64,000 nt of DNA, taken from positions 105,342 through 169,341 of the forward strand of contig CAVOXA010000015.1 in the NCBI GenBank assembly GCA_963700285.1, written 5' to 3'. Numbering within the stretch: position 1 is the first letter of the stretch; the number at the start of each line of letters is the position of its first letter. The stretch is from an uncultured Chloroflexia bacterium. Its GTDB lineage: Bacteria > Chloroflexota > Anaerolineae > JAAYZQ01. The translations under genes were made by a program, and so were the position numbers. The notes beneath the pieces are model-generated. The model searched no databases, was not told the DNA's origin, and worked only from the letters and a program-made list of their open reading frames with translations. Shown one piece after another: positions 1-64,000 of this stretch.

Positions 1-1
1 G

Positions 2-475
2 GACGGCATCCAGGCGATCGAGCAAGTTCTGGCCGCGAACGCGGATACCCAGATCGTCGTTCTATCGATGTACTCTGACAAGGCGCTGGTACGGCAGGCG
101 CTGAAGAATGGTGCGAGCGGCTATTTGCTCAAGGCCTCAGTTGTAGAGGAACTCTTGCTGGCTGTGCGCGCGGCCAGCAAAGGAGAGATTTACCTGAGCC
201 CGGCTGTTTCGCGTTCCATCCTGGCCGATTTGATCGCAGCTCCCACCAGCACCGGAGTACCCGATCCTTTTGAGCAGTTGACGCCGCGGGAACGTGAGGT
301 ATTGCAGCTCATCGCCGAAGGTCATACAAACTCAGCGATTGCCCAGCAACTAAAAGTCAGCGCAAAAACGGTCGAGAAGCACCGGACAGGCCTGATGGCC
401 AAGCTCAATGTGCACAACCTGTCCGAACTGATACGCGCTGCAATCAAGCAGAGGCTCGTATTCTTTGACGAATGA
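2..475 (+). CDS. NarL/FixJ-family response regulator (end of receiver domain plus LuxR-type HTH), 5' end cut by window edge
   Basis: Frame 2 is open from nt 2 (DGIQAIEQVLAANADTQIVVLSMY...) and runs into listed ORF 68..475. The C-terminal LTPREREVLQLIAEGHTNSAIAQQLKVSAKTVEKHRTGLMAKL is the LuxR/GerE HTH signature. Confidence 0.85.
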   Translation, partial: DGIQAIEQVLAANADTQIVVLSMYSDKALVRQALKNGASGYLLKASVVEELLLAVRAASKGEIYLSPAVSRSILADLIAAPTSTGVPDPFEQLTPREREVLQLIAEGHTNSAIAQQLKVSAKTVEKHRTGLMAKLNVHNLSELIRAAIKQRLVFFDE

Positions 476-594
476 TCGGCCTGGGGCGCAAGGCTGCCGC
501 GACTCTGCTCCTGGGCTATTTCTCGTTCAGCTTCTACGCACGCCAATGGTCTCTGGGGAGGGAACTTGGCTTGAATTGTAGAATAGATGGCGTT

Positions 595-2352
595 CTAGAG
601 CCAATCGAGCAGCTCACCAGTACAATCGAGAATCAGATCGGCGCCAGCGCGTTCCAGCTCTTCCCTGGATCCAAAACCACATAGCACACCTACTGAGCGC
701 GCCCCCGCTGCCCGGGCGGCCTCAATGTCGACCGTCGAGTCACCCACTAGCAAGCAGCGCTCCACGGGTACAGCGAGCTGTTCAGCCGTGTGGCGGATAG
801 GACTGGGGTGTGGCTTGATGCGCCACGTATCATCCCGACCAGTGACAACCTGGATCAGACCGGTCAGCTCCTGCTGGGCCAGAAAGACCCGTACATCGTG
901 ATGCTTCCGAGTGGTGACGATAGCCAAATAGTAGCGCCGACTCAGTTCATGAAGCATCTCGCCAGCACCATCGATGGGACGGAAACGAAGCGGAGCATTA
1001 ACGCCACGCATTCGGCGCAGATGCTCCCCCATGCCTAATACATTATCATCCAAGCCGATGCGGTCCAGCAAGGCCAATGCTCGAGTGGTTGGCCCCTCCC
1101 AGACCATGAGGAGGTGCCGCGCCATCCGTTCAGGATCCTTTCCTGGCACCAGTCTGCTCACCGGCTTCAAACGGCGAGCCAGAGTCTCAACGGCCTGGTC
1201 GTCCGTCTCGACGAGCGTACCATCCAGGTCGAAAAGGATAGCGTCAATCTCACCCGGGTAGACATCCCCTTTCTCATCGATCTCGGGTGGGAATGGATCC
1301 TGGTCGACGAGCTTGGCATACACGTATGCTAGCAGCACGCGAGCCGTGCCGATAACCGGCGCGGCCAAAAAGATGCCCAACACTCCGGCTAGCATTCCAC
1401 CGATCAACACGCCGACAAAGACGACGACCGGGTGAAGCTGTAGCCTCCGCCCCATGATGCGCGGCACCAGGTAAGCGCTCTCCAACTGCTGGATGATGAG
1501 ATAGATACCCAATACCAGGACGGCAAACCAGAAATTACTCAAGGGAAGGTAGGTCGATCCACGGATAAGGGCAATGAGCAGTGCTGGGATGGTAGCAATG
1601 ATAGGACCGAAGGTGGGAATTACCTCCAACACACCCGCCAGTAGCCCCACGAGCCCAGCTTGGGGCAAGCCGACCAGGGTCATGGTGATCCATACTGCCA
1701 GGCCAACAACCAGGGCCAGCACCACCTGTCCCCGGAAGAACGCCTTCCACACCAGGTTGATTTCCTCACGGAGGCGGCGCAGTTCTTCGGCATATCCGGG
1801 AGGGGCCATTCGGTCCAAGTATGCCCGGAGGCGCCCTGCGTCTCGGATCAGATAGAAAGAGATCACAAAGATAGCCACCACCCAGACAACGCTGGAGGCA
1901 ACGCCAACAAGCAACGTGACCGTCTGTGTTGCAAAGGGCTGGAACAGATCTTGGAGCGTCCCACGTACGTCGCCTACAAGATCTTGAGGGTTGAAGGTGA
2001 AGGTTAGAACCGTGACAGGTTGGGATAGGAAACCTACCACGTCATCCGTCAGCTGCTGCACATCCAGATTCAATCGAGTTATCCAGCCCACGATATTGGG
2101 TACGACGATGACAGGGATCGCAGCGATGGCCAGTATCAGAGCGATGAACACGAGGATCACAGACAACGTTCGTGGCAGCTTGCCTCGACGCTCTACATAG
2201 TCGACCACGGGTTTGAGCAGGTAGGCCAGAACAACGGCAATGGCCACAGGGGGAATAATGGCCCGAAACAGATAGAAAGTGAGCAGCAGGACAATGATCA
2301 GGCCAATGACAACCAGACGTTTAGTTGTACGGCTCCATTCAGTCGAAACCAT
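595..2352 (-). CDS. AI-2E (PerM/UPF0118) family permease fused to a C-terminal HAD-superfamily phosphatase domain
   Basis: 585-aa ORF. The N-terminal ~350 aa are multi-TM with AI-2E-like motifs (LVPRIMGRRLQLHPVVVFVGVL). The C-terminal part has HAD motifs DAILFDLDGTLVETDD, IVTTR and LVGDSTVDIEAARAAGA. Confidence 0.8.
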   Translation of the reverse strand: MVSTEWSRTTKRLVVIGLIIVLLLTFYLFRAIIPPVAIAVVLAYLLKPVVDYVERRGKLPRTLSVILVFIALILAIAAIPVIVVPNIVGWITRLNLDVQQLTDDVVGFLSQPVTVLTFTFNPQDLVGDVRGTLQDLFQPFATQTVTLLVGVASSVVWVVAIFVISFYLIRDAGRLRAYLDRMAPPGYAEELRRLREEINLVWKAFFRGQVVLALVVGLAVWITMTLVGLPQAGLVGLLAGVLEVIPTFGPIIATIPALLIALIRGSTYLPLSNFWFAVLVLGIYLIIQQLESAYLVPRIMGRRLQLHPVVVFVGVLIGGMLAGVLGIFLAAPVIGTARVLLAYVYAKLVDQDPFPPEIDEKGDVYPGEIDAILFDLDGTLVETDDQAVETLARRLKPVSRLVPGKDPERMARHLLMVWEGPTTRALALLDRIGLDDNVLGMGEHLRRMRGVNAPLRFRPIDGAGEMLHELSRRYYLAIVTTRKHHDVRVFLAQQELTGLIQVVTGRDDTWRIKPHPSPIRHTAEQLAVPVERCLLVGDSTVDIEAARAAGARSVGVLCGFGSREELERAGADLILDCTGELLDWL

Positions 2353-2404
2353 GAACAGGTCCCCAGGATTAGGAAGCGAGTTCAGGTGATTCTGGTTCTA
2401 GCCT

Positions 2405-2986
2405 CTAGTAGACAACCCCAATGTTCTCTGGAGGCCAGTACGACACCCAGGCCCGTCCTACAAGGTTCTCAATAGGCACCGGCCCAAAACTCCTCGAATC
2501 GTTGGAGTGATTGCGGTTGTCGCCCAGGACATAAACGTGGAGCGGCGGCACAGTGACCTGGCCGTTTCGACCTGGCTGTGTCTCCTCATCCACAAAGGGC
2601 TCATCTAATAGCTGGCCGTTGATGAATACCTGTCCGTCGCGGATTTCAACCGTCTCGCCTGGCAGGCCGATCACCCGTTTGATCAGCAGTTCGTCGCCCT
2701 GGCTGGGCAGTTTGAGGACCACAATGTCATACCGTTGTGGGCCATGAAAGCGATAGCTCACTTTTTCGACGACTAGGCGTTGATCAGTGTGCAGGTTGGG
2801 CTCCATGCTCTGCCCTTCGACCCGCGTAGCTTGGCCGACAAAGACATTGATCAGCAGCGCAATGAGAATCGCTGGCAGGACAGTCTCCAATACCTCGCGA
2901 ATCAGGCGCAAAAGCCGCCGCCCTACGCCGGGACTGCGCGGTTGTGGATCCTCAACCTCTTCAAAGCCGTTCAGTTCGTCGCCCAT
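2405..2986 (-). CDS. lepB: signal peptidase I
   Basis: Within ORF 2405..3400. The conserved part starts at ATG 2986 (MGDELNG...). Boxes seen: GQSMEPNL (Ser), LIKRVIGLPGE (Lys) and GDNRNHSNDSR. The upstream part of the ORF overlaps the pnp 3' end and is not conserved. Confidence 0.85.
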   Translation of the reverse strand: MGDELNGFEEVEDPQPRSPGVGRRLLRLIREVLETVLPAILIALLINVFVGQATRVEGQSMEPNLHTDQRLVVEKVSYRFHGPQRYDIVVLKLPSQGDELLIKRVIGLPGETVEIRDGQVFINGQLLDEPFVDEETQPGRNGQVTVPPLHVYVLGDNRNHSNDSRSFGPVPIENLVGRAWVSYWPPENIGVVY

Positions 2987-3062
2987 GGGATTCTTTTCTC
3001 TTCCCAACCCAATCAAACTAAACGGGGTGCAGGGCTTTGTCGGGCCCCACACCCCAACGATG

Positions 3063-5276
3063 CTATCTGTGATCGCGGCGTGGAGGACGGCCGCCCTGTG
3101 GCCGGCTACCTCCGCGTCCCCTATCTCGGGAACCACCAGAAGAACCGCCCTTGCGATCCCGATCACGAGCCTCTTCGGCAGTCCAGCCTGCCAACACAGC
3201 CTGGCGTGAGAGCCGGATTTTGCCCGAGTCGGGCTCCACGTCAATGACCATGACCATGATCTCGTCGCCCACACGGACCACATCTTCGACGGAGGGCGCA
3301 CGGTAATCTGCCAGTTGAGAGATGTGACACATGCCATCAACGCCAGGCATGATCTCAACAAAGGCGCCGTAGCTTTCGGTGCGGACCACCTTGCCCACAT
3401 AAACCTTGCCGATCTCGGCCTCCTCGGTCAAGGCTTCAATCATGGCAATGGCCTTCTCAGCGGCAGGGCCCTCAACGGCAGCAATGTAGACGGTGCCATC
3501 GTCCTCAATGTTCACATCCACTCCACAGTCCTCCTGGATCTTGCGGATCATCTTGCCACCGGGGCCGATGATCTTGCCGATTTTATCCGGATCCACGTGG
3601 ATAGTGATGATACGTGGTGCGAACGGTGAGAGTTCCGGCCGGGGCTCGTCCAGGGCTTCCCTCATCCTGTCGAGAATGTGAAGCCTGCCGTCACGCGCCT
3701 GGGCTACGGCCTTGGCCAGGATCTCGTAGCTCAAGCCCTTGATCTTGATATCCATCTGCAGGGCTGTGATCCCCTCACGGGTACCCGCCACCTTAAAGTC
3801 CATGTCGCCCAGATTGTCTTCCATGCCCTGAATATCGCTCAGGACGGCGTACTGGTCATCTTGCAGGATCAGGCCCATGGCAATACCCGCCACAGGGTTC
3901 TTGATCGGTACGCCGGCATCCATGAGAGCCAGGGTACTGCCGCACACGGAAGCCATCGATGTGGAACCATTGGATGACAGCACTTCGGAAACCACACGCA
4001 GGGTATAAGGGAACTCTTCTTCCGGGGGCAGCATCGGGCGCAGCGCTGCTTCGGCCAGTGCCCCATGGCCGATCTCCCGCCGCTTGGGGCCACGCATTGG
4101 CCAGGTTTCCCCTGTGCTGAAGGGCGGAAAGTTGTAGTGATGCATGTAGCGCTTGACATCTTCGGGCCGCAACGTGTCCAGCCTTTGCTCCTCGCGAGGC
4201 GTACCCAGGGTCGCAATGCTGAGGACCTGCGTCTCACCTCGTGTGAAAAGACCCGACCCATGTGCCCGAGGCAAAAGGCTCACCTTGCTCCAGATGGACC
4301 GGATCTCATCGGTCACCCGTCCATCAGCCCGCTGGCCCTTGTCCAGGATCAGCTTCCGCGTTTCAGCCTTGAGCACGTCACGATAGACCTTCTTGACATC
4401 GCCCAGGTCAATGGTGTCATCCTCGGCAAAGGAGCCCAGAATCTCGTTTTCTAGGATGTCCTGCGCCTGACCCCGTTCCTGCTTGCTCATCGGCTGGGCA
4501 ACCAAGTCGGCCACACGATTGCCGATGCGATGCAGGATTCGCTCACGATCCCCCTCCTCTATGGTGATGACTGGGTAGTCAAGGCTCTTGGGTTTTCCAA
4601 CTTCTTCCCGCATCTGCTTCTGCAGAGCTATCACGGGCTGCATGGCCTCGTGCCCCACCTTGAGGGCCTGAAGGACGATCTCCTCGTGGATCTCGCTTGC
4701 GCCAGCCTCAACCATTAGGATGGCGTCCTCGGTACCGGCCATGCGCAGGTCTAGCGTGCTTTTTTCCATCTGCTCGGCCGTGGGGTTGATGACAAATTCG
4801 TCATCGACTAACCCAACGCGGGAAGCACCGATTGGGCCTTCAAAGGGGACGTCAGAGATGGTCAGCGCCGCCGAAGCACCAATGATGGCTGGGATATCCA
4901 AATAGTTCTCGGAATCGGATGACAGAGCAGTAGCAATGATCTGCACGTCATTGCGGTAGTCCTTGGGGAAGAGGGGTCGCAATGGGCGATCAATCAGCCT
5001 CATTGTTAGGATCCCCGATTCGCTCGGACGGCCCTCCCGCCGAAAAAAGCTGCCTGGGATTCGACCTGCAGCGTAGAGCCGCTCCTCAAAGTCCACTGTC
5101 AGTGGGAAAAAATCGGTACCTTCGCGGGGCTTTTTCGAAGCTGTCGCTGTAACGAGCACGACCGAGTCGCCCAACCGGACAGTCACGGCCCCGCCTGCCT
5201 GCATCGCCAGCAGACCGGTCTCGATGGTGAGGGGTTTGTCGCCGACCTGGACGACATACGTTTTGCCGTTATTCAC
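3063..5276 (-). CDS. pnp: polynucleotide phosphorylase (PNPase)
   Basis: Full-length similarity: two RNase PH domains, KH ([15 protein letters not shown]) and S1 ([15 protein letters not shown]). The GTG at 5276 lies 7 nt after a GGAGG (ctGGAGGtaaaaaaGTG), so it is preferred over ATG 5369. Confidence 0.95.
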
Positions 5277-5494
5277 TTTTTTACCTCCAGATTTTACGGT
5301 GAGGAGGCAGGGTCCAGGGACTGGGGAGTAGGTCCCGGCCATCTCAATGAGCCAAGGCGCACTCCCCAATTCCTGACACCTGCCTTTCCCGTATTGGATC
5401 TTCTTTCGTCAGATATGACAAGACCTACGGCGCCGGCAGCCACCTACGATGCTGGGCCATAGGCCATCAGAGTCCATCTTTGAGCTCAGGATTG

Positions 5495-5764
5495 CTACCT
5501 GCGCAGCCCCAATCGTTCGACAATTTTGCGATAGCGCTCTGAGTCTGTCTGCTTCAAATATACCAAGTGTCTGCGCCGCTGTCCTACCAGCTTGTACAAG
5601 CCCCGTCGCGAATGCTCGTCGTGCTTGTGCACTTTCAAGTGCTCGGTCAACTGGCTAATCCGCGTTGTCAACAAGGCAATCTGCACTTCCGGCGACCCAG
5701 TATCGCTTGGGTGCACATTATACTGCTGGATGATCTCTGTCTTTTCTGCTTTTGTCAAAGACAC
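5495..5764 (-). CDS. rpsO: 30S ribosomal protein S15
   Basis: 89 aa, [15 protein letters not shown]...[15 protein letters not shown]..., and the classical rpsO-pnp gene order. Confidence 0.95.
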
Positions 5765-5846
5765 CGCCTGTTCCTTTCTCGGTACCCGAACTCAGGCTAG
5801 CATAGATGAGCGCGGGGCTCTTCCCCGCGCTTTCCAACCAACGACC

Positions 5847-5875
5847 ATTATATCACAGTATAGGCTGTGATGCAA
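5847..5875 (-). promoter_or_regulatory. sigma70-type promoter for rpsO (TTGCAT-17-TATAAT)
   Basis: Minus strand reads TTGCAT (5875..5870), a 17-nt spacer, then TATAAT (5852..5847). A GC hairpin AGCGCGGGG..CCCCGCGCT at 5808..5830 sits in the predicted 5' UTR. Confidence 0.5.
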
Positions 5876-6022
5876 ATATGCTCAGGGTAATCGCAGAAAA
5901 GACATTTCGAGAATTATGTACAGTAAAGCTGGGCAGCACCCTCTGCGGAGAATCACCTGCACATCGGACATGGTCCGGCCAATTCATGCCAGCCACAAAC
6001 TTGTAGAGCCACGCTGTCGAGA

Positions 6023-6472
6023 TCAGAGCCACTTACTCATCAAGTAAAAACGATCCCTATCGTCAAAGCCATTGGACCTGTAGAATCGCTGAGCACCATG
6101 ATTCCCGCGTTCCACTTCGAGATGGAGCGCTCCAATGCCCATCGATCTGGCTTCCAGTTCTACCAGCCCAAGGGTTCTTGCACCAATGCCGCGCCCCCTG
6201 TAACCAGCCTGAATGTAAAACTCGTCTATGAAAGCGTCTCGTCCTCCGAACTCGAGGCTGTAGCCGAATGTCAACACAATGTAGCCTATGGCCAGATTGT
6301 TCCGGCCGATCAGCCAAATGTACCCGAGAGCCTGGTCATTTAGGAGATCCCTCAGGGCAGCAGAAGCGCTAGACTGGTCAAACATGAGTCCATCGTGGGC
6401 ATAGTATTCCTGCATCAGGGCTAGCAGATCAGGTAGGTCATCAACTCCCGCTGGCATGATCCTAACCTGCAC
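6023..6472 (-). CDS. GNAT-family N-acetyltransferase
   Basis: Acetyl-CoA motif QAGYRGRGIGARTL plus RFYRSNGF. GTG 6472 lies 7 nt after GGAGG. The longer ORF start (6553) would overlap the thrC-like gene. Confidence 0.75.
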   Translation of the reverse strand: MQVRIMPAGVDDLPDLLALMQEYYAHDGLMFDQSSASAALRDLLNDQALGYIWLIGRNNLAIGYIVLTFGYSLEFGGRDAFIDEFYIQAGYRGRGIGARTLGLVELEARSMGIGALHLEVERGNHGAQRFYRSNGFDDRDRFYLMSKWL

Positions 6473-6540
6473 CTCGACACCTCCTTGGGTAAGCTGAGCG
6501 GCGAGCAGGCAATACCTCGAATTGCAGCCAAAGCTCCCGG

Positions 6541-7710
6541 CTACTGAGCCCACAGATGCGCGTACTTGAGCCCGCTCCCGGTGTTGAACAGTGCCACTCG
6601 CTCATCATCGTTGATCCAGCCTTGCTGGCGCAAGTGCTGGAAGGCGACGAGTGTGGCAGCGCCTTCAGGGCAGACAAAGATGCCCTGCGTGCGGCCGATG
6701 AGTTTGGCGGCTTCCAGCATCTCCTGGTCGGACACGGCGATAGCCGCGCCGTCGCTCTCGCGCAGGGTACGGAGAATGAGAAAGTCGGCGACAGCTGCTG
6801 GCACACGCAGGCCGTCGGCAACGGTATGCGCGTTTTGCCAAGGGGCGGCGAATTCCTGGCCTTCCTGGAAAGCGCGGACGATGGGTGCGCAGCCCTCTGA
6901 CTGGACGGTGACCATCCGCGGTCGATGGGAGCCGATCCAGCGCAGTTTCTCCATCTCATCAAAGGCTTTCCACATACCGATCAGCCCCGTCCCACCACCC
7001 GTGGGATAGATGATGACGTCGGGCAGTGCCCAGCTCATCTGCTCGGCCAATTCGTAGCCCATGGTCTTTTTGCCTTCCAGGCGGTAGGGTTCCTTCAGGG
7101 TGGAGATATCAAAGCGGTCGAAGCAGCGCACGCCTTCAGCAGCGGCTCGGCCACAATCGGTGATCAGCCCGTCGACCAGGGTCACCTCGGCGCCCAGGAC
7201 GCGGCACTCGGCCACGAACAGGGGGGGCACGTCCTGGGGCATGAACACGTGAGCCTCCATGCCAGCCAGGGCAGCATAGGCGCTCAATGCTCCGGCGGCG
7301 TTACCCGCCGACGGGATCGAAATTGCCTTGACCCCCAATTCGTGGGCACGGGAGACGGCTACTCCCAGGCCCCGTGCTTTGAACGAAGCAGTGGGGTTCA
7401 GGCCCTCGTCCTTGATGTATAATTTCTCAAAGCCGATGGCTTTGCCCAGCTTCGTTGCGTGGATCAATGGTGTCCAGCCCTCACCAAGGCACAAGGTGTA
7501 GCGTGGATCGCGTACAGGGAGCAGTTCACGATAGCGCCACAGTGTTGTCTCGCGCTCGGCAATCTCCTCGCGACTGAGACGTTGGCGCGCGGTTTCAAGA
7601 TCGTAGCGGGCCAGCAGTGGCTTGTCGCACTTTGGGCAGAGATTCCAAAGCCGGTCAGCCTCAAATTCCCTTCCACAAAGGGCACATTCCAGGTAGGACA
7701 GATAGCTCAT
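6541..7710 (-). CDS. thrC: threonine synthase-like PLP enzyme (ThrC family) with N-terminal zinc ribbon
   Basis: 389 aa. CALCG...CPKC ribbon, PLP-lysine motif NPTASFKARG, and the Gly-rich loop PTGGGTGLIG. Confidence 0.75.
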   Translation of the reverse strand: MSYLSYLECALCGREFEADRLWNLCPKCDKPLLARYDLETARQRLSREEIAERETTLWRYRELLPVRDPRYTLCLGEGWTPLIHATKLGKAIGFEKLYIKDEGLNPTASFKARGLGVAVSRAHELGVKAISIPSAGNAAGALSAYAALAGMEAHVFMPQDVPPLFVAECRVLGAEVTLVDGLITDCGRAAAEGVRCFDRFDISTLKEPYRLEGKKTMGYELAEQMSWALPDVIIYPTGGGTGLIGMWKAFDEMEKLRWIGSHRPRMVTVQSEGCAPIVRAFQEGQEFAAPWQNAHTVADGLRVPAAVADFLILRTLRESDGAAIAVSDQEMLEAAKLIGRTQGIFVCPEGAATLVAFQHLRQQGWINDDERVALFNTGSGLKYAHLWAQ

Positions 7711-7826
7711 CTATTGTTTCCTTTTTGACATCTTTTGTCATGAGAAAGGCTTAATGCGGCAGATCTGGATCATCGAGAGAACAGCAGATTGTGACGGGCT
7801 GAGCGAAATCCAGTCTGCATCAGCGA

Positions 7827-9005
7827 TTAGAACGTCACCAAACTTCCCATCAGGGTGATGGTGATGGCGCTCACGACACCAACGATCAGCGCTGCAGCCA
7901 GTCCGACAAAGAAAGGTTTGATACCCAGCCCCTTGAACGATCGAAAATTAGTGCTCAGCCCCACAGCGGCCAGGGCAACCACCAGCAGATAGCCAGCCCA
8001 GGTGTTGAGGGTTGTATAGATGGCCTGCCACGTCTCGGCATCCCACAATCCAAAAGCTTCACCGCCAGCCTTGATCGTGGCATCGCCAATGGACCGGAGC
8101 ATAGCCATGGCCAGGAAGCCCAGGACAAAGAGCGGTAGCAACTTCAGGGGATTGGTCCGCTTTCCAGCGAAATCGTCCTGATCCTGTACCTTACGGGCAT
8201 AGTAGTAGGCCATGAAAGGGATCACAGCCGCCATGAATACGTTGCGTACCAGCTTGGTGACGGTAGCCACGTCGAGGCTCAATGGCGCGGAAAAGACGTC
8301 CGCATATACTTTGGCTGCTCCGACCACCTGGGATGTGTCGTGGATCGAAGTACCCAGGAAGAGGCCTACCTTGATCGCATTTCCGGCAAAGATTACATTG
8401 GCAAGGTAAGGGTAGACGATGGTTGCCAACAAGCCGAATATGGTAATGACCGCCACGGCATAGGCTACTTCTTCCTCTTCGGCATCGATAGCTGGACCAG
8501 TGGCAACAATGGCCGACACTCCGCAGATAGAAGTGCCTACAGCGATCAGGGCGCCCAACCGCTCGGGCAGGTTCAACCACTTGTTGATGCGCGTGGTGAA
8601 AAACAGCGCACCAATGATGCAGGTAACGACGATCGGGATACCATACACCCCCAGCCGGAACACATCAAAGATGGTCAGCCGGATGCCCAGGAGGATGATG
8701 CCCAAACGCAGGATCTTTTTAACAGAGAAAGAGAGTCCGGGCTTGAGCACCTTGGGCATGGGAATGAGCGCGCTAACAATGAGGCCCAGGAGAATGGCCA
8801 GCATCACCGACGAAACCGGGGTCTTGTCGAAACCCATCAAGGTGATGCCGATGAATTTGCTCAGCCAGACACTGAACCAGGCCAATACGATGGCCACGAT
8901 AAGGCCGGGCAGCAAGGATGGCACCTTGTTAACCGTCACCCCCAACAGATTCTTTTCCAAGGCGCTAATCTTGCGCTTGAGGGTTGCCTCCTCTGTGCTA
9001 GTCAT
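7827..9005 (-). CDS. YeiH/UPF0324-family integral membrane protein
   Basis: 392 aa, about 10 TM segments. Family motifs KKILRLGIILLGIRL, GTSICGVSAIVATGPAI and IHDTSQVVGAAK. GGAGG lies 9 nt upstream of the ATG. Confidence 0.7.
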   Translation of the reverse strand: MTSTEEATLKRKISALEKNLLGVTVNKVPSLLPGLIVAIVLAWFSVWLSKFIGITLMGFDKTPVSSVMLAILLGLIVSALIPMPKVLKPGLSFSVKKILRLGIILLGIRLTIFDVFRLGVYGIPIVVTCIIGALFFTTRINKWLNLPERLGALIAVGTSICGVSAIVATGPAIDAEEEEVAYAVAVITIFGLLATIVYPYLANVIFAGNAIKVGLFLGTSIHDTSQVVGAAKVYADVFSAPLSLDVATVTKLVRNVFMAAVIPFMAYYYARKVQDQDDFAGKRTNPLKLLPLFVLGFLAMAMLRSIGDATIKAGGEAFGLWDAETWQAIYTTLNTWAGYLLVVALAAVGLSTNFRSFKGLGIKPFFVGLAAALIVGVVSAITITLMGSLVTF

Positions 9006-9582
9006 GTCCCGATTCCTCCAGTGTGACAGTCTCTTTGCTAAAAAATGCTACAGCAAGTTCATGATTACGACCATAACACCTTAAAAAAGCAAGGCAATCA
9101 TCTGTGACTTGGCAGGTACCAGGCTCTTTCCAAGGCACAACCCGTGGCCTATCAGCGCCGCTCCGGATCCCGTCGGTTATCCTCAGAGGCAACATACGCG
9201 GGGCACCAGGACCAGCCCATAATCTCAGGTACCACCCCACAACACCTCTTGCTCTCATAGACATCCTTCATCTTTGGCCTTGGTGGCTTGGGCACATCCA
9301 ACCCGTGCTCCATTATCTGGGGACAGGTTGGAAGATATTACCACAACAGCATTCTGGTGTCTACCTTACAGAGGCGTGAAGCACCTCCTACTGTTGAGTC
9401 TGGCGATAGCACCGATGTCCTGTTGCGGGCATCTCAGGGCTTCGTCCAGAGGAAACTGGTTGTCAATCTGATTTTGTGTTGCCCCAAAACATGGTATAAT
9501 CCGAAAAGTCGTCATGTTCACAGGAATTTGCTGCAGGGATATGCTGGGCCCAATACCAGCGTCAGGGAGAGGGAAAATCCCG

Positions 9583-10551
9583 ATGTGCTACCAAGAATGT
9601 GCCCTTTACGGTGAATTGGTTCTCTGGCTGCGTGACAAGGCCGCAGAACTGCTGGCCAATGGCGACGGAAAGATCGAGGTAGAGCAGGGGCAGTTGGATG
9701 CTCTCATCCGCGGCTGGTTCTTCACGCCTCGGGATGACCTCCACGGCTGCGCGCCGCGCGACCTGATCTGGGCCGAGCAATTGGGCCAACCCAATCCCGT
9801 CCATCCCGAACACACGGATGAATTCTTTCCAGACGACTGCCCGATCTGTGAGTACGAACGGGCGCATCTAAAAGCGGCCCTGGAATCGGGAGAAGAACAT
9901 GGCTTCCACTGGCATTATGACGATGGGGGCTACCCACTCATTGCCCACTACGATCCTGAAGGCTGGGACGAGCGCTGGGCTGCCGACGTCGCCTTGTCTG
10001 AAGCTATGCACCAGAACGAACTGGAGAACCAGAGTCCACTGGCTGCACCTTCCTATGAACCCCCGCCCACCGATCCCAAAGAAATGGATCCCCAGGCATT
10101 TCTTGAGGCTCTGCGCCAGCCATGGGTCGATCCCGCCCTGCACCGTGCGGCCGAAAAACTTACCGAGTACTGCGACGTCCCCGTTCCCGATCCTGTGACC
10201 GGCTTGCGCTACCGGCGCGTGACCCGGAGCGAAGCGCTTTCCCTGCTGGCCGGCCTCGATGGGCAGGGCGTGGACATCAATGCCCTGCTGACGCAAATAG
10301 ACGCCTGGCCCTATCAGAACATCGCCCTGGACTGGCTTAGCGATCCCCTACAGAATGTGGCTATGTTCTGCCTGGTCCTGGAGCAGGATGCGGCTTCTGG
10401 AGACCAAGATGGCCAAACACGCGTTCGCCAGCACCGAGATTTTGTCTTTGCTCTGGGCAGAGTAGTCCCTCCGAGTGCCCGCATCTGGCTGCGGGGCTGG
10501 CTTGAAGCCGTAGGCATTGGAGCTTTTGCCCCGACCGACCTACCGTTCTGA
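9583..10551 (+). CDS. hypothetical acidic protein (CxxxC / CPIC cysteine pairs), first gene of a three-gene operon
   Basis: ORF 9514..10551. ATG 9583 follows GGGAGAGGG. No family recognised by eye. Confidence 0.5.
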   Translation: MCYQECALYGELVLWLRDKAAELLANGDGKIEVEQGQLDALIRGWFFTPRDDLHGCAPRDLIWAEQLGQPNPVHPEHTDEFFPDDCPICEYERAHLKAALESGEEHGFHWHYDDGGYPLIAHYDPEGWDERWAADVALSEAMHQNELENQSPLAAPSYEPPPTDPKEMDPQAFLEALRQPWVDPALHRAAEKLTEYCDVPVPDPVTGLRYRRVTRSEALSLLAGLDGQGVDINALLTQIDAWPYQNIALDWLSDPLQNVAMFCLVLEQDAASGDQDGQTRVRQHRDFVFALGRVVPPSARIWLRGWLEAVGIGAFAPTDLPF

Positions 10552-10603
10552 ACAAGCCTGCAACGGCAGGATTCTCCGAGCAGGCAGCGCAGAGGAGTCT
10601 GGA

Positions 10604-11620
10604 ATGGAGCTACCTAGCCCAACCATAGAAGAGTACCGTCGCCTCTATGAGGCGGCCAACGCCTTCAAACAGGAAGCCCCCTGGACGTGGATGACCGAAG
10701 ATCAGCTCTTTGCCATCCGCAACCCCGAGACAGGGCAGATTGGCTACGCCAGTGTCATGGGCATGCTGGGAGAACATCTGGCCTTGGCCCTATACCTGGG
10801 TTCGGTGGCGCTGGACGGTTTCTGGCGCATGCAGTACGGCGCATTCAGAGAAAACCCCATTCTGCCCCTGGAGATTCCTCAATTGCAGGCATCCTTTGAG
10901 GATCGAAATACCCTGAATCCCAAGGACCGGGAGGTGATCAAGAGCCTGGGACTCAGCTTCCGTGGAAAACTGGAATGGCCCATGTTCCGTAGCTATGTCC
11001 CAGGCTGCGCGCCCTGGTTCGTCACACCGGAGGAAACCCGCTTCCTAACCGTGGCGCTCGAGCAGGCGTTGAACGTATCTCTCCGGCTCAGGGAGGATCC
11101 TGAATTGCTGGAAGCGCCTGACGAGGAGGAGTACCTGGTACGTCTGCAGACAAAGCAGGGCTGGGCAGATGCATGGTTGCTCCCAGAACCGATCCCAGCA
11201 CGTCCACCACAATCCGTAGATTCCCAGCGACTGGCAGCCATGCGCCGGGATTTCCCCCGCCGGAGGTTCACGTTGCAGGCGGACCTGTTCGCCCTACGCA
11301 GCCAGATCAAGGAGAAGGAGGATCCCCGACCCTACCTGCCCTACATTCTGCTCGTCGTAGAAGCTAACTCGGGCATGGTCCTGGGAACCGATCTCATGAT
11401 TGCCAAGCCATCCCTTGATGCGGTGTGGGCCCAGACGCAGTCAGGCTTCCTGGAGACGGTCGCCCGCCTGGAGAACATACCCAGCCGGATTGCCGTACGT
11501 GACCAACGCCTCTACAATCTCTTGACGCCCATCGCGCGCGGCCTGGGAATCCGGCTACGTGTGTCCCGGCGCCTGCCTGCCTTGGACGAGGCCCGGGCCG
11601 CCATCGAAGTCAGAGTGTAG
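10604..11620 (+). CDS. hypothetical protein (conserved-looking, unknown function)
   Basis: ORF 10517..11620. ATG 10604 follows GAGGAG. The N-terminal EEYRRLYEAANAFKQEAPWTWMTEDQLFAIRNPETGQIGYASVMGMLGEHLALALYLG resembles uncharacterised DUF-type proteins I recall from cyanobacteria and Chloroflexi. Confidence 0.5.
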   Translation: MELPSPTIEEYRRLYEAANAFKQEAPWTWMTEDQLFAIRNPETGQIGYASVMGMLGEHLALALYLGSVALDGFWRMQYGAFRENPILPLEIPQLQASFEDRNTLNPKDREVIKSLGLSFRGKLEWPMFRSYVPGCAPWFVTPEETRFLTVALEQALNVSLRLREDPELLEAPDEEEYLVRLQTKQGWADAWLLPEPIPARPPQSVDSQRLAAMRRDFPRRRFTLQADLFALRSQIKEKEDPRPYLPYILLVVEANSGMVLGTDLMIAKPSLDAVWAQTQSGFLETVARLENIPSRIAVRDQRLYNLLTPIARGLGIRLRVSRRLPALDEARAAIEVRV

Positions 11621-11645
11621 CAGGGGTTTATTCAGAGGATCTACG

Positions 11646-12308
11646 ATGGCCAAGAAATCGATGAAAAAACGTCTGAAAGCGCGCCAACGCAAGCTTGAAC
11701 AGCGCAGGCGCAAGCGAGCCCAGGCCCATTCGCGGGAGGCAAGCCCCACTGCTCGGCCGACCAGACTCCGCGCCCAACTCCAGGAGGCCGGCCAATGGCC
11801 CCTTGAAGACTGTTTGCTGACCCAGGGCTGGCAACAGCCGGGGGAGATCATCCAGATCCTGATTGCCCGCCGCTCGCCTTGGGGCCAGATTGCTGCAGGA
11901 GTGTTTCTGGTGGATCTGGGTTGTTTGGGGGTTAAAAACGCCTTCGCAAGCATGTTCGACTCACGCAGCGGATACAGAAAACTGCGCAACCACATACGTC
12001 GAGATCAAACCCTGGTCACAGCTGACCCGGATCTGGTGGCCAAGATCGTCCGCGAAGGGCTGGTCTATGCACGAAGGCTTGGCTTTGAACCAAATCCTGA
12101 TTACCGGGAGGCAATGTTGGTGCTGGGCGACGCCAATGCCGACGCCTGCGATCTGCCCATTCCGCTGGGCAAAGACGGCAAGCCTTTCTTCATCTCTGGG
12201 CCTTATGACAACATCCCACTGATCATGTCCAAACTCGAGAAGGCGGTGGGATCTGGAGGCTTCTACTACATGCTGGGGTTTGAAGAGCAGGATGGAGTAT
12301 TCGGCTAA
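11646..12308 (+). CDS. hypothetical protein with a strongly basic N-terminus
   Basis: ORF 11559..12308. ATG 11646 follows AGAGGA. MAKKSMKKRLKARQRKLEQRRRKRAQ is followed by a globular part containing FLVDLGCLGVKNAF. Confidence 0.5.
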   Translation: MAKKSMKKRLKARQRKLEQRRRKRAQAHSREASPTARPTRLRAQLQEAGQWPLEDCLLTQGWQQPGEIIQILIARRSPWGQIAAGVFLVDLGCLGVKNAFASMFDSRSGYRKLRNHIRRDQTLVTADPDLVAKIVREGLVYARRLGFEPNPDYREAMLVLGDANADACDLPIPLGKDGKPFFISGPYDNIPLIMSKLEKAVGSGGFYYMLGFEEQDGVFG

Positions 12309-12443
12309 ACAGTAGTCCCTCAAAGATCCCGAACACTAGGTCCGCTCAGGAGCAAAGCTAGGCGATTAGGGTCAGCAAGGCACATCCCCCTCCAAACCTC
12401 GAGTTTGAAGAAGGCTTGATCTGCGTTCCAGCCAGGTAGCCTA

Positions 12444-13646
12444 TCAGGGCAACTGCAGTACTTCCTCCAGTTGCTCCAGTGCCCAGTCGATCTCCTCCTT
12501 GGTAATGACCAGCGGAGGAGCCAAGCGGATTACGTTCCAGTGGGTCTCTTTGCACAGCAGGCCCCGCTCCATCAGGGCAATGCAGAAGCGCCGCGCCCCG
12601 CCAGCCTCTGGATTGAGCACAATGCCGACCCACAGCCCTTTGCCCCGGATCTGCTTGATGTGCGGACTCTCGATCTCGCACAGCCTGCCCAACATGTACG
12701 ATCCCAGTTCGGCCGAGCGCCCGATGAGGTCTTCCTCCACCAGAACCTTGAGCGCCTCTCGGGCCACGGCGCAGGCCAGAGGATTACCGCCATAGGTTGA
12801 ACCGTGGTCGCCCGGTTGGAAGACGCACATTACTTCTCTGCTGGCCAGTACAGCCGAAACGGGGTACATGCCCCCCGACAGCGCCTTGCCAATGGTGACC
12901 ATGTCGGCGCGAACGCCTTCGTGATCGGCAGCGAACAGCTTGCCGGTACGGCCCAAACCGCTCTGGATTTCGTCGGTGACAAGCAGGACCTCGTGCCGGT
13001 CGCAGATCTCCCGAACTTGCCGAAGATAGCCCTCCGGCGGAACGACGACACCACCCTCGCCCTGGATCGGCTCTACCAAGAAAGCCGCGGTGTTGGGGGT
13101 GATCGCGGCCTCCAGTGCAGCCGCGTCACCAAAGGGGATCAGTTCAAAGCCCGGGGTGAAGGGCCCAAAGCCGTCGCGGTACTGTTCTTCCGGCGAAAAG
13201 CTGATGATCGTGATGGTCCGCCCGTGAAAGTTGCCGTGACAGGTGAGGATGTGCGCTCGATCGTCCTTGACACCCTTGACCTCGTAGCCCCACTTGCGGG
13301 CCGCCTTGATGGCCGTCTCGACCGCCTCCGCTCCCGAGTTCATGGGCAGCATCATCTCGTAGCCGGTCAGCTCGCAGAGTTCCCTGGCCAGGAGCGGCAA
13401 CTGGTCGTTGCGAAAGGCACGGCTGGTGAGCGTCAGGCGAGCGGCTTGCTCCACCATCGCCTTGACCAGGCGCGGGTGGCAGTGGCCCTGATTTACAGCC
13501 GAGTAGGCGGCCAAGAAATCCAGGTAGCGCTTGCCTTCGACATCTTCGACCCACACCCCGCTGCCACGGGTCAGCACCACATCCAGGGGCTGGTAGTTTT
13601 GCGCGTTGTACTGTTCCTCGATGGCGATGTACTCTCGTGTATCCAT
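12444..13646 (-). CDS. rocD: ornithine aminotransferase (class-III PLP aminotransferase)
   Basis: [25 protein letters not shown]..., [16 protein letters not shown], and the PLP-lysine context [10 protein letters not shown]. Start taken at ATG 13646. Confidence 0.85.
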
Positions 13647-13751
13647 GGCCCGCCCCAAACAGCGTTGCGTGAAAGGCAATGCGTGAGGGCAAATTCCACA
13701 CCTCACGCATTGCCCTCCACATTCAGGATTCGTATCTCAACCGTTGCCGCT

Positions 13752-15084
13752 CTACGACTCGATGACCTCTACCTTCTCGGTCAGGCCGATGCCCAGCCTG
13801 GCCAGTTCAGCCAGCACCGGTTCATAGATCTCGGGGATCACGGGTACGTGTACACCGGTCAAGTCCCGGGAACTCGCCGTGCAGGATCATTCGGACGGCG
13901 ATGGCCGCCGGCAGGCCCACGGTGCGCGCCATCGAAGTGTCGCCGTTGGGGATGCCATAGTCGATCATGGTGGCCGTGATGGCCTCTTTGCGATCCGGAT
14001 ACTCGGCCACGAACTCGTGCTGCATGACGATCAGTCACGCTCGCCCGGCTTGTAGGCCAGTCTTGGCCTCCATCCGCGCCGCCAGGACGTCGAGACGGGT
14101 ATTCTTGCCCTCCGGCAGCGGCTCATCGGAGAAGAGGCCCAGCCAGTCCAGGTCGGTGATCGGTTTGGAATCGTCGCACATGCCCCACTGCTCGGCCAGG
14201 TACTGGGGGAAATCGGTGTCAGGGCTGACATCCAGCAGGCGGGCCGTGAGTTCGCGGAAGGTCGCCGGTGGCTCAGCAAAAGGGCTATCGTCCAGGAAAC
14301 CCATCTCGGCAATCTTTTTCAGTGTGGCGCACCAGCCCACGTTGCGCAGCGTGCCCCGGAACATCCAGTCGGTGGGCTGGATGCCGTAGATCTCCGGCAT
14401 AGGGCATGCTGTCGCGGTTGGGATAACCCTCAAACTCGCCCAGGCCTTCAATGTACACTGGCCAGTAGTGGTCGAACAGTTCCTCGCCGGGTATCTCGAC
14501 GACTTGGCCATTCCTTTGGAAGCGGGCCGGATTCTTGCCCGCCAGCAGCACACCCTCGCGGGCTCCAGGAGAACTTGTAGCCAAAGGGATTGTCGCTGGC
14601 TTCTGGGGCCGGGCAGACCTCCAGTCCAGGACACAAAGCTGACGATCTTGCCGCCCTTGCCCTCCACTTCGTGGATGACCTTCATGGCCGACATGTGGTC
14701 GATGCCGGGATCCACGCCGATCTCGTTCAGCAGGATGACGCCCGCCTCCTTGGCCGGGCCATCCAGGGCAAGCATCTCATCCTTGACGTAGGAGGTGGTC
14801 ACCATGTGTTTCCCGTGCTTCACACACAGGGCGGCGACCTTGGGATGGTAGACGTAGGGCAGCATGCTGACCGCCAGGTCGCTTTGGCGGATCAGGTCTT
14901 CCATCGCTGCCTCGTCTGTCACGTCGAGGGCAATGGCCCTACCCCGGGGATGGCCATCGATCAGCGCTTCCGCCTTGCTCACCGTGCGGCTGGCCACGGT
15001 CACTTCAAAGTCCGGCACGTCCAACAGGTAGCGGACGTGTGGCCTGGTCACCAGGCCGGCTCCGAGTACGAGAACTTTTTTCAT
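13752..15084 (-). pseudogene. saccharopine dehydrogenase (LYS9 / AASS-SDH-like), interrupted by at least 4 frameshifts
   Basis: The N-terminus MKKVLVLGAGLVTRPHVRYLL (Rossmann) is intact. The homologous sequence then continues across ORFs 14035..15084, 14448..14636, 14285..14584 and 13822..14025 in different frames. A final frame ends ...LTEKVEVIES with TAG at 13752. Confidence 0.75.
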
Positions 15085-15177
15085 TGGTCTAGTCCCTCCA
15101 CAGTCTCAGATCTGCTCTTTGTCCATTGGCAACACGCAACATGAATCACAAGTACGCAGTCACTATTGCGCTGTCAG

Positions 15178-16494
15178 CTAGTCCAGAAACTCCTGGATGT
15201 ACTGGTAGTCCGGCGTCAATTGGCCTCGGTAGGCAATGACCGCCCGCTTGATCTCCGGCGGCAGGTCGCAGTCCTCAAAGGATGCAGAAAAGTCACATCT
15301 GGGCCATGGCCGGGATAAAGGGCGCAAGAACGTGGCTAAAGTCGGCGGATGCTTCGCGGGGCAGTTCGCTGGGCAGGATCTCCACGGCCATGATGACGAC
15401 GCCCGGTCCCTCGTGACCGTCAGTCACCGCGCCGGTCAGCGGGTTCGTAGACGTAGATCGGGTCGCCCGGCTCGGTCGCTTTGACCGTACATTCGATGGC
15501 CCCCTCCACGTCACAACTGATGTCGCCGATGACGCGCAGACCGGGGCTTGGCCTCGGCCGCCAAACAGCGTCTTGAGATAGGCTTTGGTCACCAGGCGCG
15601 GATAGGCATCGGTCCAAAAGATGGCGTTGACCAGCACGGTCAGGTGTGGCACGTACTGCTCAAAGACTCCTCTGTACTTCTCCGGGTGATCATAGTAGTC
15701 CTGCAGCTCAAAGACGCCATCCGGCGACGCTGGCTCTACCATGTGCCATTCTTTGAACACCGCCTTGTAGAGGTGATGCCGGGAATAGTCGGTACTCGCT
15801 GCGACGGTGGCCACTTCCTCTGGCTCGATCTCGATGACGGGCAGCAGATCGAGCATTTCTTGGGCGCCTCGCGAGACGTTGCCATAGCCAGCCACGCCGA
15901 CGATGAGTGGCGTGACCTGTTCGGGCAGGCCCTCGGTCTCGATCCTGGCTCGCACCTGCGCCAGGGCCTGCTTTGGCCTCGGCCAGGTCGTGGTAGGTGT
16001 GGGTCTGGCGCAGTTCGACGAAGGGGTTGGCGATGCCTTCCCAGGCCAGTCGCTGGCCCAATGCCCACAGGGTGTCGATCATGCCCGCCACGCCGGCGTG
16101 CCAGCCAAAGAAGATGAGCCGGCGGTTCTTCTCGTCAACCACCCGCTCATAGTCGATCAACGTACAGCCCAGGTCGAGCATCCGCCGCAGCATGGGCATG
16201 TTGTAGGGCTGTCCCTTGATGACGTGGGCGAAAAAGACATAGGTCTTGTCTGGCTCAAAGGACCCCTTCGGGATCTCTTTGATGCCAAGGATGATGGGGC
16301 AGGAGACAGATCCTCTTGGACGGGGATGCCCGCTTCGGCGAACTCGGCTCGGTAAAGGCCCGCATGGGTGACGTCTGGGCTATCACCTGAATGCCGTGCT
16401 CCCGTTGAAGCTTGACGGCATCCTGGGGGGTAATGGGCACCCGCCGCTCCCATTCACTCTTGTCTTCGCGACGAAGTCCGATCATTGCGGTCAT
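15178..16494 (-). pseudogene. lysine-2-oxoglutarate reductase (AASS-LKR / AlaDH-like domain), interrupted by at least 4 frameshifts
   Basis: IGLRREDKSEWERRVPITP, LIDYERVVDEKNRRLIFFGWHAGVAGMIDTLWALG, GYGNVSRGAQEM, ISCDVEGAIECT and EIKRAVIAYRGQLTPDYQYIQEFLD are spread over ORFs 16255..16494, 16157..16453, 15708..16199, 15293..15955 and a further frame ending at TAG 15178. Confidence 0.7.
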
Positions 16495-16572
16495 GGTGCT
16501 ACCCTCCTATACGCGTGTTCATGCTAGTACCGAAGGTCAGGGCAGGGGCTTTGGTGAACTCTGGTAGAGACC

Positions 16573-16599
16573 AGAAAAGCCGGTGCCTCAGGCACCGGC
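16573..16599 (-). terminator. intrinsic terminator-like hairpin inside the 5' leader of the LKR gene
   Basis: Minus strand reads GCCGGTGCC-TGA-GGCACCGGC followed by TTTTCT. It lies between a promoter (16661..16689) and the LKR start codon (16494). Confidence 0.5.
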
Positions 16600-16660
16600 C
16601 AAAGTCAGCCGCTCGGGGTTTGCGCCCAGAGTTGCACCCGGCCACCTTGCCGATGCCCCC

Positions 16661-16689
16661 AGTATACGCACAAGGCGATGCTTTGTCAA
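16661..16689 (-). promoter_or_regulatory. sigma70-type promoter (TTGACA-17-TATACT) driving the LKR/SDH leader
   Basis: Minus strand reads TTGACA (16689..16684), a 17-nt spacer, then TATACT (16666..16661). Confidence 0.5.
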
Positions 16690-16776
16690 GTACAGGCACA
16701 GATGGTGTGAGCCTGTAGGAGCGTTGTCATCGATTGGCGTGTCCCTGCTGTTCCGCCTTCAGCGTGCAGGCTCAAT

Positions 16777-16805
16777 TTGACAGGGTTGAGCCGTAGTGCT
16801 ATAAT
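16777..16805 (+). promoter_or_regulatory. consensus sigma70 promoter (TTGACA-17-TATAAT) for the CoA-binding protein gene
   Basis: TTGACA at 16777..16782, a 17-nt spacer, TATAAT at 16800..16805. This is ~55 nt upstream of GTG 16861, which follows AGGAGG. Confidence 0.55.
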
Positions 16806-16860
16806 CGCTCTCGATGTACCCCTGGGGGGTATGAGCGTCTTCTGATCAGGAGGAGATCAC

Positions 16861-17268
16861 GTGGATAGAAGTGAACAGGAAAGGCTCATTTCCGATTTCG
16901 TCGACCGCCGTGTGTGGGCCATAGTGGGCGCCAGCCAAGACCAGCGCAAGTATGGAAACCGTGTCTATCGCTCGATGCGCGATGCAGGGTACACGGTCTA
17001 TCCGGTGAATCCCAGGGGCGGCGAACTGGAAGGAGCCAGAGTCTATCCTTCTCTGGCCGACTTGCCCCAAGCGCCGGAAGTAATCGATCTGGTCGTACCC
17101 CCATCCGTCACCGAAAAGGTGGTCAAGGAAGCGCACGAACTGGGGCTCACCCGCATTTGGATGCAGCCAGGCGCCGAATCGGAGACGGCTATAGCGTATT
17201 GCCGGGAACATGCAATGGAAGTGATCTATGACGCCTGCGCCATGGTTCACAAACGACAGTGGAACTAG
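16861..17268 (+). CDS. CoA-binding domain protein (YccU/YneT-like)
   Basis: 135 aa. VWAIVGASQDQRKYGNRVYRSMRDAGYTVYPVNP, ...IDLVVPPSVT and ...IWMQPGAE are typical of the CoA_binding_2 family. Confidence 0.8.
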   Translation: MDRSEQERLISDFVDRRVWAIVGASQDQRKYGNRVYRSMRDAGYTVYPVNPRGGELEGARVYPSLADLPQAPEVIDLVVPPSVTEKVVKEAHELGLTRIWMQPGAESETAIAYCREHAMEVIYDACAMVHKRQWN

Positions 17269-17291
17269 ACACTCGGTACGAGGAGAATACC

Positions 17292-17624
17292 ATGGAAGAA
17301 AAGACGGTGGCACAAGTCCAGGTAACAGTATTTGGCAACCGGCTCCTGGAGAGCTGCGCGCCAGGTGGTTGAGGGCCGATCAGGTCTTCGGCGGAGACCA
17401 CGTACATCACTGAGTACTATTTGCAGATGCGGCATGGACAGGCCGTTCAGGTGGAATATGTGGACCTGGCGGATCCAGAAAGCCAGGCAGAATACTCTGA
17501 TCTGCTTGACCTGGTCAAGGATCAAAGCCTGCCCTATCCCCTGGTTGCCATCAATGGGGAGCTAAGGCTGGCTGGATCGGCTCACTATTTTCGGGTGCTA
17601 CCGCTCGTGGAAGAAGCTCCTTGA
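17292..17624 (+). CDS. YuzD/DUF1462-like thioredoxin-fold protein with an in-frame TGA at 17370..17372
   Basis: ATG 17292 follows GAGGAG. It reads MEEKTVAQVQVTVFGNRLLESCAPGG-TGA-GPIRSSAETTYITEYYLQMRHG..., in the same frame as listed ORF 17421..17624. By eye it aligns to B. subtilis YuzD (VYGAENVCASCVN...YPLV). Confidence 0.5.
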
Positions 17625-17735
17625 GGTACAGGCCGAGGGGGCCGTGGGGTGATCCCTGGATTCCGTGCTTGTCGTTCGCACTGATATGCCGACACTCCTG
17701 AGCGACCGTTGTCGCCAAACAGTAGTCTCACTGAA

Positions 17736-17764
17736 GGGGGAGATTGACAAGTCTCCCCCTTTTT
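17736..17764 (+). terminator. intrinsic terminator
   Basis: GGGGGAGA-ttgacaag-TCTCCCCC followed by TTTTT. The loop doubles as the -35 (TTGACA) of a TTGACA-17-TACACT promoter for the sigma factor gene. Confidence 0.6.
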
Positions 17765-17842
17765 GTTACACTCCTACCGTGCCGGGTGCCTGCGACCTGA
17801 CGAAACCTTTTGACCTACACCGCATCTAAAGGAGAAAGCACC

Positions 17843-18461
17843 GTGTTGGGTGTCGCATTTGCTAGCGAGGCCGAACTGCTGGAGGGCCTGCGGGCCGGTG
17901 AGCCCGCAGCCTACCGGCAGTTGGTGGAATCCAACTCAGCCAACGTCTACAACGTGGCCCTCAAGCTCCTGGGCGACGAGCAGGAAGCTGAGGATGTGCT
18001 GCAAGAGACCTTTTTGAACGCCTTTCGAGGCCATCGACCGTTTTGAGGGCCGGTCTCAGCTCTCCACCTGGCTGTATCGAATTGCCTACAACGCCAGTCT
18101 GATGCGCCTGCGAAAACGGGAGGGAATGACGGCCTTTTCCCTGGACGAGCCTCTGGGGGATACTGGCGAGGAGCGAGTCTCGCGCCCTCTGGTAGACTGG
18201 TCCACGATGCCGGACGACCAACTGCTATCCACCGAAGCCCGCCAGATGATGGATCAGGCCATTGCTGAACTGCCGGAGACGCTGCGCTCTACCTTTGTCC
18301 TGCGTGACATCCAGGGCCTGTCGGGCGCAGAGACCGCCGAGGTTTTGGGTATCAGCGTCCAGGCGGTCAAGAACCGGCTGCATCGGGCGCGACTGCGACT
18401 TCGCGAGAGGTTGTCAGACTATTTTGCCGAGCGCGTCAAGGGTCTGCGGGCCACAACGTAG
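17843..18461 (+). CDS. ECF (sigma-70 family) sigma factor, one frame disruption near 18030
   Basis: GTG 17843 follows AAAGGAG. Region 2 ([32 protein letters not shown]) is split between ORFs 17810..18046 and 18102..18461 by one extra G in cgaGGcc. Region 4 (LSGAETAEVLGISVQAVKNRLHRAR) is intact. Confidence 0.8.
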
Positions 18462-18474
18462 GGAGGAGACATCT

Positions 18475-18720
18475 GTGCCAATTGAACATGACCACACCAG
18501 CTGTCGTGAGTTGTTGGGCCAGTTCTCCGACTATATCGACGGCGATCTGGAAGTTGCGCTGTGCGCCGAGATAGAGGCCCATCTAACCGGATGTCCCGAC
18601 TGCCAGGTGATGATAGACACCATGCGCAAAACCATTACGTTGTACCATAGCCAAGCCGAAGCCGAACTGCCGTCCGACGTAGAAGAACGCCTATACAAGG
18701 TCCTCAACCTCGAGAAATAG
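18475..18720 (+). CDS. zinc-binding anti-sigma factor (ZAS family, cytoplasmic, RsrA-like)
   Basis: GTG 18475 follows GGGAGGAG, 13 nt after the sigma stop. HxxxCxxC motif in EAHLTGCPDC plus an upstream Cys (HTSC). 81 aa with no TM segment. Confidence 0.75.
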   Translation: MPIEHDHTSCRELLGQFSDYIDGDLEVALCAEIEAHLTGCPDCQVMIDTMRKTITLYHSQAEAELPSDVEERLYKVLNLEK

Positions 18721-18930
18721 CGCCCATCGCCCTACCTGCCTCATCTCACAACAGGCATTCACTGCGCCACCGAAAGCTCAACAGTAACTGTCCTGGCCAT
18801 CAGATCAGGGCAACGTTTTGATGGTAGGAATCTGTGTCAATTCCTGAAACTTTTGGCTACTTTCTGCATCCAAACAGACAACAAGGGAAAAAAGTCTCCC
18901 ACTAGTTTTCAAGACACAGGAGGTTAGAAA

Positions 18931-19593
18931 ATGGCATTGATTTCCCCGCAGGATGCTGAGCACTTGCGAAACGAGTTTGAGGCTCAATTGGTTAACCCGG
19001 TAAAGCTGGTCATGTTTACCCAGACCATCGAATGCCAGTTCTGCGCCGAGACGCGCCAGATTGCCGAAGAGATTGCCGACTTGTCCGACAATATTACGCT
19101 CGAGGTCTACAATTTCGTCACGGACAAGGCCACGGCCGATCTGTACGAGATAGACAAGATCCCGGCCATTGCCATTCTCCGTTCAGAGGATGGACAGGAC
19201 AGAGACTATGGGGTCCGGTTCTATGGCATCCCCTCAGGTTACGAGTTCACTAGCATCATTGAGGGTATTGTTGACGTCTCCAAGGGCGAGTCGGGTCTCC
19301 AGCCCAGGACCAAAGAGGTTTTGGCCGCGCTGACCCAGCCCGTGCATTTTCAGGTTTTCATCACGCCTACCTGCCCCTACTGCACCCAGGCAGTCCGGCT
19401 GGCGCACAAGTTTGCCATCGAGAGCGACCTGATCCGGGGGGACATGGTCGAAGCCATCGAGTTCCCACACCTATCCAACAAGTACGGCGTCTATGGCGTA
19501 CCACGCACGGTGATCAACGAGACGATCCACCAGGAGGGGGCAGTACCTGAACCGATGATCTTGGCCAAGATGCTGGAGGCGGTTCAGAATTAG
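18931..19593 (+). CDS. protein disulfide oxidoreductase (PfPDO / glutaredoxin-like, two thioredoxin units)
   Basis: 220 aa with two CxxC sites (CQFC and CPYC) spaced as in Pyrococcus PDO. FITPTCPYCTQAVRLAHKFA is present. Confidence 0.8.
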   Translation: MALISPQDAEHLRNEFEAQLVNPVKLVMFTQTIECQFCAETRQIAEEIADLSDNITLEVYNFVTDKATADLYEIDKIPAIAILRSEDGQDRDYGVRFYGIPSGYEFTSIIEGIVDVSKGESGLQPRTKEVLAALTQPVHFQVFITPTCPYCTQAVRLAHKFAIESDLIRGDMVEAIEFPHLSNKYGVYGVPRTVINETIHQEGAVPEPMILAKMLEAVQN

Positions 19594-19626
19594 CAGTCGC
19601 ACCGAGGGCCTCGCTGGCAGGTAAGT

Positions 19627-19956
19627 GTGAGCGACACAAAGGTTACCTGGGCAGATGGAATGCAGTTCATGGCTGAATCAGCCGGCCATTCTATTGTCGT
19701 GGATGGGCCGCCAGGCCTTGGCCGCGATACTGGTATGCCGCCCATGAGCCTTCTTCTTCAAGGAGCAGCAGGCAGTTCGGCAATGGACCCCGAAGGCACA
19801 TAGATCCAGGAAGGCCAGGCTCAGACCGTCGCAGCCGGGCAAGACGAGAGAGCAGACCTCAGCGGTCAGGTGACCCACCTGACCGCTGTCTATTGGACTG
19901 TCACGTCTCGCCGCATAGAGATGCACCTACCGAGCAAGCTGCTCCGACGAGCCTAG
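19627..19956 (+). pseudogene. OsmC-family peroxiredoxin-like remnant (in-frame TAG, probable frameshifts)
   Basis: VSDTKVTWADGMQFMAESAGHSIVVDGPPGLGRDTGMPPMSLLLQGAAG.. is OsmC-like. There is an in-frame TAG at 19801, and the later part (VTHLTAVYWTV) is only weakly conserved. Confidence 0.45.
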
Positions 19957-20025
19957 CCTTGCAAGTACCTTGGCTGCCAATTGACGCTTTCGGCTTTCTG
20001 TTGTATCCTTGATGGCGAGGGGAGC

Positions 20026-21300
20026 ATGAGACGTCGTTTTTCCTCAATCGCCTTTTTGATCATACTGGTGCTGACCTCGACGAGAGCTCCTTCGTCGTCC
20101 AGTCTGGCGGTGGGTGGAAGACCAATCGTAGGCGTTCATACCATCCGTGCCGATGACGGCCTGCTGCAAGTAGCTGACAGTGGCGGATTCACCTGGCTGA
20201 TCCAATTGCTTGAATGGCGAGAGGTCGAGCCGGTACGGGGCGAGTTTTTCTGGGAGTATCCTGACTGGTTGGTACGGGCTGCTAAATACTACCACCTGGA
20301 CTTGGTACTGCGCCTAGATCATCCGCCGGATTGGGCACTCAGCGGTGAAAGCGGACTGCCCGTTGACGTGGCAGCCTATGCGCACTTTGTGGAGCGCGTG
20401 GCTGCCCGCTATCGCGGGCGAGTCTTGGCCTATGTCATTTGGAACGAACCTAATCTGGCCGCTGAGTGGGGTGGCAAGCCGCCCGATCCGGAAGGCTATG
20501 TCCGATTGTTATGTGCTGCCCATGCAGCCATCCAGCAGACCGATCCCAGCGCGGCGGTAGTCAGTGCTGGCCTGGCCCCCACCAACCACACCGATGCCTC
20601 AGCTCAGGACGACCGGATCTATCTGCTAGCAATGTACACCGCTGGGGCTGCTACCTGCTTCGATGTATTGGGAGCTCATCCCTATGGCTTTGCTTACCCG
20701 CCAGACGATCCCTATCGAGACCACGACGGCCTAAACTACGCTCGACTGGCTGGCCAGCGCGCCATCATGGTCGAGGCAGGCGATGGCAGCAAGGTAGTCT
20801 GGGCGACCGAGGTGGGCTGGACAACCTCGCCTGTCGGGCGAAGAGAGCAGTGGCTTCGCGTCAGCGAAGAAGAGCAATGGAGCTATCTGGTCGGGGCTCT
20901 CCAAAAAGCCGGTAGGGATTGGCCCTGGCTGGAGCGCATCGCCATCTGGAATCTCAGCACTGGACTCCCGGCCGATGATGAGAAGCGCGGCTACAGCCTC
21001 CTGGCCGATACCGGCAGGCCCAAACCTGCCTTTGAGGTACTCGCGGCGATGGCAAGGGAACGCGGGAATGGAAGAGCAAAAGACCAGGAGGGCGAGGAAG
21101 CAGAAAGTCAGACTGCGGAGATCCTTGCTCCAGACGTGGTCGTGCGGCTGAGCGACGTAGACACCTTTTACCCCCATTGGGCTCGCCCGTACTGCAAGTC
21201 GGTACCCTGTCGCCACTGGAGAAGCGAGTTCTACATCCGAGATCCGGGGATTGTCCCATTGAAGCGGCACGCGCCTGGGCGCACGGCGAGCTATCAGTGA
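20026..21300 (+). CDS. secreted clan GH-A (TIM-barrel) glycoside hydrolase-like protein
   Basis: Signal-like N-terminus MRRRFSSIAFLIILVLTS. Acid/base motif VIWNEPN and nucleophile context WATEVGW. The C-terminal ~50 aa may be out-of-frame read-through into the next gene. Confidence 0.6.
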   Translation: MRRRFSSIAFLIILVLTSTRAPSSSSLAVGGRPIVGVHTIRADDGLLQVADSGGFTWLIQLLEWREVEPVRGEFFWEYPDWLVRAAKYYHLDLVLRLDHPPDWALSGESGLPVDVAAYAHFVERVAARYRGRVLAYVIWNEPNLAAEWGGKPPDPEGYVRLLCAAHAAIQQTDPSAAVVSAGLAPTNHTDASAQDDRIYLLAMYTAGAATCFDVLGAHPYGFAYPPDDPYRDHDGLNYARLAGQRAIMVEAGDGSKVVWATEVGWTTSPVGRREQWLRVSEEEQWSYLVGALQKAGRDWPWLERIAIWNLSTGLPADDEKRGYSLLADTGRPKPAFEVLAAMARERGNGRAKDQEGEEAESQTAEILAPDVVVRLSDVDTFYPHWARPYCKSVPCRHWRSEFYIRDPGIVPLKRHAPGRTASYQ

Positions 21301-21602
21301 CCAAGGCACGGGCAGCGGCGTTTGCTGCCCACGCCGCTGCCCGCAACACCAGCATCAAACCGGCTAAACTCGCCGCGCGCGCCGCCGGTCACGCTGCCGC
21401 AACCGCCCACGTTGCCGATCACGCACGCCATGCTGCCAACTACGCCCTCAAGGCTGTATCCGCAGGTCCAATTCCGAACCATGAGGGCGATGCGGTTTCT
21501 GAAGAAGTCGATTGGCAGTGCACACGCCTCCCGGAACACCTTCTCGGTATGGCCGGGCGAAACGGAGTCTATCCGAAAGGAATCGAAAAGAATCGTGTGT
21601 GA
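21177..21602 (+). CDS. all-alpha protein resembling a predicted immunity-protein family (Imm5-like), N-terminus unresolved
   Basis: IEAARAWAHGELSVTKARAAAFAAHAAARN...AARAAGHAAATAHVADHARHAANYALKAV matches a repeat-helix family often annotated as putative immunity protein. It overlaps the GH ORF by ~120 nt. Confidence 0.4.
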   Translation: MGSPVLQVGTLSPLEKRVLHPRSGDCPIEAARAWAHGELSVTKARAAAFAAHAAARNTSIKPAKLAARAAGHAAATAHVADHARHAANYALKAVSAGPIPNHEGDAVSEEVDWQCTRLPEHLLGMAGRNGVYPKGIEKNRV

Positions 21603-22011
21603 AGAGTATGACATCGCTTACGCGGATGAGCCAGCATGGGAGATCATTGGACCCGGCATCAATAACTACAACAGAAAACATGCAGGTGACAACAGTTATC
21701 AAAGCCTGTGCTTCGTTCTTCGCGCGCCTGACCAGCAAGTTGTCGGTGGTGTGATCGGCGCAACCTATTGGGATTGGTTCTATCTGGATCTGTTGTGGGT
21801 AAAAGAGGAGCTTCGTGGGCGCGGACATGGTCATCGCCTGCTGACGATTGCTGAACAGGAAGCGCGGCAGCGTGGGGCAAAGAATGCCTATTTGGACACC
21901 TTTAGCTTTCAGGCGCCCGACTTCTATGAGCGGCATGGCTATCGAGTCTTTGGCGAGCTGCAAGATTTCCCTCCTGGGCATCAACGCTTCTTTCTCACCA
22001 AACAGCTTTAG
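21595..22011 (+). CDS. GNAT-family N-acetyltransferase
   Basis: VGGVIGATYWDWFYLDLLWVKEELRGRGHGHRLL and PDFYERHGYRVF. GTG 21595 overlaps the stop of the preceding gene. The longer ORF (21322) is not conserved upstream. Confidence 0.75.
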   Translation: MCEEYDIAYADEPAWEIIGPGINNYNRKHAGDNSYQSLCFVLRAPDQQVVGGVIGATYWDWFYLDLLWVKEELRGRGHGHRLLTIAEQEARQRGAKNAYLDTFSFQAPDFYERHGYRVFGELQDFPPGHQRFFLTKQL

Positions 22012-22089
22012 AAACAGCGCGGCGTCAAGGGCACACGTGCAACGAGGCCCTTGCATGCGAACCGTTCGGTCTGATTGCAGGAGGTTGAC

Positions 22090-23748
22090 ATGATAGCTGA
22101 AGAAATCATGATCCGTATGCGCGATGGTGTGCGCCTGCAGAACTACCTCTACCTCCCTCCGGGCGAGGGACCCTTCCCCGCCCTTCTGGCGCGGTGCATG
22201 TATGGCGCCGACAGAGTGGAAGACAGAGCGAGATTCTGGGCCGACCAAGGATATGCGGTTCTGCTGCAGAATGTCCGCGGCCGTCATGGATCTGAAGGCG
22301 GACCGGTCGGCCGGAATGACTATGCCGAGGATGGCTACGATGCGATGGACTGGATGGTGGCTCAAGCTTGGTGCAACGAGCGTATCGGTACCTTCGGCCG
22401 TTCCGCTTTGGCCCGGGTTCAGGTGGCAACCGCATTCCTTGCTCATCCGGCGCATCTGGCCATGGCTCCGGTGGTACTTCCCTACAAGATGATGAGCCGC
22501 CTGGGAGGGGCCATCATGTTCAGCCAGATACCTCAGTGGATGTATATGGCCCAGAGCGGCCGCGAACTGAATCCGGTTGAGACGGTAGAGTGGATGCCCC
22601 ACCTGTACAGGCTGCCTGTCACAAGTGTGCTGGATGACCTGGGCGGGCCCCTGGACCAGTACCGGGAGATCGTCACAAATGTCCACGATAACTATTTCAG
22701 TGACCCACTTGTTCCTGAGAAGTTCCAGGTGTTACAGACCCCCAACCTCATGGTCACAGGCTGGTATGACCACTGCGCCACCGGGCCGGTCGACTTTTTC
22801 ATGGACACGATGACCTATGCGTCTGAGGAGCAAAAGCGGAACACACACCTCATTATTGGCCCGTGGGATCACAGCGCCGCCGGGGATGAAGCGCATGAAT
22901 ACGATTTTGGACCTGATGCAGATCTGGACCATTCGGCCATAGAGGCGGCGTTTTTCGAGCACCATCTCAAGGGGCATCCGCCCGCCGAACCTTTGGCGCC
23001 GGTCAAGATCTTTGTGATGGGCAGGAATGAGTGGCGGGATGAGCAGGAATGGCCGCTGGCACGCGCGCGGGAGACGAAGCTCTATCTCCACAGCGATGGC
23101 GACGTCGCCGGAGCCTGGGTCCGGGGCAGCCTCTCCTTGGATCCCCCTGGCGCAGAGCGTCCGGATTGTTTCACCTATGATCCGGCTGATCCGGTGCCAA
23201 CCTGGGGCGGAGCCAACAGCGCTCCGGCCAGAGTATTGCCGATGAAACGGGGAGCCCGCGACCAGCGCATTACGCTCTACCGCAAGGATGTCCTGACCTT
23301 CTACAGCGATCGGCTGCAAGCGCCTCTTGAGGTGACTGGAATGCTCAAACTGGTGCTGTATGCCGCCAGCTCTGCGGTAGATACCGACTTTACCGCAAAG
23401 CTCATGGATGTCGCCCCTGACGGGAATGCCCGCCTCATCTCCGATGGTGTCGTCCGTGCCCGGTTCCGCCATGGCCTGGAAACACCCGAGTTCATCGAGC
23501 CTGGGGCAGTTTACTGCTACGAGGTCGATCTGTGGTTTACCAGCAACGAATTTCAGTCGGGACACCGTATCGCCTTGGCCATATCAAGCAGCAATTTCCC
23601 GCGGATTAACAGGAATCTGAATACCGGAGGCGACAACGAACAGGATAGTTGCTTTGTCTCTGCGAACCAGACCATATTTCATGATTCGAGATATCCGTCG
23701 CACCTTGTCCTGCCAGTGATAGGTAGTCAGAAATTTAGAGCATCCTAG
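22090..23748 (+). CDS. CocE/NonD-family (S15 X-Pro dipeptidyl-peptidase-like) hydrolase
   Basis: ATG 22090 follows GGAGG. IRMRDGVRLQNYLYLPPGEGPFPALLARCMYG and the C-terminal beta-sandwich part (NFPRINRNLNTG) are typical of the family. Confidence 0.8.
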   Translation: MIAEEIMIRMRDGVRLQNYLYLPPGEGPFPALLARCMYGADRVEDRARFWADQGYAVLLQNVRGRHGSEGGPVGRNDYAEDGYDAMDWMVAQAWCNERIGTFGRSALARVQVATAFLAHPAHLAMAPVVLPYKMMSRLGGAIMFSQIPQWMYMAQSGRELNPVETVEWMPHLYRLPVTSVLDDLGGPLDQYREIVTNVHDNYFSDPLVPEKFQVLQTPNLMVTGWYDHCATGPVDFFMDTMTYASEEQKRNTHLIIGPWDHSAAGDEAHEYDFGPDADLDHSAIEAAFFEHHLKGHPPAEPLAPVKIFVMGRNEWRDEQEWPLARARETKLYLHSDGDVAGAWVRGSLSLDPPGAERPDCFTYDPADPVPTWGGANSAPARVLPMKRGARDQRITLYRKDVLTFYSDRLQAPLEVTGMLKLVLYAASSAVDTDFTAKLMDVAPDGNARLISDGVVRARFRHGLETPEFIEPGAVYCYEVDLWFTSNEFQSGHRIALAISSSNFPRINRNLNTGGDNEQDSCFVSANQTIFHDSRYPSHLVLPVIGSQKFRAS

Positions 23749-24182
23749 CGAATAACCAGACGTGCCTGGCGGAACGCAGATCACGCTTCGACACGAGGGT
23801 ATTCCGCCAGGGATAAGGGGCACGGATAATGAACGTGGTTCGGCATCGTCCCTGAGGAGTTTGGCTCACCTCATGGAACAGGGCGAGGCCTAGGTCATCG
23901 CGCCTTGCATTCCAATTGCAGACATTGGCCGTGACACTTGCGCGGTCATGGCTGAAGACCCAGATTGGAGCGCATACACCAATGGGGCTGCCTCCAGGGC
24001 TTTTGCCCTGGCTGCGGGGATAATCGCTCCCCTTGCCGGGGCCTTTGTGGTTCGTTTGGGCCCTCGCTTGGCGATTCTAGGTGGCTCTGTCCTGGGGGCC
24101 GCCGGACGTTGTACCCAGAGCGCTGTCCGAATCCGGCGCGGCACCGCTGCGATTGATAAACAAAGATTTATATAATCTTAAT

Positions 24183-24211
24183 TTGACAATTTACTGAGCT
24201 GGTTGTATAAT
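24183..24211 (+). promoter_or_regulatory. perfect consensus sigma70 promoter with extended -10 (TTGACA-17-TGtTATAAT) in an AT-rich patch
   Basis: TTGACA at 24183..24188, a 17-nt spacer, TATAAT at 24206..24211 preceded by TG. It sits in the only strongly AT-rich stretch of this region (24150..24215). Confidence 0.55.
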
Positions 24212-24270
24212 CGTTAGGACGGTGCCGCTTATCGATGCGACAAAGGATGAAGGACTAGCATTGGGAGGTT

Positions 24271-25533
24271 ATCACGACAGAACTGGATGCAGTAATCATA
24301 GGTGCCGGGCATGCCGGCCTCGGGGTCAGCTACTTCCTGCAACGGGATGGCCGCAAGCATATTGTCTTTGAGCGAGGGAGGATTGGCGAGTCGTGGTTAT
24401 CGCAACGCTGGGACTCATTCAAACTCAATACGCCGAATTTCATGAATGTCCTGCCTGGTTTACCGTACGATGGTCCGGAGCCTGATGGCTTCTGGTCGCG
24501 CGATGAGTACATCGCCTATCTCCGAAGCTACGTCGATCACTGGCGCCTGCCTGTTAGAACGCGCGTCACGGTGGTCTCGGTCGAGCAGGCCAAAGGCGAA
24601 GAGCATTTCATCGTCAGGACGACAGGCGACGGGCAGGCAGAAGAGTCCGTGTCAAGTCGCTCGATCGTGATCGCTTCTGGTATGCAACGAACCCCAAAGT
24701 TTCCCCCGATTCGTAGCGCCATGCCGCACGACATCCGACAACTCCACACGGCTGACTACCGAAGCCCAAGCGCTCTGCCGCCGGGTGCGGTTCTCGTCGT
24801 CGGAAGCGCACAATCGGGTTGCCAGATTGCCGAGGAGCTGCTGTTGGCTGGCCGGACCGTGTATCTGAGTACCAGCAGAGTTGGCCGCGTTCCTCGCCGC
24901 TATCGCGGGCGGGATATTCTGGAATGGTGGGCTGATATGAAGTTTCTCGATGTGCCCTACGCCAGCCTGGACGACAAGTCGATCGCCCGCGCCACTCAGC
25001 CACAAACGTCGGGGCTTGGGCGTTATGGGCACACAGTCAGCTTGCAGCATTTGGCGCGCCAGGGGGCTGTGATTCTGGGTCGCTTGCTGGACATCAATGC
25101 AGGCACACTTGTCCTGGGCGATGATGCGGCCGCCAACGTGCGCTTTGCCGATGAGTTTTCGCAACGGGGAAAGGACGGCATCGATGCCTACTTGGCACAG
25201 GCGGGTATCCCTCGGCCACCCCTCGAGGATGATCCGGCGGACGCGCCTGACCCTGAGGCTGCAAGCGTCTCGCCGTTGCGCCGGCTGAATCTTGGCGACG
25301 CAGAGGTCAGTACGGTCATCTGGGCGACAGGGTTTGGTGGGGATTTCAGCTGGATTCACCTACCGGCCTTTGACGCAGAAGGCAACCCGGTCCATGAGCA
25401 AGGAGTTGCGCCGGTGCGTGGCTTGTACTATATCGGATTCCCTTGGCTCCGTAGCCGCAAGTCGGGCATCGCTTACGGAATTGAGGAAGACGCCCAATAC
25501 ATCGCTGCTGCCCTGGCGAAGCGCTTGGGCTAG
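24271..25533 (+). CDS. FAD/NAD(P)-binding oxidoreductase (flavin monooxygenase / CzcO-like, COG2072-type)
   Basis: The frame is open from 24259. The dinucleotide-binding motif DAVIIGAGHAGLGVSYFL lies upstream of the first ATG (24442). A second motif is VVGSAQSGCQIAEEL. There is no ATG/GTG/TTG between the upstream TAG (24256) and the GxGxxG motif, so the start is uncertain. Confidence 0.75.
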   Translation: MTTELDAVIIGAGHAGLGVSYFLQRDGRKHIVFERGRIGESWLSQRWDSFKLNTPNFMNVLPGLPYDGPEPDGFWSRDEYIAYLRSYVDHWRLPVRTRVTVVSVEQAKGEEHFIVRTTGDGQAEESVSSRSIVIASGMQRTPKFPPIRSAMPHDIRQLHTADYRSPSALPPGAVLVVGSAQSGCQIAEELLLAGRTVYLSTSRVGRVPRRYRGRDILEWWADMKFLDVPYASLDDKSIARATQPQTSGLGRYGHTVSLQHLARQGAVILGRLLDINAGTLVLGDDAAANVRFADEFSQRGKDGIDAYLAQAGIPRPPLEDDPADAPDPEAASVSPLRRLNLGDAEVSTVIWATGFGGDFSWIHLPAFDAEGNPVHEQGVAPVRGLYYIGFPWLRSRKSGIAYGIEEDAQYIAAALAKRLG

Positions 25534-25675
25534 ACCCGCACCTGACCTGGCCGAGAATACTCATCGGCGAAGGTCTCAGCCGAACCGGACGAGCAATCCT
25601 TGTGCGCGAATATGTGTGCGCTCCGGGTCACCTAGTACGCGGCCAGGCGAGGACCTTCTGTGCCCTTGTCCTGCC

Positions 25676-27349
25676 CTAGCAGCCTGTCGGAGAGAGACAG
25701 TTTCTCCGCAGGCCGGATTGATGGTAAACTGATTCCCTGCTTGAGTCACTCAAGCGAGTTGATAGCAGGGAGAGAGAACGATGGCTCGCAAGTTCAAGAT
25801 GGTTGACTACGAAAAAGCGCTCGATCAGACGGTAACGATCAGAGATGTTCTGCCACCCGATCATCTGGCACGATTCATCGCCAGGGTGATTCTGTTGCTG
25901 GACTTGAGTGCCATCTACGCGCAATATGCGCCCGTGGGTGGCGAAGCCTATGCCCCCGAGCTTCTGCTGGGTCTGTTGTTCTACGGCTATGCCACCGGCG
26001 TGTTCAGTTCGCGCAAGATCGAGAAAGCGACGTACGAGTCGATTCCTTTCCGATTTCTTGCTGGCGGCTGGCATCCGGACCATGACACCATTGCCAACTT
26101 TCGGAAGACGTTTCTGCCCGAAATCACGGACCTGTTTGCCCAAGTGCTGGTTATCGCCCACGAGTTGGGGGTGCTGAAGCTGGGCAGGATCAGCGTGGAT
26201 GGCAGCAAGATTCACGCCGATGCGTCCAAAAGCCATGCGGTCAGCTATGGTCGGTTGCTGCAACTGGAGCGACAGACTGCGGATTGAGGTAGAGGAGTTG
26301 ATGGCTTTGGGAGAGACAGGCAGATCAGGAAGAGCTGCCAGAAGGCCTGGATGTGGGATTCGAGATTGCTTTGCGGCAAGAGCGGTTGCTCAACCTGGCT
26401 CAGGCCAAGGCCGTCCTGGAAGCACGAGCTGAGGAACGGCACGAGGCGGAAAAAGCCGAGTACGAGGCCAAGCTGCGGGAGCGGGAAGAGAAGGCCAAGC
26501 AGACAGGGCGCAAACCGCGTGGCAGACGCCCCAAACCGCCCACAGCCGGGCCTCGGGCGAAGGACCAGTACAACTTCACCGATCCCGACTCGCGGATCAT
26601 GAAGAACAGCAACAACAAAGGCTTCGATCAGCATTACAATGTCCAGGTGGCGGTGGACCAAGACTGTCGGTTGATCGTCGGCAACACGCTGTCGAATCAT
26701 GCCAGCGACAGAGAGGAAGCGATTCCCACAGTGGATGCCATTCCGGCCGAGGTCGGCAAGCCCAAGGCCGCAGCCTTGGACAATGGCTATTGGAGCCCGA
26801 CCAACGTGGAGGAATTGGAGAGGCGAGGCATCGAGCCCTATATCGCCACGGGGCGTGACAGCCACTATCAGAGCTGGCAAGAACGCTTTGCCCAGCAACC
26901 AGAGCCTCCTGCGGAGGAGGCGAGTCTGATCGTCCAGATGGCTTACAAGCTCAAGACGGTCATCGGCAAGCAGATCTACGGCTTGCGCAAATCGACCGTG
27001 GAACCGGTCATCGGCATCATCAAGGAGACGTTGGGATTCCGCCAGTTCTCGCTGCGAGGGCTGCTGGCAGCGGCTGGCGAGTGGTGTTTGGTATGTCTGG
27101 CCTACAACTTGAAGCGGCTGCACATCCTGATGGCTGGCTAAAGGCAAGTCGCTTCCTCTCCGTGCGTCTGATGAGCTGGAGAGAAAGCGACATGAGAGAG
27201 CCAAACAGCCCATTTGGAGTCAAAAATGGGCTCTGATTGGCTATGATCTGACACGGATATGGCTGTTCGAAGCATGATTATCGTCAACTTGTGATTCGTA
27301 CTTGGTCAACGGAGAGGTGATCCCGATTTCCTCTCCGACAGGCTGCTAG
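25676..27349 (+). mobile_element. IS1182-like (IS5-superfamily) insertion sequence with 19-bp perfect terminal inverted repeats
   Basis: CTAGCAGCCTGTCGGAGAG at 25676..25694 is the exact reverse complement of 27331..27349. CTAG at both ends may be a 4-bp target duplication with 15-bp IRs. Confidence 0.8.
25781..27141 (+). pseudogene. IS1182-family DDE transposase, two frame disruptions (~26275 and ~26320)
   Basis: N-terminal DUF772-like part (ORF 25781..26287) is followed by a coiled-coil segment in a second frame (LRIEVEELMALGE) and the DDE core in ORF 26353..27141 (NVQVAVD, ALDNGYWS, RKSTVEPVIGIIKE). Confidence 0.8.
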
Positions 27350-27409
27350 AGATTGCCCATCACCAATACCGAATCACAAACTCAAGATCCAGCCTCCAGT
27401 CTCCAGTTC

Positions 27410-28282
27410 TTATTCTCGCACCCCTGGAAACGCAGCTAGCTTGGCTTCCGGTACCCTTTGCACCAGTTCTTGGGCAATGGGCCCAAATGCCTCGGTTTCA
27501 TATTCCTCGACGCGCCCCGCATCGCACAGCTTGGCAATCTCGGGGTCGATGGGCAGTCGGCCCAGGAAAGGGACACCGATCTGTCGCGCCACCTGCTCAG
27601 CGTGGCTGGGGCCAAAGATCTCGTATCGCTTGCCAGTGTCAGGACATTCAAAGTAGCTCATGTTCTCAAGTAGACCCAGGATAGGGGTTTGCATCTGCCG
27701 GGCCATGTTCGCTGCCTTGCGCACCACCATGCCCGCCAGATCCTGCGGTGAGCTGACTAGTACGATGCCGGATATGGGCAGCGATTGCATCACGGTCAAT
27801 GAGGCATCCGATGTGCCAGGCGGCAGGTCCACGACGAGATAGTCCAACGTGCCCCAAAAGATGTCGCCCCAGAACTGCTTGATAGCACCGCTAACCAGCG
27901 GTCCACGCCAGATGACGGCCATGTCCTCCTGGTCCAAGAGCAAGTTGATGGACATGACTTTGATGCCGCTCTCGGTCTGGGGTGGCATGGGGCCCATGGG
28001 GCTTGTACCCAGCTTTGCCCCGTCAGGGAAGAACATCTTGGGGATGCTCGGGCCGGTAATGTCGGCGTCCAGGATGCCAACGCGGTAGCCCGCTTTGCGC
28101 AGCGCTAGCGCCAGCAATCCACTTACCAGCGACTTGCCCACGCCACCTTTTCCGCTCATCACGGCGATCACCCGGTGGATCTCGTTCAGGTCCTCGGCCG
28201 CGCCCTTGTCTTGCTGCCGCGGTACGCCGATGCCGATCCGGCGCTTTTCCTCGTCGGTCATCGCGGTCAGCTCTACCTCCAC
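27410..28282 (-). CDS. Mrp/NBP35 (ApbC) family Fe-S cluster carrier ATPase
   Basis: Deviant Walker A SGKGGVGKS, plus the CPDTG cysteine context. It is probably continuous with the DUF59 ORF upstream. Confidence 0.85.
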   Translation of the reverse strand: MEVELTAMTDEEKRRIGIGVPRQQDKGAAEDLNEIHRVIAVMSGKGGVGKSLVSGLLALALRKAGYRVGILDADITGPSIPKMFFPDGAKLGTSPMGPMPPQTESGIKVMSINLLLDQEDMAVIWRGPLVSGAIKQFWGDIFWGTLDYLVVDLPPGTSDASLTVMQSLPISGIVLVSSPQDLAGMVVRKAANMARQMQTPILGLLENMSYFECPDTGKRYEIFGPSHAEQVARQIGVPFLGRLPIDPEIAKLCDAGRVEEYETEAFGPIAQELVQRVPEAKLAAFPGVRE

Positions 28283-28286
28283 CCCG

Positions 28287-28517
28287 TCAACGTCTTCTAG
28301 AGCCGCTGACCGCTTTCTCCACGTCGCCTACGATCTGCTCTTTGAGCGGGCAGCCCATCGTCGTCAGGGCCAGGGTAATGCCCACCTGGTTTCCCTGGAT
28401 CCGTACCTCGCGGACCATGCCCAACTCGATCAGACTCTTGTGCAACTCTGGGTCCATGACCCCCTCAAGTGCTTTGCGCACTGCGGATTCCTCAATCAAC
28501 TTTCTTACCTCCCTCAT
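28287..28517 (-). CDS. DUF59 (MIP18/SufT-like) domain, probably the detached N-terminus of the Mrp ATPase
   Basis: VMDPELHKSLIELGMVREV...TTMGCPL is DUF59. A second frame reads ...AALEDVDGVEVELTAM straight into the Mrp ORF, so one extra nt near 28300 separates them. Confidence 0.8.
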   Translation of the reverse strand: MREVRKLIEESAVRKALEGVMDPELHKSLIELGMVREVRIQGNQVGITLALTTMGCPLKEQIVGDVEKAVSGSRRR

Positions 28518-28540
28518 TTTCTTTGTCTTTCATCCTTCGT

Positions 28541-29305
28541 TTATCGTCCGTTTCCATTGGCCATCGTGACCAGTCGCACGCCCCGCATCTGGCGGAAGAT
28601 GGCCCCCTGGCCTGCCACCGCCAGAGCCGTGGCGGGATCGACGACGCGCGTCCCAGCGATCAGGTCCACGCCATGCTTGAACAGAACCGGCGACAACGGC
28701 GACGTTGGACCCAACACCAGCACAAAGGCATCAGGGCGGCAATGCTGGATCAGTTTGTCAAAGGTCCTGTTGACCAGAGACGTTCCTGTGATGGCCACCA
28801 CATCCGCTTCAGGGAGCACCTCGGCGGCTGCTTGGGGCGGTAGCTCGTCAGGTCCCGGATCAAGCTCCAGGACATCCAGCCGTCCCACTGCCCGCCGTAC
28901 CTTGGAAATAAAGGGAAAATGGCCGACAACGACGACCCGCTTTCCCTCGCCCCGCTGCATGATCTCGGCGGATGCGTTGCAGTCGGTCAGAGAATCCTCT
29001 GGGACCTCCAGCAGGGCATTGAGGGTCGCCATGCCCACGGCAGCCTCCATCGGACTCTTGGACCTGAGGAGCCCCGCTAGCTCATGGGCACCATGCTCCA
29101 TCAGACTGCCGGCCCAACGTATTAGGCTGTGGCCATGGGCCGTGTGGGCGTCGCGTTGCGTGGAGGCCAGTCCTGCGCCCCGCTCGGTCCAGACCACCGT
29201 CCAGAACGGGCCCACGCGCACGTCGCGCACCGGGATATCCCCCGCCGGCAGCGAAGCCAGCAGATCGTCGACGATGCTCGTGCGTTCCTGCCGGTCAGCG
29301 CTCAC
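28541..29305 (-). CDS. DUF4213/DUF364 protein (putative metal-chelation Rossmann-like domain)
   Basis: 254 aa. GMATLNALL, VVVVGHFPF, ADVVAITGTSLVNRT and VLGPTSPL are typical of DUF364. GTG 29305 overlaps the PadR stop (GTGA). Confidence 0.7.
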   Translation of the reverse strand: MSADRQERTSIVDDLLASLPAGDIPVRDVRVGPFWTVVWTERGAGLASTQRDAHTAHGHSLIRWAGSLMEHGAHELAGLLRSKSPMEAAVGMATLNALLEVPEDSLTDCNASAEIMQRGEGKRVVVVGHFPFISKVRRAVGRLDVLELDPGPDELPPQAAAEVLPEADVVAITGTSLVNRTFDKLIQHCRPDAFVLVLGPTSPLSPVLFKHGVDLIAGTRVVDPATALAVAGQGAIFRQMRGVRLVTMANGNGR

Positions 29306-29691
29306 TGATGCATCTCCATGTGGGTGTCGTACACTCCCAAAAAATGGTGCAGTACCCGGTCCGTCTCCCGCAGGTCATCCACCCACCAGGCCAGGTAGCG
29401 ATCCCCTTCCTCCGTGATCTGGTATAGACGGCGGGCTGGGCCGGCGCTATCCGTGTTCCAACGCGAGGTGACAAAGGCTCGATTCTCCAGACCGCGCAGC
29501 CTGCGGTACACGGTACTCGAATCTACCGGATTCTGCTCAAAGCCGAACGGCTTCAAGCCCTCCAAGAGTTCGTACCCGTGGGCTTCGTTGCAGTGCAGCA
29601 GCAGGAGCAGGCACGGGTCAAGAAAGCGGTTGATGCGCCTGGGACAGGCTTCTCCCCCCTGCCCGCCCCGCCAGCGGTGACCTTGAGGCAT
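29302..29691 (-). CDS. PadR-family transcriptional regulator
   Basis: LLLLLHCNEAHGYELLEGLKPFG...STVYRRLRGLENRAFVTSRW...RRLYQITEEGDRYL is the PadR winged-helix signature. Confidence 0.85.
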   Translation of the reverse strand: MPQGHRWRGGQGGEACPRRINRFLDPCLLLLLHCNEAHGYELLEGLKPFGFEQNPVDSSTVYRRLRGLENRAFVTSRWNTDSAGPARRLYQITEEGDRYLAWWVDDLRETDRVLHHFLGVYDTHMEMHQ

Positions 29692-30050
29692 GACGTACCT
29701 ACCTTTCGCAGCTCATCTATGTGCATAACGCATATAGATGATACAGCACCTTAGCCGGATTGTCAAGTCTCAGGACCAGAGTGGCTAGGGCTGTAGCAAA
29801 GTCGTCATCGCGGGCGTCAGCAAAGCGATCTACACCTTTGCCTTGGGGATTGCCACGGCGCAAACGGCGTGCCTCGCAATGACAGATCTGGCCGGCAGTG
29901 TATGGCAAGGGACAATGCAACAGCCCTGCCAGAGTGGCAGAGATTCTGGAAGCCAAACTCCTTCGCTCGTGGAGAACCGCAGTCCACCGTTTGGAAGTGA
30001 CTTCATCCCACCCAGATCTGGAGCAGTTGCTGCCTTTGGGGGTCATCCGT

Positions 30051-30700
30051 TCAGGAGAGCAGTGTCGTGAGGATCTCCTCCCAGCAGGTAAACAGGAGGA
30101 AATGGCCCTCACCCGGGAGGAACGTGGTCTGGCAGTTTGGAAGCGCAGATGCCATGTACCGGGCCATGGCCGGAGGGGTACTGGTATCCTCCTCGCCGTG
30201 CCGGAGATGGATCTCGATCTCGATATCTTCCAAACGGAAACCCCATGGCTGGGCCAGGATCTGTACCTCCCAGGCGTAACCCTGGATACCGCTCCGGGTC
30301 GCCTCGGCATAGCTGGACATCAGCATCTCCCGAAATTCTGTCTGGGCGAGCAGAACCTGATCGGCTGGGGGATTGTGGGCTGTGTTCTGTGCAAAGAACC
30401 GTTCGGGATTTCTGCGACCTCTACCTCGTCAGATGGCCAATCCAGCAGCCTGCGCCCGGGCTGAAAGTCAGACAGTCCAAAGCCCGGTCGATCCATCATG
30501 ATCAGCCGGGCACCCAGGGATCTGGTTAGGTCCTTGTCAGGGTGGAGTAGCCGCGAACTGGGGGTACCCTGAAAGAGGAATACGGGCTTGCCCGTTGGGT
30601 CGCCATACTCGGCGTAGCCTAGAAGCCGCCCGTCATGCAGTCGTATCTGCCAGCCATCACGACCATGGAAAATGCGCTCCTGTCGAACGTATTCGTCCAT
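30051..30700 (-). pseudogene. alpha/beta-hydrolase remnant lacking the nucleophile-elbow segment (internal deletion plus frameshift)
   Basis: The N-part LGYAEYGDPTGKPVFLFQGTPSSR...MMDRPGFGLSD (ORF 30320..30808) jumps directly to the cap/C-terminal part ...HLRHGEEDTSTP...LPGEGHFLL (ORF 30051..30326). No GxSxG motif appears in any frame. Confidence 0.6.
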
Positions 30701-30774
30701 CCCGGGAAAAGACTTCTTGCCGACCAATTCTCCAGCACCTTGTTCCTTGTCCTTGGCAGCACCCTGTACCGATT

Positions 30775-32340
30775 CTACTGTCGCGAACCCCGGATCAGGC
30801 CGTGGCACCAGGCCCAGCCTCGGTGCCAGAGGACGCGGATCTCCTCTACCTTAAAGAGGTAGGAAGTGAGGAAAAAAGCGGCGCCGCCCAGTACCCCGGC
30901 AGTAGCCAGATAAACGATCAGCGCGACCAGCCCTTTGCTACCGGCCAGGTCTTCACCGAATCGGAGGAAGGCCCAAAGGGTCGCCGCGGTGGCCAGCGAA
31001 GCCAGCACCATCTGCCCGGTAAAGGGCCCAAACGGAGCCAGGCGGAACTCGGGCACCCGGCGCCCAAATATGAACAACAGGACCAGGACCTTCAGGCCCT
31101 TTGCTACAGCCACAGCCAGAGCGATGCCTCCCAACCCAAAGGTCGCCAGCAGTGGTGGAATGAGGGCCACGTTGAGGAGAAAGGCGGCGATGTCAGTGAT
31201 CACAGGTGTGAGCGTATCCTGGCGGGCAAAGAAGAATTGGACGACAATGACCTCCAGGGCGAAGGGCAGGAGGGCCATGGAGTAAAAGAGCAGTGGCCCA
31301 GCCGTCAACTGCGTCGAGGCGGCGGTAAATGCCCCCCGCTCAAAAAGAAGCCGTACAAAGGGCTCGCGGAGCACCATCAGCCCCATCGTCACTGGCAGGA
31401 AGAGCAGTGTGAGCGCCCGAACCGACCCGGACAGAGTCCTGGCCAGCGCCTGGTTGTCCTGCTTGGCCGCCATCTCGGCTGAGAAGGGCAGCAATACCAG
31501 CGCTAGAGCATAGGGCACGATAGTGGTCAACGTTTCCGCGATCTTGCGGGCGTAGGCCAGGGCCGATACGCCCCCCACGCCAACCCTGCTGGCAAAGGCA
31601 TTCTCCACCAGCGGGCCGACGAACAGCGACAGGCTGAGGGCCACCAACAGCGGTGCAGCCAGACGGCCCACCCTTCGCACCGGAGGAAAACCCAGATCCA
31701 GGCCAGGACGGAGCCTGCGCAGGTGGCGACTGAGCCCCAGTGTTTCAAAGACCAACTTGCCCAGGGCGCCCAGTGTTACGCCCAAAGCCAGCCCCGGCAC
31801 CCCGCCCAGTACCAGGAAAAAGACCAAGGGCCCTGCCCGAAAACTGGCCATAGAGAGGGCCGGCAGCGCGAAGCGCTTCTGGGCATGAAGCGCTGCTGTG
31901 GTCAGTGTCGAGAGCCCGAGGAACAACAGGGCCGGCATCACCAGCCGTGTCAAACGTACTGTCAAATCGTACTGCTGACCCGAAAACCCGGGAGCTGCAA
32001 CCGAGATCAGGGGGGCGGCCAGCAGTACGCCAGCGACAGTCGCGGCTCCCAGCAGTAGCAGCAGCAACGTACCAACCACACTAAACAGCCGCCAGCCATC
32101 CCGGATCGATGCGCCCAGTGTGCGTACAAAAGTGGGCAGGAACGAAGGCTCGATGACTTCGCGCAGGACAATGTAGGCGCTGAAAGGGATGGTGTAGGCC
32201 ACCAGGTAGGCATCGACTTCGATGCCCGTCCCGAAAAAGTTGGCCAGCAGGATCTTTTCGACAAAGCCCAGCCCCTTGACGATCAGGGCGATGGCCGTCA
32301 CCATCGTCGTAGCTTGTACGATCCTCTTGACATCAAGCAT
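30775..32340 (-). CDS. murJ: lipid II flippase MurJ (MviN)
   Basis: 521 aa, about 14 TM. N-terminus LVKGLGFVEKILLANFFGTGIEVDAYLVAYTIPF is typical of MurJ. Confidence 0.85.
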   Translation of the reverse strand: MLDVKRIVQATTMVTAIALIVKGLGFVEKILLANFFGTGIEVDAYLVAYTIPFSAYIVLREVIEPSFLPTFVRTLGASIRDGWRLFSVVGTLLLLLLGAATVAGVLLAAPLISVAAPGFSGQQYDLTVRLTRLVMPALLFLGLSTLTTAALHAQKRFALPALSMASFRAGPLVFFLVLGGVPGLALGVTLGALGKLVFETLGLSRHLRRLRPGLDLGFPPVRRVGRLAAPLLVALSLSLFVGPLVENAFASRVGVGGVSALAYARKIAETLTTIVPYALALVLLPFSAEMAAKQDNQALARTLSGSVRALTLLFLPVTMGLMVLREPFVRLLFERGAFTAASTQLTAGPLLFYSMALLPFALEVIVVQFFFARQDTLTPVITDIAAFLLNVALIPPLLATFGLGGIALAVAVAKGLKVLVLLFIFGRRVPEFRLAPFGPFTGQMVLASLATAATLWAFLRFGEDLAGSKGLVALIVYLATAGVLGGAAFFLTSYLFKVEEIRVLWHRGWAWCHGLIRGSRQ

Positions 32341-32409
32341 ACGCGAAAAGGGCCAAGTTTAAGGACCAGGGCTTCGTCCCTGGCTCAAGCTTGGCCTCAA
32401 CCTCAGTAC

Positions 32410-34251
<1,842 letters not shown>

Positions 34252-34384
34252 GTGGTTTTCCCTCCTGTTGACAAATCACAGGCGGCTCGAGGCTTGCAGC
34301 ACGTAGCCCCGTGGCTACCTGCTGTACAGTTCTTGGAACCTGCAACCTGTCGCTTGTACTTGGTACAACCAACCACTGCGCGGG

Positions 34385-34616
34385 CCCTTTGTCCCGCCGG
34401 TTGCCCGGCGGTTTTGTACGGCGCGCTTGTTCCCAGGAGGGGAAGGTACGGGCCGTGGCCGTGGCCCGGGAGGCATCCGCTGATCACTCGATTTTCGGAT
34501 CGATTTTGTTGTGCGCTGTCGCAACAAAGACGACGCGAACCCCGCCTTGCGGCTGAGGACCTCCTCCTCGTCAACCTTACCATCCTACCAATGGGAGGGT
34601 AAGGCCCATGCGCTGG
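34385..34616 (-). ncRNA. glmS ribozyme (GlcN6P-dependent self-cleaving riboswitch) in the glmS 5' leader
   Basis: Minus strand carries ..CC-A/GCGC.. (cleavage-site context, 34616..34611), GGUUGACGAGGAGGAGGU and CAGCGGAUGCCUCCCGGG (34483..34465). Order and spacing match the glmS core. The 3' boundary is approximate. Confidence 0.8.
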
Positions 34617-34678
34617 CTTCCCCTGTTCACACTGCTACGTTCCGAGTCTCTGTCCCCGAGGGCACCTCCTTTCACTGG

Positions 34679-36598
34679 CTAGCTCTCTCGGAAAGTCCCA
34701 CAACCCCCGTTTACGCGGGGAAGACAGCTTGAGACCTCCCACGTTTTAAGATTTCACCCCCAATCTGCCTGTGTGGCATGATAGGCACGACGGTATCCAA
34801 TTCCACGTGCCTGGCTCACTCCAGGCAGAAAGGGGGCTACTCATGATACCACCACTCTTCTCGCACAAGCGCTATGTCCGCTCTGCGCTTGCCTATTCGC
34901 GCCGCCACGGCGGCCTGCGCACCGACCATCGGCACTACCACGTCTGGCAGAAGCTGAAAGAGACCAACCTGGACCACGCCTATCCCCTCCTGGCTACTCT
35001 CTATTCGGACACGTTGGGATGCCTGGGCCGCGATCCCGTCTCCATGCTCCGCTCTTGTCTGGCGATGATGCTCTGCGGTGTCACCAGCTTCACCGTCTGG
35101 GTCGGAATGATGCGCGATGACCGCTTCTATGCGCTCATCAGCGGCTTCCATCCCGACGACACGCCAGGGGTTGGCACCTTCTACGACTTCCAAGACCGCC
35201 TCCTGCAACGTCCCCGTCAGGCCCCGCACCACGACTCGCCGTCCCTACCAAAGTCGAGACCAGCGGGACAAGGCCAAACAGCACAAGGACAAGAACGATC
35301 TGCGCCCTCACAAGGACATTGTCAACCGCCTGGCCGACCGGATCCTGGCTCGCCCTTTCCCCAACATCCCTGTGGCCGCCACCCTGGAAGGCTACAGTGA
35401 CTTCTCAGCCCTCCCGACCCACGAACAGACTCTTGCATTGCATCTTCTTCGCTAGCTTTGTTGCCCGTTCCGTGGACCTGAACCTTATCGACCTCGACAA
35501 TCTCCACGTCGCTGGCGACGGAACCAAGCTCGCCACCTGGGCCAATGCCCGGGGCAAGAAGCTCTGCTCCTGTGACAACAAGGGCAAGAAAGCGAAAGAG
35601 CGTTGTCGCTGTCTACGGCTTACCACGACGCCCACGCCCTCTGGGGCTGGGACAGCTACCGTGAATGCTGGGTCTACGGCCACAGCCTCTACGAACTCAC
35701 GCCTACAGCCTCCAGCATCGCTGCCAACTGCCTCTCGTCGTTTCCCTGGCCGATTGCAACCGCCACGACAGCGTCCACTGCCTCGCGACTCCATCTATCG
35801 CGCCTGGGAAACCTTCGGCCTCTTCCTCCAAACCGCTTCCCTGGATGCGGCCCACGATGCGCTGGGGCTCTTTCGCCTGGCTACTCAGCGCTGGCATATG
35901 GCCCTCGTCGTACCCCTCAACGAGCGCAACAAGGACAATCTCCGCTACGCCGGTCCCTTGCGACTCGAAAAGGGCGTCCCCATCTGCCAGGCTGGCTTGG
36001 CCATGAAGCATTGGGGCTTCTGCCCCGACCGCTTGCGTCTCAAATGGCGCTGCCCCTTGGCCGCCGCCAAGAAGACCCCAGACCTCACCACTTGTCCTCA
36101 CTTCGCCAAGGACTGTTCGGACTCTGCCTACGGCCGCGTCATCTACACCTACCCCAAGGAAAACTATCGCCTCCACACGCTCATCCCCAGAGATAGCGAC
36201 CTCTGGGATCTCCACAAAGACGCCCGCTCCTGTGCCGAACGTTCCGTCAAACGCAAGAAGAACGATTTCCATCTCCTTGAGACCCGCACCGCTGGCCGCG
36301 ACCGCTGGTTCTTCCGCGTCATGCTCGCTGCCATGTGTCAGCACATTTGCGCTTGGGTTACTCACGCTGCCGACCGCTTGAACTGAACAGTCGAGCGGCA
36401 GTCAACAACCTATGATCGGTGCCCTAGCCCGGTGACCTCGTCACGATGGCTAGTACCCCCTGGCTTGTTAACGTTCTCTCAACATTTGTCAGATTCGATT
36501 AGCCACTCACAACTGCTAACCATGCCTCTCCACAGCTATCAATCTCTTACTAGCTGTCTCTGACTGTCATCGCTCACGACTTTCCGAGAGATCTCTAG
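34679..36598 (+). mobile_element. IS element (IS4-superfamily-type transposase) with CTAG-terminated imperfect inverted repeats
   Basis: The left end CTAGCTCTCTCGGAAAGTC (34679..34697) matches the reverse complement of GACTTTCCGAGAGATCTCTAG (36578..36598). This is a 14-bp perfect core, with CTAG at both tips. Confidence 0.65.
34771..36386 (+). pseudogene. DDE transposase, disrupted by at least 2 frameshifts
   Basis: Homologous segments sit in ORFs 34771..35400, 35319..36386 and 35603..36196. Catalytic contexts are HVAGDGTKL and LDAAHDA, with an R(3)E(6)K-type signature in ARSCAERSVKRKK. Confidence 0.6.
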
Positions 36599-36779
36599 CA
36601 GACCCCATTATAGGATGGAACGTTGAAAAGCGCAAATCACCCGCCAGCGCCTATCGGGTACGGCCACCACACAGTTTTCGCTGGGCTTGATCTTCAGCAT
36701 CTTCTGTGCGATAATGTTATCCAAGTTCAGATGCGAATGGTAGTAACGTGCGGACCTTCAGGTGAGAAAGGCAAGAAGG

Positions 36780-37094
36780 ATGAGTACTGAACAGGCCGCA
36801 TGGACACAATTGCATTCACTGGCACAGCGGGCCAGGCAAGCGGGTACAACTCACCAGCAGTTGGATGTTCAGCTCTCACCAGAGGAGAGCGCTGTGCTGG
36901 CTGAAGTGCTGGAAGCCGCATTGGACATGGTGGTTGCCATGGCGGGTCAGCCACACCTGGATCTGAGCGAGCCCGACAACAGAGAACTGGCCCTTCTGGC
37001 CATGCAAGGGGGATCCTTTGACTGGCTGGCCAATGAGCCTGACCTCTACACGGATGATGACCTGGTGGAGCACTTTGAATGGGCAAAAGTCTGA
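36780..37094 (+). CDS. putative antitoxin (small acidic protein translationally coupled to a MazF-like gene)
   Basis: 104 aa. Its stop (37092..37094) lies 16 nt inside the following MazF-like reading frame. A TTGATC-17-GATAAT promoter-like element lies ~80 nt upstream. Function is inferred from context only. Confidence 0.45.
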   Translation: MSTEQAAWTQLHSLAQRARQAGTTHQQLDVQLSPEESAVLAEVLEAALDMVVAMAGQPHLDLSEPDNRELALLAMQGGSFDWLANEPDLYTDDDLVEHFEWAKV

Positions 37095-37432
37095 GCTGAG
37101 GGTCTGTTGTACTAGCCGTTTACCCCTTCACTGATCTGTCATCGGCCAAACGTCGCCCGGCTCTGGTAGTGTCTGCCACCGAGCGTCCGGGCCGGGACTG
37201 TATCCTGGCCTTCATCACATCCCGTGCGGGACTCGTTGAGGTAACCGATCTGGTACTTGACCCTGCTGATCGGTACTTTTCGGGTACAGGGCTGCGGGTA
37301 CCATCGAGGGTTCGCTGTGACAGGCTGATGACGTTGGACTGATCTCTTCTGGTAGGCCGTCTGGGGCATCTCAGCAAGCGCCACATGGACAAAGTAGACA
37401 TCCGGCTAAAAGCCGCGTTGGACCTGCAATAG
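37079..37432 (+). pseudogene. PemK/MazF-family toxin with two in-frame TGA codons (37097 and 37340)
   Basis: Frame reads MGKSLS*GSVVLAVYPFTDLSSAKRRPALVVS...ILAFITSR...TGLRVPSRVRCDRLMTLD*SLLVGRLGHLS.... This matches the (K)RGDVVLVxFPFTDLSxxKxRPALVV toxin family. It is not in the ORF track because the pieces are under 60 aa. Confidence 0.65.
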
Positions 37433-38098
37433 CCACCCCACCGTTGTAGCCTGCTCCAGGCTCGATCTGCATCGGTCAGGGCCAAGATTGCGCCGTACTA
37501 GCCTCGTATCGAAAAAGCAAGCTATCCTGCACCTACTTTGCGCCAACAGTTCACGCAATTGAAACTGCTTTTTTTCTGTTGAGACGCAGCGCAGGACTGA
37601 CGGTCCTGTTGTACTCTTCTCAGAATTGGCGATCTCCCGATCGACTGCTGCTCCTAGCGCCACTCTCCCCTGCTGGTAAGCATCCTGCATGTGCCAGCGG
37701 CACCGGGCGCAAGATCCCGTTTTGCGCTACATCCAGAGCCCACTCCGGGGGCTTTATCGGGAGAGATCTCGGAGGGCTGTCCTAGCTGCAGGCAATCATC
37801 CGCTCTTGGAACGGCTGTGTGGACCCTTTCTCACTCTTGGGGAGGCGTGACCCTGCAGAGAAGAACAGCGGATTGGCAGGATGAAGGGATCGAGACAGCG
37901 GATGCCAAGATCCGCCAATCCTGCCCATCCGATGTTTCCACCCCCAAAGGACAATGGATCAGAGGACAATGGACGGTGGTTCGCGGCCCTGCGGCGGCAG
38001 CGCGGCGGCACAGCGGAAGCCCACGTTGAGGTTCTGGGCCGGCGATCTGAGGAGGGCAGAGCCCCCGTCAGAAGCCCAGGAACCAGGAGCTCAGAAGC

Positions 38099-38368
38099 TC
38101 ACCCTCCTGGCAAACCGGTACAACGAAAGCCGATGCTGTCGTGGCTGCTGGCCGGGTTGTTGAGGTCGCGGTCCGCCGCGCGCACGTGGTTCGCATTGTC
38201 GGACCACGAACCGCCACGCAGCACCTTATACGCCCCGCTGTCCGGCCCTGGCGCGTTGCGATAAGGCGAGACGCTGTAGTAGCTGGCGTCGTACCAGTCG
38301 GCCACCCACTCCCACACATTGCCGGCCATGTCCAGCGCCCCATTCAGTGACATCCTGTAATGAGTCAA
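38099..38368 (-). pseudogene. C-terminal fragment of an FGE-sulfatase (SUMF1/EgtB-type) domain protein
   Basis: DMAGNVWEWVADWYD...VLRGGSWSD...SIGFRC is the last ~85 aa of the ~250-aa domain. The expected N-terminal part is replaced by the thrS promoter and T-box region. Confidence 0.65.
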
Positions 38369-38377
38369 ATCGGATAC

Positions 38378-38405
38378 TTGACAAATTCCCGAAACCGGTT
38401 ATAAT
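38378..38405 (+). promoter_or_regulatory. sigma70 promoter (TTGACA-16-TATAAT) for the thrS T-box leader
   Basis: TTGACA at 38378..38383 and TATAAT at 38400..38405. Confidence 0.55.
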
Positions 38406-38411
38406 AGGACC

Positions 38412-38692
38412 CAACCAAACAGTCCGAACGCATTGATCAGGACGAGTAGGCGGCGTAAAGCGCCAGAGAGTGTGGGCCACCGGCTGGAAGCCTGCACCGC
38501 TGGAAACCGTCGAAAACCACCTGGGAGTGAGTCCTTCAAATTGCTGGCTTTCTCTCGGCAAGAGTATGGGCCTCCGGTTGGCTCCGTTACCAGCCAATGA
38601 GATGGGTGTCAACGACTATTTTGTCGTAGGCTGGCCAACTTGGGTGGAACCGCGTGAGTGAGCCTCTCGCCCCATGGGTGAGGGCTTTTTTT
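38412..38692 (+). promoter_or_regulatory. T-box riboswitch leader, threonine-specific (ACC specifier), with intrinsic terminator
   Basis: Stem I elements GACGAGUAGG and AGAGAG. Specifier context GAAA-ACC-A near 38515..38519. T-box sequence UUGGGUGGAACCGCG at 38639..38654. Terminator AGCC(U)CUCGCCC-CAU-GGGUGAGGGCU plus U7 at 38661..38692. Confidence 0.8.
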
Positions 38693-38839
38693 GTTGGTAC
38701 AAAGATGGCCTGAAAGACATGTAAGGGGGTAGCAGATTTGACCGACGACGATGGGACCACAGCAACAGTTTTCAGTCGCATAGGCGACGGGCACTTTTGC
38801 TACCCTGTTGCCAACCTGTAACCCGAGGAGGAGCGTAAA

Positions 38840-40630
38840 ATGGCACCTGGAAATCGCGACCACGACGAACAACTGTATAAACTGCGGCACTCTACGGCCC
38901 ACGTGATGGCTGAGGCCGTCCTGGAGATGTTCCCAGAAGGAAAACTGGCCTTTGGCCCACCCGTCGAAAATGGTTTCTACTACGATTTCGACCTGCCCCG
39001 GGCACTGTCGACTGAGGATCTGGCCGAGATCGAAGAGCGGATGAAAACCATCATCAAGGGCAAGTATCCCTTTGAGCATCGCGACGTCAGTGTGAACGAA
39101 GCCAAGGAGATGTTTGTCGACCAGCCGTACAAGATCGACCAGATCGACAAGCTCGCTTCCGGCCAGGAAGACGAGCACGGCGAGGCCGGCGCTGAACCGG
39201 TCAGTAGTCTGTCGATCTATACCCACCGCAATTTCACAGACCTGTGCCGTGGTCCCCACCTGGAGAACACGGGACAGATCTCGTGGAACGCCTTCAAGCT
39301 GCTTAATGTCGCAGGCGCCTACTGGCGCGGCGACGAGAACCAGGCCATGCTGCAGCGCATCTACGGTACGGTCTGGCCTACCAAAAAGGAGCTAAGGGAG
39401 CACCTGGCCTGGCTGGAGGAGGTTGAAAAGCGCGATCACCGGCGCCTCGGGAAAGAGTTGGACCTGTTCAGTTTCCACGAGGATGCTGGCGCTGGCCTGG
39501 TTTATTGGCACCCCATGGGTGCGCGGGTTCGGGCCGTCATCGAGGACTATTGGCGGCAACAGCACTATAAAGGTGGCTATGAAGTAGTCTACACGCCTCA
39601 CATCGGCCGGGATCGCCTTTGGCAGACGAGCGGGCACCTTGATTTTTTCTGGGACAGCATGTACTCGCCGATGGACATCGATGGCATGGACTACTATATC
39701 AAGCCGATGAACTGCCCGTTCCACATCAAGATCTACCAGAGCAAGCGCCGCAGCTACCGCGAACTGCCTATGCGCTGGGCCGAATTGGGTACAGTCTATC
39801 GCTATGAGAGAAGTGGTGTGCTGCACGGACTGCTGCGGGTGCGTGGCTTTACCCAGGATGACGCTCACATCTTTTGCACGCCGGGACAGGTTGAAGGCGA
39901 GGTTCTGGAGGTGCTTCGCTTCTCCCTGCGATTGCTCGAAGCCTTTGGCTTCTCAGATGTCAAGGCCTACCTGGCGACGAGGCCCGAAAAGGCTCCCGGC
40001 GAATTGGAGCGTTGGGAGCAGGCCACGGAGGCGCTGAAACGTGCCATCGCCGTCGAAGAGCTGCCGTACGAACTGGATGAGGGCGGGGGCGCCTTTTACG
40101 GTCCCAAGATCGACCTCAAATTGCGCGATGCCCTGGGCCGCGAATGGCAGATGACGACGATCCAGTTCGATTTTAACCTGCCAGAGCGATTTGACCTGAA
40201 ATACATCGGACCCGATGGCCAGGAGCACCGGCCCTACATGGTCCACCGTGCGCTGCTGGGGTCTATTGAGCGCTTTTTCGGGGTGCTCATTGAGCATTAT
40301 GGTGGAGCCTTCCCCGTCTGGTTGGCGCCGGTGCAGGCCAAGATCATCCCTATCGCGGACCGGCACAATGACTATGCCTACCAGGTGGCGGCGCAATTGA
40401 AGGCGGCCGGCCTGCGGGTGGAGGTCAATGATTCCAATGATCGGATGCAGGCCAAGATCCGCGATGCCCAGCTCCAAAAAGTGCCGTACATGCTCATCAT
40501 GGGTGACCGGGAAGTGGAGAACGAGGCAGTGGCCGTGCGTCTGAGGAGCGGTGAGGATATGGGAGCGCAGAGCGTCGCTGATTTTTCAGCCATGGCCCAA
40601 TCAGCCGTTGCTGAGAGGCGTGACGTGTAG
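38840..40630 (+). CDS. thrS: threonine--tRNA ligase (lacks the N-terminal TGS domain)
   Basis: 596 aa. Starts in the editing domain (LRHSTAHVMAEAV...GFYYDF), followed by class II motifs and the anticodon-binding domain. ATG follows GAGGAGGAG. Confidence 0.95.
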   Translation: MAPGNRDHDEQLYKLRHSTAHVMAEAVLEMFPEGKLAFGPPVENGFYYDFDLPRALSTEDLAEIEERMKTIIKGKYPFEHRDVSVNEAKEMFVDQPYKIDQIDKLASGQEDEHGEAGAEPVSSLSIYTHRNFTDLCRGPHLENTGQISWNAFKLLNVAGAYWRGDENQAMLQRIYGTVWPTKKELREHLAWLEEVEKRDHRRLGKELDLFSFHEDAGAGLVYWHPMGARVRAVIEDYWRQQHYKGGYEVVYTPHIGRDRLWQTSGHLDFFWDSMYSPMDIDGMDYYIKPMNCPFHIKIYQSKRRSYRELPMRWAELGTVYRYERSGVLHGLLRVRGFTQDDAHIFCTPGQVEGEVLEVLRFSLRLLEAFGFSDVKAYLATRPEKAPGELERWEQATEALKRAIAVEELPYELDEGGGAFYGPKIDLKLRDALGREWQMTTIQFDFNLPERFDLKYIGPDGQEHRPYMVHRALLGSIERFFGVLIEHYGGAFPVWLAPVQAKIIPIADRHNDYAYQVAAQLKAAGLRVEVNDSNDRMQAKIRDAQLQKVPYMLIMGDREVENEAVAVRLRSGEDMGAQSVADFSAMAQSAVAERRDV

Positions 40631-40770
40631 TCACGCCTCTGCCGGCCGATGCCTTCGATTGCCAGCAGGCTGAGATGGGTATCTGAATAGGAAACCTCTG
40701 CAGTTCACACGCGAAAGGGCTGACAGGTACACATCGAACCAGTATCTGCGAAACGAAAAGGAGGGGAAAC

Positions 40771-42450
40771 ATGTGCGCTAAATACGCCATCGGCGTGGAC
40801 TTTGGCACCGAGTCGGGGCGCGCAGTACTAGTGGATGTGGCGAATGGTCGGGAGATTGTCACGGCCGTACATCCCTATGCCAACGGCGTGATTGATGAGG
40901 TACTTCCTGACAGCGACATCCGCCTCGAGCCAGACTGGGCATTACAGGATCCCAACGATTACCTGGAGGTATTCAAAAAAGCGATTCCCGCCGTTCTCGA
41001 TGAGGGCAGGGTCGATCCTGGCGACGTGGTGGGCCTGGGGATTGACTTTACCGCTTGCACGATGCTGCCTACCAAGGCCGACGGTACTCCCCTGTGTTTC
41101 CTGCCCGAGTGGCGGGAGAATCCGCACGCCTGGGTGAAACTGTGGAAGCACCATGCGGCCCAACCTGAGGCAAACAAGCTGAATGAGACGGCGCGGGAAC
41201 AGGGTTATACTTTCTTGGACCGCTATGGGGGCAAGATCAGTTCCGAGTGGTTCTTCCCCAAGGCCTGGCAAATCCTGGATGAGGCACCCTCAGTGTATGC
41301 TGCGGCTGACCGGTTGCTGGAAGGCGCAGATTGGGTGGTGTGGCAGCTCACTGGCGAGGAGAAGCGAAACTCGTGCACTGCTGGTTATAAGGCTATCTGG
41401 TCCAAGCGGGAGGGATTTCCCTCCAGTGAGTTCTTCAAGGCCTTGGATCCGCGCATGGAACAGATCGTCGACGAAAAGATGGCACACGCGATCTACCCCC
41501 TGGGCGCCAACGCTGGAGGGCTGAGCGATGAGGCTGCGCACTGGACAGGGCTGAAGCCAGGAACGGCGGTAGCCATTGCCAATGTGGATGCCCACGTATC
41601 CGTACCTGCTGCGACCGTCGCCGAACCAGGGCGCATGGTTATTATCATGGGTACCTCCAACTGTCATATGGTGCTGGCTACCGAGGAGCGGATCGTACCG
41701 GGTATGTGCGGCTATGTTGAGGATGGCATCATTCCCGGGTTCTTTGGCTACGAGGCAGGGCAATCATGCGTCGGGGATCATTTTGCCTGGTTCGTGGAAA
41801 ACTGCGTGCCGGGCGCCTACGAGCGGGAGGCGCAGGCCAGAAACCTCAGTATCCACGAATTGCTCGAAGATAAAGCTGCCCGCCTCAGGCCAGGCGAAAG
41901 TGGATTGCTGGCCCTAGATTGGTGGAACGGCAACCGCAGCGTCTTGGTGGATGTGGATCTGACCGGCATGCTCCTAGGCGCCACGCTGGCTACCAAGCCA
42001 GAGGAGATCTATCGGGCCCTCATTGAGGCCACCGCCTATGGAACCCGGATCATCATCGATACTTTTGAGGCCAACGGTGTGCCAGTGAAAGAGATCGTAG
42101 CCACTGGAGGGCTGCCCGATCGCAACCGGCTATTGATGCAGGTCTATGCCGACGTCACAGGACGTTCCATCCACATTGCGGCAACGAGCCAGGGCGGTGC
42201 CCTGGGCTCGGCCATGCATGCTGCTGTGGCCGCAGGAAGCGACGCTGGCGGCTACGACTCTATCGTGAAAGCGGCCCAGCGGATGGCACACTTGCGCCAG
42301 GAAGCCTACCACCCGAGTGGGGAGAACAAAGAGATCTATGATGAACTCTTTGCCGAGTACGTCGCCCTGCATGACTATTTTGGCCGGGGGGCGAACGATG
42401 TGATGAAGCGTTTGAAGGCACGAAGGGCAAAGATCCTTTCCGAGTCGTAG
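40771..42450 (+). CDS. araB: L-ribulokinase
   Basis: 559 aa. [30 protein letters not shown] and LDWWNGNRS are collinear with E. coli AraB. Confidence 0.9.
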
Positions 42451-42526
42451 ACGATCCCTTGGCCTGTGTTACATCTGCAGGGAATGGGGCGTTGGCAACC
42501 GGGGCTGGAAAAAAGAGGAGGGAGAA

Positions 42527-43168
42527 TTGCTGGAAGCATTGCGTGACGAGCTGTGGCGACTGCACCTGGAATTGCCCAAGAACAACCTGGTCACCTGGAC
42601 AGGAGGGAACATCAGCGCGCGAGATCCCGAAACGGGCTACGTGGCAATCAAGCCCTCCGGGGTACGCTATGAGGATCTACGACCAGAGGATATCGTCATC
42701 GTGGATCTGGAGGGCAACTGCATCGAGGGCAATCTCAAGGCATCTTCTGATACGGCCAGCCATCTCTACATCTATCGGTACCGGCCAGATGTCAACGGCG
42801 TCGTTCATACCCATTCCCGCTATGCAACAGCCTTTGCTGCTTTGGGCCGGCCTATCCCAGTCTATCTGACGGCCCACGGCGACGAATTCGGGGGGCCCAT
42901 TCCTTGTGGCGGTTTTGCCCTCATCGGTGGGGAGGAGATTGGCAAGATAGTTGTGGATACCATCGGAGATTCTCGGGCTGTACTACTCAAGAATCACGGC
43001 GTCTTTACAGTTGGGGCAACGCCGCAAGAGGCCGTCAAAGCCGCAGTGATGGTGGAGGATGTAGCGTGGACGGTATGGATCGCACTGCAGATAGGGCAGC
43101 CCGACGAGATCCCTTCGGAGCAGGTGGCCAAGCTTTACCATCGCTACTCACATGAGTATGGCCAGTAG
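42527..43168 (+). CDS. araD: L-ribulose-5-phosphate 4-epimerase (class II aldolase fold)
   Basis: LVTWTGGNISARD, IKPSGV, SSDTASHLYIY, VVHTHS and LLKNHGVFTVG. TTG start follows GAGGAGGGAG. Confidence 0.9.
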   Translation: MLEALRDELWRLHLELPKNNLVTWTGGNISARDPETGYVAIKPSGVRYEDLRPEDIVIVDLEGNCIEGNLKASSDTASHLYIYRYRPDVNGVVHTHSRYATAFAALGRPIPVYLTAHGDEFGGPIPCGGFALIGGEEIGKIVVDTIGDSRAVLLKNHGVFTVGATPQEAVKAAVMVEDVAWTVWIALQIGQPDEIPSEQVAKLYHRYSHEYGQ

Positions 43169-43287
43169 CGGGACCGGTTTTTGAGGGCCTTATAGTAGAA
43201 TCTTCTGGTGGCCCACTACGTGCTGGAATCCTGCGGGCGGATCTCGAGCGCGACTTTGCTGCAACCCTGCACATCTGACTGTCTTAC

Positions 43288-43316
43288 TTGACCGGGTATC
43301 GCTTTTCGGGTATAAT
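43288..43316 (+). promoter_or_regulatory. sigma70 promoter (TTGACC-17-TATAAT) for the infC-rpmI-rplT operon
   Basis: TTGACC at 43288..43293 and TATAAT at 43311..43316, followed by a ~155-nt leader before infC. Confidence 0.5.
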
Positions 43317-43475
43317 TCTCCGGTACAATACAAGTTGTCAGAACACTGTTGTTTTGGCTGTTGTGTCGAACAGAACTTGTGTTGCAGCTAACTGCAGAGC
43401 CCAACGCGACTGTGAGTGGTAAGGCCCAGCGGAGAACGGTCATGTTGGTTCTGCTAGAGATGAGGAGGAGCAGAG

Positions 43476-43997
43476 ATTAGCAACCAGAGAACACGTGTGA
43501 ACGAGGCTATCCGGTCCCCGCAGTTGCGGGTCATTGATGCTGATGGTAAGCAGCTTGGGGTCCTGCCGCGTAGGGAAGCGCTACGCTTGGCCGGCGAGCG
43601 CGAGTTGGACTTGGTGGAGGTTTCCCCGAACGCCGATCCCCCAGTCGTCAAGCTAATGGACTTTGGCAAGTACCAGTACGAGCGGGCAAAACGCGACCGG
43701 GAAGCACGCAAGGCCAGCAAGAATATTGAAGTCAAAGAGATCCGGTTGCGGCCCAAGACTGGTGAACATGATCTGGCCTTCAAGATCCGTCAAGCGCGCT
43801 CTTTTTTGGAAAGCGGCGCCAAAGTTAAGGTTCGGATTCGCTTCCGCGGCCGGGAGATTACTCATCCCGAGGTCGCCCGTGCGCAGATGGAACGTATCTC
43901 TGGGGAACTGTCGGATATAAGTAGCGTCGAACAACGACCTGGCTTTGAGGGGCGTACCATCTTGATGATCCTGGCGCCCACTGTACAGCGCAAGTGA
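43476..43997 (+). CDS. infC: translation initiation factor IF-3, probable ATT start codon
   Basis: Conserved sequence (..TRVNEAIRSPQLRVIDADGKQLGV..) begins upstream of the listed GTG (43497). The frame opens after TGA 43461. GAGGAGGAG (43462..43470) is followed 5 nt later by ATT at 43476. Confidence 0.85.
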   Translation: MSNQRTRVNEAIRSPQLRVIDADGKQLGVLPRREALRLAGERELDLVEVSPNADPPVVKLMDFGKYQYERAKRDREARKASKNIEVKEIRLRPKTGEHDLAFKIRQARSFLESGAKVKVRIRFRGREITHPEVARAQMERISGELSDISSVEQRPGFEGRTILMILAPTVQRK

Positions 43998-44127
43998 GGC
44001 TCCCAAGCACGCGGAAGGGGTCGATAGCCAGATTCTATCCATCTGCTCAACTGTCACAGACTAGATCTTTTTTTGCTGTTGCCCCTGAGCAGGATGGGGG
44101 CAATCGCTTTGTAGGGAGAGTGCTATA

Positions 44128-44337
44128 ATGCCAAAGATCAAGACGCACAAGGCTACTGCTAAACGGTTCAAGTATTCCGGCTCGGGCAAGCTGATGAGGA
44201 CCAAGATCGGCAAGAGCCACCTGCGCCGGAAAAAGTCCAAGCGCATCAAGCGTATGTTTGATGAGATGCACGTGGTAACGGATTCTGCTTCCAAAACGCG
44301 GGTCCGGAAACTGGCTCCATATCTGAAAAAGAAGTGA
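44128..44337 (+). CDS. rpmI: 50S ribosomal protein L35
   Basis: [24 protein letters not shown]..., 69 aa. Confidence 0.95.
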
Positions 44338-44413
44338 TGACGGACAGGTTGCTGGCATGCTGGCCGTTTGTGCTTGCCTGCCAGTTGCCACATATGCTGT
44401 AGAGGAGTTAACA

Positions 44414-44764
44414 GTGCCAAGAGTAAAAGGGGGTCCTCGGATCCGACGACGACATAATAAGGTCCTGAAGCTGACCAAGGGTCAGTTTGGGGGCAAGCAC
44501 CGGTTGTGGCGGCGGGGCAACGAGGCGATGCTCAAGTCGCTGTGGTATAGCTACCGCGACCGGCGTAACCGAAAGCGAGATTTCCGCCGCCTGTGGATCA
44601 CGCGCATCAACGCGGCTGCACGTCAAAGCGGGCTGTCCTACAGCCGTTTTGTTTATGGTTTGAGGGAGGCCAACATTGAACTGGATCGCAAGGTCCTGGC
44701 TGACATAGCCGTACGCGACCAGGCGACCTTTGCTCAGTTGGTCGAGGCTGTCAAGGAGCAGTAG
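44414..44764 (+). CDS. rplT: 50S ribosomal protein L20
   Basis: GTG 44414 follows [32 protein letters not shown]...[13 protein letters not shown]. Confidence 0.95.
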
Positions 44765-44802
44765 GCCCAGGACTATAGGCCTCAGCAGGATAGGGCCGCA
44801 CT

Positions 44803-45603
44803 ATGGTCAAGATCACGAGCGTTCACAACGAACGCGTCAAGTATGTCCGGTCCCTCGCCCGGCGCCGAAACCGCCAGCGAGAGGGCCGTTTTGTTGTCGA
44901 GGGTAGCCGGCTGGTGGATGAAATGGTGAGAGCGGGCGAGAGGCCCGCTCTTGTCTTGTACACCGAGGCCTGGGCAGCAAGCCTCGAGGCCAAACCCTTG
45001 CTGACGGTGCTGGCTCTGGCAGAAGGTGGAGCCTGGCCTGTCAGCGAGCCGGTCTTTGCAGTTTGCGCTGATTCCCAAACGCCCCAGGGCGTACTGGCGG
45101 TCGTGTCCTTTGTACGCACCCTACCGCGCCCAGGGCCCATCCTGATCCTCGATAGATTGCGAGATCCTGGCAATCTGGGTACTCTCCTTCGCTCTGCAGA
45201 GGCTGCGGGTGTGGGGCAGGTGTTCCTTGCGCCAGGGACCGTGGACCTGTACAACCCCAAAGTTGTGCGAGGGGCTATGGGTGCCCACTTTCGCCTGCCT
45301 GTAATTCACCTGGACTGGCCGGCCATTGTCGAACAAGTGGCGGGGCGAGCGGTGTGGCTGGCCGATGCCGAAGGTGAGACGGCCTACGATGCCGTGGATT
45401 GGAGGGTACCTTCCTCGCTAATTGTCGGGGGAGAGGCGACAGGTTCCAGTCAGGAAGCATCTGACCTGGCGACAGGACGGGTACGCATCCCCATGACCAG
45501 GGGCACAGAATCTCTCAATGCAGCGATGGCTGCGACCGTGATCCTATTTGAGGCTGCTCGCCAGCGGCGGGTCCACGCAACTTTTTCTGGAGACTATCTA
45601 TGA
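44803..45603 (+). CDS. TrmH/SpoU-family RNA 2'-O-methyltransferase
   Basis: ILDRLRDPGNLGTLLRSAEAAG, LIVGGEATG and IPMTRGTESLNAAMAATVILFE are the SPOUT motifs. Confidence 0.85.
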   Translation: MVKITSVHNERVKYVRSLARRRNRQREGRFVVEGSRLVDEMVRAGERPALVLYTEAWAASLEAKPLLTVLALAEGGAWPVSEPVFAVCADSQTPQGVLAVVSFVRTLPRPGPILILDRLRDPGNLGTLLRSAEAAGVGQVFLAPGTVDLYNPKVVRGAMGAHFRLPVIHLDWPAIVEQVAGRAVWLADAEGETAYDAVDWRVPSSLIVGGEATGSSQEASDLATGRVRIPMTRGTESLNAAMAATVILFEAARQRRVHATFSGDYL

Positions 45604-46806
45604 ACATCCGCTCAGTCACCTGTTTCGTCAACGCCGGCTCTGTCGATACCCAGGCCGAGACCATTCGATCCGCCGGGCAGCTGGCACAAGAAGCCAGCGC
45701 AGCGCTGCGGTCGGCGGGTTTTCCCGTCCAGACAACGCGTCTCGCGACACAGCCGTTTTCTCTCTTGCCAGATAACCCGATGCACCTGGCCCCCACCCTT
45801 TGGAGTCAGTGCGCCGAGGCTGGTTTTGATTTCTTGTCTTTAGGACCGATCTTGGCCGACACGCCGGCTGCAGACCTGTCGCGGATGGACCTGATCCCAG
45901 ATCTGATCCGCAGTACTGAAACGGTGTTTGCCAGCGTGCTCGTCAGCAAGCGAGGACAGGGACTGCACCTGGATGCGATCCAGCGGACAGCTAGCCTCGT
46001 GCGAGAGATTGCCCATTCTACCGATCTGGGATTTGGCAACCTTCGATTGGCCATGCTGGCCAACGTGGGTCCGCATTCGCCCTTCTTCCCGGCCGCTTAC
46101 CACGACGGTGGGTCGCCGGCGCTAGCCATCGCCACCGAGTCCGCTGATCTGGCCGTTACTGCCTTTTCCGATGCGACTTCACTGGACGAGGCACGGCTGC
46201 GGCTTGTGGCGGCGGTCGAAGCAGCGGCGGGACAGATCGTTGACCTGATCGGCCCGCTGCTCGAAAAGCAGGGCTATCGCTTTCCTGGGATCGACTTTTC
46301 CCTGGCGCCCTTCCCCGAAGAGGCGCGGAGTATCGGCGCCGCGGTGGAAGCCCTGGGTGTGGATTGTTTTGGAGCGCCGGGTACTCTTTTTGTATCCTCG
46401 CTCCTCACCGATTGTCTGCGCCAGGCAAACTATCCTCGTTGTGGCTTTAACGGCCTGATGCTGCCGGTGTTGGAGGATGCCATTCTTGCCGACCGCAGTC
46501 GCCACGGACTGTTTACTGTCAACGACCTGCTCCTCTATTCTGCAGTGTGCGGTACCGGACTTGACACCGTGCCTTTGCCAGGCGATGTGAGCGAGGCGGA
46601 ACTGTCCGGCATCCTGCTAGACGTGGCTGCGCTGGCCTTTCGCCTGGACAAGCCACTTACCGCGCGGCTGATGCCCATACCCGGCGCCCAAGCCGGCTGA
46701 CCTCACTACTTTCGACTTTGCCTACTTTGCCAACGGGCGCGTTCTGGACACAAAGGCACTGGGCAGCCGTGGGTTGTTCGAGCGAGGATCATGGTTGGCA
46801 ACGTAG
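45600..46806 (+). CDS. DUF711 (UPF0210) family protein, frame disruption near 46698
   Basis: MNIRSVTCFVN.. is a typical DUF711 start. The listed ORF stops at 46700, but the +1 frame continues family-like (..AGDLTTFDFAYFANGRVLDTKAL..) to TAG 46804..46806. Confidence 0.7.
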
Positions 46807-46908
46807 CCCTCCTTACTTGGCGAATTTGCACTAGTGTGGTAGAATTCGTGCCGTACTAGGCTTTGGGCTTGGTGCGCGTTATGCATGATGTGAACGAGCA
46901 GGTCAGGC

Positions 46909-46945
46909 GGCTCATCAGGCAGGACAGTGATGAGCCGTCTTTTTT
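46909..46945 (+). terminator. intrinsic terminator
   Basis: GGCTCATCA-(10 nt loop)-TGATGAGCC followed by GTCTTTTTT. It lies ~100 nt after the corrected DUF711 stop. Confidence 0.6.
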
Positions 46946-47028
46946 GTGCGCTGCAGAGAGCATGCATGCAATGTTGATGAGGAACAAGAACAGAAAGCCG
47001 TGCGCTTGCCGCGCAGAGGGTTGTGACA

Positions 47029-49121
47029 ATGAAGGCAAAAAAAACGGATACGCTCGATACCATTCGCAACATCGGCATCATTGCCCACATTGACGCGGGC
47101 AAGACTACTGTCACCGAGCGGGTGTTGTTCTATACTGGCTTCACCCACCGCCTGGGCAGCGTGGATGACGGAACCACGGTGACCGACTTTATGCCCCAGG
47201 AACGAGAACGGGGCATCACCATCCAGTCGGCGGCTATCACCAGCACCTGGCGCGATCACCAGATCAACATCATCGATACGCCGGGCCACATCGACTTTAC
47301 TGCCGAGGTGCAGCGCAGCCTGCGCGTTCTGGATGGTGGTGTGGTGGTATTCGACGGCGTGGCTGGCGTGGAGCCCCAATCGGAGACCGTCTGGCGCCAG
47401 GCCGACCGCTACGGTGTGCCCCGCATCTGCTTTGTGAACAAGATGGACCGCATGGGCGCCGACTATTGGCGTACCATCGACAGCATCACCAAGCGGCTGG
47501 GGGCAAAGCCTGTAGCGGTGCAGTTACCCATTGGGTCGGAGAGACGACTTTTGCGGTATCGTGGATCTGATCGATGAAAAGGCCATCGCCTATTGCGACG
47601 AGGACCACACCGAGCCGGCGATATGCAATGTACCAGAGGAGATGCGAGCTGAGGTGGCCCGGCGGCGGGACGAGATGATCGAAAACTGGCCGAGCTGGAC
47701 AGCGAGGCCTCTATCGAGCTGGCGGAGCTGTACCTGGAAGGAGAGGAGCTGTCCCCGGCGCTGCTCCGGGCGGTCCTGCGCCAGGCGACACTCGCCGGGG
47801 AGGTGGTACCGGTGCTGTGTGGCACGGCTTTACGCAACAAAGGGGTCCAGATTGCTGTTGGATGCTGTGGTGGACTATTTGCCCTCGCCCCTGGACGTAC
47901 CGCCCATGACTGGCAAGGATCCTGATACGGACGAGGAGGTCGCCTGTCTGCCCGGACCCTGGCGCGCCGACTGCGGCCTTGGTTTTCAAGATTAATACCG
48001 ACCCTTACATGGGCAGGCTGACCTATTTCCGCGTCTATTCGGGAGCCGTGCGGCGGGGCGAATTCCTGCTCAATGCCAATAGCGGCAACCGGGAGCGGAT
48101 CGGCCGCTTGGTGCGCATGCACGCTGATCGCCGCGAAGAGGTGGATGAGATCCGAGCCGGAGACATTGGCGCTGTGCTGGGCCTCAAGGCTACAACCACA
48201 GGCGAAACCCTGTCTGCTGAGGAACGGCCCGTGGTATTGGAACAGATCACATTCCCTGCTCCGGTCATTGAGCTGGCAGTCGAGCCGTACACCAAGGCTG
48301 ACCAGGACAAGTTGGGCTTGGCCCTTAAGCGATTGACGGATGAAGATCCTACCTTCCAGGTACGCCATGACGAGCGCCTGGGACAGACGATTCTCGCCGG
48401 CATGGGCGAACTTCACCTTGAGGTGCTACTGGATCGCCTGCGCCGCGAGTTTGGTGTTGGTACCAAGGTGGGGCGTCCCCAGGTGGCTTACTATGAGACG
48501 ATTACCCGCCCAGCACGTGCCGAGGGCCGGCTGGTCAAGCAGACAGGGGGGCATGGCCAGTTCGCCGTGGTGGAGTTGGAGGTCGAACCCCTGCCCTCTG
48601 GCAGTGGCTTCCTCTTTGAGAATAAGGTAGTGGGTGGGAACGTACCGCGGCAGTACATCTCTGCCGTTGAGGCTGGCGTACACGATGGCATGACTCGTGG
48701 TGTGTTGGCCGAGCAACCCATGGTGGACATCAAGGTCACTCTGGTGGACGGCAAGGCGCACGACGTGGATTCGTCGGAGCGAGCTTTTTCCACGGCGGCG
48801 TCCATGGCTCTGCGTCAGGCCGTTGGCCAGGCTGGTCCCATCCTGCTGGAGCCGATCATGCACGTAGACGTATTGACGCCCGAAGACTATACAGGGGATG
48901 TCATTGGTGATCTGAGTACCCGATCTGCCAGCATCACGGGTATTGACTCGCGAAATGGCAGTGGCCAGTCTATCCAGGCCGATGTTCCGCTTGCGGCGAT
49001 GTTCGGCTATGCCACATCGCTGCGGTCCCGAACCCAGGGCCGGGGAGCTTTTGTCATGCAGTTCGATCACTATGCTCCGATATCGCCTGAAGTGATAAAA
49101 GAACGGGAGAGAGCCCACTAA
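47029..49121 (+). CDS. fusA: elongation factor G paralog, at least 4 frame disruptions between ~47545 and ~47975
   Basis: The G domain is intact ([26 protein letters not shown]). The sequence then hops frames: GSE|[12 protein letters not shown]|[15 protein letters not shown].., NKGVQ|[13 protein letters not shown], ..[20 protein letters not shown]. Domains II-V are intact in ORF 47979..49121. It is not in an rpsL-rpsG-fusA-tuf context. Confidence 0.85.
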
Positions 49122-49147
49122 TCACCGGTGAGATCTCGTACTTTGAG

Positions 49148-49189
49148 CACTCGGAAAGGGTGGATTCTGTCCCCCTTCCGAGTGTTTTT
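49148..49189 (+). terminator. intrinsic terminator after the EF-G gene
   Basis: CACTCGGAAAGGG-(loop)-CCCCTTCCGAGTG (13-bp stem, 1 mismatch) followed by TTTTT. Confidence 0.65.
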
Positions 49190-49199
49190 CGTTGTGGGC

Positions 49200-49228
49200 T
49201 TGCACGTCTCTGTGAGCAATGGTATACT
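49200..49228 (+). promoter_or_regulatory. sigma70 promoter (TTGCAC-17-TATACT)
   Basis: TTGCAC at 49200..49205 and TATACT at 49223..49228, ~50 nt upstream of ATG 49280. Confidence 0.5.
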
Positions 49229-49279
49229 GTAACCTGATGGACATCAGCTTTGATGCAGTTTTTCTGGAGGTGGGAGGCT

Positions 49280-50266
49280 ATGGGTTTCTGGGCTGACTTG
49301 AAGTATAGGCTTCAAAATCTCTTTGGGCTGGAGACATCTTTTCCCTTGGGCGACGAAGTACTGCCTCAAACCTTGCAGCCCCGCGTGTTGCTGATCACCT
49401 TCAATCCTGTCATCCGCTCGGAAGGCGGCAGAAAGCTGACAGACGTCCTGGGCTGGTGCAACATTGATGAGTTGTGCCGCGAGTACATTGCCGATCTGCG
49501 CGAGTGCAGTGGTGGCTTTTTAGAGTACCGGATCGTCCAGCGAATTGGGATCGACGCCTGGCCGAGGAAAATAGACGGCTTTCGCTATGATGGGGATAGT
49601 TACCTACAATGCTGGCGCAACCGGACAGGCTTCCACGATCCAGACGCCGTCGACTATGAGGCTATCCTCGAAGAGTTTGATCTTCTGGCTCGCGTCGAGT
49701 CGGACCAGATTGATGAGGTATGGTTATTCGGCTTTCCCTATGCCGGTTTCTACGAATCGCAGATGATTGGGCCCAAGGCTTTTTGGTGCAATTCACCGCC
49801 CATGTCGCGCAATGATGGGATCTCGCGCCGGTTTGTGATCATGGGCTTTAACTATGAGCGAGGCGTGGGCCCCATGTTGGAGTCCTTTGGGCACCGTGTT
49901 GAATCGCATCTCCAGTACGTCTGGCGTCGTCGGAGGGGCGAGGACAACCTATGGGAGCGATTCATCCGCTACGACAAGGTCTCCCCCGGGCGGGCGAACT
50001 GTGGTTGGATGCACTATGCCCCCAACAGTCTCACGGACTATGACTGGGGCAACCCGACCAGAGTACAGAGCAACTGCGACGACTGGCTCAACTTTCCCAA
50101 CTTTCAGGGTGCCTGGGGAGTGGTAGATTGTCGTGACTGGGGAAACGGCGATATGCGCGCTCATCACAAGTGGTGGTTCAAGCGCCTGCCCAACGCCCCA
50201 GGTGACACGCAGGGAATCTCTAACAACTGGTGGCTCTATGGCGTGGACCCCAACAGGGCCGGCTAG
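49280..50266 (+). CDS. hypothetical Trp/Cys-rich protein, no recognisable family
   Basis: ORF 49250..50266. ATG 49280 follows GGAGGTGGGAGG. Globular-looking sequence (..EVWLFGFPYAGFYESQMIGPKAFWCNS.., ..CGWMHYAPNSLTDYDWGN.., ..AHHKWWFKRLP..). Confidence 0.5.
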   Translation: MGFWADLKYRLQNLFGLETSFPLGDEVLPQTLQPRVLLITFNPVIRSEGGRKLTDVLGWCNIDELCREYIADLRECSGGFLEYRIVQRIGIDAWPRKIDGFRYDGDSYLQCWRNRTGFHDPDAVDYEAILEEFDLLARVESDQIDEVWLFGFPYAGFYESQMIGPKAFWCNSPPMSRNDGISRRFVIMGFNYERGVGPMLESFGHRVESHLQYVWRRRRGEDNLWERFIRYDKVSPGRANCGWMHYAPNSLTDYDWGNPTRVQSNCDDWLNFPNFQGAWGVVDCRDWGNGDMRAHHKWWFKRLPNAPGDTQGISNNWWLYGVDPNRAG

Positions 50267-50388
50267 GAGAGCTGTCCCGCCGATGCCCTGACCGCCAGGG
50301 CCGGGAGCCGGGGTGTGACTCATCGCAAGACTTGTCATGGATCCGGCTCTGGGGGGGCCTGGGGTTCGGAGCTAGGATAGCAGCCCTT

Positions 50389-51243
50389 ATGATTCTCGTC
50401 ACAGGAGCAGCGGGGAAAACGGGTCAGGCTGTCATTCGGGCATTGGCCATCAAGGGTGAACCCGTGCGGGCGTTGGTCCGCCGCCCAGGGCAAATCCAGG
50501 GTATCATGGACCTCGGGGCTCGGGAAGCAGCAGCCGGTGACATGCGCTCAAGGGCCCCGATGGAGCATGTCACCCAAGGCGTTCGGGCCATTTACCATAT
50601 CTGTCCCAATATGAGCCCTGACGAGGTGGCCATTGGCCAAACTGTGATCGCGGCGGCCCAATCAGCCGGCGTCGAGCACTTTGTCTACCATTCGGTCCTG
50701 CATCCCCAGACCGAAGCCATGCCCCACCATTGGCTCAAGCTGCGCGTGGAGGAGCAGTTGTTCGAGTCAGGGTTAGATTACACAATCCTACAACCTGCAG
50801 CCTACTTGCAGAATATCCTGGCTCATTGGGATCAGATCGTCGAACAAGGCGTCTACCCGATTCCCTATGCAGCGGAGACCCGTCTGGGTATGGTTGATCT
50901 GGAGGATGTCGCCGCGGCAGCTGCCATCGTTCTGACTGAGCCTGGACATGAGGGCGCCACGTACGAACTGTCCGGGCCCAACCTTCTGTCTCAGACCGAG
51001 ATTGCTACGATCTTGGCTGAACTACTGCGTCGTCCGGTATGCGCCCAGGTCGTGCCTCTGGCAACTTGGGCGGCTAGAGCCAGGGCCTCGGGTCTGGGCG
51101 ACTACCAGGTTGAGACACTGGTCAAGATGTTCTGCTACTACGAGAAACATGGGTTCAGGGGCAATGCACAAGTGCTAGGCTGGTTGCTTGGCCGTCCTCC
51201 CACCAGTTTCTCAGTCTTTGTACGGCGCATCTCTTGGGGATGA
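50389..51243 (+). CDS. NmrA-like / atypical SDR NAD(P)-binding protein
   Basis: MILVTGAAGKTGQAVIRALAIKGEPVRALVRRP is a Rossmann start. The upstream part of ORF 50230 is not conserved. Confidence 0.8.
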   Translation: MILVTGAAGKTGQAVIRALAIKGEPVRALVRRPGQIQGIMDLGAREAAAGDMRSRAPMEHVTQGVRAIYHICPNMSPDEVAIGQTVIAAAQSAGVEHFVYHSVLHPQTEAMPHHWLKLRVEEQLFESGLDYTILQPAAYLQNILAHWDQIVEQGVYPIPYAAETRLGMVDLEDVAAAAAIVLTEPGHEGATYELSGPNLLSQTEIATILAELLRRPVCAQVVPLATWAARARASGLGDYQVETLVKMFCYYEKHGFRGNAQVLGWLLGRPPTSFSVFVRRISWG

Positions 51244-51343
51244 ATTCGTACATGACATAGAGGGCTGGAAAGCCTCGACCTGATTCACCGAGATAACCGT
51301 CAGAGTGAGGAGTGGGGATATGATCAATCATGGAGGTACAGTG

Positions 51344-52150
51344 ATGACAGATTCTTTCCTAGTTCCGCCCGGTACCCAAGTCAAGCTTGCCGATTACGAT
51401 CCAGGCTTTGCCGGTACAATCGAGAAGAAGAGCCAGGCCAAAAACGAGCTTAGGGACAACCTGGCGCAGCTCCAGGCCCTCCAACAGATGTTGTGGGCTG
51501 AAGACAAACATGCCTTGCTCCTGGTCTTCCAGGCGATGGATGCTGGCGGCAAGGATGGCACCATCAGGCAAGTGATGCGTGGTGTGAACCCCCAGGGCTG
51601 CCAGGTGACCAGTTTCAAAGTGCCAAGCAAGGAGGAGCTAGCCCACGATTATCTATGGCGGATCCACAAGGCAGCACCACGGCGAGGCTACATCGGTATC
51701 TTTAACCGCTCCCACTACGAGGACGTGTTGGTGGTACGTGTTCACAACCTGGTTCCTGAAGATGTATGGCGGCAGCGTTACGAGCAGATCAATCACTTTG
51801 AGAAACTGCTGGCTGATTCTGGGACGACGATCCTGAAATTCTTCCTGCACATCTCAAGAGAGGAGCAGAAGAAACGATTTGAGGAGAGGCTGGCCGACCC
51901 CAGCAAGAACTGGAAGTTCTCCCTGGGTGACGTGGAGGAGCGAGGGTATTGGGACGACTATATGCGGGCCTTTGAAGAAGTGCTGAGCCGGTGCAGCATG
52001 CCATGGGCGCCCTGGTACGTCATTCCTGCCAATCGCAACTGGTACCGCAACCTGGCCATTTCCCAAATCATTGTCGAAACACTAAAAAAACTGGATATGC
52101 GCTACCCTCCGCCTCTGTCCAATGCCGGCGAGATCGTCATTCCTGACTAG
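51344..52150 (+). CDS. ppk2: polyphosphate kinase 2 family protein
   Basis: Walker A-like FQAMDAGGKDGTIR, then YLWRIHKAAPRRGYIGIFNRSHYEDVL and PWYVIPANRNWYRNL. ATG follows GGAGG. Confidence 0.9.
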   Translation: MTDSFLVPPGTQVKLADYDPGFAGTIEKKSQAKNELRDNLAQLQALQQMLWAEDKHALLLVFQAMDAGGKDGTIRQVMRGVNPQGCQVTSFKVPSKEELAHDYLWRIHKAAPRRGYIGIFNRSHYEDVLVVRVHNLVPEDVWRQRYEQINHFEKLLADSGTTILKFFLHISREEQKKRFEERLADPSKNWKFSLGDVEERGYWDDYMRAFEEVLSRCSMPWAPWYVIPANRNWYRNLAISQIIVETLKKLDMRYPPPLSNAGEIVIPD

Positions 52151-52217
52151 GTGATCAACCGATCCCTTGTGCCAGTATCCGTGTAAACTGGCATGAATTC
52201 GTGTCAGGACGACAAGA

Positions 52218-52246
52218 TTGCTTCTGGGCCTGTTGCGTGTTATAAT
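52218..52246 (+). promoter_or_regulatory. sigma70 promoter-like element (TTGCTT-17-TATAAT) upstream of the kinase cassette
   Basis: TTGCTT at 52218..52223 and TATAAT at 52241..52246. It would give a ~250-nt leader before ATG 52504. Confidence 0.45.
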
Positions 52247-52503
52247 AGGGCCGTACCGAGTTCTGACGCCCACTGTCATGACGGTGGTGTGTTGTCGTCA
52301 GGCAAGGGGTGCGATAGCGGTGTACAATGGCCGTGCAGATTAGGGGTGTGCGACAACAGGGAGAGTTGTCTTGGGAACCAATGCGTTGCCCTGATCCATG
52401 GAGCGATTCACGAAGGCAAGCGCACGAACCTTGGGCCGAAACTTTGTGGGGCCTCCCTGCGTAGTAGAAGTGGAACTCACATACCCAATTGAAAGATGCA
52501 TAA

Positions 52504-53937
52504 ATGACACAACCATTGGCCATTGGAACAGTACTGAAAAACCATTACCGCATTGTCCGCCTGGTTGGAGGAGGCGGAATGGCCTGGGTCTACCAGGTGG
52601 AGGAGCTGCCGCCCGCCAGTGGCAATCTCTGGGCCCTCAAAGAACTGCGCCCCCAGACCCAGGATAGGGAGGAGCGGGCCACTGCCCGCAAGCTCTTTGA
52701 ACAGGAATCTTTGTTGCTCCGCGATCTGGACCACGTGAACATCCCCCAGATCGCCGGCTTTTTCGAGGAGAACGGCCGGGCATGCCTGGTGATGGAGTTC
52801 ATATGGGGCGAATCGCTGGAGAAACGGTTGGAAGCTGCCAACGCGCCCTTGTTGGAGACCGACGTGCTCAAGTGGGCTGTCCAGCTCTGCGAAGCATTGG
52901 ACTATCTTCATGCCCGCCAACCGCCTGTCATCTTCCGTGACATGAAGCCCAGCAATGTAATGGTGACCAATACCGGACTGGTCAAACTGATTGACTTTGG
53001 TATCGCGCGTACCTACAAGGTGGGGAAAAAGCGGGATACGGTAGCTATGGGCTCTGAGAACTATGCAGCGCCAGAGCAATGGGGCAAAGGCCAGACCGAC
53101 GCCCGGTCCGATATCTATGCTCTGGGTGCTACGATGTATCACCTGCTGGCCAATATGGCCCCAACGCCGGCCTTTCTGCCATCTGAACCGCTGCCCCTGC
53201 GCAACTATAACGGTGCGCTCTCGGCAAAGACTGTGACACTCGTTGAGAAGGCCATGGACCGCGAGCGGAGCAAACGTTTTCAGTCGGCTGTAGAAATGCG
53301 CAAGGCGCTCATCGACGCCCTTCCGGGACCGTATGTTGCACCAGTGGTCCCCGCCGTCCACCATCCTGTGTCCAAGGCGGCAACAGGTACCGGTCAGGGC
53401 CCGGCCAGGGCCACTGGCGCTTCCACTACCTCGGGTTCTACAGGGGCCGGGGCATCCGTTCAGCCCCCGGTGCAACGCGAGCCCCAACCGGCGCTCAGGC
53501 CAGCGCACCGGCCAGCGCCTCCGCCAGCCAAGGCTTGTCCAGCCTGCGCGCGGGCCAACAGGCAGAACGCTCGGTTTTGCGTTGGCTGCGGTCATTCCTT
53601 TGTGCCCCTTGGGCCAGCCGTGTTGCGCGTCGTCGAGCCAGTGCGGGCTGCCTGGGAGATGCCTGTGGCTCACAGCCCGACGCTGCTGGGCCGTGCCAGT
53701 GAGGCCGAGGGCTACCGGCCAGACTTTGACATGACGTTCTATGATGAAGGCGACTATGTCTCTCGCCGCCACGCGCGGATCACCAAAGGCCGTGTGGGCT
53801 ATTTTGTCACCGATCTCGGCAGCAGCAACGGTACTATGGTCAATGGGCAGCCATTGGCGCCCAACCGCGCCCGCTTGTTGCGCAATGGTGACCGGCTCAA
53901 AGTCGGTTTGGTCGTTATCCAGTTTCGGTTGGGATAG
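52504..53937 (+). CDS. Ser/Thr protein kinase with a C-terminal zinc ribbon and FHA domain
   Basis: Hanks motifs GGGGMAWVY, ALKEL, FRDMKPSNV, DFGIA and APEQ. Pro/Ala linker, CPACARANRQNARFCVGCG, then FHA (GRASE...VSRRHARI...DLGSSNGTMVNGQ). Confidence 0.85.
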   Translation: MTQPLAIGTVLKNHYRIVRLVGGGGMAWVYQVEELPPASGNLWALKELRPQTQDREERATARKLFEQESLLLRDLDHVNIPQIAGFFEENGRACLVMEFIWGESLEKRLEAANAPLLETDVLKWAVQLCEALDYLHARQPPVIFRDMKPSNVMVTNTGLVKLIDFGIARTYKVGKKRDTVAMGSENYAAPEQWGKGQTDARSDIYALGATMYHLLANMAPTPAFLPSEPLPLRNYNGALSAKTVTLVEKAMDRERSKRFQSAVEMRKALIDALPGPYVAPVVPAVHHPVSKAATGTGQGPARATGASTTSGSTGAGASVQPPVQREPQPALRPAHRPAPPPAKACPACARANRQNARFCVGCGHSFVPLGPAVLRVVEPVRAAWEMPVAHSPTLLGRASEAEGYRPDFDMTFYDEGDYVSRRHARITKGRVGYFVTDLGSSNGTMVNGQPLAPNRARLLRNGDRLKVGLVVIQFRLG

Positions 53938-54011
53938 AGTTCCCAGCCAGGTCTGCGGAAGCTTCATGATCTGTCCAAAAGACCCCGACGAGAGTCGATA
54001 GGAGGTAGGTA

Positions 54012-55814
54012 ATGAACTGTTCCGCATGTGGAACGGACAATCGAGATGGGGCCAATTTCTGCCGGATGTGCGGTAAGCAGATTTCCGAACATCTCCAGGA
54101 TCAGGTCACAATTACAGGCGGAGACGAGGCTGGGGCCAAGGACGGTCCTGCCCCCGGCCAAGATCTGAAACTTGAGGCAGATCTAGCAACGTCAGTATCC
54201 GTAGATGAACTGCCTGTAATCGAATTGCCAGAAATGCTTCCAAAGGACTTGTACGCGGAACTGCAGGAAGGAGTGGATGGAGAACCAGAAATACCGTCCG
54301 GGGTGCAGGCGGAGGATGTGTCCCTGGGTGGAGAACCCGTGCTCGAGGCGGAGGCTGCGAAGGAACCATCTGAGGGATCGGGAGTGGAAACCGAGATAGT
54401 AGAGGGCGAGTTCGATCAAACTGTGCCTGAAACCCACCTGGCAGTAGAACCACCTGAGGCTGGAGGGTTTGGGTCTGCCATACCGGCCGACTCTTCTGGT
54501 CCTGCAGTCCCTACTGAAGTCGGGGGAAGCGACGTTGAGGCGAGTATGGCGCAAGAAACAGAGGCCCCGCCTGGAGAACCAGTAGCTCAGACAACTAGAC
54601 CAGAAGCTCAGCCGGTAGAGGGCGCTGGTGAGGCCGAAGACGGGACAGTCATCCCTGAGCTTGTCACGTCTGACAGCATGATGCCACTGGTGCCGGGAAC
54701 CGTGATTGGCGAGCGCTTACGGATAGTGGGAGTGCTGGATGACGAGGAAGACGAGATCCTTTATCTAGCTCACGATCTGCTTCGATGCTGGCAGTGTGGT
54801 TTCCAGGACAATGAGCCTGACGATACCTTCTGCGCCCAATGCGGCGCGTCTCTGGATCGCGAGGCGCGGGTGCGCCTGCTGGAGGTCCAGAGCAAGGAGG
54901 CCGAGCCATCCGGCGGCGAGGCTGTGGCTGCCCGGCTCAGCTACGAAGGACGCCATTTTCTTCTTCTGGCAGAGCCAGATGCGGCGATTGAGGTGGAATC
55001 GGGATCCAGTGCTCCAGGTGTGCCCCAGAGTGTTCGGCTCGTGGTGGGGCAGTACTCTGATGCTGGCCGGGTTCGCGAGCTGGATGAGGATAGCCTGCTG
55101 GCCCTGACCCTGGCTCCCACCTACGAATCGCGGACCGGCCCGGTGTTGGGCCTCTTTGCTGTGGCTGACGGAATGGGGGGCCACGAGGGCGGCGAAGTCG
55201 CTAGCAAAGTGGCATTGCAGGTACTGGCCGATGTGGTGTTGCGCAGTATTGTGCTGCCGGCACTGGCGGATGAAGATCTTCTGGAGGAGGAGATCATTGC
55301 CCGCCTGAGTCAGGCGACTGTGAGTGCCAATGACGCTGTGTACCTGGCCCGCCAGAAGCGGGGAAACGACATGGGGACGACCTTGACCACAGCTCTGGTC
55401 AGGGATGACCGGCTCTTCTTGGCCCATGTGGGCGATTGCCGTGCTTATCGATGGGGAGCTGACGGCCTCCAGCAGCTAACCACCGACCATTCGCTGGTGG
55501 CCAGCATGATTGCCAGCGGCCAGGCTGCGCCTGAAGAGATCTATACCCATCCCCACCGCAGCGTCATCTATCGCTGCGTCGGCGACCAGCCAGTGGTGGA
55601 GGTTGATACGGACGTCGTGTCCCTTGTCCCAGGTGACCGGATCCTTGTCTGCTGTGATGGCCTGTGGGAGATGGTGCGCGACGAAGGCATCAGAGATGTC
55701 ATGATGCAGGAAGCTGATCCCCAGGCTGCCTGCGAGATGCTGGTGAATCATGCCAATGTAGCAGGCGGTGATGACAACATCAGCGTCATCATCGTACAGA
55801 TCAAGGGTGCATAA
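54012..55814 (+). CDS. PP2C-family Ser/Thr phosphatase with two zinc ribbons and a ~190-aa acidic linker
   Basis: N-terminal CSACGTDNRDGANFCRMCG. An E/P/V-rich acidic region. An internal CWQCGFQDNEPDDTFCAQCG. C-terminal PP2C motifs (FAVADGMGGHEGGEVAS, GTTLTTAL, VCCDGLWE, GGDDNISVIIV). Confidence 0.85.
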   Translation: MNCSACGTDNRDGANFCRMCGKQISEHLQDQVTITGGDEAGAKDGPAPGQDLKLEADLATSVSVDELPVIELPEMLPKDLYAELQEGVDGEPEIPSGVQAEDVSLGGEPVLEAEAAKEPSEGSGVETEIVEGEFDQTVPETHLAVEPPEAGGFGSAIPADSSGPAVPTEVGGSDVEASMAQETEAPPGEPVAQTTRPEAQPVEGAGEAEDGTVIPELVTSDSMMPLVPGTVIGERLRIVGVLDDEEDEILYLAHDLLRCWQCGFQDNEPDDTFCAQCGASLDREARVRLLEVQSKEAEPSGGEAVAARLSYEGRHFLLLAEPDAAIEVESGSSAPGVPQSVRLVVGQYSDAGRVRELDEDSLLALTLAPTYESRTGPVLGLFAVADGMGGHEGGEVASKVALQVLADVVLRSIVLPALADEDLLEEEIIARLSQATVSANDAVYLARQKRGNDMGTTLTTALVRDDRLFLAHVGDCRAYRWGADGLQQLTTDHSLVASMIASGQAAPEEIYTHPHRSVIYRCVGDQPVVEVDTDVVSLVPGDRILVCCDGLWEMVRDEGIRDVMMQEADPQAACEMLVNHANVAGGDDNISVIIVQIKGA

Positions 55815-55961
55815 GATGGATGCCTGGGCGACCTTGAGTGGGGGGACAATGCTCGCCGGCCCTTCAGATCCAGCAATCGCCCCGGTATTGTGAATAGAAC
55901 GACCGTGCGGTTCGCACGTATAGGATAAGCCATGATAATGGCCAATGTAAGGAGGGATGAT

Positions 55962-57215
55962 ATGGCCAACGATTTGACTCTGACCTGCCGGCTCAACAAG
56001 GCCTATCTGCCGGTTATGAACACCCAGCAGCTAGTGTACGTGCTCATCGATGCGGTACCGGGCGCGAGCATGGCGCAGGTCCAGATGCCACTTAACCTCA
56101 GCTTGGTGCTGGACAAGAGTGGCTCGATGCAAGGAAAAAAGATCCAGAACTTGCGAGAGGCGGCCAAGCTGGTGGTGGATCGCCTGGGACCGCAAGATAC
56201 CATCTCCATCGTCGCCTTTAGCGACCGAAAGTATCTGATCGCCACCAGCCAGCCGATCACAGACAAGGGAGCACTCAAAACAAAGATTGACCGGATCCGC
56301 GATGGTGGCGGAACTGCTATCTCTGGCGGCATGAATCAGGGACTGACCGAGTTGGGCAAGGCCGCATCCCCTGATCGAATCAGCCGGATGCTGCTCTTGA
56401 CAGACGGTCAGACCTTTGGCGACGAGAAAACGTGCAAACAGCTGGCCCAAAAAGCTGGCGACCAGGGCATCCTGGTCAATGCACTGGGCCTGGGTGACGA
56501 TTGGAACGAGGATCTATTGGATGACATCGCCGCAGCCAGCGGTGGCGTGGCCGACTTTATTGATTCGCCCAACAAGATTGTCACCTTTTTTGAGCAGGCT
56601 GTCCAGTCCATGCAGGACAGCGTGGTGCAGAACGCGCAGATGGTTCTGCGTCTGGCCAGCGGCGTCACACCCCGCCAGGTTTGGCAGGTCCTGCCCCTGA
56701 TCTCGAACTTGGGCTACCGCCCTCTGTCGGATCGCGATGTGCAGGTCGCCCTCGGCGAGATGGAGAAAGGCCAGCCACGTAGCTTGCTGGTAGAGCTGCT
56801 GGTTGGCCCCCGGCCTGCTGGCACCTATCGTGTTGCCCAGACGGAGGTCAGCTATGACGTACCCGGCTTGAAGCTTTCCGGCGAAAGGGTCAAGTCCGAC
56901 ATCCTGCTCAGCTTCACAGCCAATGCTGCTGAAGCCAAGGACTATGAGCCTGAAGTAATGAACATCGTCGAGAAGGTGACGGCCTTCAAGCTCCAAACCC
57001 GGGCGCTGGAAGAGGCCAAGATGGGCAACATAGCCGGCGCCAGCCAGAAGCTCCGTGCTGCTGCCACCCGCCTATTGGAGATAGGCGAAGACGATCTGGC
57101 ACAGTCGGCGCTAGAAGAGGCCGAGAACCTGGAGACGAGCGGCCAGATGTCTTCTCATGGTACCAAAAAACTGCGCTACGAGACGCGCAAGCTGACGCAG
57201 CGCCTGAGTCCCTGA
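55962..57215 (+). CDS. von Willebrand factor type A (vWA) domain protein with an intact MIDAS motif
   Basis: ATG 55962 follows AGGAGGG. LVLDKSGSM (DxSxS), GGTAI and LLTDGQ. A beta-rich middle part and a helical Thr/Ser-containing tail. Confidence 0.85.
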   Translation: MANDLTLTCRLNKAYLPVMNTQQLVYVLIDAVPGASMAQVQMPLNLSLVLDKSGSMQGKKIQNLREAAKLVVDRLGPQDTISIVAFSDRKYLIATSQPITDKGALKTKIDRIRDGGGTAISGGMNQGLTELGKAASPDRISRMLLLTDGQTFGDEKTCKQLAQKAGDQGILVNALGLGDDWNEDLLDDIAAASGGVADFIDSPNKIVTFFEQAVQSMQDSVVQNAQMVLRLASGVTPRQVWQVLPLISNLGYRPLSDRDVQVALGEMEKGQPRSLLVELLVGPRPAGTYRVAQTEVSYDVPGLKLSGERVKSDILLSFTANAAEAKDYEPEVMNIVEKVTAFKLQTRALEEAKMGNIAGASQKLRAAATRLLEIGEDDLAQSALEEAENLETSGQMSSHGTKKLRYETRKLTQRLSP

Positions 57216-57328
57216 ATGCCAGGGATTGTGGCATCCTCTGCTGCATGAATGTCAGATCAGAGGGGTAGGAAGTACCAACAAGCGTCTTTTTGTTTAGCAT
57301 GTACGACCGAAGAAGGAGGAACCGAATC

Positions 57329-58333
57329 ATGCCAACATGCCCAAACTGTGGAAATGAAACTGCAGCAGGTGCTATTTTCTGCGACCAGTGCGGAACGCAG
57401 ATCCCGGCGTCCGGGTCTGCTGTTCCAGAGGCGCCACCCGCCCCGGCCGGTGGCAGCATAATCTGTCCCGCCTGCGGCGCGGGCAACGTGCCGGGCGAGG
57501 CCTTTTGCGACTTTTGCGGCTCTCCCCTGGATGCGCCAGTACCGGCAGTCGTAGAGGCACCCATGCCGGCGCCCGCCGAGGTTGAGGTAGCAGCCGATGC
57601 TGTACCTGACGAAGATCAATCCATATGTCCAGCCTGTGGGGCTGAGGTCCAGCCTGGAGAGGCCTTTTGCGCCAATTGCGGGGCATCGCTTGTCGAGCCC
57701 ATACAGGCGCCAGAGGCAGGAGATGTGGTAGAACCGCCAGCCGAGGGAGTGCCCCTCGCCGCCGATGGGCAGGTTCCTGAGGCACGAGAAGCGATAGAGC
57801 CTGTCGCTGAGGAAGTACCTGAGGTGCGAGAGGTCGTGGTTGAGGAATCAGCTCCGCCACCGCCTGCCCCAGAGCTGGTTGCCGCGCCCACCTGTCCGGC
57901 CTGTGGCGTGGAAATCGTCGCTGGTGACAAGTTCTGCAGTAACTGTGGGGCAGTGTTGCAGGCTGTGGCTGAGCCAGCAGTGGCTGAGGTAGCACCGCTG
58001 CCTTCACCTTCCGCCGGCCCGCGTTTGGTGGTCGTTGCGTCCGGGGCTGAGATCCCACTTCCGACTGCTGATGAGATACTGATTGGCCGTGAGGACCCGG
58101 TGAGCGGCGTCTTCCCCCAGGTGGATCTGACACCCCATGGTGGTGAGGAGGGAGGGGTTTCTCGCAGGCACGCGCGGCTGATTGTCAAAGGTCTCAACTA
58201 CTCTGTCGAGGATTTGGACAGTACCAACTATACCTTCGTCAACAAGCAAAAGCTGGCGCCCGGAATCAGCCATCCGGTTCGTGATGGTGATGAGATCCGC
58301 TGCGGTCGCGTGACGCTGGTCCTGAGAACCTGA
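57329..58333 (+). CDS. FHA-domain protein with four tandem zinc-ribbon modules
   Basis: ATG 57329 follows GAAGGAGG. The ribbons are CPNCGNETAAGAIFCDQCG, CPACGAGNVPGEAFCDFCG, CPACGAEVQPGEAFCANCG and CPACGVEIVAGDKFCSNCG, separated by P/A/E linkers. C-terminal FHA (GRED...VSRRHARL...DLDSTNYTFVN). Confidence 0.85.
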   Translation: MPTCPNCGNETAAGAIFCDQCGTQIPASGSAVPEAPPAPAGGSIICPACGAGNVPGEAFCDFCGSPLDAPVPAVVEAPMPAPAEVEVAADAVPDEDQSICPACGAEVQPGEAFCANCGASLVEPIQAPEAGDVVEPPAEGVPLAADGQVPEAREAIEPVAEEVPEVREVVVEESAPPPPAPELVAAPTCPACGVEIVAGDKFCSNCGAVLQAVAEPAVAEVAPLPSPSAGPRLVVVASGAEIPLPTADEILIGREDPVSGVFPQVDLTPHGGEEGGVSRRHARLIVKGLNYSVEDLDSTNYTFVNKQKLAPGISHPVRDGDEIRCGRVTLVLRT

Positions 58334-58416
58334 TACCAGGTACGGGGGATTGGAGATTGCAGAGATGATGTGCATCGCAATGCCTAGTTTCTGTTCTCCA
58401 GTCTCCCAGTTGCCTT

Positions 58417-60294
58417 ATGCAACATTGTCGTGAACTGGTGTGCGGCCATCTCAACAGGCCGAGTGCTCGCTTCTGTGAAAAGTGTGGGCAGCCGCTGCGC
58501 GGTCAAAGTGATCGCCCGGCGGATGCCTGGTCCGCCTTGCCTTCAGGACACCTGATGCGGGGTGGCACCTATCGTATCCTTGAGCCGCTGGGCAAAGGAG
58601 GGATGGGCGCGCTCTATCTGGCGGCCGATACAGGTGCCTTTGACCGGAAGTGTGTGGTCAAGGAACTCCTAGACTACTACGATCCCACAAACCCCGACGA
58701 AGCCCAACTGGCCCAGGATCGCTTTGAAACTGAGGCTCGCCTGCTGGCTGAACTGAGCCATCCTGGAATTCCACGTATCTATAGCTTTTTCTCCGAGGCT
58801 GGGCGTCACTATATCGTAATGGAATATATCCAAGGGGAGACACTGGAGCGCGCGGTGACTCACGTCGATCCTCTTGGGTTCACCATCGCGGCACACCAAC
58901 TTTCCGCTGAGACGGCTGTGCGCCACGCTATCCGAATCTGCCGGGTTCTGGAGTATCTGGCCAACCAGCCAATACCCGTAGTGCACCACGACATCAAGCC
59001 TGCAAATCTCATCGTGGACCGAACCAGTGGAGAGGTGAGGCTGGTGGACTTTGGTACCGCCCAAACCCGCACCCGCTGGGCCACCCAGGCCCGACTGGAC
59101 CAACAACCCTCGATGCTTTTTGGCACCCCCGGATATGCGGCGCCGGAGCAATACCGGGGCAGCTCAGAGCCACGATCGGATGTCTATGCTCTGGCTGCCA
59201 CCCTGTATCACATTCTGACCGACGACGATCCTGGCGAGCATCCTTTTCAGTTCACCAACATGGGAGGCCTGCCCGCTTCGCTGGCTGACGCCCTGGGCCG
59301 AGCCCTGCGTCCAGAGGTGCAGCGGCGCAGTACTGCATTGGAGTTTCGGCATGCGTTGGCAGGTTGGTTCATTCCCGATGAAGCTGCCCAACCCTTCGTT
59401 TTTCGCTCAGGAGCCGTAGCCCATACCACAGAGGAACTGGTTCTTCTCTGCGATCGGTATTGGCCCGAAGCCCGACTGCACCTGAGCGACGGAGATTTTG
59501 ACCAGTGGTTCCGTACTCGCAATCGACACGACCTCGTGGCGAAAGCCAGGTCGGCAAAGCTCGAGAGGAACGCCGACGCTGCGCTGGAGGTGTTTCTGAG
59601 GCGCCTGAATCCACGCTTGGCGGCGCCAAGCCTCGTCATCGAGCCACTGAACCTGGATTTTGGACGGATAACCCGCAGTGGAGCCGTTCCGCGCCATCTA
59701 CGGGTGTGCAATGAGGGCAGGGGCTATGCTCAGGCGAGCCTGAGTACCCCGGTGCCCTGGATACTCATCGAGCGATCTCGGGTAGGATGTCTGTCGGGCA
59801 CAGAAATCTCCGTAGAGGTTCAACTTGACGCCACAGCGTTGTCTTTGCAGAGAGATCACCAGACTGTCATCGCCTGTACGCCAGATCGTGGCGCAAGAAT
59901 CTCCATTTCGGTTGTGGCCGAGTTGAATTTGGTCCGGGAGGCGCTGCGGCGGATCGCTGCGGCTTTCACGGCGGTAGCTCACCTGGCCGTTAGAGGAGCC
60001 CGGCGCGGGTGGGGGTTTTGGATGCGAACCTTTCGCAGCCTGCTCCGGTCCCGCTATGGGCTGTGGATCCTGGGGGCCGAGGCTGTGATACTGGCTGCGG
60101 CGATGGTGGCTCTGTGGTGGATCTGGCCTGACTCTTCGCCTGCCTTGGACGACTTGGCTCGGGCTCTGATCCTGATCGTACCGCTATCGCTGCTGGTCGT
60201 CTATCTGCTGCCAGCGATCGCCTTCGTCGCCGGATTTGTCGTCTGGGAGGTCGTCCGGGGCATGGCGGGCTGGGCGAGGGCCGCCACGCGCTGA
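58417..60294 (+). CDS. membrane-anchored Ser/Thr protein kinase with an N-terminal zinc ribbon
   Basis: CRELVCGHLNRPSARFCEKCG, then kinase motifs (GKGGMGALY, VVKEL, HHDIKPANL, DFGTA, APEQ). A ~200-aa middle region of unknown fold, and two C-terminal TM helices. Confidence 0.85.
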   Translation: MQHCRELVCGHLNRPSARFCEKCGQPLRGQSDRPADAWSALPSGHLMRGGTYRILEPLGKGGMGALYLAADTGAFDRKCVVKELLDYYDPTNPDEAQLAQDRFETEARLLAELSHPGIPRIYSFFSEAGRHYIVMEYIQGETLERAVTHVDPLGFTIAAHQLSAETAVRHAIRICRVLEYLANQPIPVVHHDIKPANLIVDRTSGEVRLVDFGTAQTRTRWATQARLDQQPSMLFGTPGYAAPEQYRGSSEPRSDVYALAATLYHILTDDDPGEHPFQFTNMGGLPASLADALGRALRPEVQRRSTALEFRHALAGWFIPDEAAQPFVFRSGAVAHTTEELVLLCDRYWPEARLHLSDGDFDQWFRTRNRHDLVAKARSAKLERNADAALEVFLRRLNPRLAAPSLVIEPLNLDFGRITRSGAVPRHLRVCNEGRGYAQASLSTPVPWILIERSRVGCLSGTEISVEVQLDATALSLQRDHQTVIACTPDRGARISISVVAELNLVREALRRIAAAFTAVAHLAVRGARRGWGFWMRTFRSLLRSRYGLWILGAEAVILAAAMVALWWIWPDSSPALDDLARALILIVPLSLLVVYLLPAIAFVAGFVVWEVVRGMAGWARAATR

Positions 60295-60413
60295 ACATCT
60301 AGCCATGAGGGCATTTACCTGGCAGCCATGATACAAGACTAGTAGGCCTTCCGGAGCCTGCCAGTCTTTCGTTTGTCAATCCTTGTGAATGCAACGAGAA
60401 AATCCAGATCTAG

Positions 60414-60442
60414 TTGACATCACCCCGAGCCTGTGGTATACT
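60414..60442 (+). promoter_or_regulatory. consensus sigma70 promoter (TTGACA-17-TATACT, TG-extended) upstream of fdrA
   Basis: TTGACA at 60414..60419 and TATACT at 60437..60442 preceded by TGG. This leaves a ~265-nt leader before ATG 60714. Confidence 0.5.
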
Positions 60443-60713
60443 TGGCTTCGTTCGTAACCTGGTGAGCATGTTGATTCAGCTTCCTCGCGGTTCGTGTGTT
60501 GACGACCCAGCGATATGGTGCTGAGCCTGTTGTCGTTTGATTGTCCTCTGCCCATTTTGCTGTCGGATCCAATGCCTCTGTGGCTCGAATGCGGGCCCCT
60601 TTGCGGTAGGTGATTAGACTAACCCTCGAGCTTCGGGGTACCTGGTACTGGTTTCCGGGTCGACATACAACTGATGGAACACTGCGCCCCCTGAGACACG
60701 GAAGAATCAACCA

Positions 60714-62486
60714 ATGGCGCAGAACCAGATTGTGGGAGTACCCATGGCACTTACGAAATCGGAAATCCGGTCGGGGGCCTACTATGACTCTGTGGTGCTC
60801 ATGCAATTGCAGCGCTCTCTGGCTGCCCTCCCTGGCGTCCTTGATGCCGGCGTGGTGATGGGTACCGAGGCCAACCAAGAGATCCTGGCCCAAACTGGCC
60901 TGTTGACAGCGGAAGGTCTGGCCGGGGCGGCCGATGATTTGGTGATTGTGGTCAAGGCTGAGACTGAAGCTGAGGCTGAGGCGGCTCTGGGACAGGTGGA
61001 CGAACTCCTGGCGGTGCGGAGGGGCGGTGTCGAGCAGGACTACTGTCCCAGGAGCCTGGAAGCGGCAGCCGAAATGAGGCCCGACGCTCAATGGGTGCTG
61101 ATATCCGTCCCGGGTCGCTATGCTGCCGGGGTGGCCCGCCAGGCCCTGCGCCTGGGCAAGAACGTGTTCCTCTATAGCGACAACGTTTCTCTGGCCGATG
61201 AAGTCGCCCTCAAACAGACTGCCGCCGAATGCGGTCGCCTGGTGATGGGGCCGGACTGCGGTACGGCCATTGTCAACGGCGTGGGACTTGGTTTTGCCAA
61301 TCGGGTGCGCCGGGGCTCAATCGGCTTGGTCGCTGCCTCGGGAACCGGTCTGCAGCAGGTCAGCGCCCGCATCCACCAGTTGGGAGGTGGCATCAGCCAT
61401 GCCCTGGGTACTGGTGGGCGGGACCTCTCCGAATCTGTCGGGGCGGTGACAGCTTGTCAGGGCCTGGATCTCCTCATTCGTGATCCTGAGACCCGCGTGA
61501 TTGTACTTGTCTCCAAACCTCCAGCACCCCAGGTGGCCAGTGAACTGTTGGATGTTGCCCGTTCCTCGGACAAGCCAGTCGTGGTGGACTTTGTTGGCTA
61601 CTCCCCCTCTGTGCGTGAGTCGGACAACTTGCGCTTTGCTACCACCTTTGATGAGGCGGCTGAACTCGCCGTGCGCCTGGCGACGGAGGACGATGTGGGT
61701 GCTGGCCCGAAGCCGCACGGGACCGCAGTACCCACAGTGGCTGGACTGGATCGTTTCGCACCAGGACAGCGCTATCTACGAGGGCTGTTTTCCGGTGGCA
61801 GCTTGGCCTACGAGGCCCTGCTTCTGCTGCAGGACTATGCTCCGGGGATCTTTTCTAACGTTCCTTTGGAAAAGGATTTTGGCTTGTCCAACCCCATGGT
61901 CAGCCAGGCACATACCATGGTCGACCTGGGTGAAGATGAATTCACTGTCGGCCGTCTACACCCAATGATGGACCATGATCTCCGCATCCGACGGCTCCAG
62001 CAGGAAGCGCAGGATCCAGAGGTTGCTGTAATCCTACTCGACGTCGTACTGGGCTATGGGGCTCACCCGGATCCGGCTGGTGAGATTGCACCGGCTATTG
62101 CCCAAGCGCGCTCTGATGCGGCCGAAGTTGGCCGGTACCTCGAGGTGGTCGCCGTCGTTGTCGGTACCGACGAGGATCCGCAGGATATGGATACCCAGAT
62201 CCAGCAACTAGAAGCGGCAGGTGCCTGGGTGGAGACCAGTAACGATACTGCCGTCCGCTACGTTGGTCGCCTGATCCAGGCTCTTGCTCCGAAATCTAGA
62301 ATCCTGAATCCTAAATCGGTAGACTTGGCTGTGCTTCACCAACCTCTGGGCGCCATCAATGTTGGAGTGGAGTCGTTTGCCGAAAGCCTGCAGGCCCAAG
62401 GTGCGCCCGTCATCCAGGTGGACTGGCGGCCGCCGGCCGGCGGAAACGAGAAATTGATGGCGATTCTCGAACGGATGCGGGGCTAG
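60714..62486 (+). CDS. fdrA: FdrA-family protein (succinyl-CoA synthetase alpha-like, acyl-CoA synthetase FdrA)
   Basis: GAYYDSVVLMQL near the N-terminus is typical of FdrA, and CoA-ligase-like domains follow. An alternative start at ATG 60744 (after GGGAG) is equally plausible. Confidence 0.85.
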   Translation: MAQNQIVGVPMALTKSEIRSGAYYDSVVLMQLQRSLAALPGVLDAGVVMGTEANQEILAQTGLLTAEGLAGAADDLVIVVKAETEAEAEAALGQVDELLAVRRGGVEQDYCPRSLEAAAEMRPDAQWVLISVPGRYAAGVARQALRLGKNVFLYSDNVSLADEVALKQTAAECGRLVMGPDCGTAIVNGVGLGFANRVRRGSIGLVAASGTGLQQVSARIHQLGGGISHALGTGGRDLSESVGAVTACQGLDLLIRDPETRVIVLVSKPPAPQVASELLDVARSSDKPVVVDFVGYSPSVRESDNLRFATTFDEAAELAVRLATEDDVGAGPKPHGTAVPTVAGLDRFAPGQRYLRGLFSGGSLAYEALLLLQDYAPGIFSNVPLEKDFGLSNPMVSQAHTMVDLGEDEFTVGRLHPMMDHDLRIRRLQQEAQDPEVAVILLDVVLGYGAHPDPAGEIAPAIAQARSDAAEVGRYLEVVAVVVGTDEDPQDMDTQIQQLEAAGAWVETSNDTAVRYVGRLIQALAPKSRILNPKSVDLAVLHQPLGAINVGVESFAESLQAQGAPVIQVDWRPPAGGNEKLMAILERMRG

Positions 62487-62894
62487 CAGTGAGGCGAGTG
62501 GGCTTTACTCAGCCGATGCGAAGAGTTGGTCCGGCAGCAGAGGCAGCAGGTACGGCTCTTGCAGTTTGTGGTATCATCACGCTGGCAACGCCTGTCTGGG
62601 CCGGCCCCAGCCATATGTCGTCGGCCGGCAGCAACTGGGTCAATGTCCTGCTGGTTCCACTGACCGCGAGTGGCATGGATGGTGTTGGCAGGGTCTGTGC
62701 CGCTGCTCGTCGCATTGGATCAGCCTCGAGAGGGGGCGAAAGAGCAGATCAAATCACGCTCACCGAGAGCGTCTTCCCATAGCCATTACTAGTTGTACGG
62801 AGTCTGATACAAGATCTTGTGGAGTGGACGTATGCGCCAGCTCCAATATTCATTCCCGACTATCGATCTAGTCCCGTAGGAAAGGTATGCAAGC

Positions 62895-64000
62895 ATGGAT
62901 ATCGAGAAGGCCAATGCACAAGCAACCGAACGAATGATGGAATCCCGCCCGGTTCTGGTGGGGATGGGCAGGGCCATTGACGTGGTGCCCGGCATGCGCG
63001 AGAATCTGCTACTGCACGCAGGTCCGCCCCTGACCCTTCGGTCGGAACCTCAGGGCAAAGCCTGGGATCGCGCTTCTGGGCCGATGCGAGGCGCCATCAC
63101 GGGAGCCCTGATCTTTGAGGGCAAAGCCAAAGGCGAAGACGATGCTCAAACCCTGATCGAATCGGGCGAGATTGAGCTGGAACCCTGCCATCACCATCAG
63201 GCTGTGGGGCCCATGGCTGGTGTGACCTGCCCTTCCATGTCGGTGTATATCCTGGAGAACAAGACCTACGGGAACAAGTCCTACTCTAACCTTAACGAGG
63301 GCTATGGCAGGGTACTGCGCTACGGCGCCTATAGCGAGGAAGTGCTGGACCGCCTGCACTGGATGGAGGAGGTGATGGCCCCGGTTCTGACCGGCGCTAT
63401 CGAGGCCAGTGGCGGGATCGACATCCGTGCCCTGCTGGCCGAAGCCCTGCACATGGGCGATGAGGGGCACAATCGCAACAAGGCCGGTTCGATTTTGTTC
63501 ACGACCAAGCTTGCGCCTTTCATTGCCAGGGCTGCACCCAACGCTGATGTGGCAGCCGACGTTCTGCGCGCTTTGGGCGACAATGCGCTGAGCGTCCTGA
63601 ATCCGGTGATGGCCGCCTGTAAGGGGATGGCCGATGCCGCGCATGGCGTTGAGGGTAGTACCATCGTAAGCACCATGGCTCGCAACGGCACCGATTTTGG
63701 CATTCGCGTCAGCGGCCTGGGAGATCGCTGGTTCACGGCCCCGGTCGCGGTACCAGAGGGCCTCTACTTTCCAGGTTTCACGGCTGAGGATGCCAGCGGT
63801 GACATCGGCGACAGTGTGATCACCGAGACTGCCGGCATTGGCGGATTTGCCATGGCTTCCGCGCCGGCCATCGTCACCTTTGTCAGTGGCACGCCGCGGG
63901 ATGCCCTGAATGCCACCCTGGAAATGTACGAAATCTGCAGCGCCGAGCACAAGTACTTTAGCATGCCCCCCCTCGACTTTCGCGGAACGCCGACCGGCAT
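62895..64000 (+). CDS. DUF1116 (YlbE-like) protein, 3' end cut by window edge
   Basis: Not in the ORF track because there is no stop in the window. Frame 3 is open from ATG 62895 to 64000. MDIEKANAQATERMMESRPVLVGMGRAIDVVPGM..LLLHAGPP...EPCHHHQAVGPMAGV.. matches the DUF1116 partner of FdrA. Confidence 0.8.
   Translation, partial: MDIEKANAQATERMMESRPVLVGMGRAIDVVPGMRENLLLHAGPPLTLRSEPQGKAWDRASGPMRGAITGALIFEGKAKGEDDAQTLIESGEIELEPCHHHQAVGPMAGVTCPSMSVYILENKTYGNKSYSNLNEGYGRVLRYGAYSEEVLDRLHWMEEVMAPVLTGAIEASGGIDIRALLAEALHMGDEGHNRNKAGSILFTTKLAPFIARAAPNADVAADVLRALGDNALSVLNPVMAACKGMADAAHGVEGSTIVSTMARNGTDFGIRVSGLGDRWFTAPVAVPEGLYFPGFTAEDASGDIGDSVITETAGIGGFAMASAPAIVTFVSGTPRDALNATLEMYEICSAEHKYFSMPPLDFRGTPTG

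Follow-up and report, generated by a model that had tools for sequence, protein, structure and literature searches.

A five-gene kinase, phosphatase, vWA and FHA operon of Chloroflexota: a probable larger, bacterial form of the archaeal ArnA-ArnB switch

Among the characterised phosphorylation systems, the closest relative of the operon described here is the archaeal ArnA/ArnB module, part of the network that regulates the archaellum in Sulfolobus. ArnB contains a vWA domain that splits a beta-sandwich, and its C-terminal part forms a Thr-rich helix bundle in which all of its phosphosites lie, with the kinases ArnC and ArnD acting as the writers (PMC6509490). In the 2026 co-crystal of the complex, the zinc ribbon of ArnA rests on the beta-sandwich and the bundle of ArnB, and tight binding of the FHA domain is switched on by phosphorylation (PMC12852372); the authors of the structure found no hint of DNA binding by the ribbon. 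ArnC has been described as a combination of an OB domain, a TPR-like stretch and a kinase domain, and the literature we consulted describes the Arn kinases without ribbons. The depositors of 8S05 regard ArnAB as an archaeal counterpart of the Sec23/24 core, with the zinc finger, the vWA-like trunk, the beta-sandwich and the helical domain as the shared parts. A bacterial system of similar composition is encoded by DRA0331-DRA0334 of Deinococcus radiodurans (a vWA protein, a Ser/Thr kinase (STK), an FHA protein and a PP2C phosphatase). A preprint has shown biochemically that DRA0333 (FHA) and DRA0334 (PP2C) act antagonistically on kinase phosphorylation; it names DRA0333 a FraH orthologue, the term "zinc ribbon" appears nowhere in its text, and the vWA protein lies outside its assays. 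Seen against this background, the five-gene operon appears to be a larger, bacterial form of the ArnA-ArnB switch rather than a new kind of system.

The operon occupies positions 52504-60294 on the + strand of a stretch of 64,000 nucleotides from an uncultured Chloroflexia bacterium placed by GTDB in the Anaerolineae (hereafter the 64-kb window). Its products are, in order, an STK-ribbon-FHA protein (P1), a ribbon-spacer-ribbon-PP2C protein (P2), a vWA protein (P3), a protein with four ribbons and an FHA domain (P4) and a ribbon-STK-TM protein (P5). A first-pass annotation had described five same-strand genes with these domains and eight ribbons; the ORF listing returns all five genes at the same positions, and the Pfam searches and a regular-expression scan agree with the rest. 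P1 (52504..53937, +) is a soluble Hanks-type Ser/Thr kinase, whose kinase domain (52546-53343; Pkinase 2e-40; FRD, DFG and APE intact) is followed by a Pro/Ala-rich linker, a single basic zinc ribbon detected by the regular-expression and six-frame scans (CPACARANRQNARFCVGCG, 53536-53592) and a C-terminal FHA domain (53683-53907; 1.6e-15). P2 (54012..55814, +) begins with a basic ribbon (R1, 54018-54074) and continues into a strongly acidic spacer of about 200 aa (54084-54686), initially put at about 190 aa, in which residues 25-225 of the protein comprise 47 D+E versus 5 K+R. A conserved middle domain (54666-55040) embeds an acidic ribbon (R2, 54786-54845), and the PP2C domain itself (55029-55805; PP2C and PP2C_2 at about 1e-15) retains its metal motifs, as read in the translation. 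Pfam ribbon families match two stretches of P2 (4e-9), and NCBIfam assigns it to Stp1_PP2C (6.5e-63) and PRK14559 (1e-34). The middle domain also shows a weak alignment to a kinase N-lobe.

P4 (57290..58333, +, with the start probably at 57329) is an ArnA/FraH-like adaptor, in which four acidic ribbons (R1-R4, 57338-57394, 57464-57520, 57626-57682 and 57893-57949; Zn_Ribbon_1 1.3e-26 over the four stretches) are separated by Pro/Ala/Glu-rich linkers and precede a C-terminal FHA domain (58079-58306; 2e-13). P5 (58417..60294, +) is a membrane-anchored Ser/Thr kinase with an N-terminal ribbon of the form C-x4-C...C-x2-C (58426-58488; weak Zn_Ribbon_1), a kinase domain (58570-59376; Pkinase 1e-28) with the catalytic motifs found in both kinases (FRD/HHD, DFG, APE), and a C-terminal part of 305 aa that returned zero Pfam matches and includes a beta-strand-rich region (about 59632-59925). 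The two C-terminal TM helices noticed initially are borne out by hydropathy, which gives two stretches (residues 547-570 and 580-613; 60055-60126 and 60154-60255) that correspond to 2-3 helices.

The vWA protein P3 (+ strand; 417 aa; 55962..57215, with the longest ORF running from 55932) is the member that defines the relationship. Its true start is probably M11 (55962), because the homologues are 417 aa long; the upstream gap is then 147 nt. The vWA domain (about 56082-56615; VWA 2e-19) is inserted into a beta-sandwich, and its MIDAS (D-x-S-x-S, T, D), intact as first described, shows no variation among 29 diverse homologues. The AlphaFold2 model (pLDDT 93.4, pTM 0.88) adds a C-terminal four-helix bundle (56922-57212), and Foldseek searches with this model rank 4FX5 (TM-score 0.75), ArnB from 8S05 (0.64-0.71) and 5A8J at the top, while the best PDB match of the P3 family profile is 8S05_A (ArnB, 1e-31). 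The Thr/Ser-bearing helical tail reported by the first-pass annotation is present and strongly conserved: within the protein, constraint is highest in the bundle, where 30 of 97 positions are invariant in 79 orthologues (vWA domain: 31 of 178), and the last helix pair of the bundle retains Thr/Ser and basic residues. This basic, Thr/Ser-rich end (ETSGQMSSHGTKKLRYETRKLTQ, about 57135-57200) includes T-K-K-L and T-R-K-L, and analogous T-x-x-(L/I/M) repeats are found in distant homologues. At the sequence level the likeness of the P3 bundle to that of ArnB is weak (11.7 bits), ArnB_C was not matched in the Pfam search of P3, and the identity between P3 and ArnB in the structural alignment is low (15-19%).

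P3 and P4 are nonetheless homologous to ArnB and ArnA, respectively. P3 shares with ArnB the tripartite fold, with the vWA domain in a beta-sandwich and a Thr-rich C-terminal bundle, and P4 shares with ArnA the four-Cys ribbon, the low-complexity linker and the FHA domain; the N-terminal ribbon (R1) and linker of P4 align with the ArnA chains 5A8I (4.5e-4) and 8S05_C (1.4e-3). The adaptor gene adjoins the hub gene, as arnA adjoins arnB, and in both systems the writers are Hanks-type kinases and the eraser is a Ser/Thr phosphatase. The differences from the Sulfolobus system are also clear: the cassette is bacterial, with all enzymes within one operon; its eraser is a PP2C rather than a PP2A; its adaptor carries four ribbons instead of one; and its three enzymes, the two kinases and the PP2C, bear ribbons as well. 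Archaellum genes are absent, so the output of the cassette must differ from that of the ArnAB network.

We think it probable that this bacterial cassette corresponds, in expanded form, to the archaeal ArnA-ArnB phospho-switch and brings all the enzymes of the switch together in one operon. P3 would be the cytosolic, ArnB-like hub and main substrate, whose Thr/Ser cluster would be phosphorylated by two writers, the membrane-tethered P5 and the soluble P1; the FHA domain of P1 may bind primed sites and thereby extend the phosphorylation. P2 would be the eraser, and P4 the reader, with its FHA domain binding tightly to the phosphorylated bundle. The ribbons could serve as small docking tags that keep reader, writers and eraser loosely on P3 regardless of its phosphorylation, presumably on the beta-sandwich or helix bundle, like the ArnA ribbon on ArnB, and P4 with its four ribbons might either hold more than one hub or vie with the ribbons of the enzymes for binding. 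Such docking has only one direct precedent, the lone ribbon of the archaeal ArnA, whose interface is small and weak. As the output, the hub complex may change its conformation or its state of assembly close to the membrane.

The ribbons deserve separate consideration. The regular-expression scan counts 1, 2, 0, 4 and 1 four-Cys ribbons in P1-P5, eight altogether, and a six-frame scan of the 64-kb window finds eight CxxC-x8-14-CxxC motifs, seven of them within the cassette and the remaining one in a PALP enzyme (7627-7686, - strand). Hence the concentration in the cassette is far from chance. The P5 ribbon is non-canonical here and has CxxC in more distant orthologues. Every ribbon is kept position by position among orthologous loci (both ribbons of P2 in 24 orthologues), and two conserved charge classes can be discerned: a basic one (mean net charge +1 to +2.8) comprising the ribbons of P1, P2-R1, P5 and P6, and an acidic one (mean -2 to -2.8) comprising P4 R1-R4 and P2-R2. 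The first-pass annotation considered the ribbons unexplained by known models. For ribbons as such this no longer applies: the ArnA ribbon docks on ArnB, which offers the ready explanation that ribbons may be docking tags for the hub, the STK of TerY-P also bears a ribbon, and NCBIfam already has models for ribbon-bearing kinases ("4Cys_prefix_kin") and ribbon-PP2C proteins (PRK14559). It does apply to the presence of ribbons on every enzyme together with a four-ribbon adaptor, which is undescribed as far as our literature search went.

On the other hand, the same phospho-signalling module could use its ribbons not as hub-docking tags but as metal or redox sensors, with the Zn or thiol state controlling activity, or as anchors to acidic lipids or nucleic acids that merely co-localise the proteins. 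The two charge classes would suit such a role, as would the anchoring of P5 in the membrane; for TerY-P, a metal-sensing switch has been hypothesised, and ribbons of the RanBP2 type are able to bind RNA. Moreover, the ribbons of the enzymes (P1, P2-R1, P5) are basic, with the motif NRxxARFC, whereas those of ArnA and P4 are acidic, so the enzyme ribbons may bind something else, be it the membrane, nucleic acid or the acidic linkers of P2 and P4. Nevertheless, the only solved ribbon of this module type is a protein-protein docking element on the vWA hub, for which the structure gave no sign of DNA binding, P4-R1 is precisely the ribbon that aligns with it, and four tandem ribbons on a non-enzymatic protein are more in keeping with multivalent protein binding than with sensing. 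We therefore consider the sensor or anchor function unlikely, though not negligible.

The cassette may also be compared with conflict or anti-phage systems: detection of infection would then fall to the kinases, the vWA protein would assemble or set off an abortive response, and the ribbons would bind nucleic acids, as proposed for the TerY-P kinase ribbon. The kinase-PP2C-vWA proposals mentioned in the first-pass annotation have indeed been made. By definition, the TerY-P triad consists of vWA, PP2C and STK-zinc ribbon, and a TerY-P-like module has been reported as a stand-alone defence system; Kaur et al. tied kinase-ribbon, PP2C and vWA genes to GTPase-centric conflict systems of multicellular bacteria, and both TerY-P and this actinobacterial GAP1-N2 GTPase theme have been proposed to involve a phosphorylation switch, as we propose here. 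P1 and P5 match PADLOC kinase models, and distant P3 homologues reside on cyanobacterial plasmids beside GTPase and extra vWA genes. However, the PADLOC matches of the kinases are generic kinase-domain matches, and in the same search P3 and P4 had no match and P2 only a weak one to PDC-M21C. P3 is a 417-aa ArnB-like protein and not a small vWA protein of the TerY type, and FHA proteins are integral to the cassette. The flanks hold housekeeping genes (ThrRS, rplT, EF-G, NmrA, PPK2 and an FdrA-like gene), with no effector, restriction, Ter, GTPase or mobile-element genes among them; PPK2 is kept upstream in relatives, the GC content of the region is uniform, and the locus is stable and looks vertically inherited. 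The vWA protein, with more than 120 clusters at >=83% identity, is the most conserved member of the cassette (79-97% identity over many species), usually the opposite of what is seen in the fast-evolving defence genes. With housekeeping flanks, apparently vertical inheritance and no PADLOC match for P3 and P4, nothing points to a defence role; the genomic context lends no support to the conflict-system role raised earlier, which we regard as quite improbable. Regulatory housekeeping in filamentous Chloroflexota, rather than phage defence, is the most likely role.

Could the cluster simply be an incidental gathering of unrelated signalling genes, decorated with ribbons that are common in Chloroflexota? 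Ribbon-prefixed kinases are indeed common enough to have an NCBIfam model of their own, a ribbon-PP2C model exists as well, and in related loci a ribbon is present in 46 of the 54 kinases encoded in the vicinity of the vWA gene, among them paralogues that do not belong to the five-gene core. But gene order, orientation, ribbon counts and per-position ribbon signatures recur in 25 species-level Chloroflexota genomes, mostly Anaerolineae, at vWA identities of 53-97%, and 25 loci have the P1 orthologue in the corresponding place. The core set (vWA, ribbon-FHA, ribbon-STK-TM and PP2C) also occurs, with the gene order changed, in four other phyla, represented by KSB1, Caldithrix, Deinococcus (DRA0331-0334) and a cyanobacterial plasmid (Gloeothece). 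Taken with the homology of two components to an experimentally interacting pair and with the crowding of canonical ribbon motifs into this part of the window, this makes an incidental cluster very improbable, and the coherent writer, eraser and reader unit with a vWA protein, suggested from the one sequence, is retained down to 53% vWA identity. Least credible of all is a threonine-phosphorylation pathway of the PpkA/PppA/Fha1 type controlling a secretion or envelope machine whose genes lie elsewhere, which had been named as the closest logic: the domain-level parts list is equal (Hanks kinase, PP2C, FHA and vWA jointly forming a pThr switch) and the FHA domains weakly match TagH/VI_FHA, but their scores of 41 and 24 bits are far under the 120-bit cut-off of the VI_FHA model, T6SS genes are found neither in the window flanks, as already noted at first sight, nor in 80 related loci, and the vWA domain, which in PpkA is a periplasmic part of the kinase, is here a separate cytosolic protein of the ArnB fold that lacks both a signal peptide and TM segments.

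The cassette also resembles several further systems. It is homologous to DRA0331-DRA0334, where the vWA protein is 26% identical to P3 over 96% of P3 and has a similar T/K-rich tail, and DRA0332 has the same ribbon-STK-TM architecture as P5. The Deinococcus FHA protein is built like P4 (ribbon, linker, FHA) but has one ribbon, its PP2C is long, with an N-terminal extension like that of P2 but no ribbon, and the operon comprises four genes in another order, with no STK-FHA kinase. FraH of the filamentous bacterium Anabaena begins with a double zinc ribbon, continues with a proline-rich middle part and ends in an FHA domain, i.e. the same plan as P4 when the two are compared by description alone; we know of no reported link of FraH to a vWA hub. 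Sec23/Sec24 of the COPII core are the next-best structural matches of P3 after the ArnB family, at lower TM-scores (about 0.55) and with no evidence for a coat function; in the cassette, the zinc ribbons sit on separate proteins and there is no gelsolin domain. As to the arrangement of the hub and its adaptor, the ribbon-FHA gene lies immediately 3' of the vWA gene in 37 of the 65 assessable loci, with four ribbons in 24 of these 37. An observation that fits the proposed switch less well comes from the Chloroflexia, where the vWA orthologue is found by itself in housekeeping surroundings, so the hub can work, or at least be encoded, apart from the kinases.

The first-pass annotation had described five tandem genes on one strand at 52504-60294 with intergenic gaps of 74-147 nt, and both this arrangement, which lies on the forward strand, and the claimed domain content are borne out, by the ORF read-out and by Pfam searches with all five proteins, respectively. 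P1 (52504-53937) comprises a kinase domain (Pkinase, 2e-40), one zinc ribbon placed C-terminally to it by a regular-expression scan, and an FHA domain (1.6e-15). P2 (54012-55814) carries an N-terminal ribbon, a second, internal ribbon and a PP2C domain; its spacer, noted earlier as acidic, is strongly so, with 47 Asp and Glu versus 5 Lys and Arg among 201 residues. P3, which ends at 57215, contains a VWA domain (2e-19), P4 (57290-58333) combines four Zn_Ribbon_1 stretches (1.3e-26) with an FHA domain (2e-13), and P5 (58417-60294) has a weak N-terminal ribbon and a kinase domain (1e-28). The catalytic motifs of the P1 and P5 kinases are intact, as are the PP2C metal motifs of P2, as read from the translation. 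P5 has two C-terminal hydrophobic stretches, and the number of its TM helices, first given as two, is better put at two or three. The original count of ribbons holds: the regular-expression scan finds exactly eight 4-Cys ribbons in the cassette. In a six-frame scan the canonical CxxC-x8-14-CxxC pattern occurs eight times in the window, seven times within the cassette and once in a PALP enzyme. The true start of P3 is most likely 55962, because its homologues are 417 aa long, and that of P4 is probably 57329. Promoter and terminator signals within the cassette are at background level only, so the operon structure rests on gene spacing and synteny. An antisense ORF of 516 aa at 52477-54027 on the reverse strand, which covers all of P1, can almost certainly be dismissed as a shadow ORF caused by high GC content. 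P2 also contains a conserved middle domain (residues 219-343; 54666-55040), in which the second ribbon is embedded. A weak but collinear alignment with the N-lobe of the P5 kinase (hhalign E 0.0019, probability 14%) raises the possibility that it is such an N-lobe in degenerate form; the corresponding region of the Deinococcus homologue carries the annotation KI-FHA. Pfam searches at E up to 10 with this domain, the C-terminal half of P3 and the C-terminal 305 aa of P5 returned neither ArnB_C nor any other informative family.

The AlphaFold2 model of P3, the vWA protein, is confident (pLDDT 93.4, pTM 0.88) and shows a vWA domain with strands on both sides and four C-terminal helices. The top structural match in the PDB according to Foldseek is 4FX5, a vWA protein from Catenulispora (TM 0.75), followed by chains A and B of 8S05, the complex of the archaeal zinc ribbon-FHA protein ArnA with its vWA partner ArnB (TM 0.64-0.71), and by the ArnB paralogue 5A8J; all these matches (TM 0.56-0.75) extend over approximately 425 columns, and Sec23/24 ranks behind them. 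The profile of the P3 family likewise finds ArnB (8S05_A) as its best PDB match (1e-31), to which the C-terminal part adds only 11.7 bits. The Foldseek ranking and the profile match together identify P3 as an ArnB-like protein. The MIDAS, previously described as intact, is invariant among 29 diverse homologues. The most constrained region is the C-terminal bundle, in which 30 of 97 positions are invariant among 79 Chloroflexota orthologues, including positions of the helix MNxVEKVxAFKLQTRAL. The Thr- and Ser-bearing helical tail recognized earlier is also real: conserved Thr and basic residues are found in the last helix pair, which bears ETSGQMSSHGTKKLRYETRKLTQ, including T-K-K-L and T-R-K-L, and residues 392-412 contain seven Ser and Thr. 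Many FHA domains favour a hydrophobic residue at pT+3, which T-K-K-L and T-R-K-L would supply. The tail is strongly basic (pI 11). Distant homologues have analogous repeats, such as the Deinococcus sequence GTAKTLKIGAKTQTL and the Gloeothece sequence GTRKTVKMGSKGKTVKM. A subfamily of approximately 490 aa within the ArnB-like vWA family (P0156, P0162, P0176, P0207 and P0225 in alignment A1 of the P3 family) possesses an N-terminal DnaJ J-domain and retains the conserved C-terminal GxKxLxYGTRxL tail; its sequence hints at a link between this type of hub and Hsp70.

The comparison with the Arn network can be extended from the fold to the gene arrangement. In Sulfolobus acidocaldarius, all phosphosites of ArnB are located in the C-terminal helix bundle, where they are phosphorylated by the kinases ArnC and ArnD, and the bundle region is also bound by ArnA (PMC6509490). 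According to a co-crystal structure from 2026, the beta-sandwich and bundle of unphosphorylated ArnB dock the ArnA zinc ribbon, and sequential phosphorylation shifts the complex to tight binding of phosphothreonine by the FHA domain (PMC12852372). P3 is predicted to have the same architecture, with a vWA domain that interrupts a beta-sandwich and a helix bundle at the C-terminus, and the gene for a 4-Cys ribbon/linker/FHA partner, P4, lies directly downstream. P4 and ArnA share the order of ribbon, Pro/Gln/Ala-rich linker and FHA domain, the genes of both adjoin that of the hub, and the first ribbon of P4 with its linker matches the ArnA chains in phmmer searches (5A8I, 4.5e-4; 8S05_C, 1.4e-3); the aligned ribbons are CNLCGYENDDDALFCIKCG in ArnA and CPNCGNETAAGAIFCDQCG in P4. 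By analogy, the Ser/Thr-rich end of the P3 bundle is a candidate phospho-acceptor for the Hanks kinases encoded in cis. Unlike the Arn network, in which the eraser is of the PP2A type, the cassette encodes a PP2C, its host is a Chloroflexota bacterium, and neither the window nor the related loci contain archaellum genes.

A second relative is the cluster DRA0331-0334 on chromosome II of Deinococcus radiodurans, which encodes, in this order, a vWA protein (26% identity to P3 residues 3-403 in tblastn), a ribbon-STK-TM, a ribbon-FHA and a long PP2C that, unlike P2, lacks ribbons. DRA0333 (FHA) and the phosphatase DRA0334 have opposing effects on the phosphorylation of the kinase, according to a study that assayed proteins other than the vWA protein. 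We regard the cassette as a bacterial, expanded module of the ArnAB, DRA0331-0334 and TerY-P-like kind.

P3 is strikingly well conserved. It has more than 120 clusters of vWA proteins (clustered at 90% identity) with identity of at least 83%, and an exhaustive search retrieves 639 clusters (at 50% identity) with full-length matches at E<1e-30. When each GTDB species, represented by a single genome, was scanned with a 10-sequence alignment of the P3 family, 404 loci were obtained, the best 80 of which were analysed. The closest relative (L001) is a 408-kb MAG contig labelled Chloroflexia/Anaerolineae, which shares all five genes and the upstream genes with the window. Among the best 80 loci, 25 have the identical order (STK-ribbon-FHA, ribbon-ribbon-PP2C, vWA, 4xribbon-FHA, ribbon-STK-TM) and ribbon counts, with vWA identity of 53-97%. 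In the same set, 65 loci could be assessed for the gene directly 3' of that for the vWA protein, and in 37 it is a ribbon-FHA gene, with four ribbons on the FHA protein in 24 loci, three in nine, two in two and one in two, and a PP2C gene is directly 5' of the vWA gene in 32 of 62. In the loci compared, the vWA protein is always the best-conserved member. The core set is also found outside Chloroflexota: reduced versions occur in KSB1 and Caldithrix MAGs, and a Gloeothece plasmid (L085) encodes a vWA protein, ribbon-FHA, PP2C, STK-FHA, a hypothetical protein and ribbon-STK in order. The first-pass annotation had named a restriction of the synteny to close relatives as speaking against its proposal, and the recurrence in Chloroflexota and other phyla shows that there is no such restriction.

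In many Anaerolineae relatives the operon is enlarged to eight genes (L016, 12257-16195; L009, L012, L017, L019, L020). Of the additional genes, one encodes a second ribbon-STK, for which no TM helix is predicted and whose C-terminal region, rich in beta-strands, is larger (in L016 it contains two matches to the C-terminal segment of P5); the other two encode a short PP2C (~282 aa) and a ribbon-STK-ribbon protein (~415 aa). All three are absent from the window and from its closest relative. The idea that ribbon number tracks kinase number was dropped, as the eight-gene relatives have four kinases and four adaptor ribbons versus two kinases and four adaptor ribbons in the window. Chloroflexia (Chloroflexus, Oscillochloris, Roseiflexaceae; L051-L082) keep a vWA orthologue with 50-52% identity, usually solitary among housekeeping genes, with tpiA upstream and surE downstream (e.g. 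L077, 8001-9263, from Oscillochloris trichoides); most of these loci have no kinase, PP2C or FHA gene within 8 kb. Conservation of the hub in the filamentous Chloroflexota is extreme, which points to a core cell-biological process. The Gloeothece plasmid and the Nostoc plasmid pNsp_h (L084) encode distant hub homologues (25-27% identity). In Nostoc, a gene with a GTPase domain and another vWA gene, whose product is TM-anchored, are among the neighbours; in Gloeothece, they comprise additional vWA genes, a member of the ARC6/PARC6 family and a serine hydrolase. Both contexts resemble published GTPase-centric conflict systems.

Other assignments of the cassette fail on defining features. One is a TerY-P defence system, with which the cassette has a common domain logic: a single operon encodes vWA, PP2C and an STK whose zinc ribbon is C-terminal. 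However, P3 has the ArnB fold, and PADLOC does not recognize it as a TerY-type vWA; PADLOC gave generic kinase-domain matches and no family for P3 or P4, a result whose weight depends on the TerY-P models in that release. The flanks of the cassette contain no Ter genes, restriction systems or defence islands, and the closest relative shares the upstream genes. We rejected defence as the main reading and consider such a role quite improbable. As to the GTPase-centric GAP1-N2 conflict systems, which have a kinase/PP2C/vWA theme, the flanks examined contain no GAP1 or GAP1-type GTPase gene, the EF-G paralogue being the only GTPase gene there; a GTPase context is confined to the distant hub homologue on the Nostoc plasmid. 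The threonine phosphorylation pathway of type VI secretion (PpkA/PppA/Fha1), which the first-pass annotation had offered as the closest known logic, must be abandoned, since matches to TIGR03354 (VI_FHA) reach only 41 and 24 bits versus a cut-off of 120 and the flanks contain no T6SS genes. The earlier interpretation is supported in part, and the observation itself stands.

The preferred comparison with ArnAB also bears on the ribbons, which had seemed to be beyond known models. Ribbon fusions are already catalogued (NF045510, 4Cys_prefix_kin; the ribbon-PP2C model PRK14559), and 46 of 54 kinases in the best 80 of the 404 related loci bear ribbons, so the ribbon as such is ordinary; the switch logic, the fold and the precedent for ribbon docking are published as well. 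What is new is that every enzyme bears ribbons and that these enzymes are combined with a tetravalent adaptor and an ArnB-like hub at the centre, an arrangement for which our literature searches found no describing paper. In 23-25 orthologous cassettes each ribbon has its own position-specific signature, and two classes can be distinguished. The basic class (P1, the first ribbon of P2, P5 and the paralogue P6) has an NRxxARFC motif and a mean net charge of +1 to +2.8, and the acidic class (the four ribbons of P4 and the second of P2) a PGEAFC-like motif and a mean net charge of -2 to -2.8; the ArnA ribbon is of the acidic type. Together with the basic tail of P3, these classes suggest that partner exchange could depend on charge and phosphorylation.

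We propose that P3 would serve as both hub and substrate, with P5 as a membrane-tethered writer, P1 as a soluble writer whose FHA domain would bind primed sites, P2 as the eraser and the FHA domain of P4 as the reader; by analogy with ArnA, the ribbons may act as docking tags by which every component is held at the hub. It is tempting to go further and consider the ribbons as a common code that directs proteins to an ArnB/Sec23-24-like hub, with a phospho-ordered swap of partners and cross-linking of hubs, even though we regard this as an unlikely, if attractive, possibility. The acidic ribbons (all four of P4, the second of P2) and the basic ones (kinases, P2 N-terminus) would then attach to one surface of the hub or to adjacent ones, the charge of its basic, Thr-rich tail would select the ribbon class, and phosphorylation would make writer, eraser and reader take turns in a fixed sequence. 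With its four ribbons the adaptor would cross-link hubs at the membrane, and the resulting higher-order assembly would be under phospho-control. If true, this would represent a prokaryotic "in trans" version of the zinc-finger/trunk/beta-sandwich/helical core fused in Sec23/24, and provide a general function for the widespread DZR and zinc_ribbon_2 modules of bacterial kinases.

Until now the ArnA-ArnB pair has counted as a peculiarity of archaea, and phospho-regulation has been reported to be absent from most ArnB-like proteins of bacteria (PMC12852372); the cassette would extend the ArnAB switch to bacteria. With hub, reader, two writers and eraser side by side, and relatives in at least five bacterial phyla, a hub-centred phosphothreonine switch is probably ancient and widespread. 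Short 4-Cys ribbons are found on a great number of Ser/Thr kinases, phosphatases and FHA proteins of bacteria. Their putative role as docking tags for a vWA hub is testable, and the cassette is well suited to this, as it has a single hub and eight ribbons that fall into two charge classes.

The genes flanking the cassette are housekeeping genes, and GC content is uniform across the region. Upstream are genes for ThrRS, an FGGY kinase, rplT, a SpoU methylase, DUF711, an EF-G paralogue, a conserved hypothetical protein, NmrA and PPK2, and downstream is that for an FdrA-like CoA ligase. Between the cassette and the latter, a sigma-70-like near-consensus promoter (60414-60442, forward strand; TTGACA-17-TATACT, extended TG) is a strong promoter-like site of the FdrA-like gene's own and marks the 3' boundary of the operon. 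The EF-G paralogue (47023-49121, forward strand) is split over ORFs in three frames (47023-47577, 47531-47995 and 47979-49121) versus an intact orthologue of 696 aa in L001, which indicates two frameshifts; it is either a pseudogene or the product of an assembly indel error. A Trp/Cys-rich protein of 338 aa, encoded at 49250-50266 on the forward strand, has no Pfam match and is 91% identical to its counterpart in L001 (2245-3234). On the reverse strand, a glmS ribozyme (34370-34625; Rfam RF00234, 41.3 bits versus a 37-bit threshold) sits just upstream of an ORF of 613 aa (32410-34251), which is presumably glmS.
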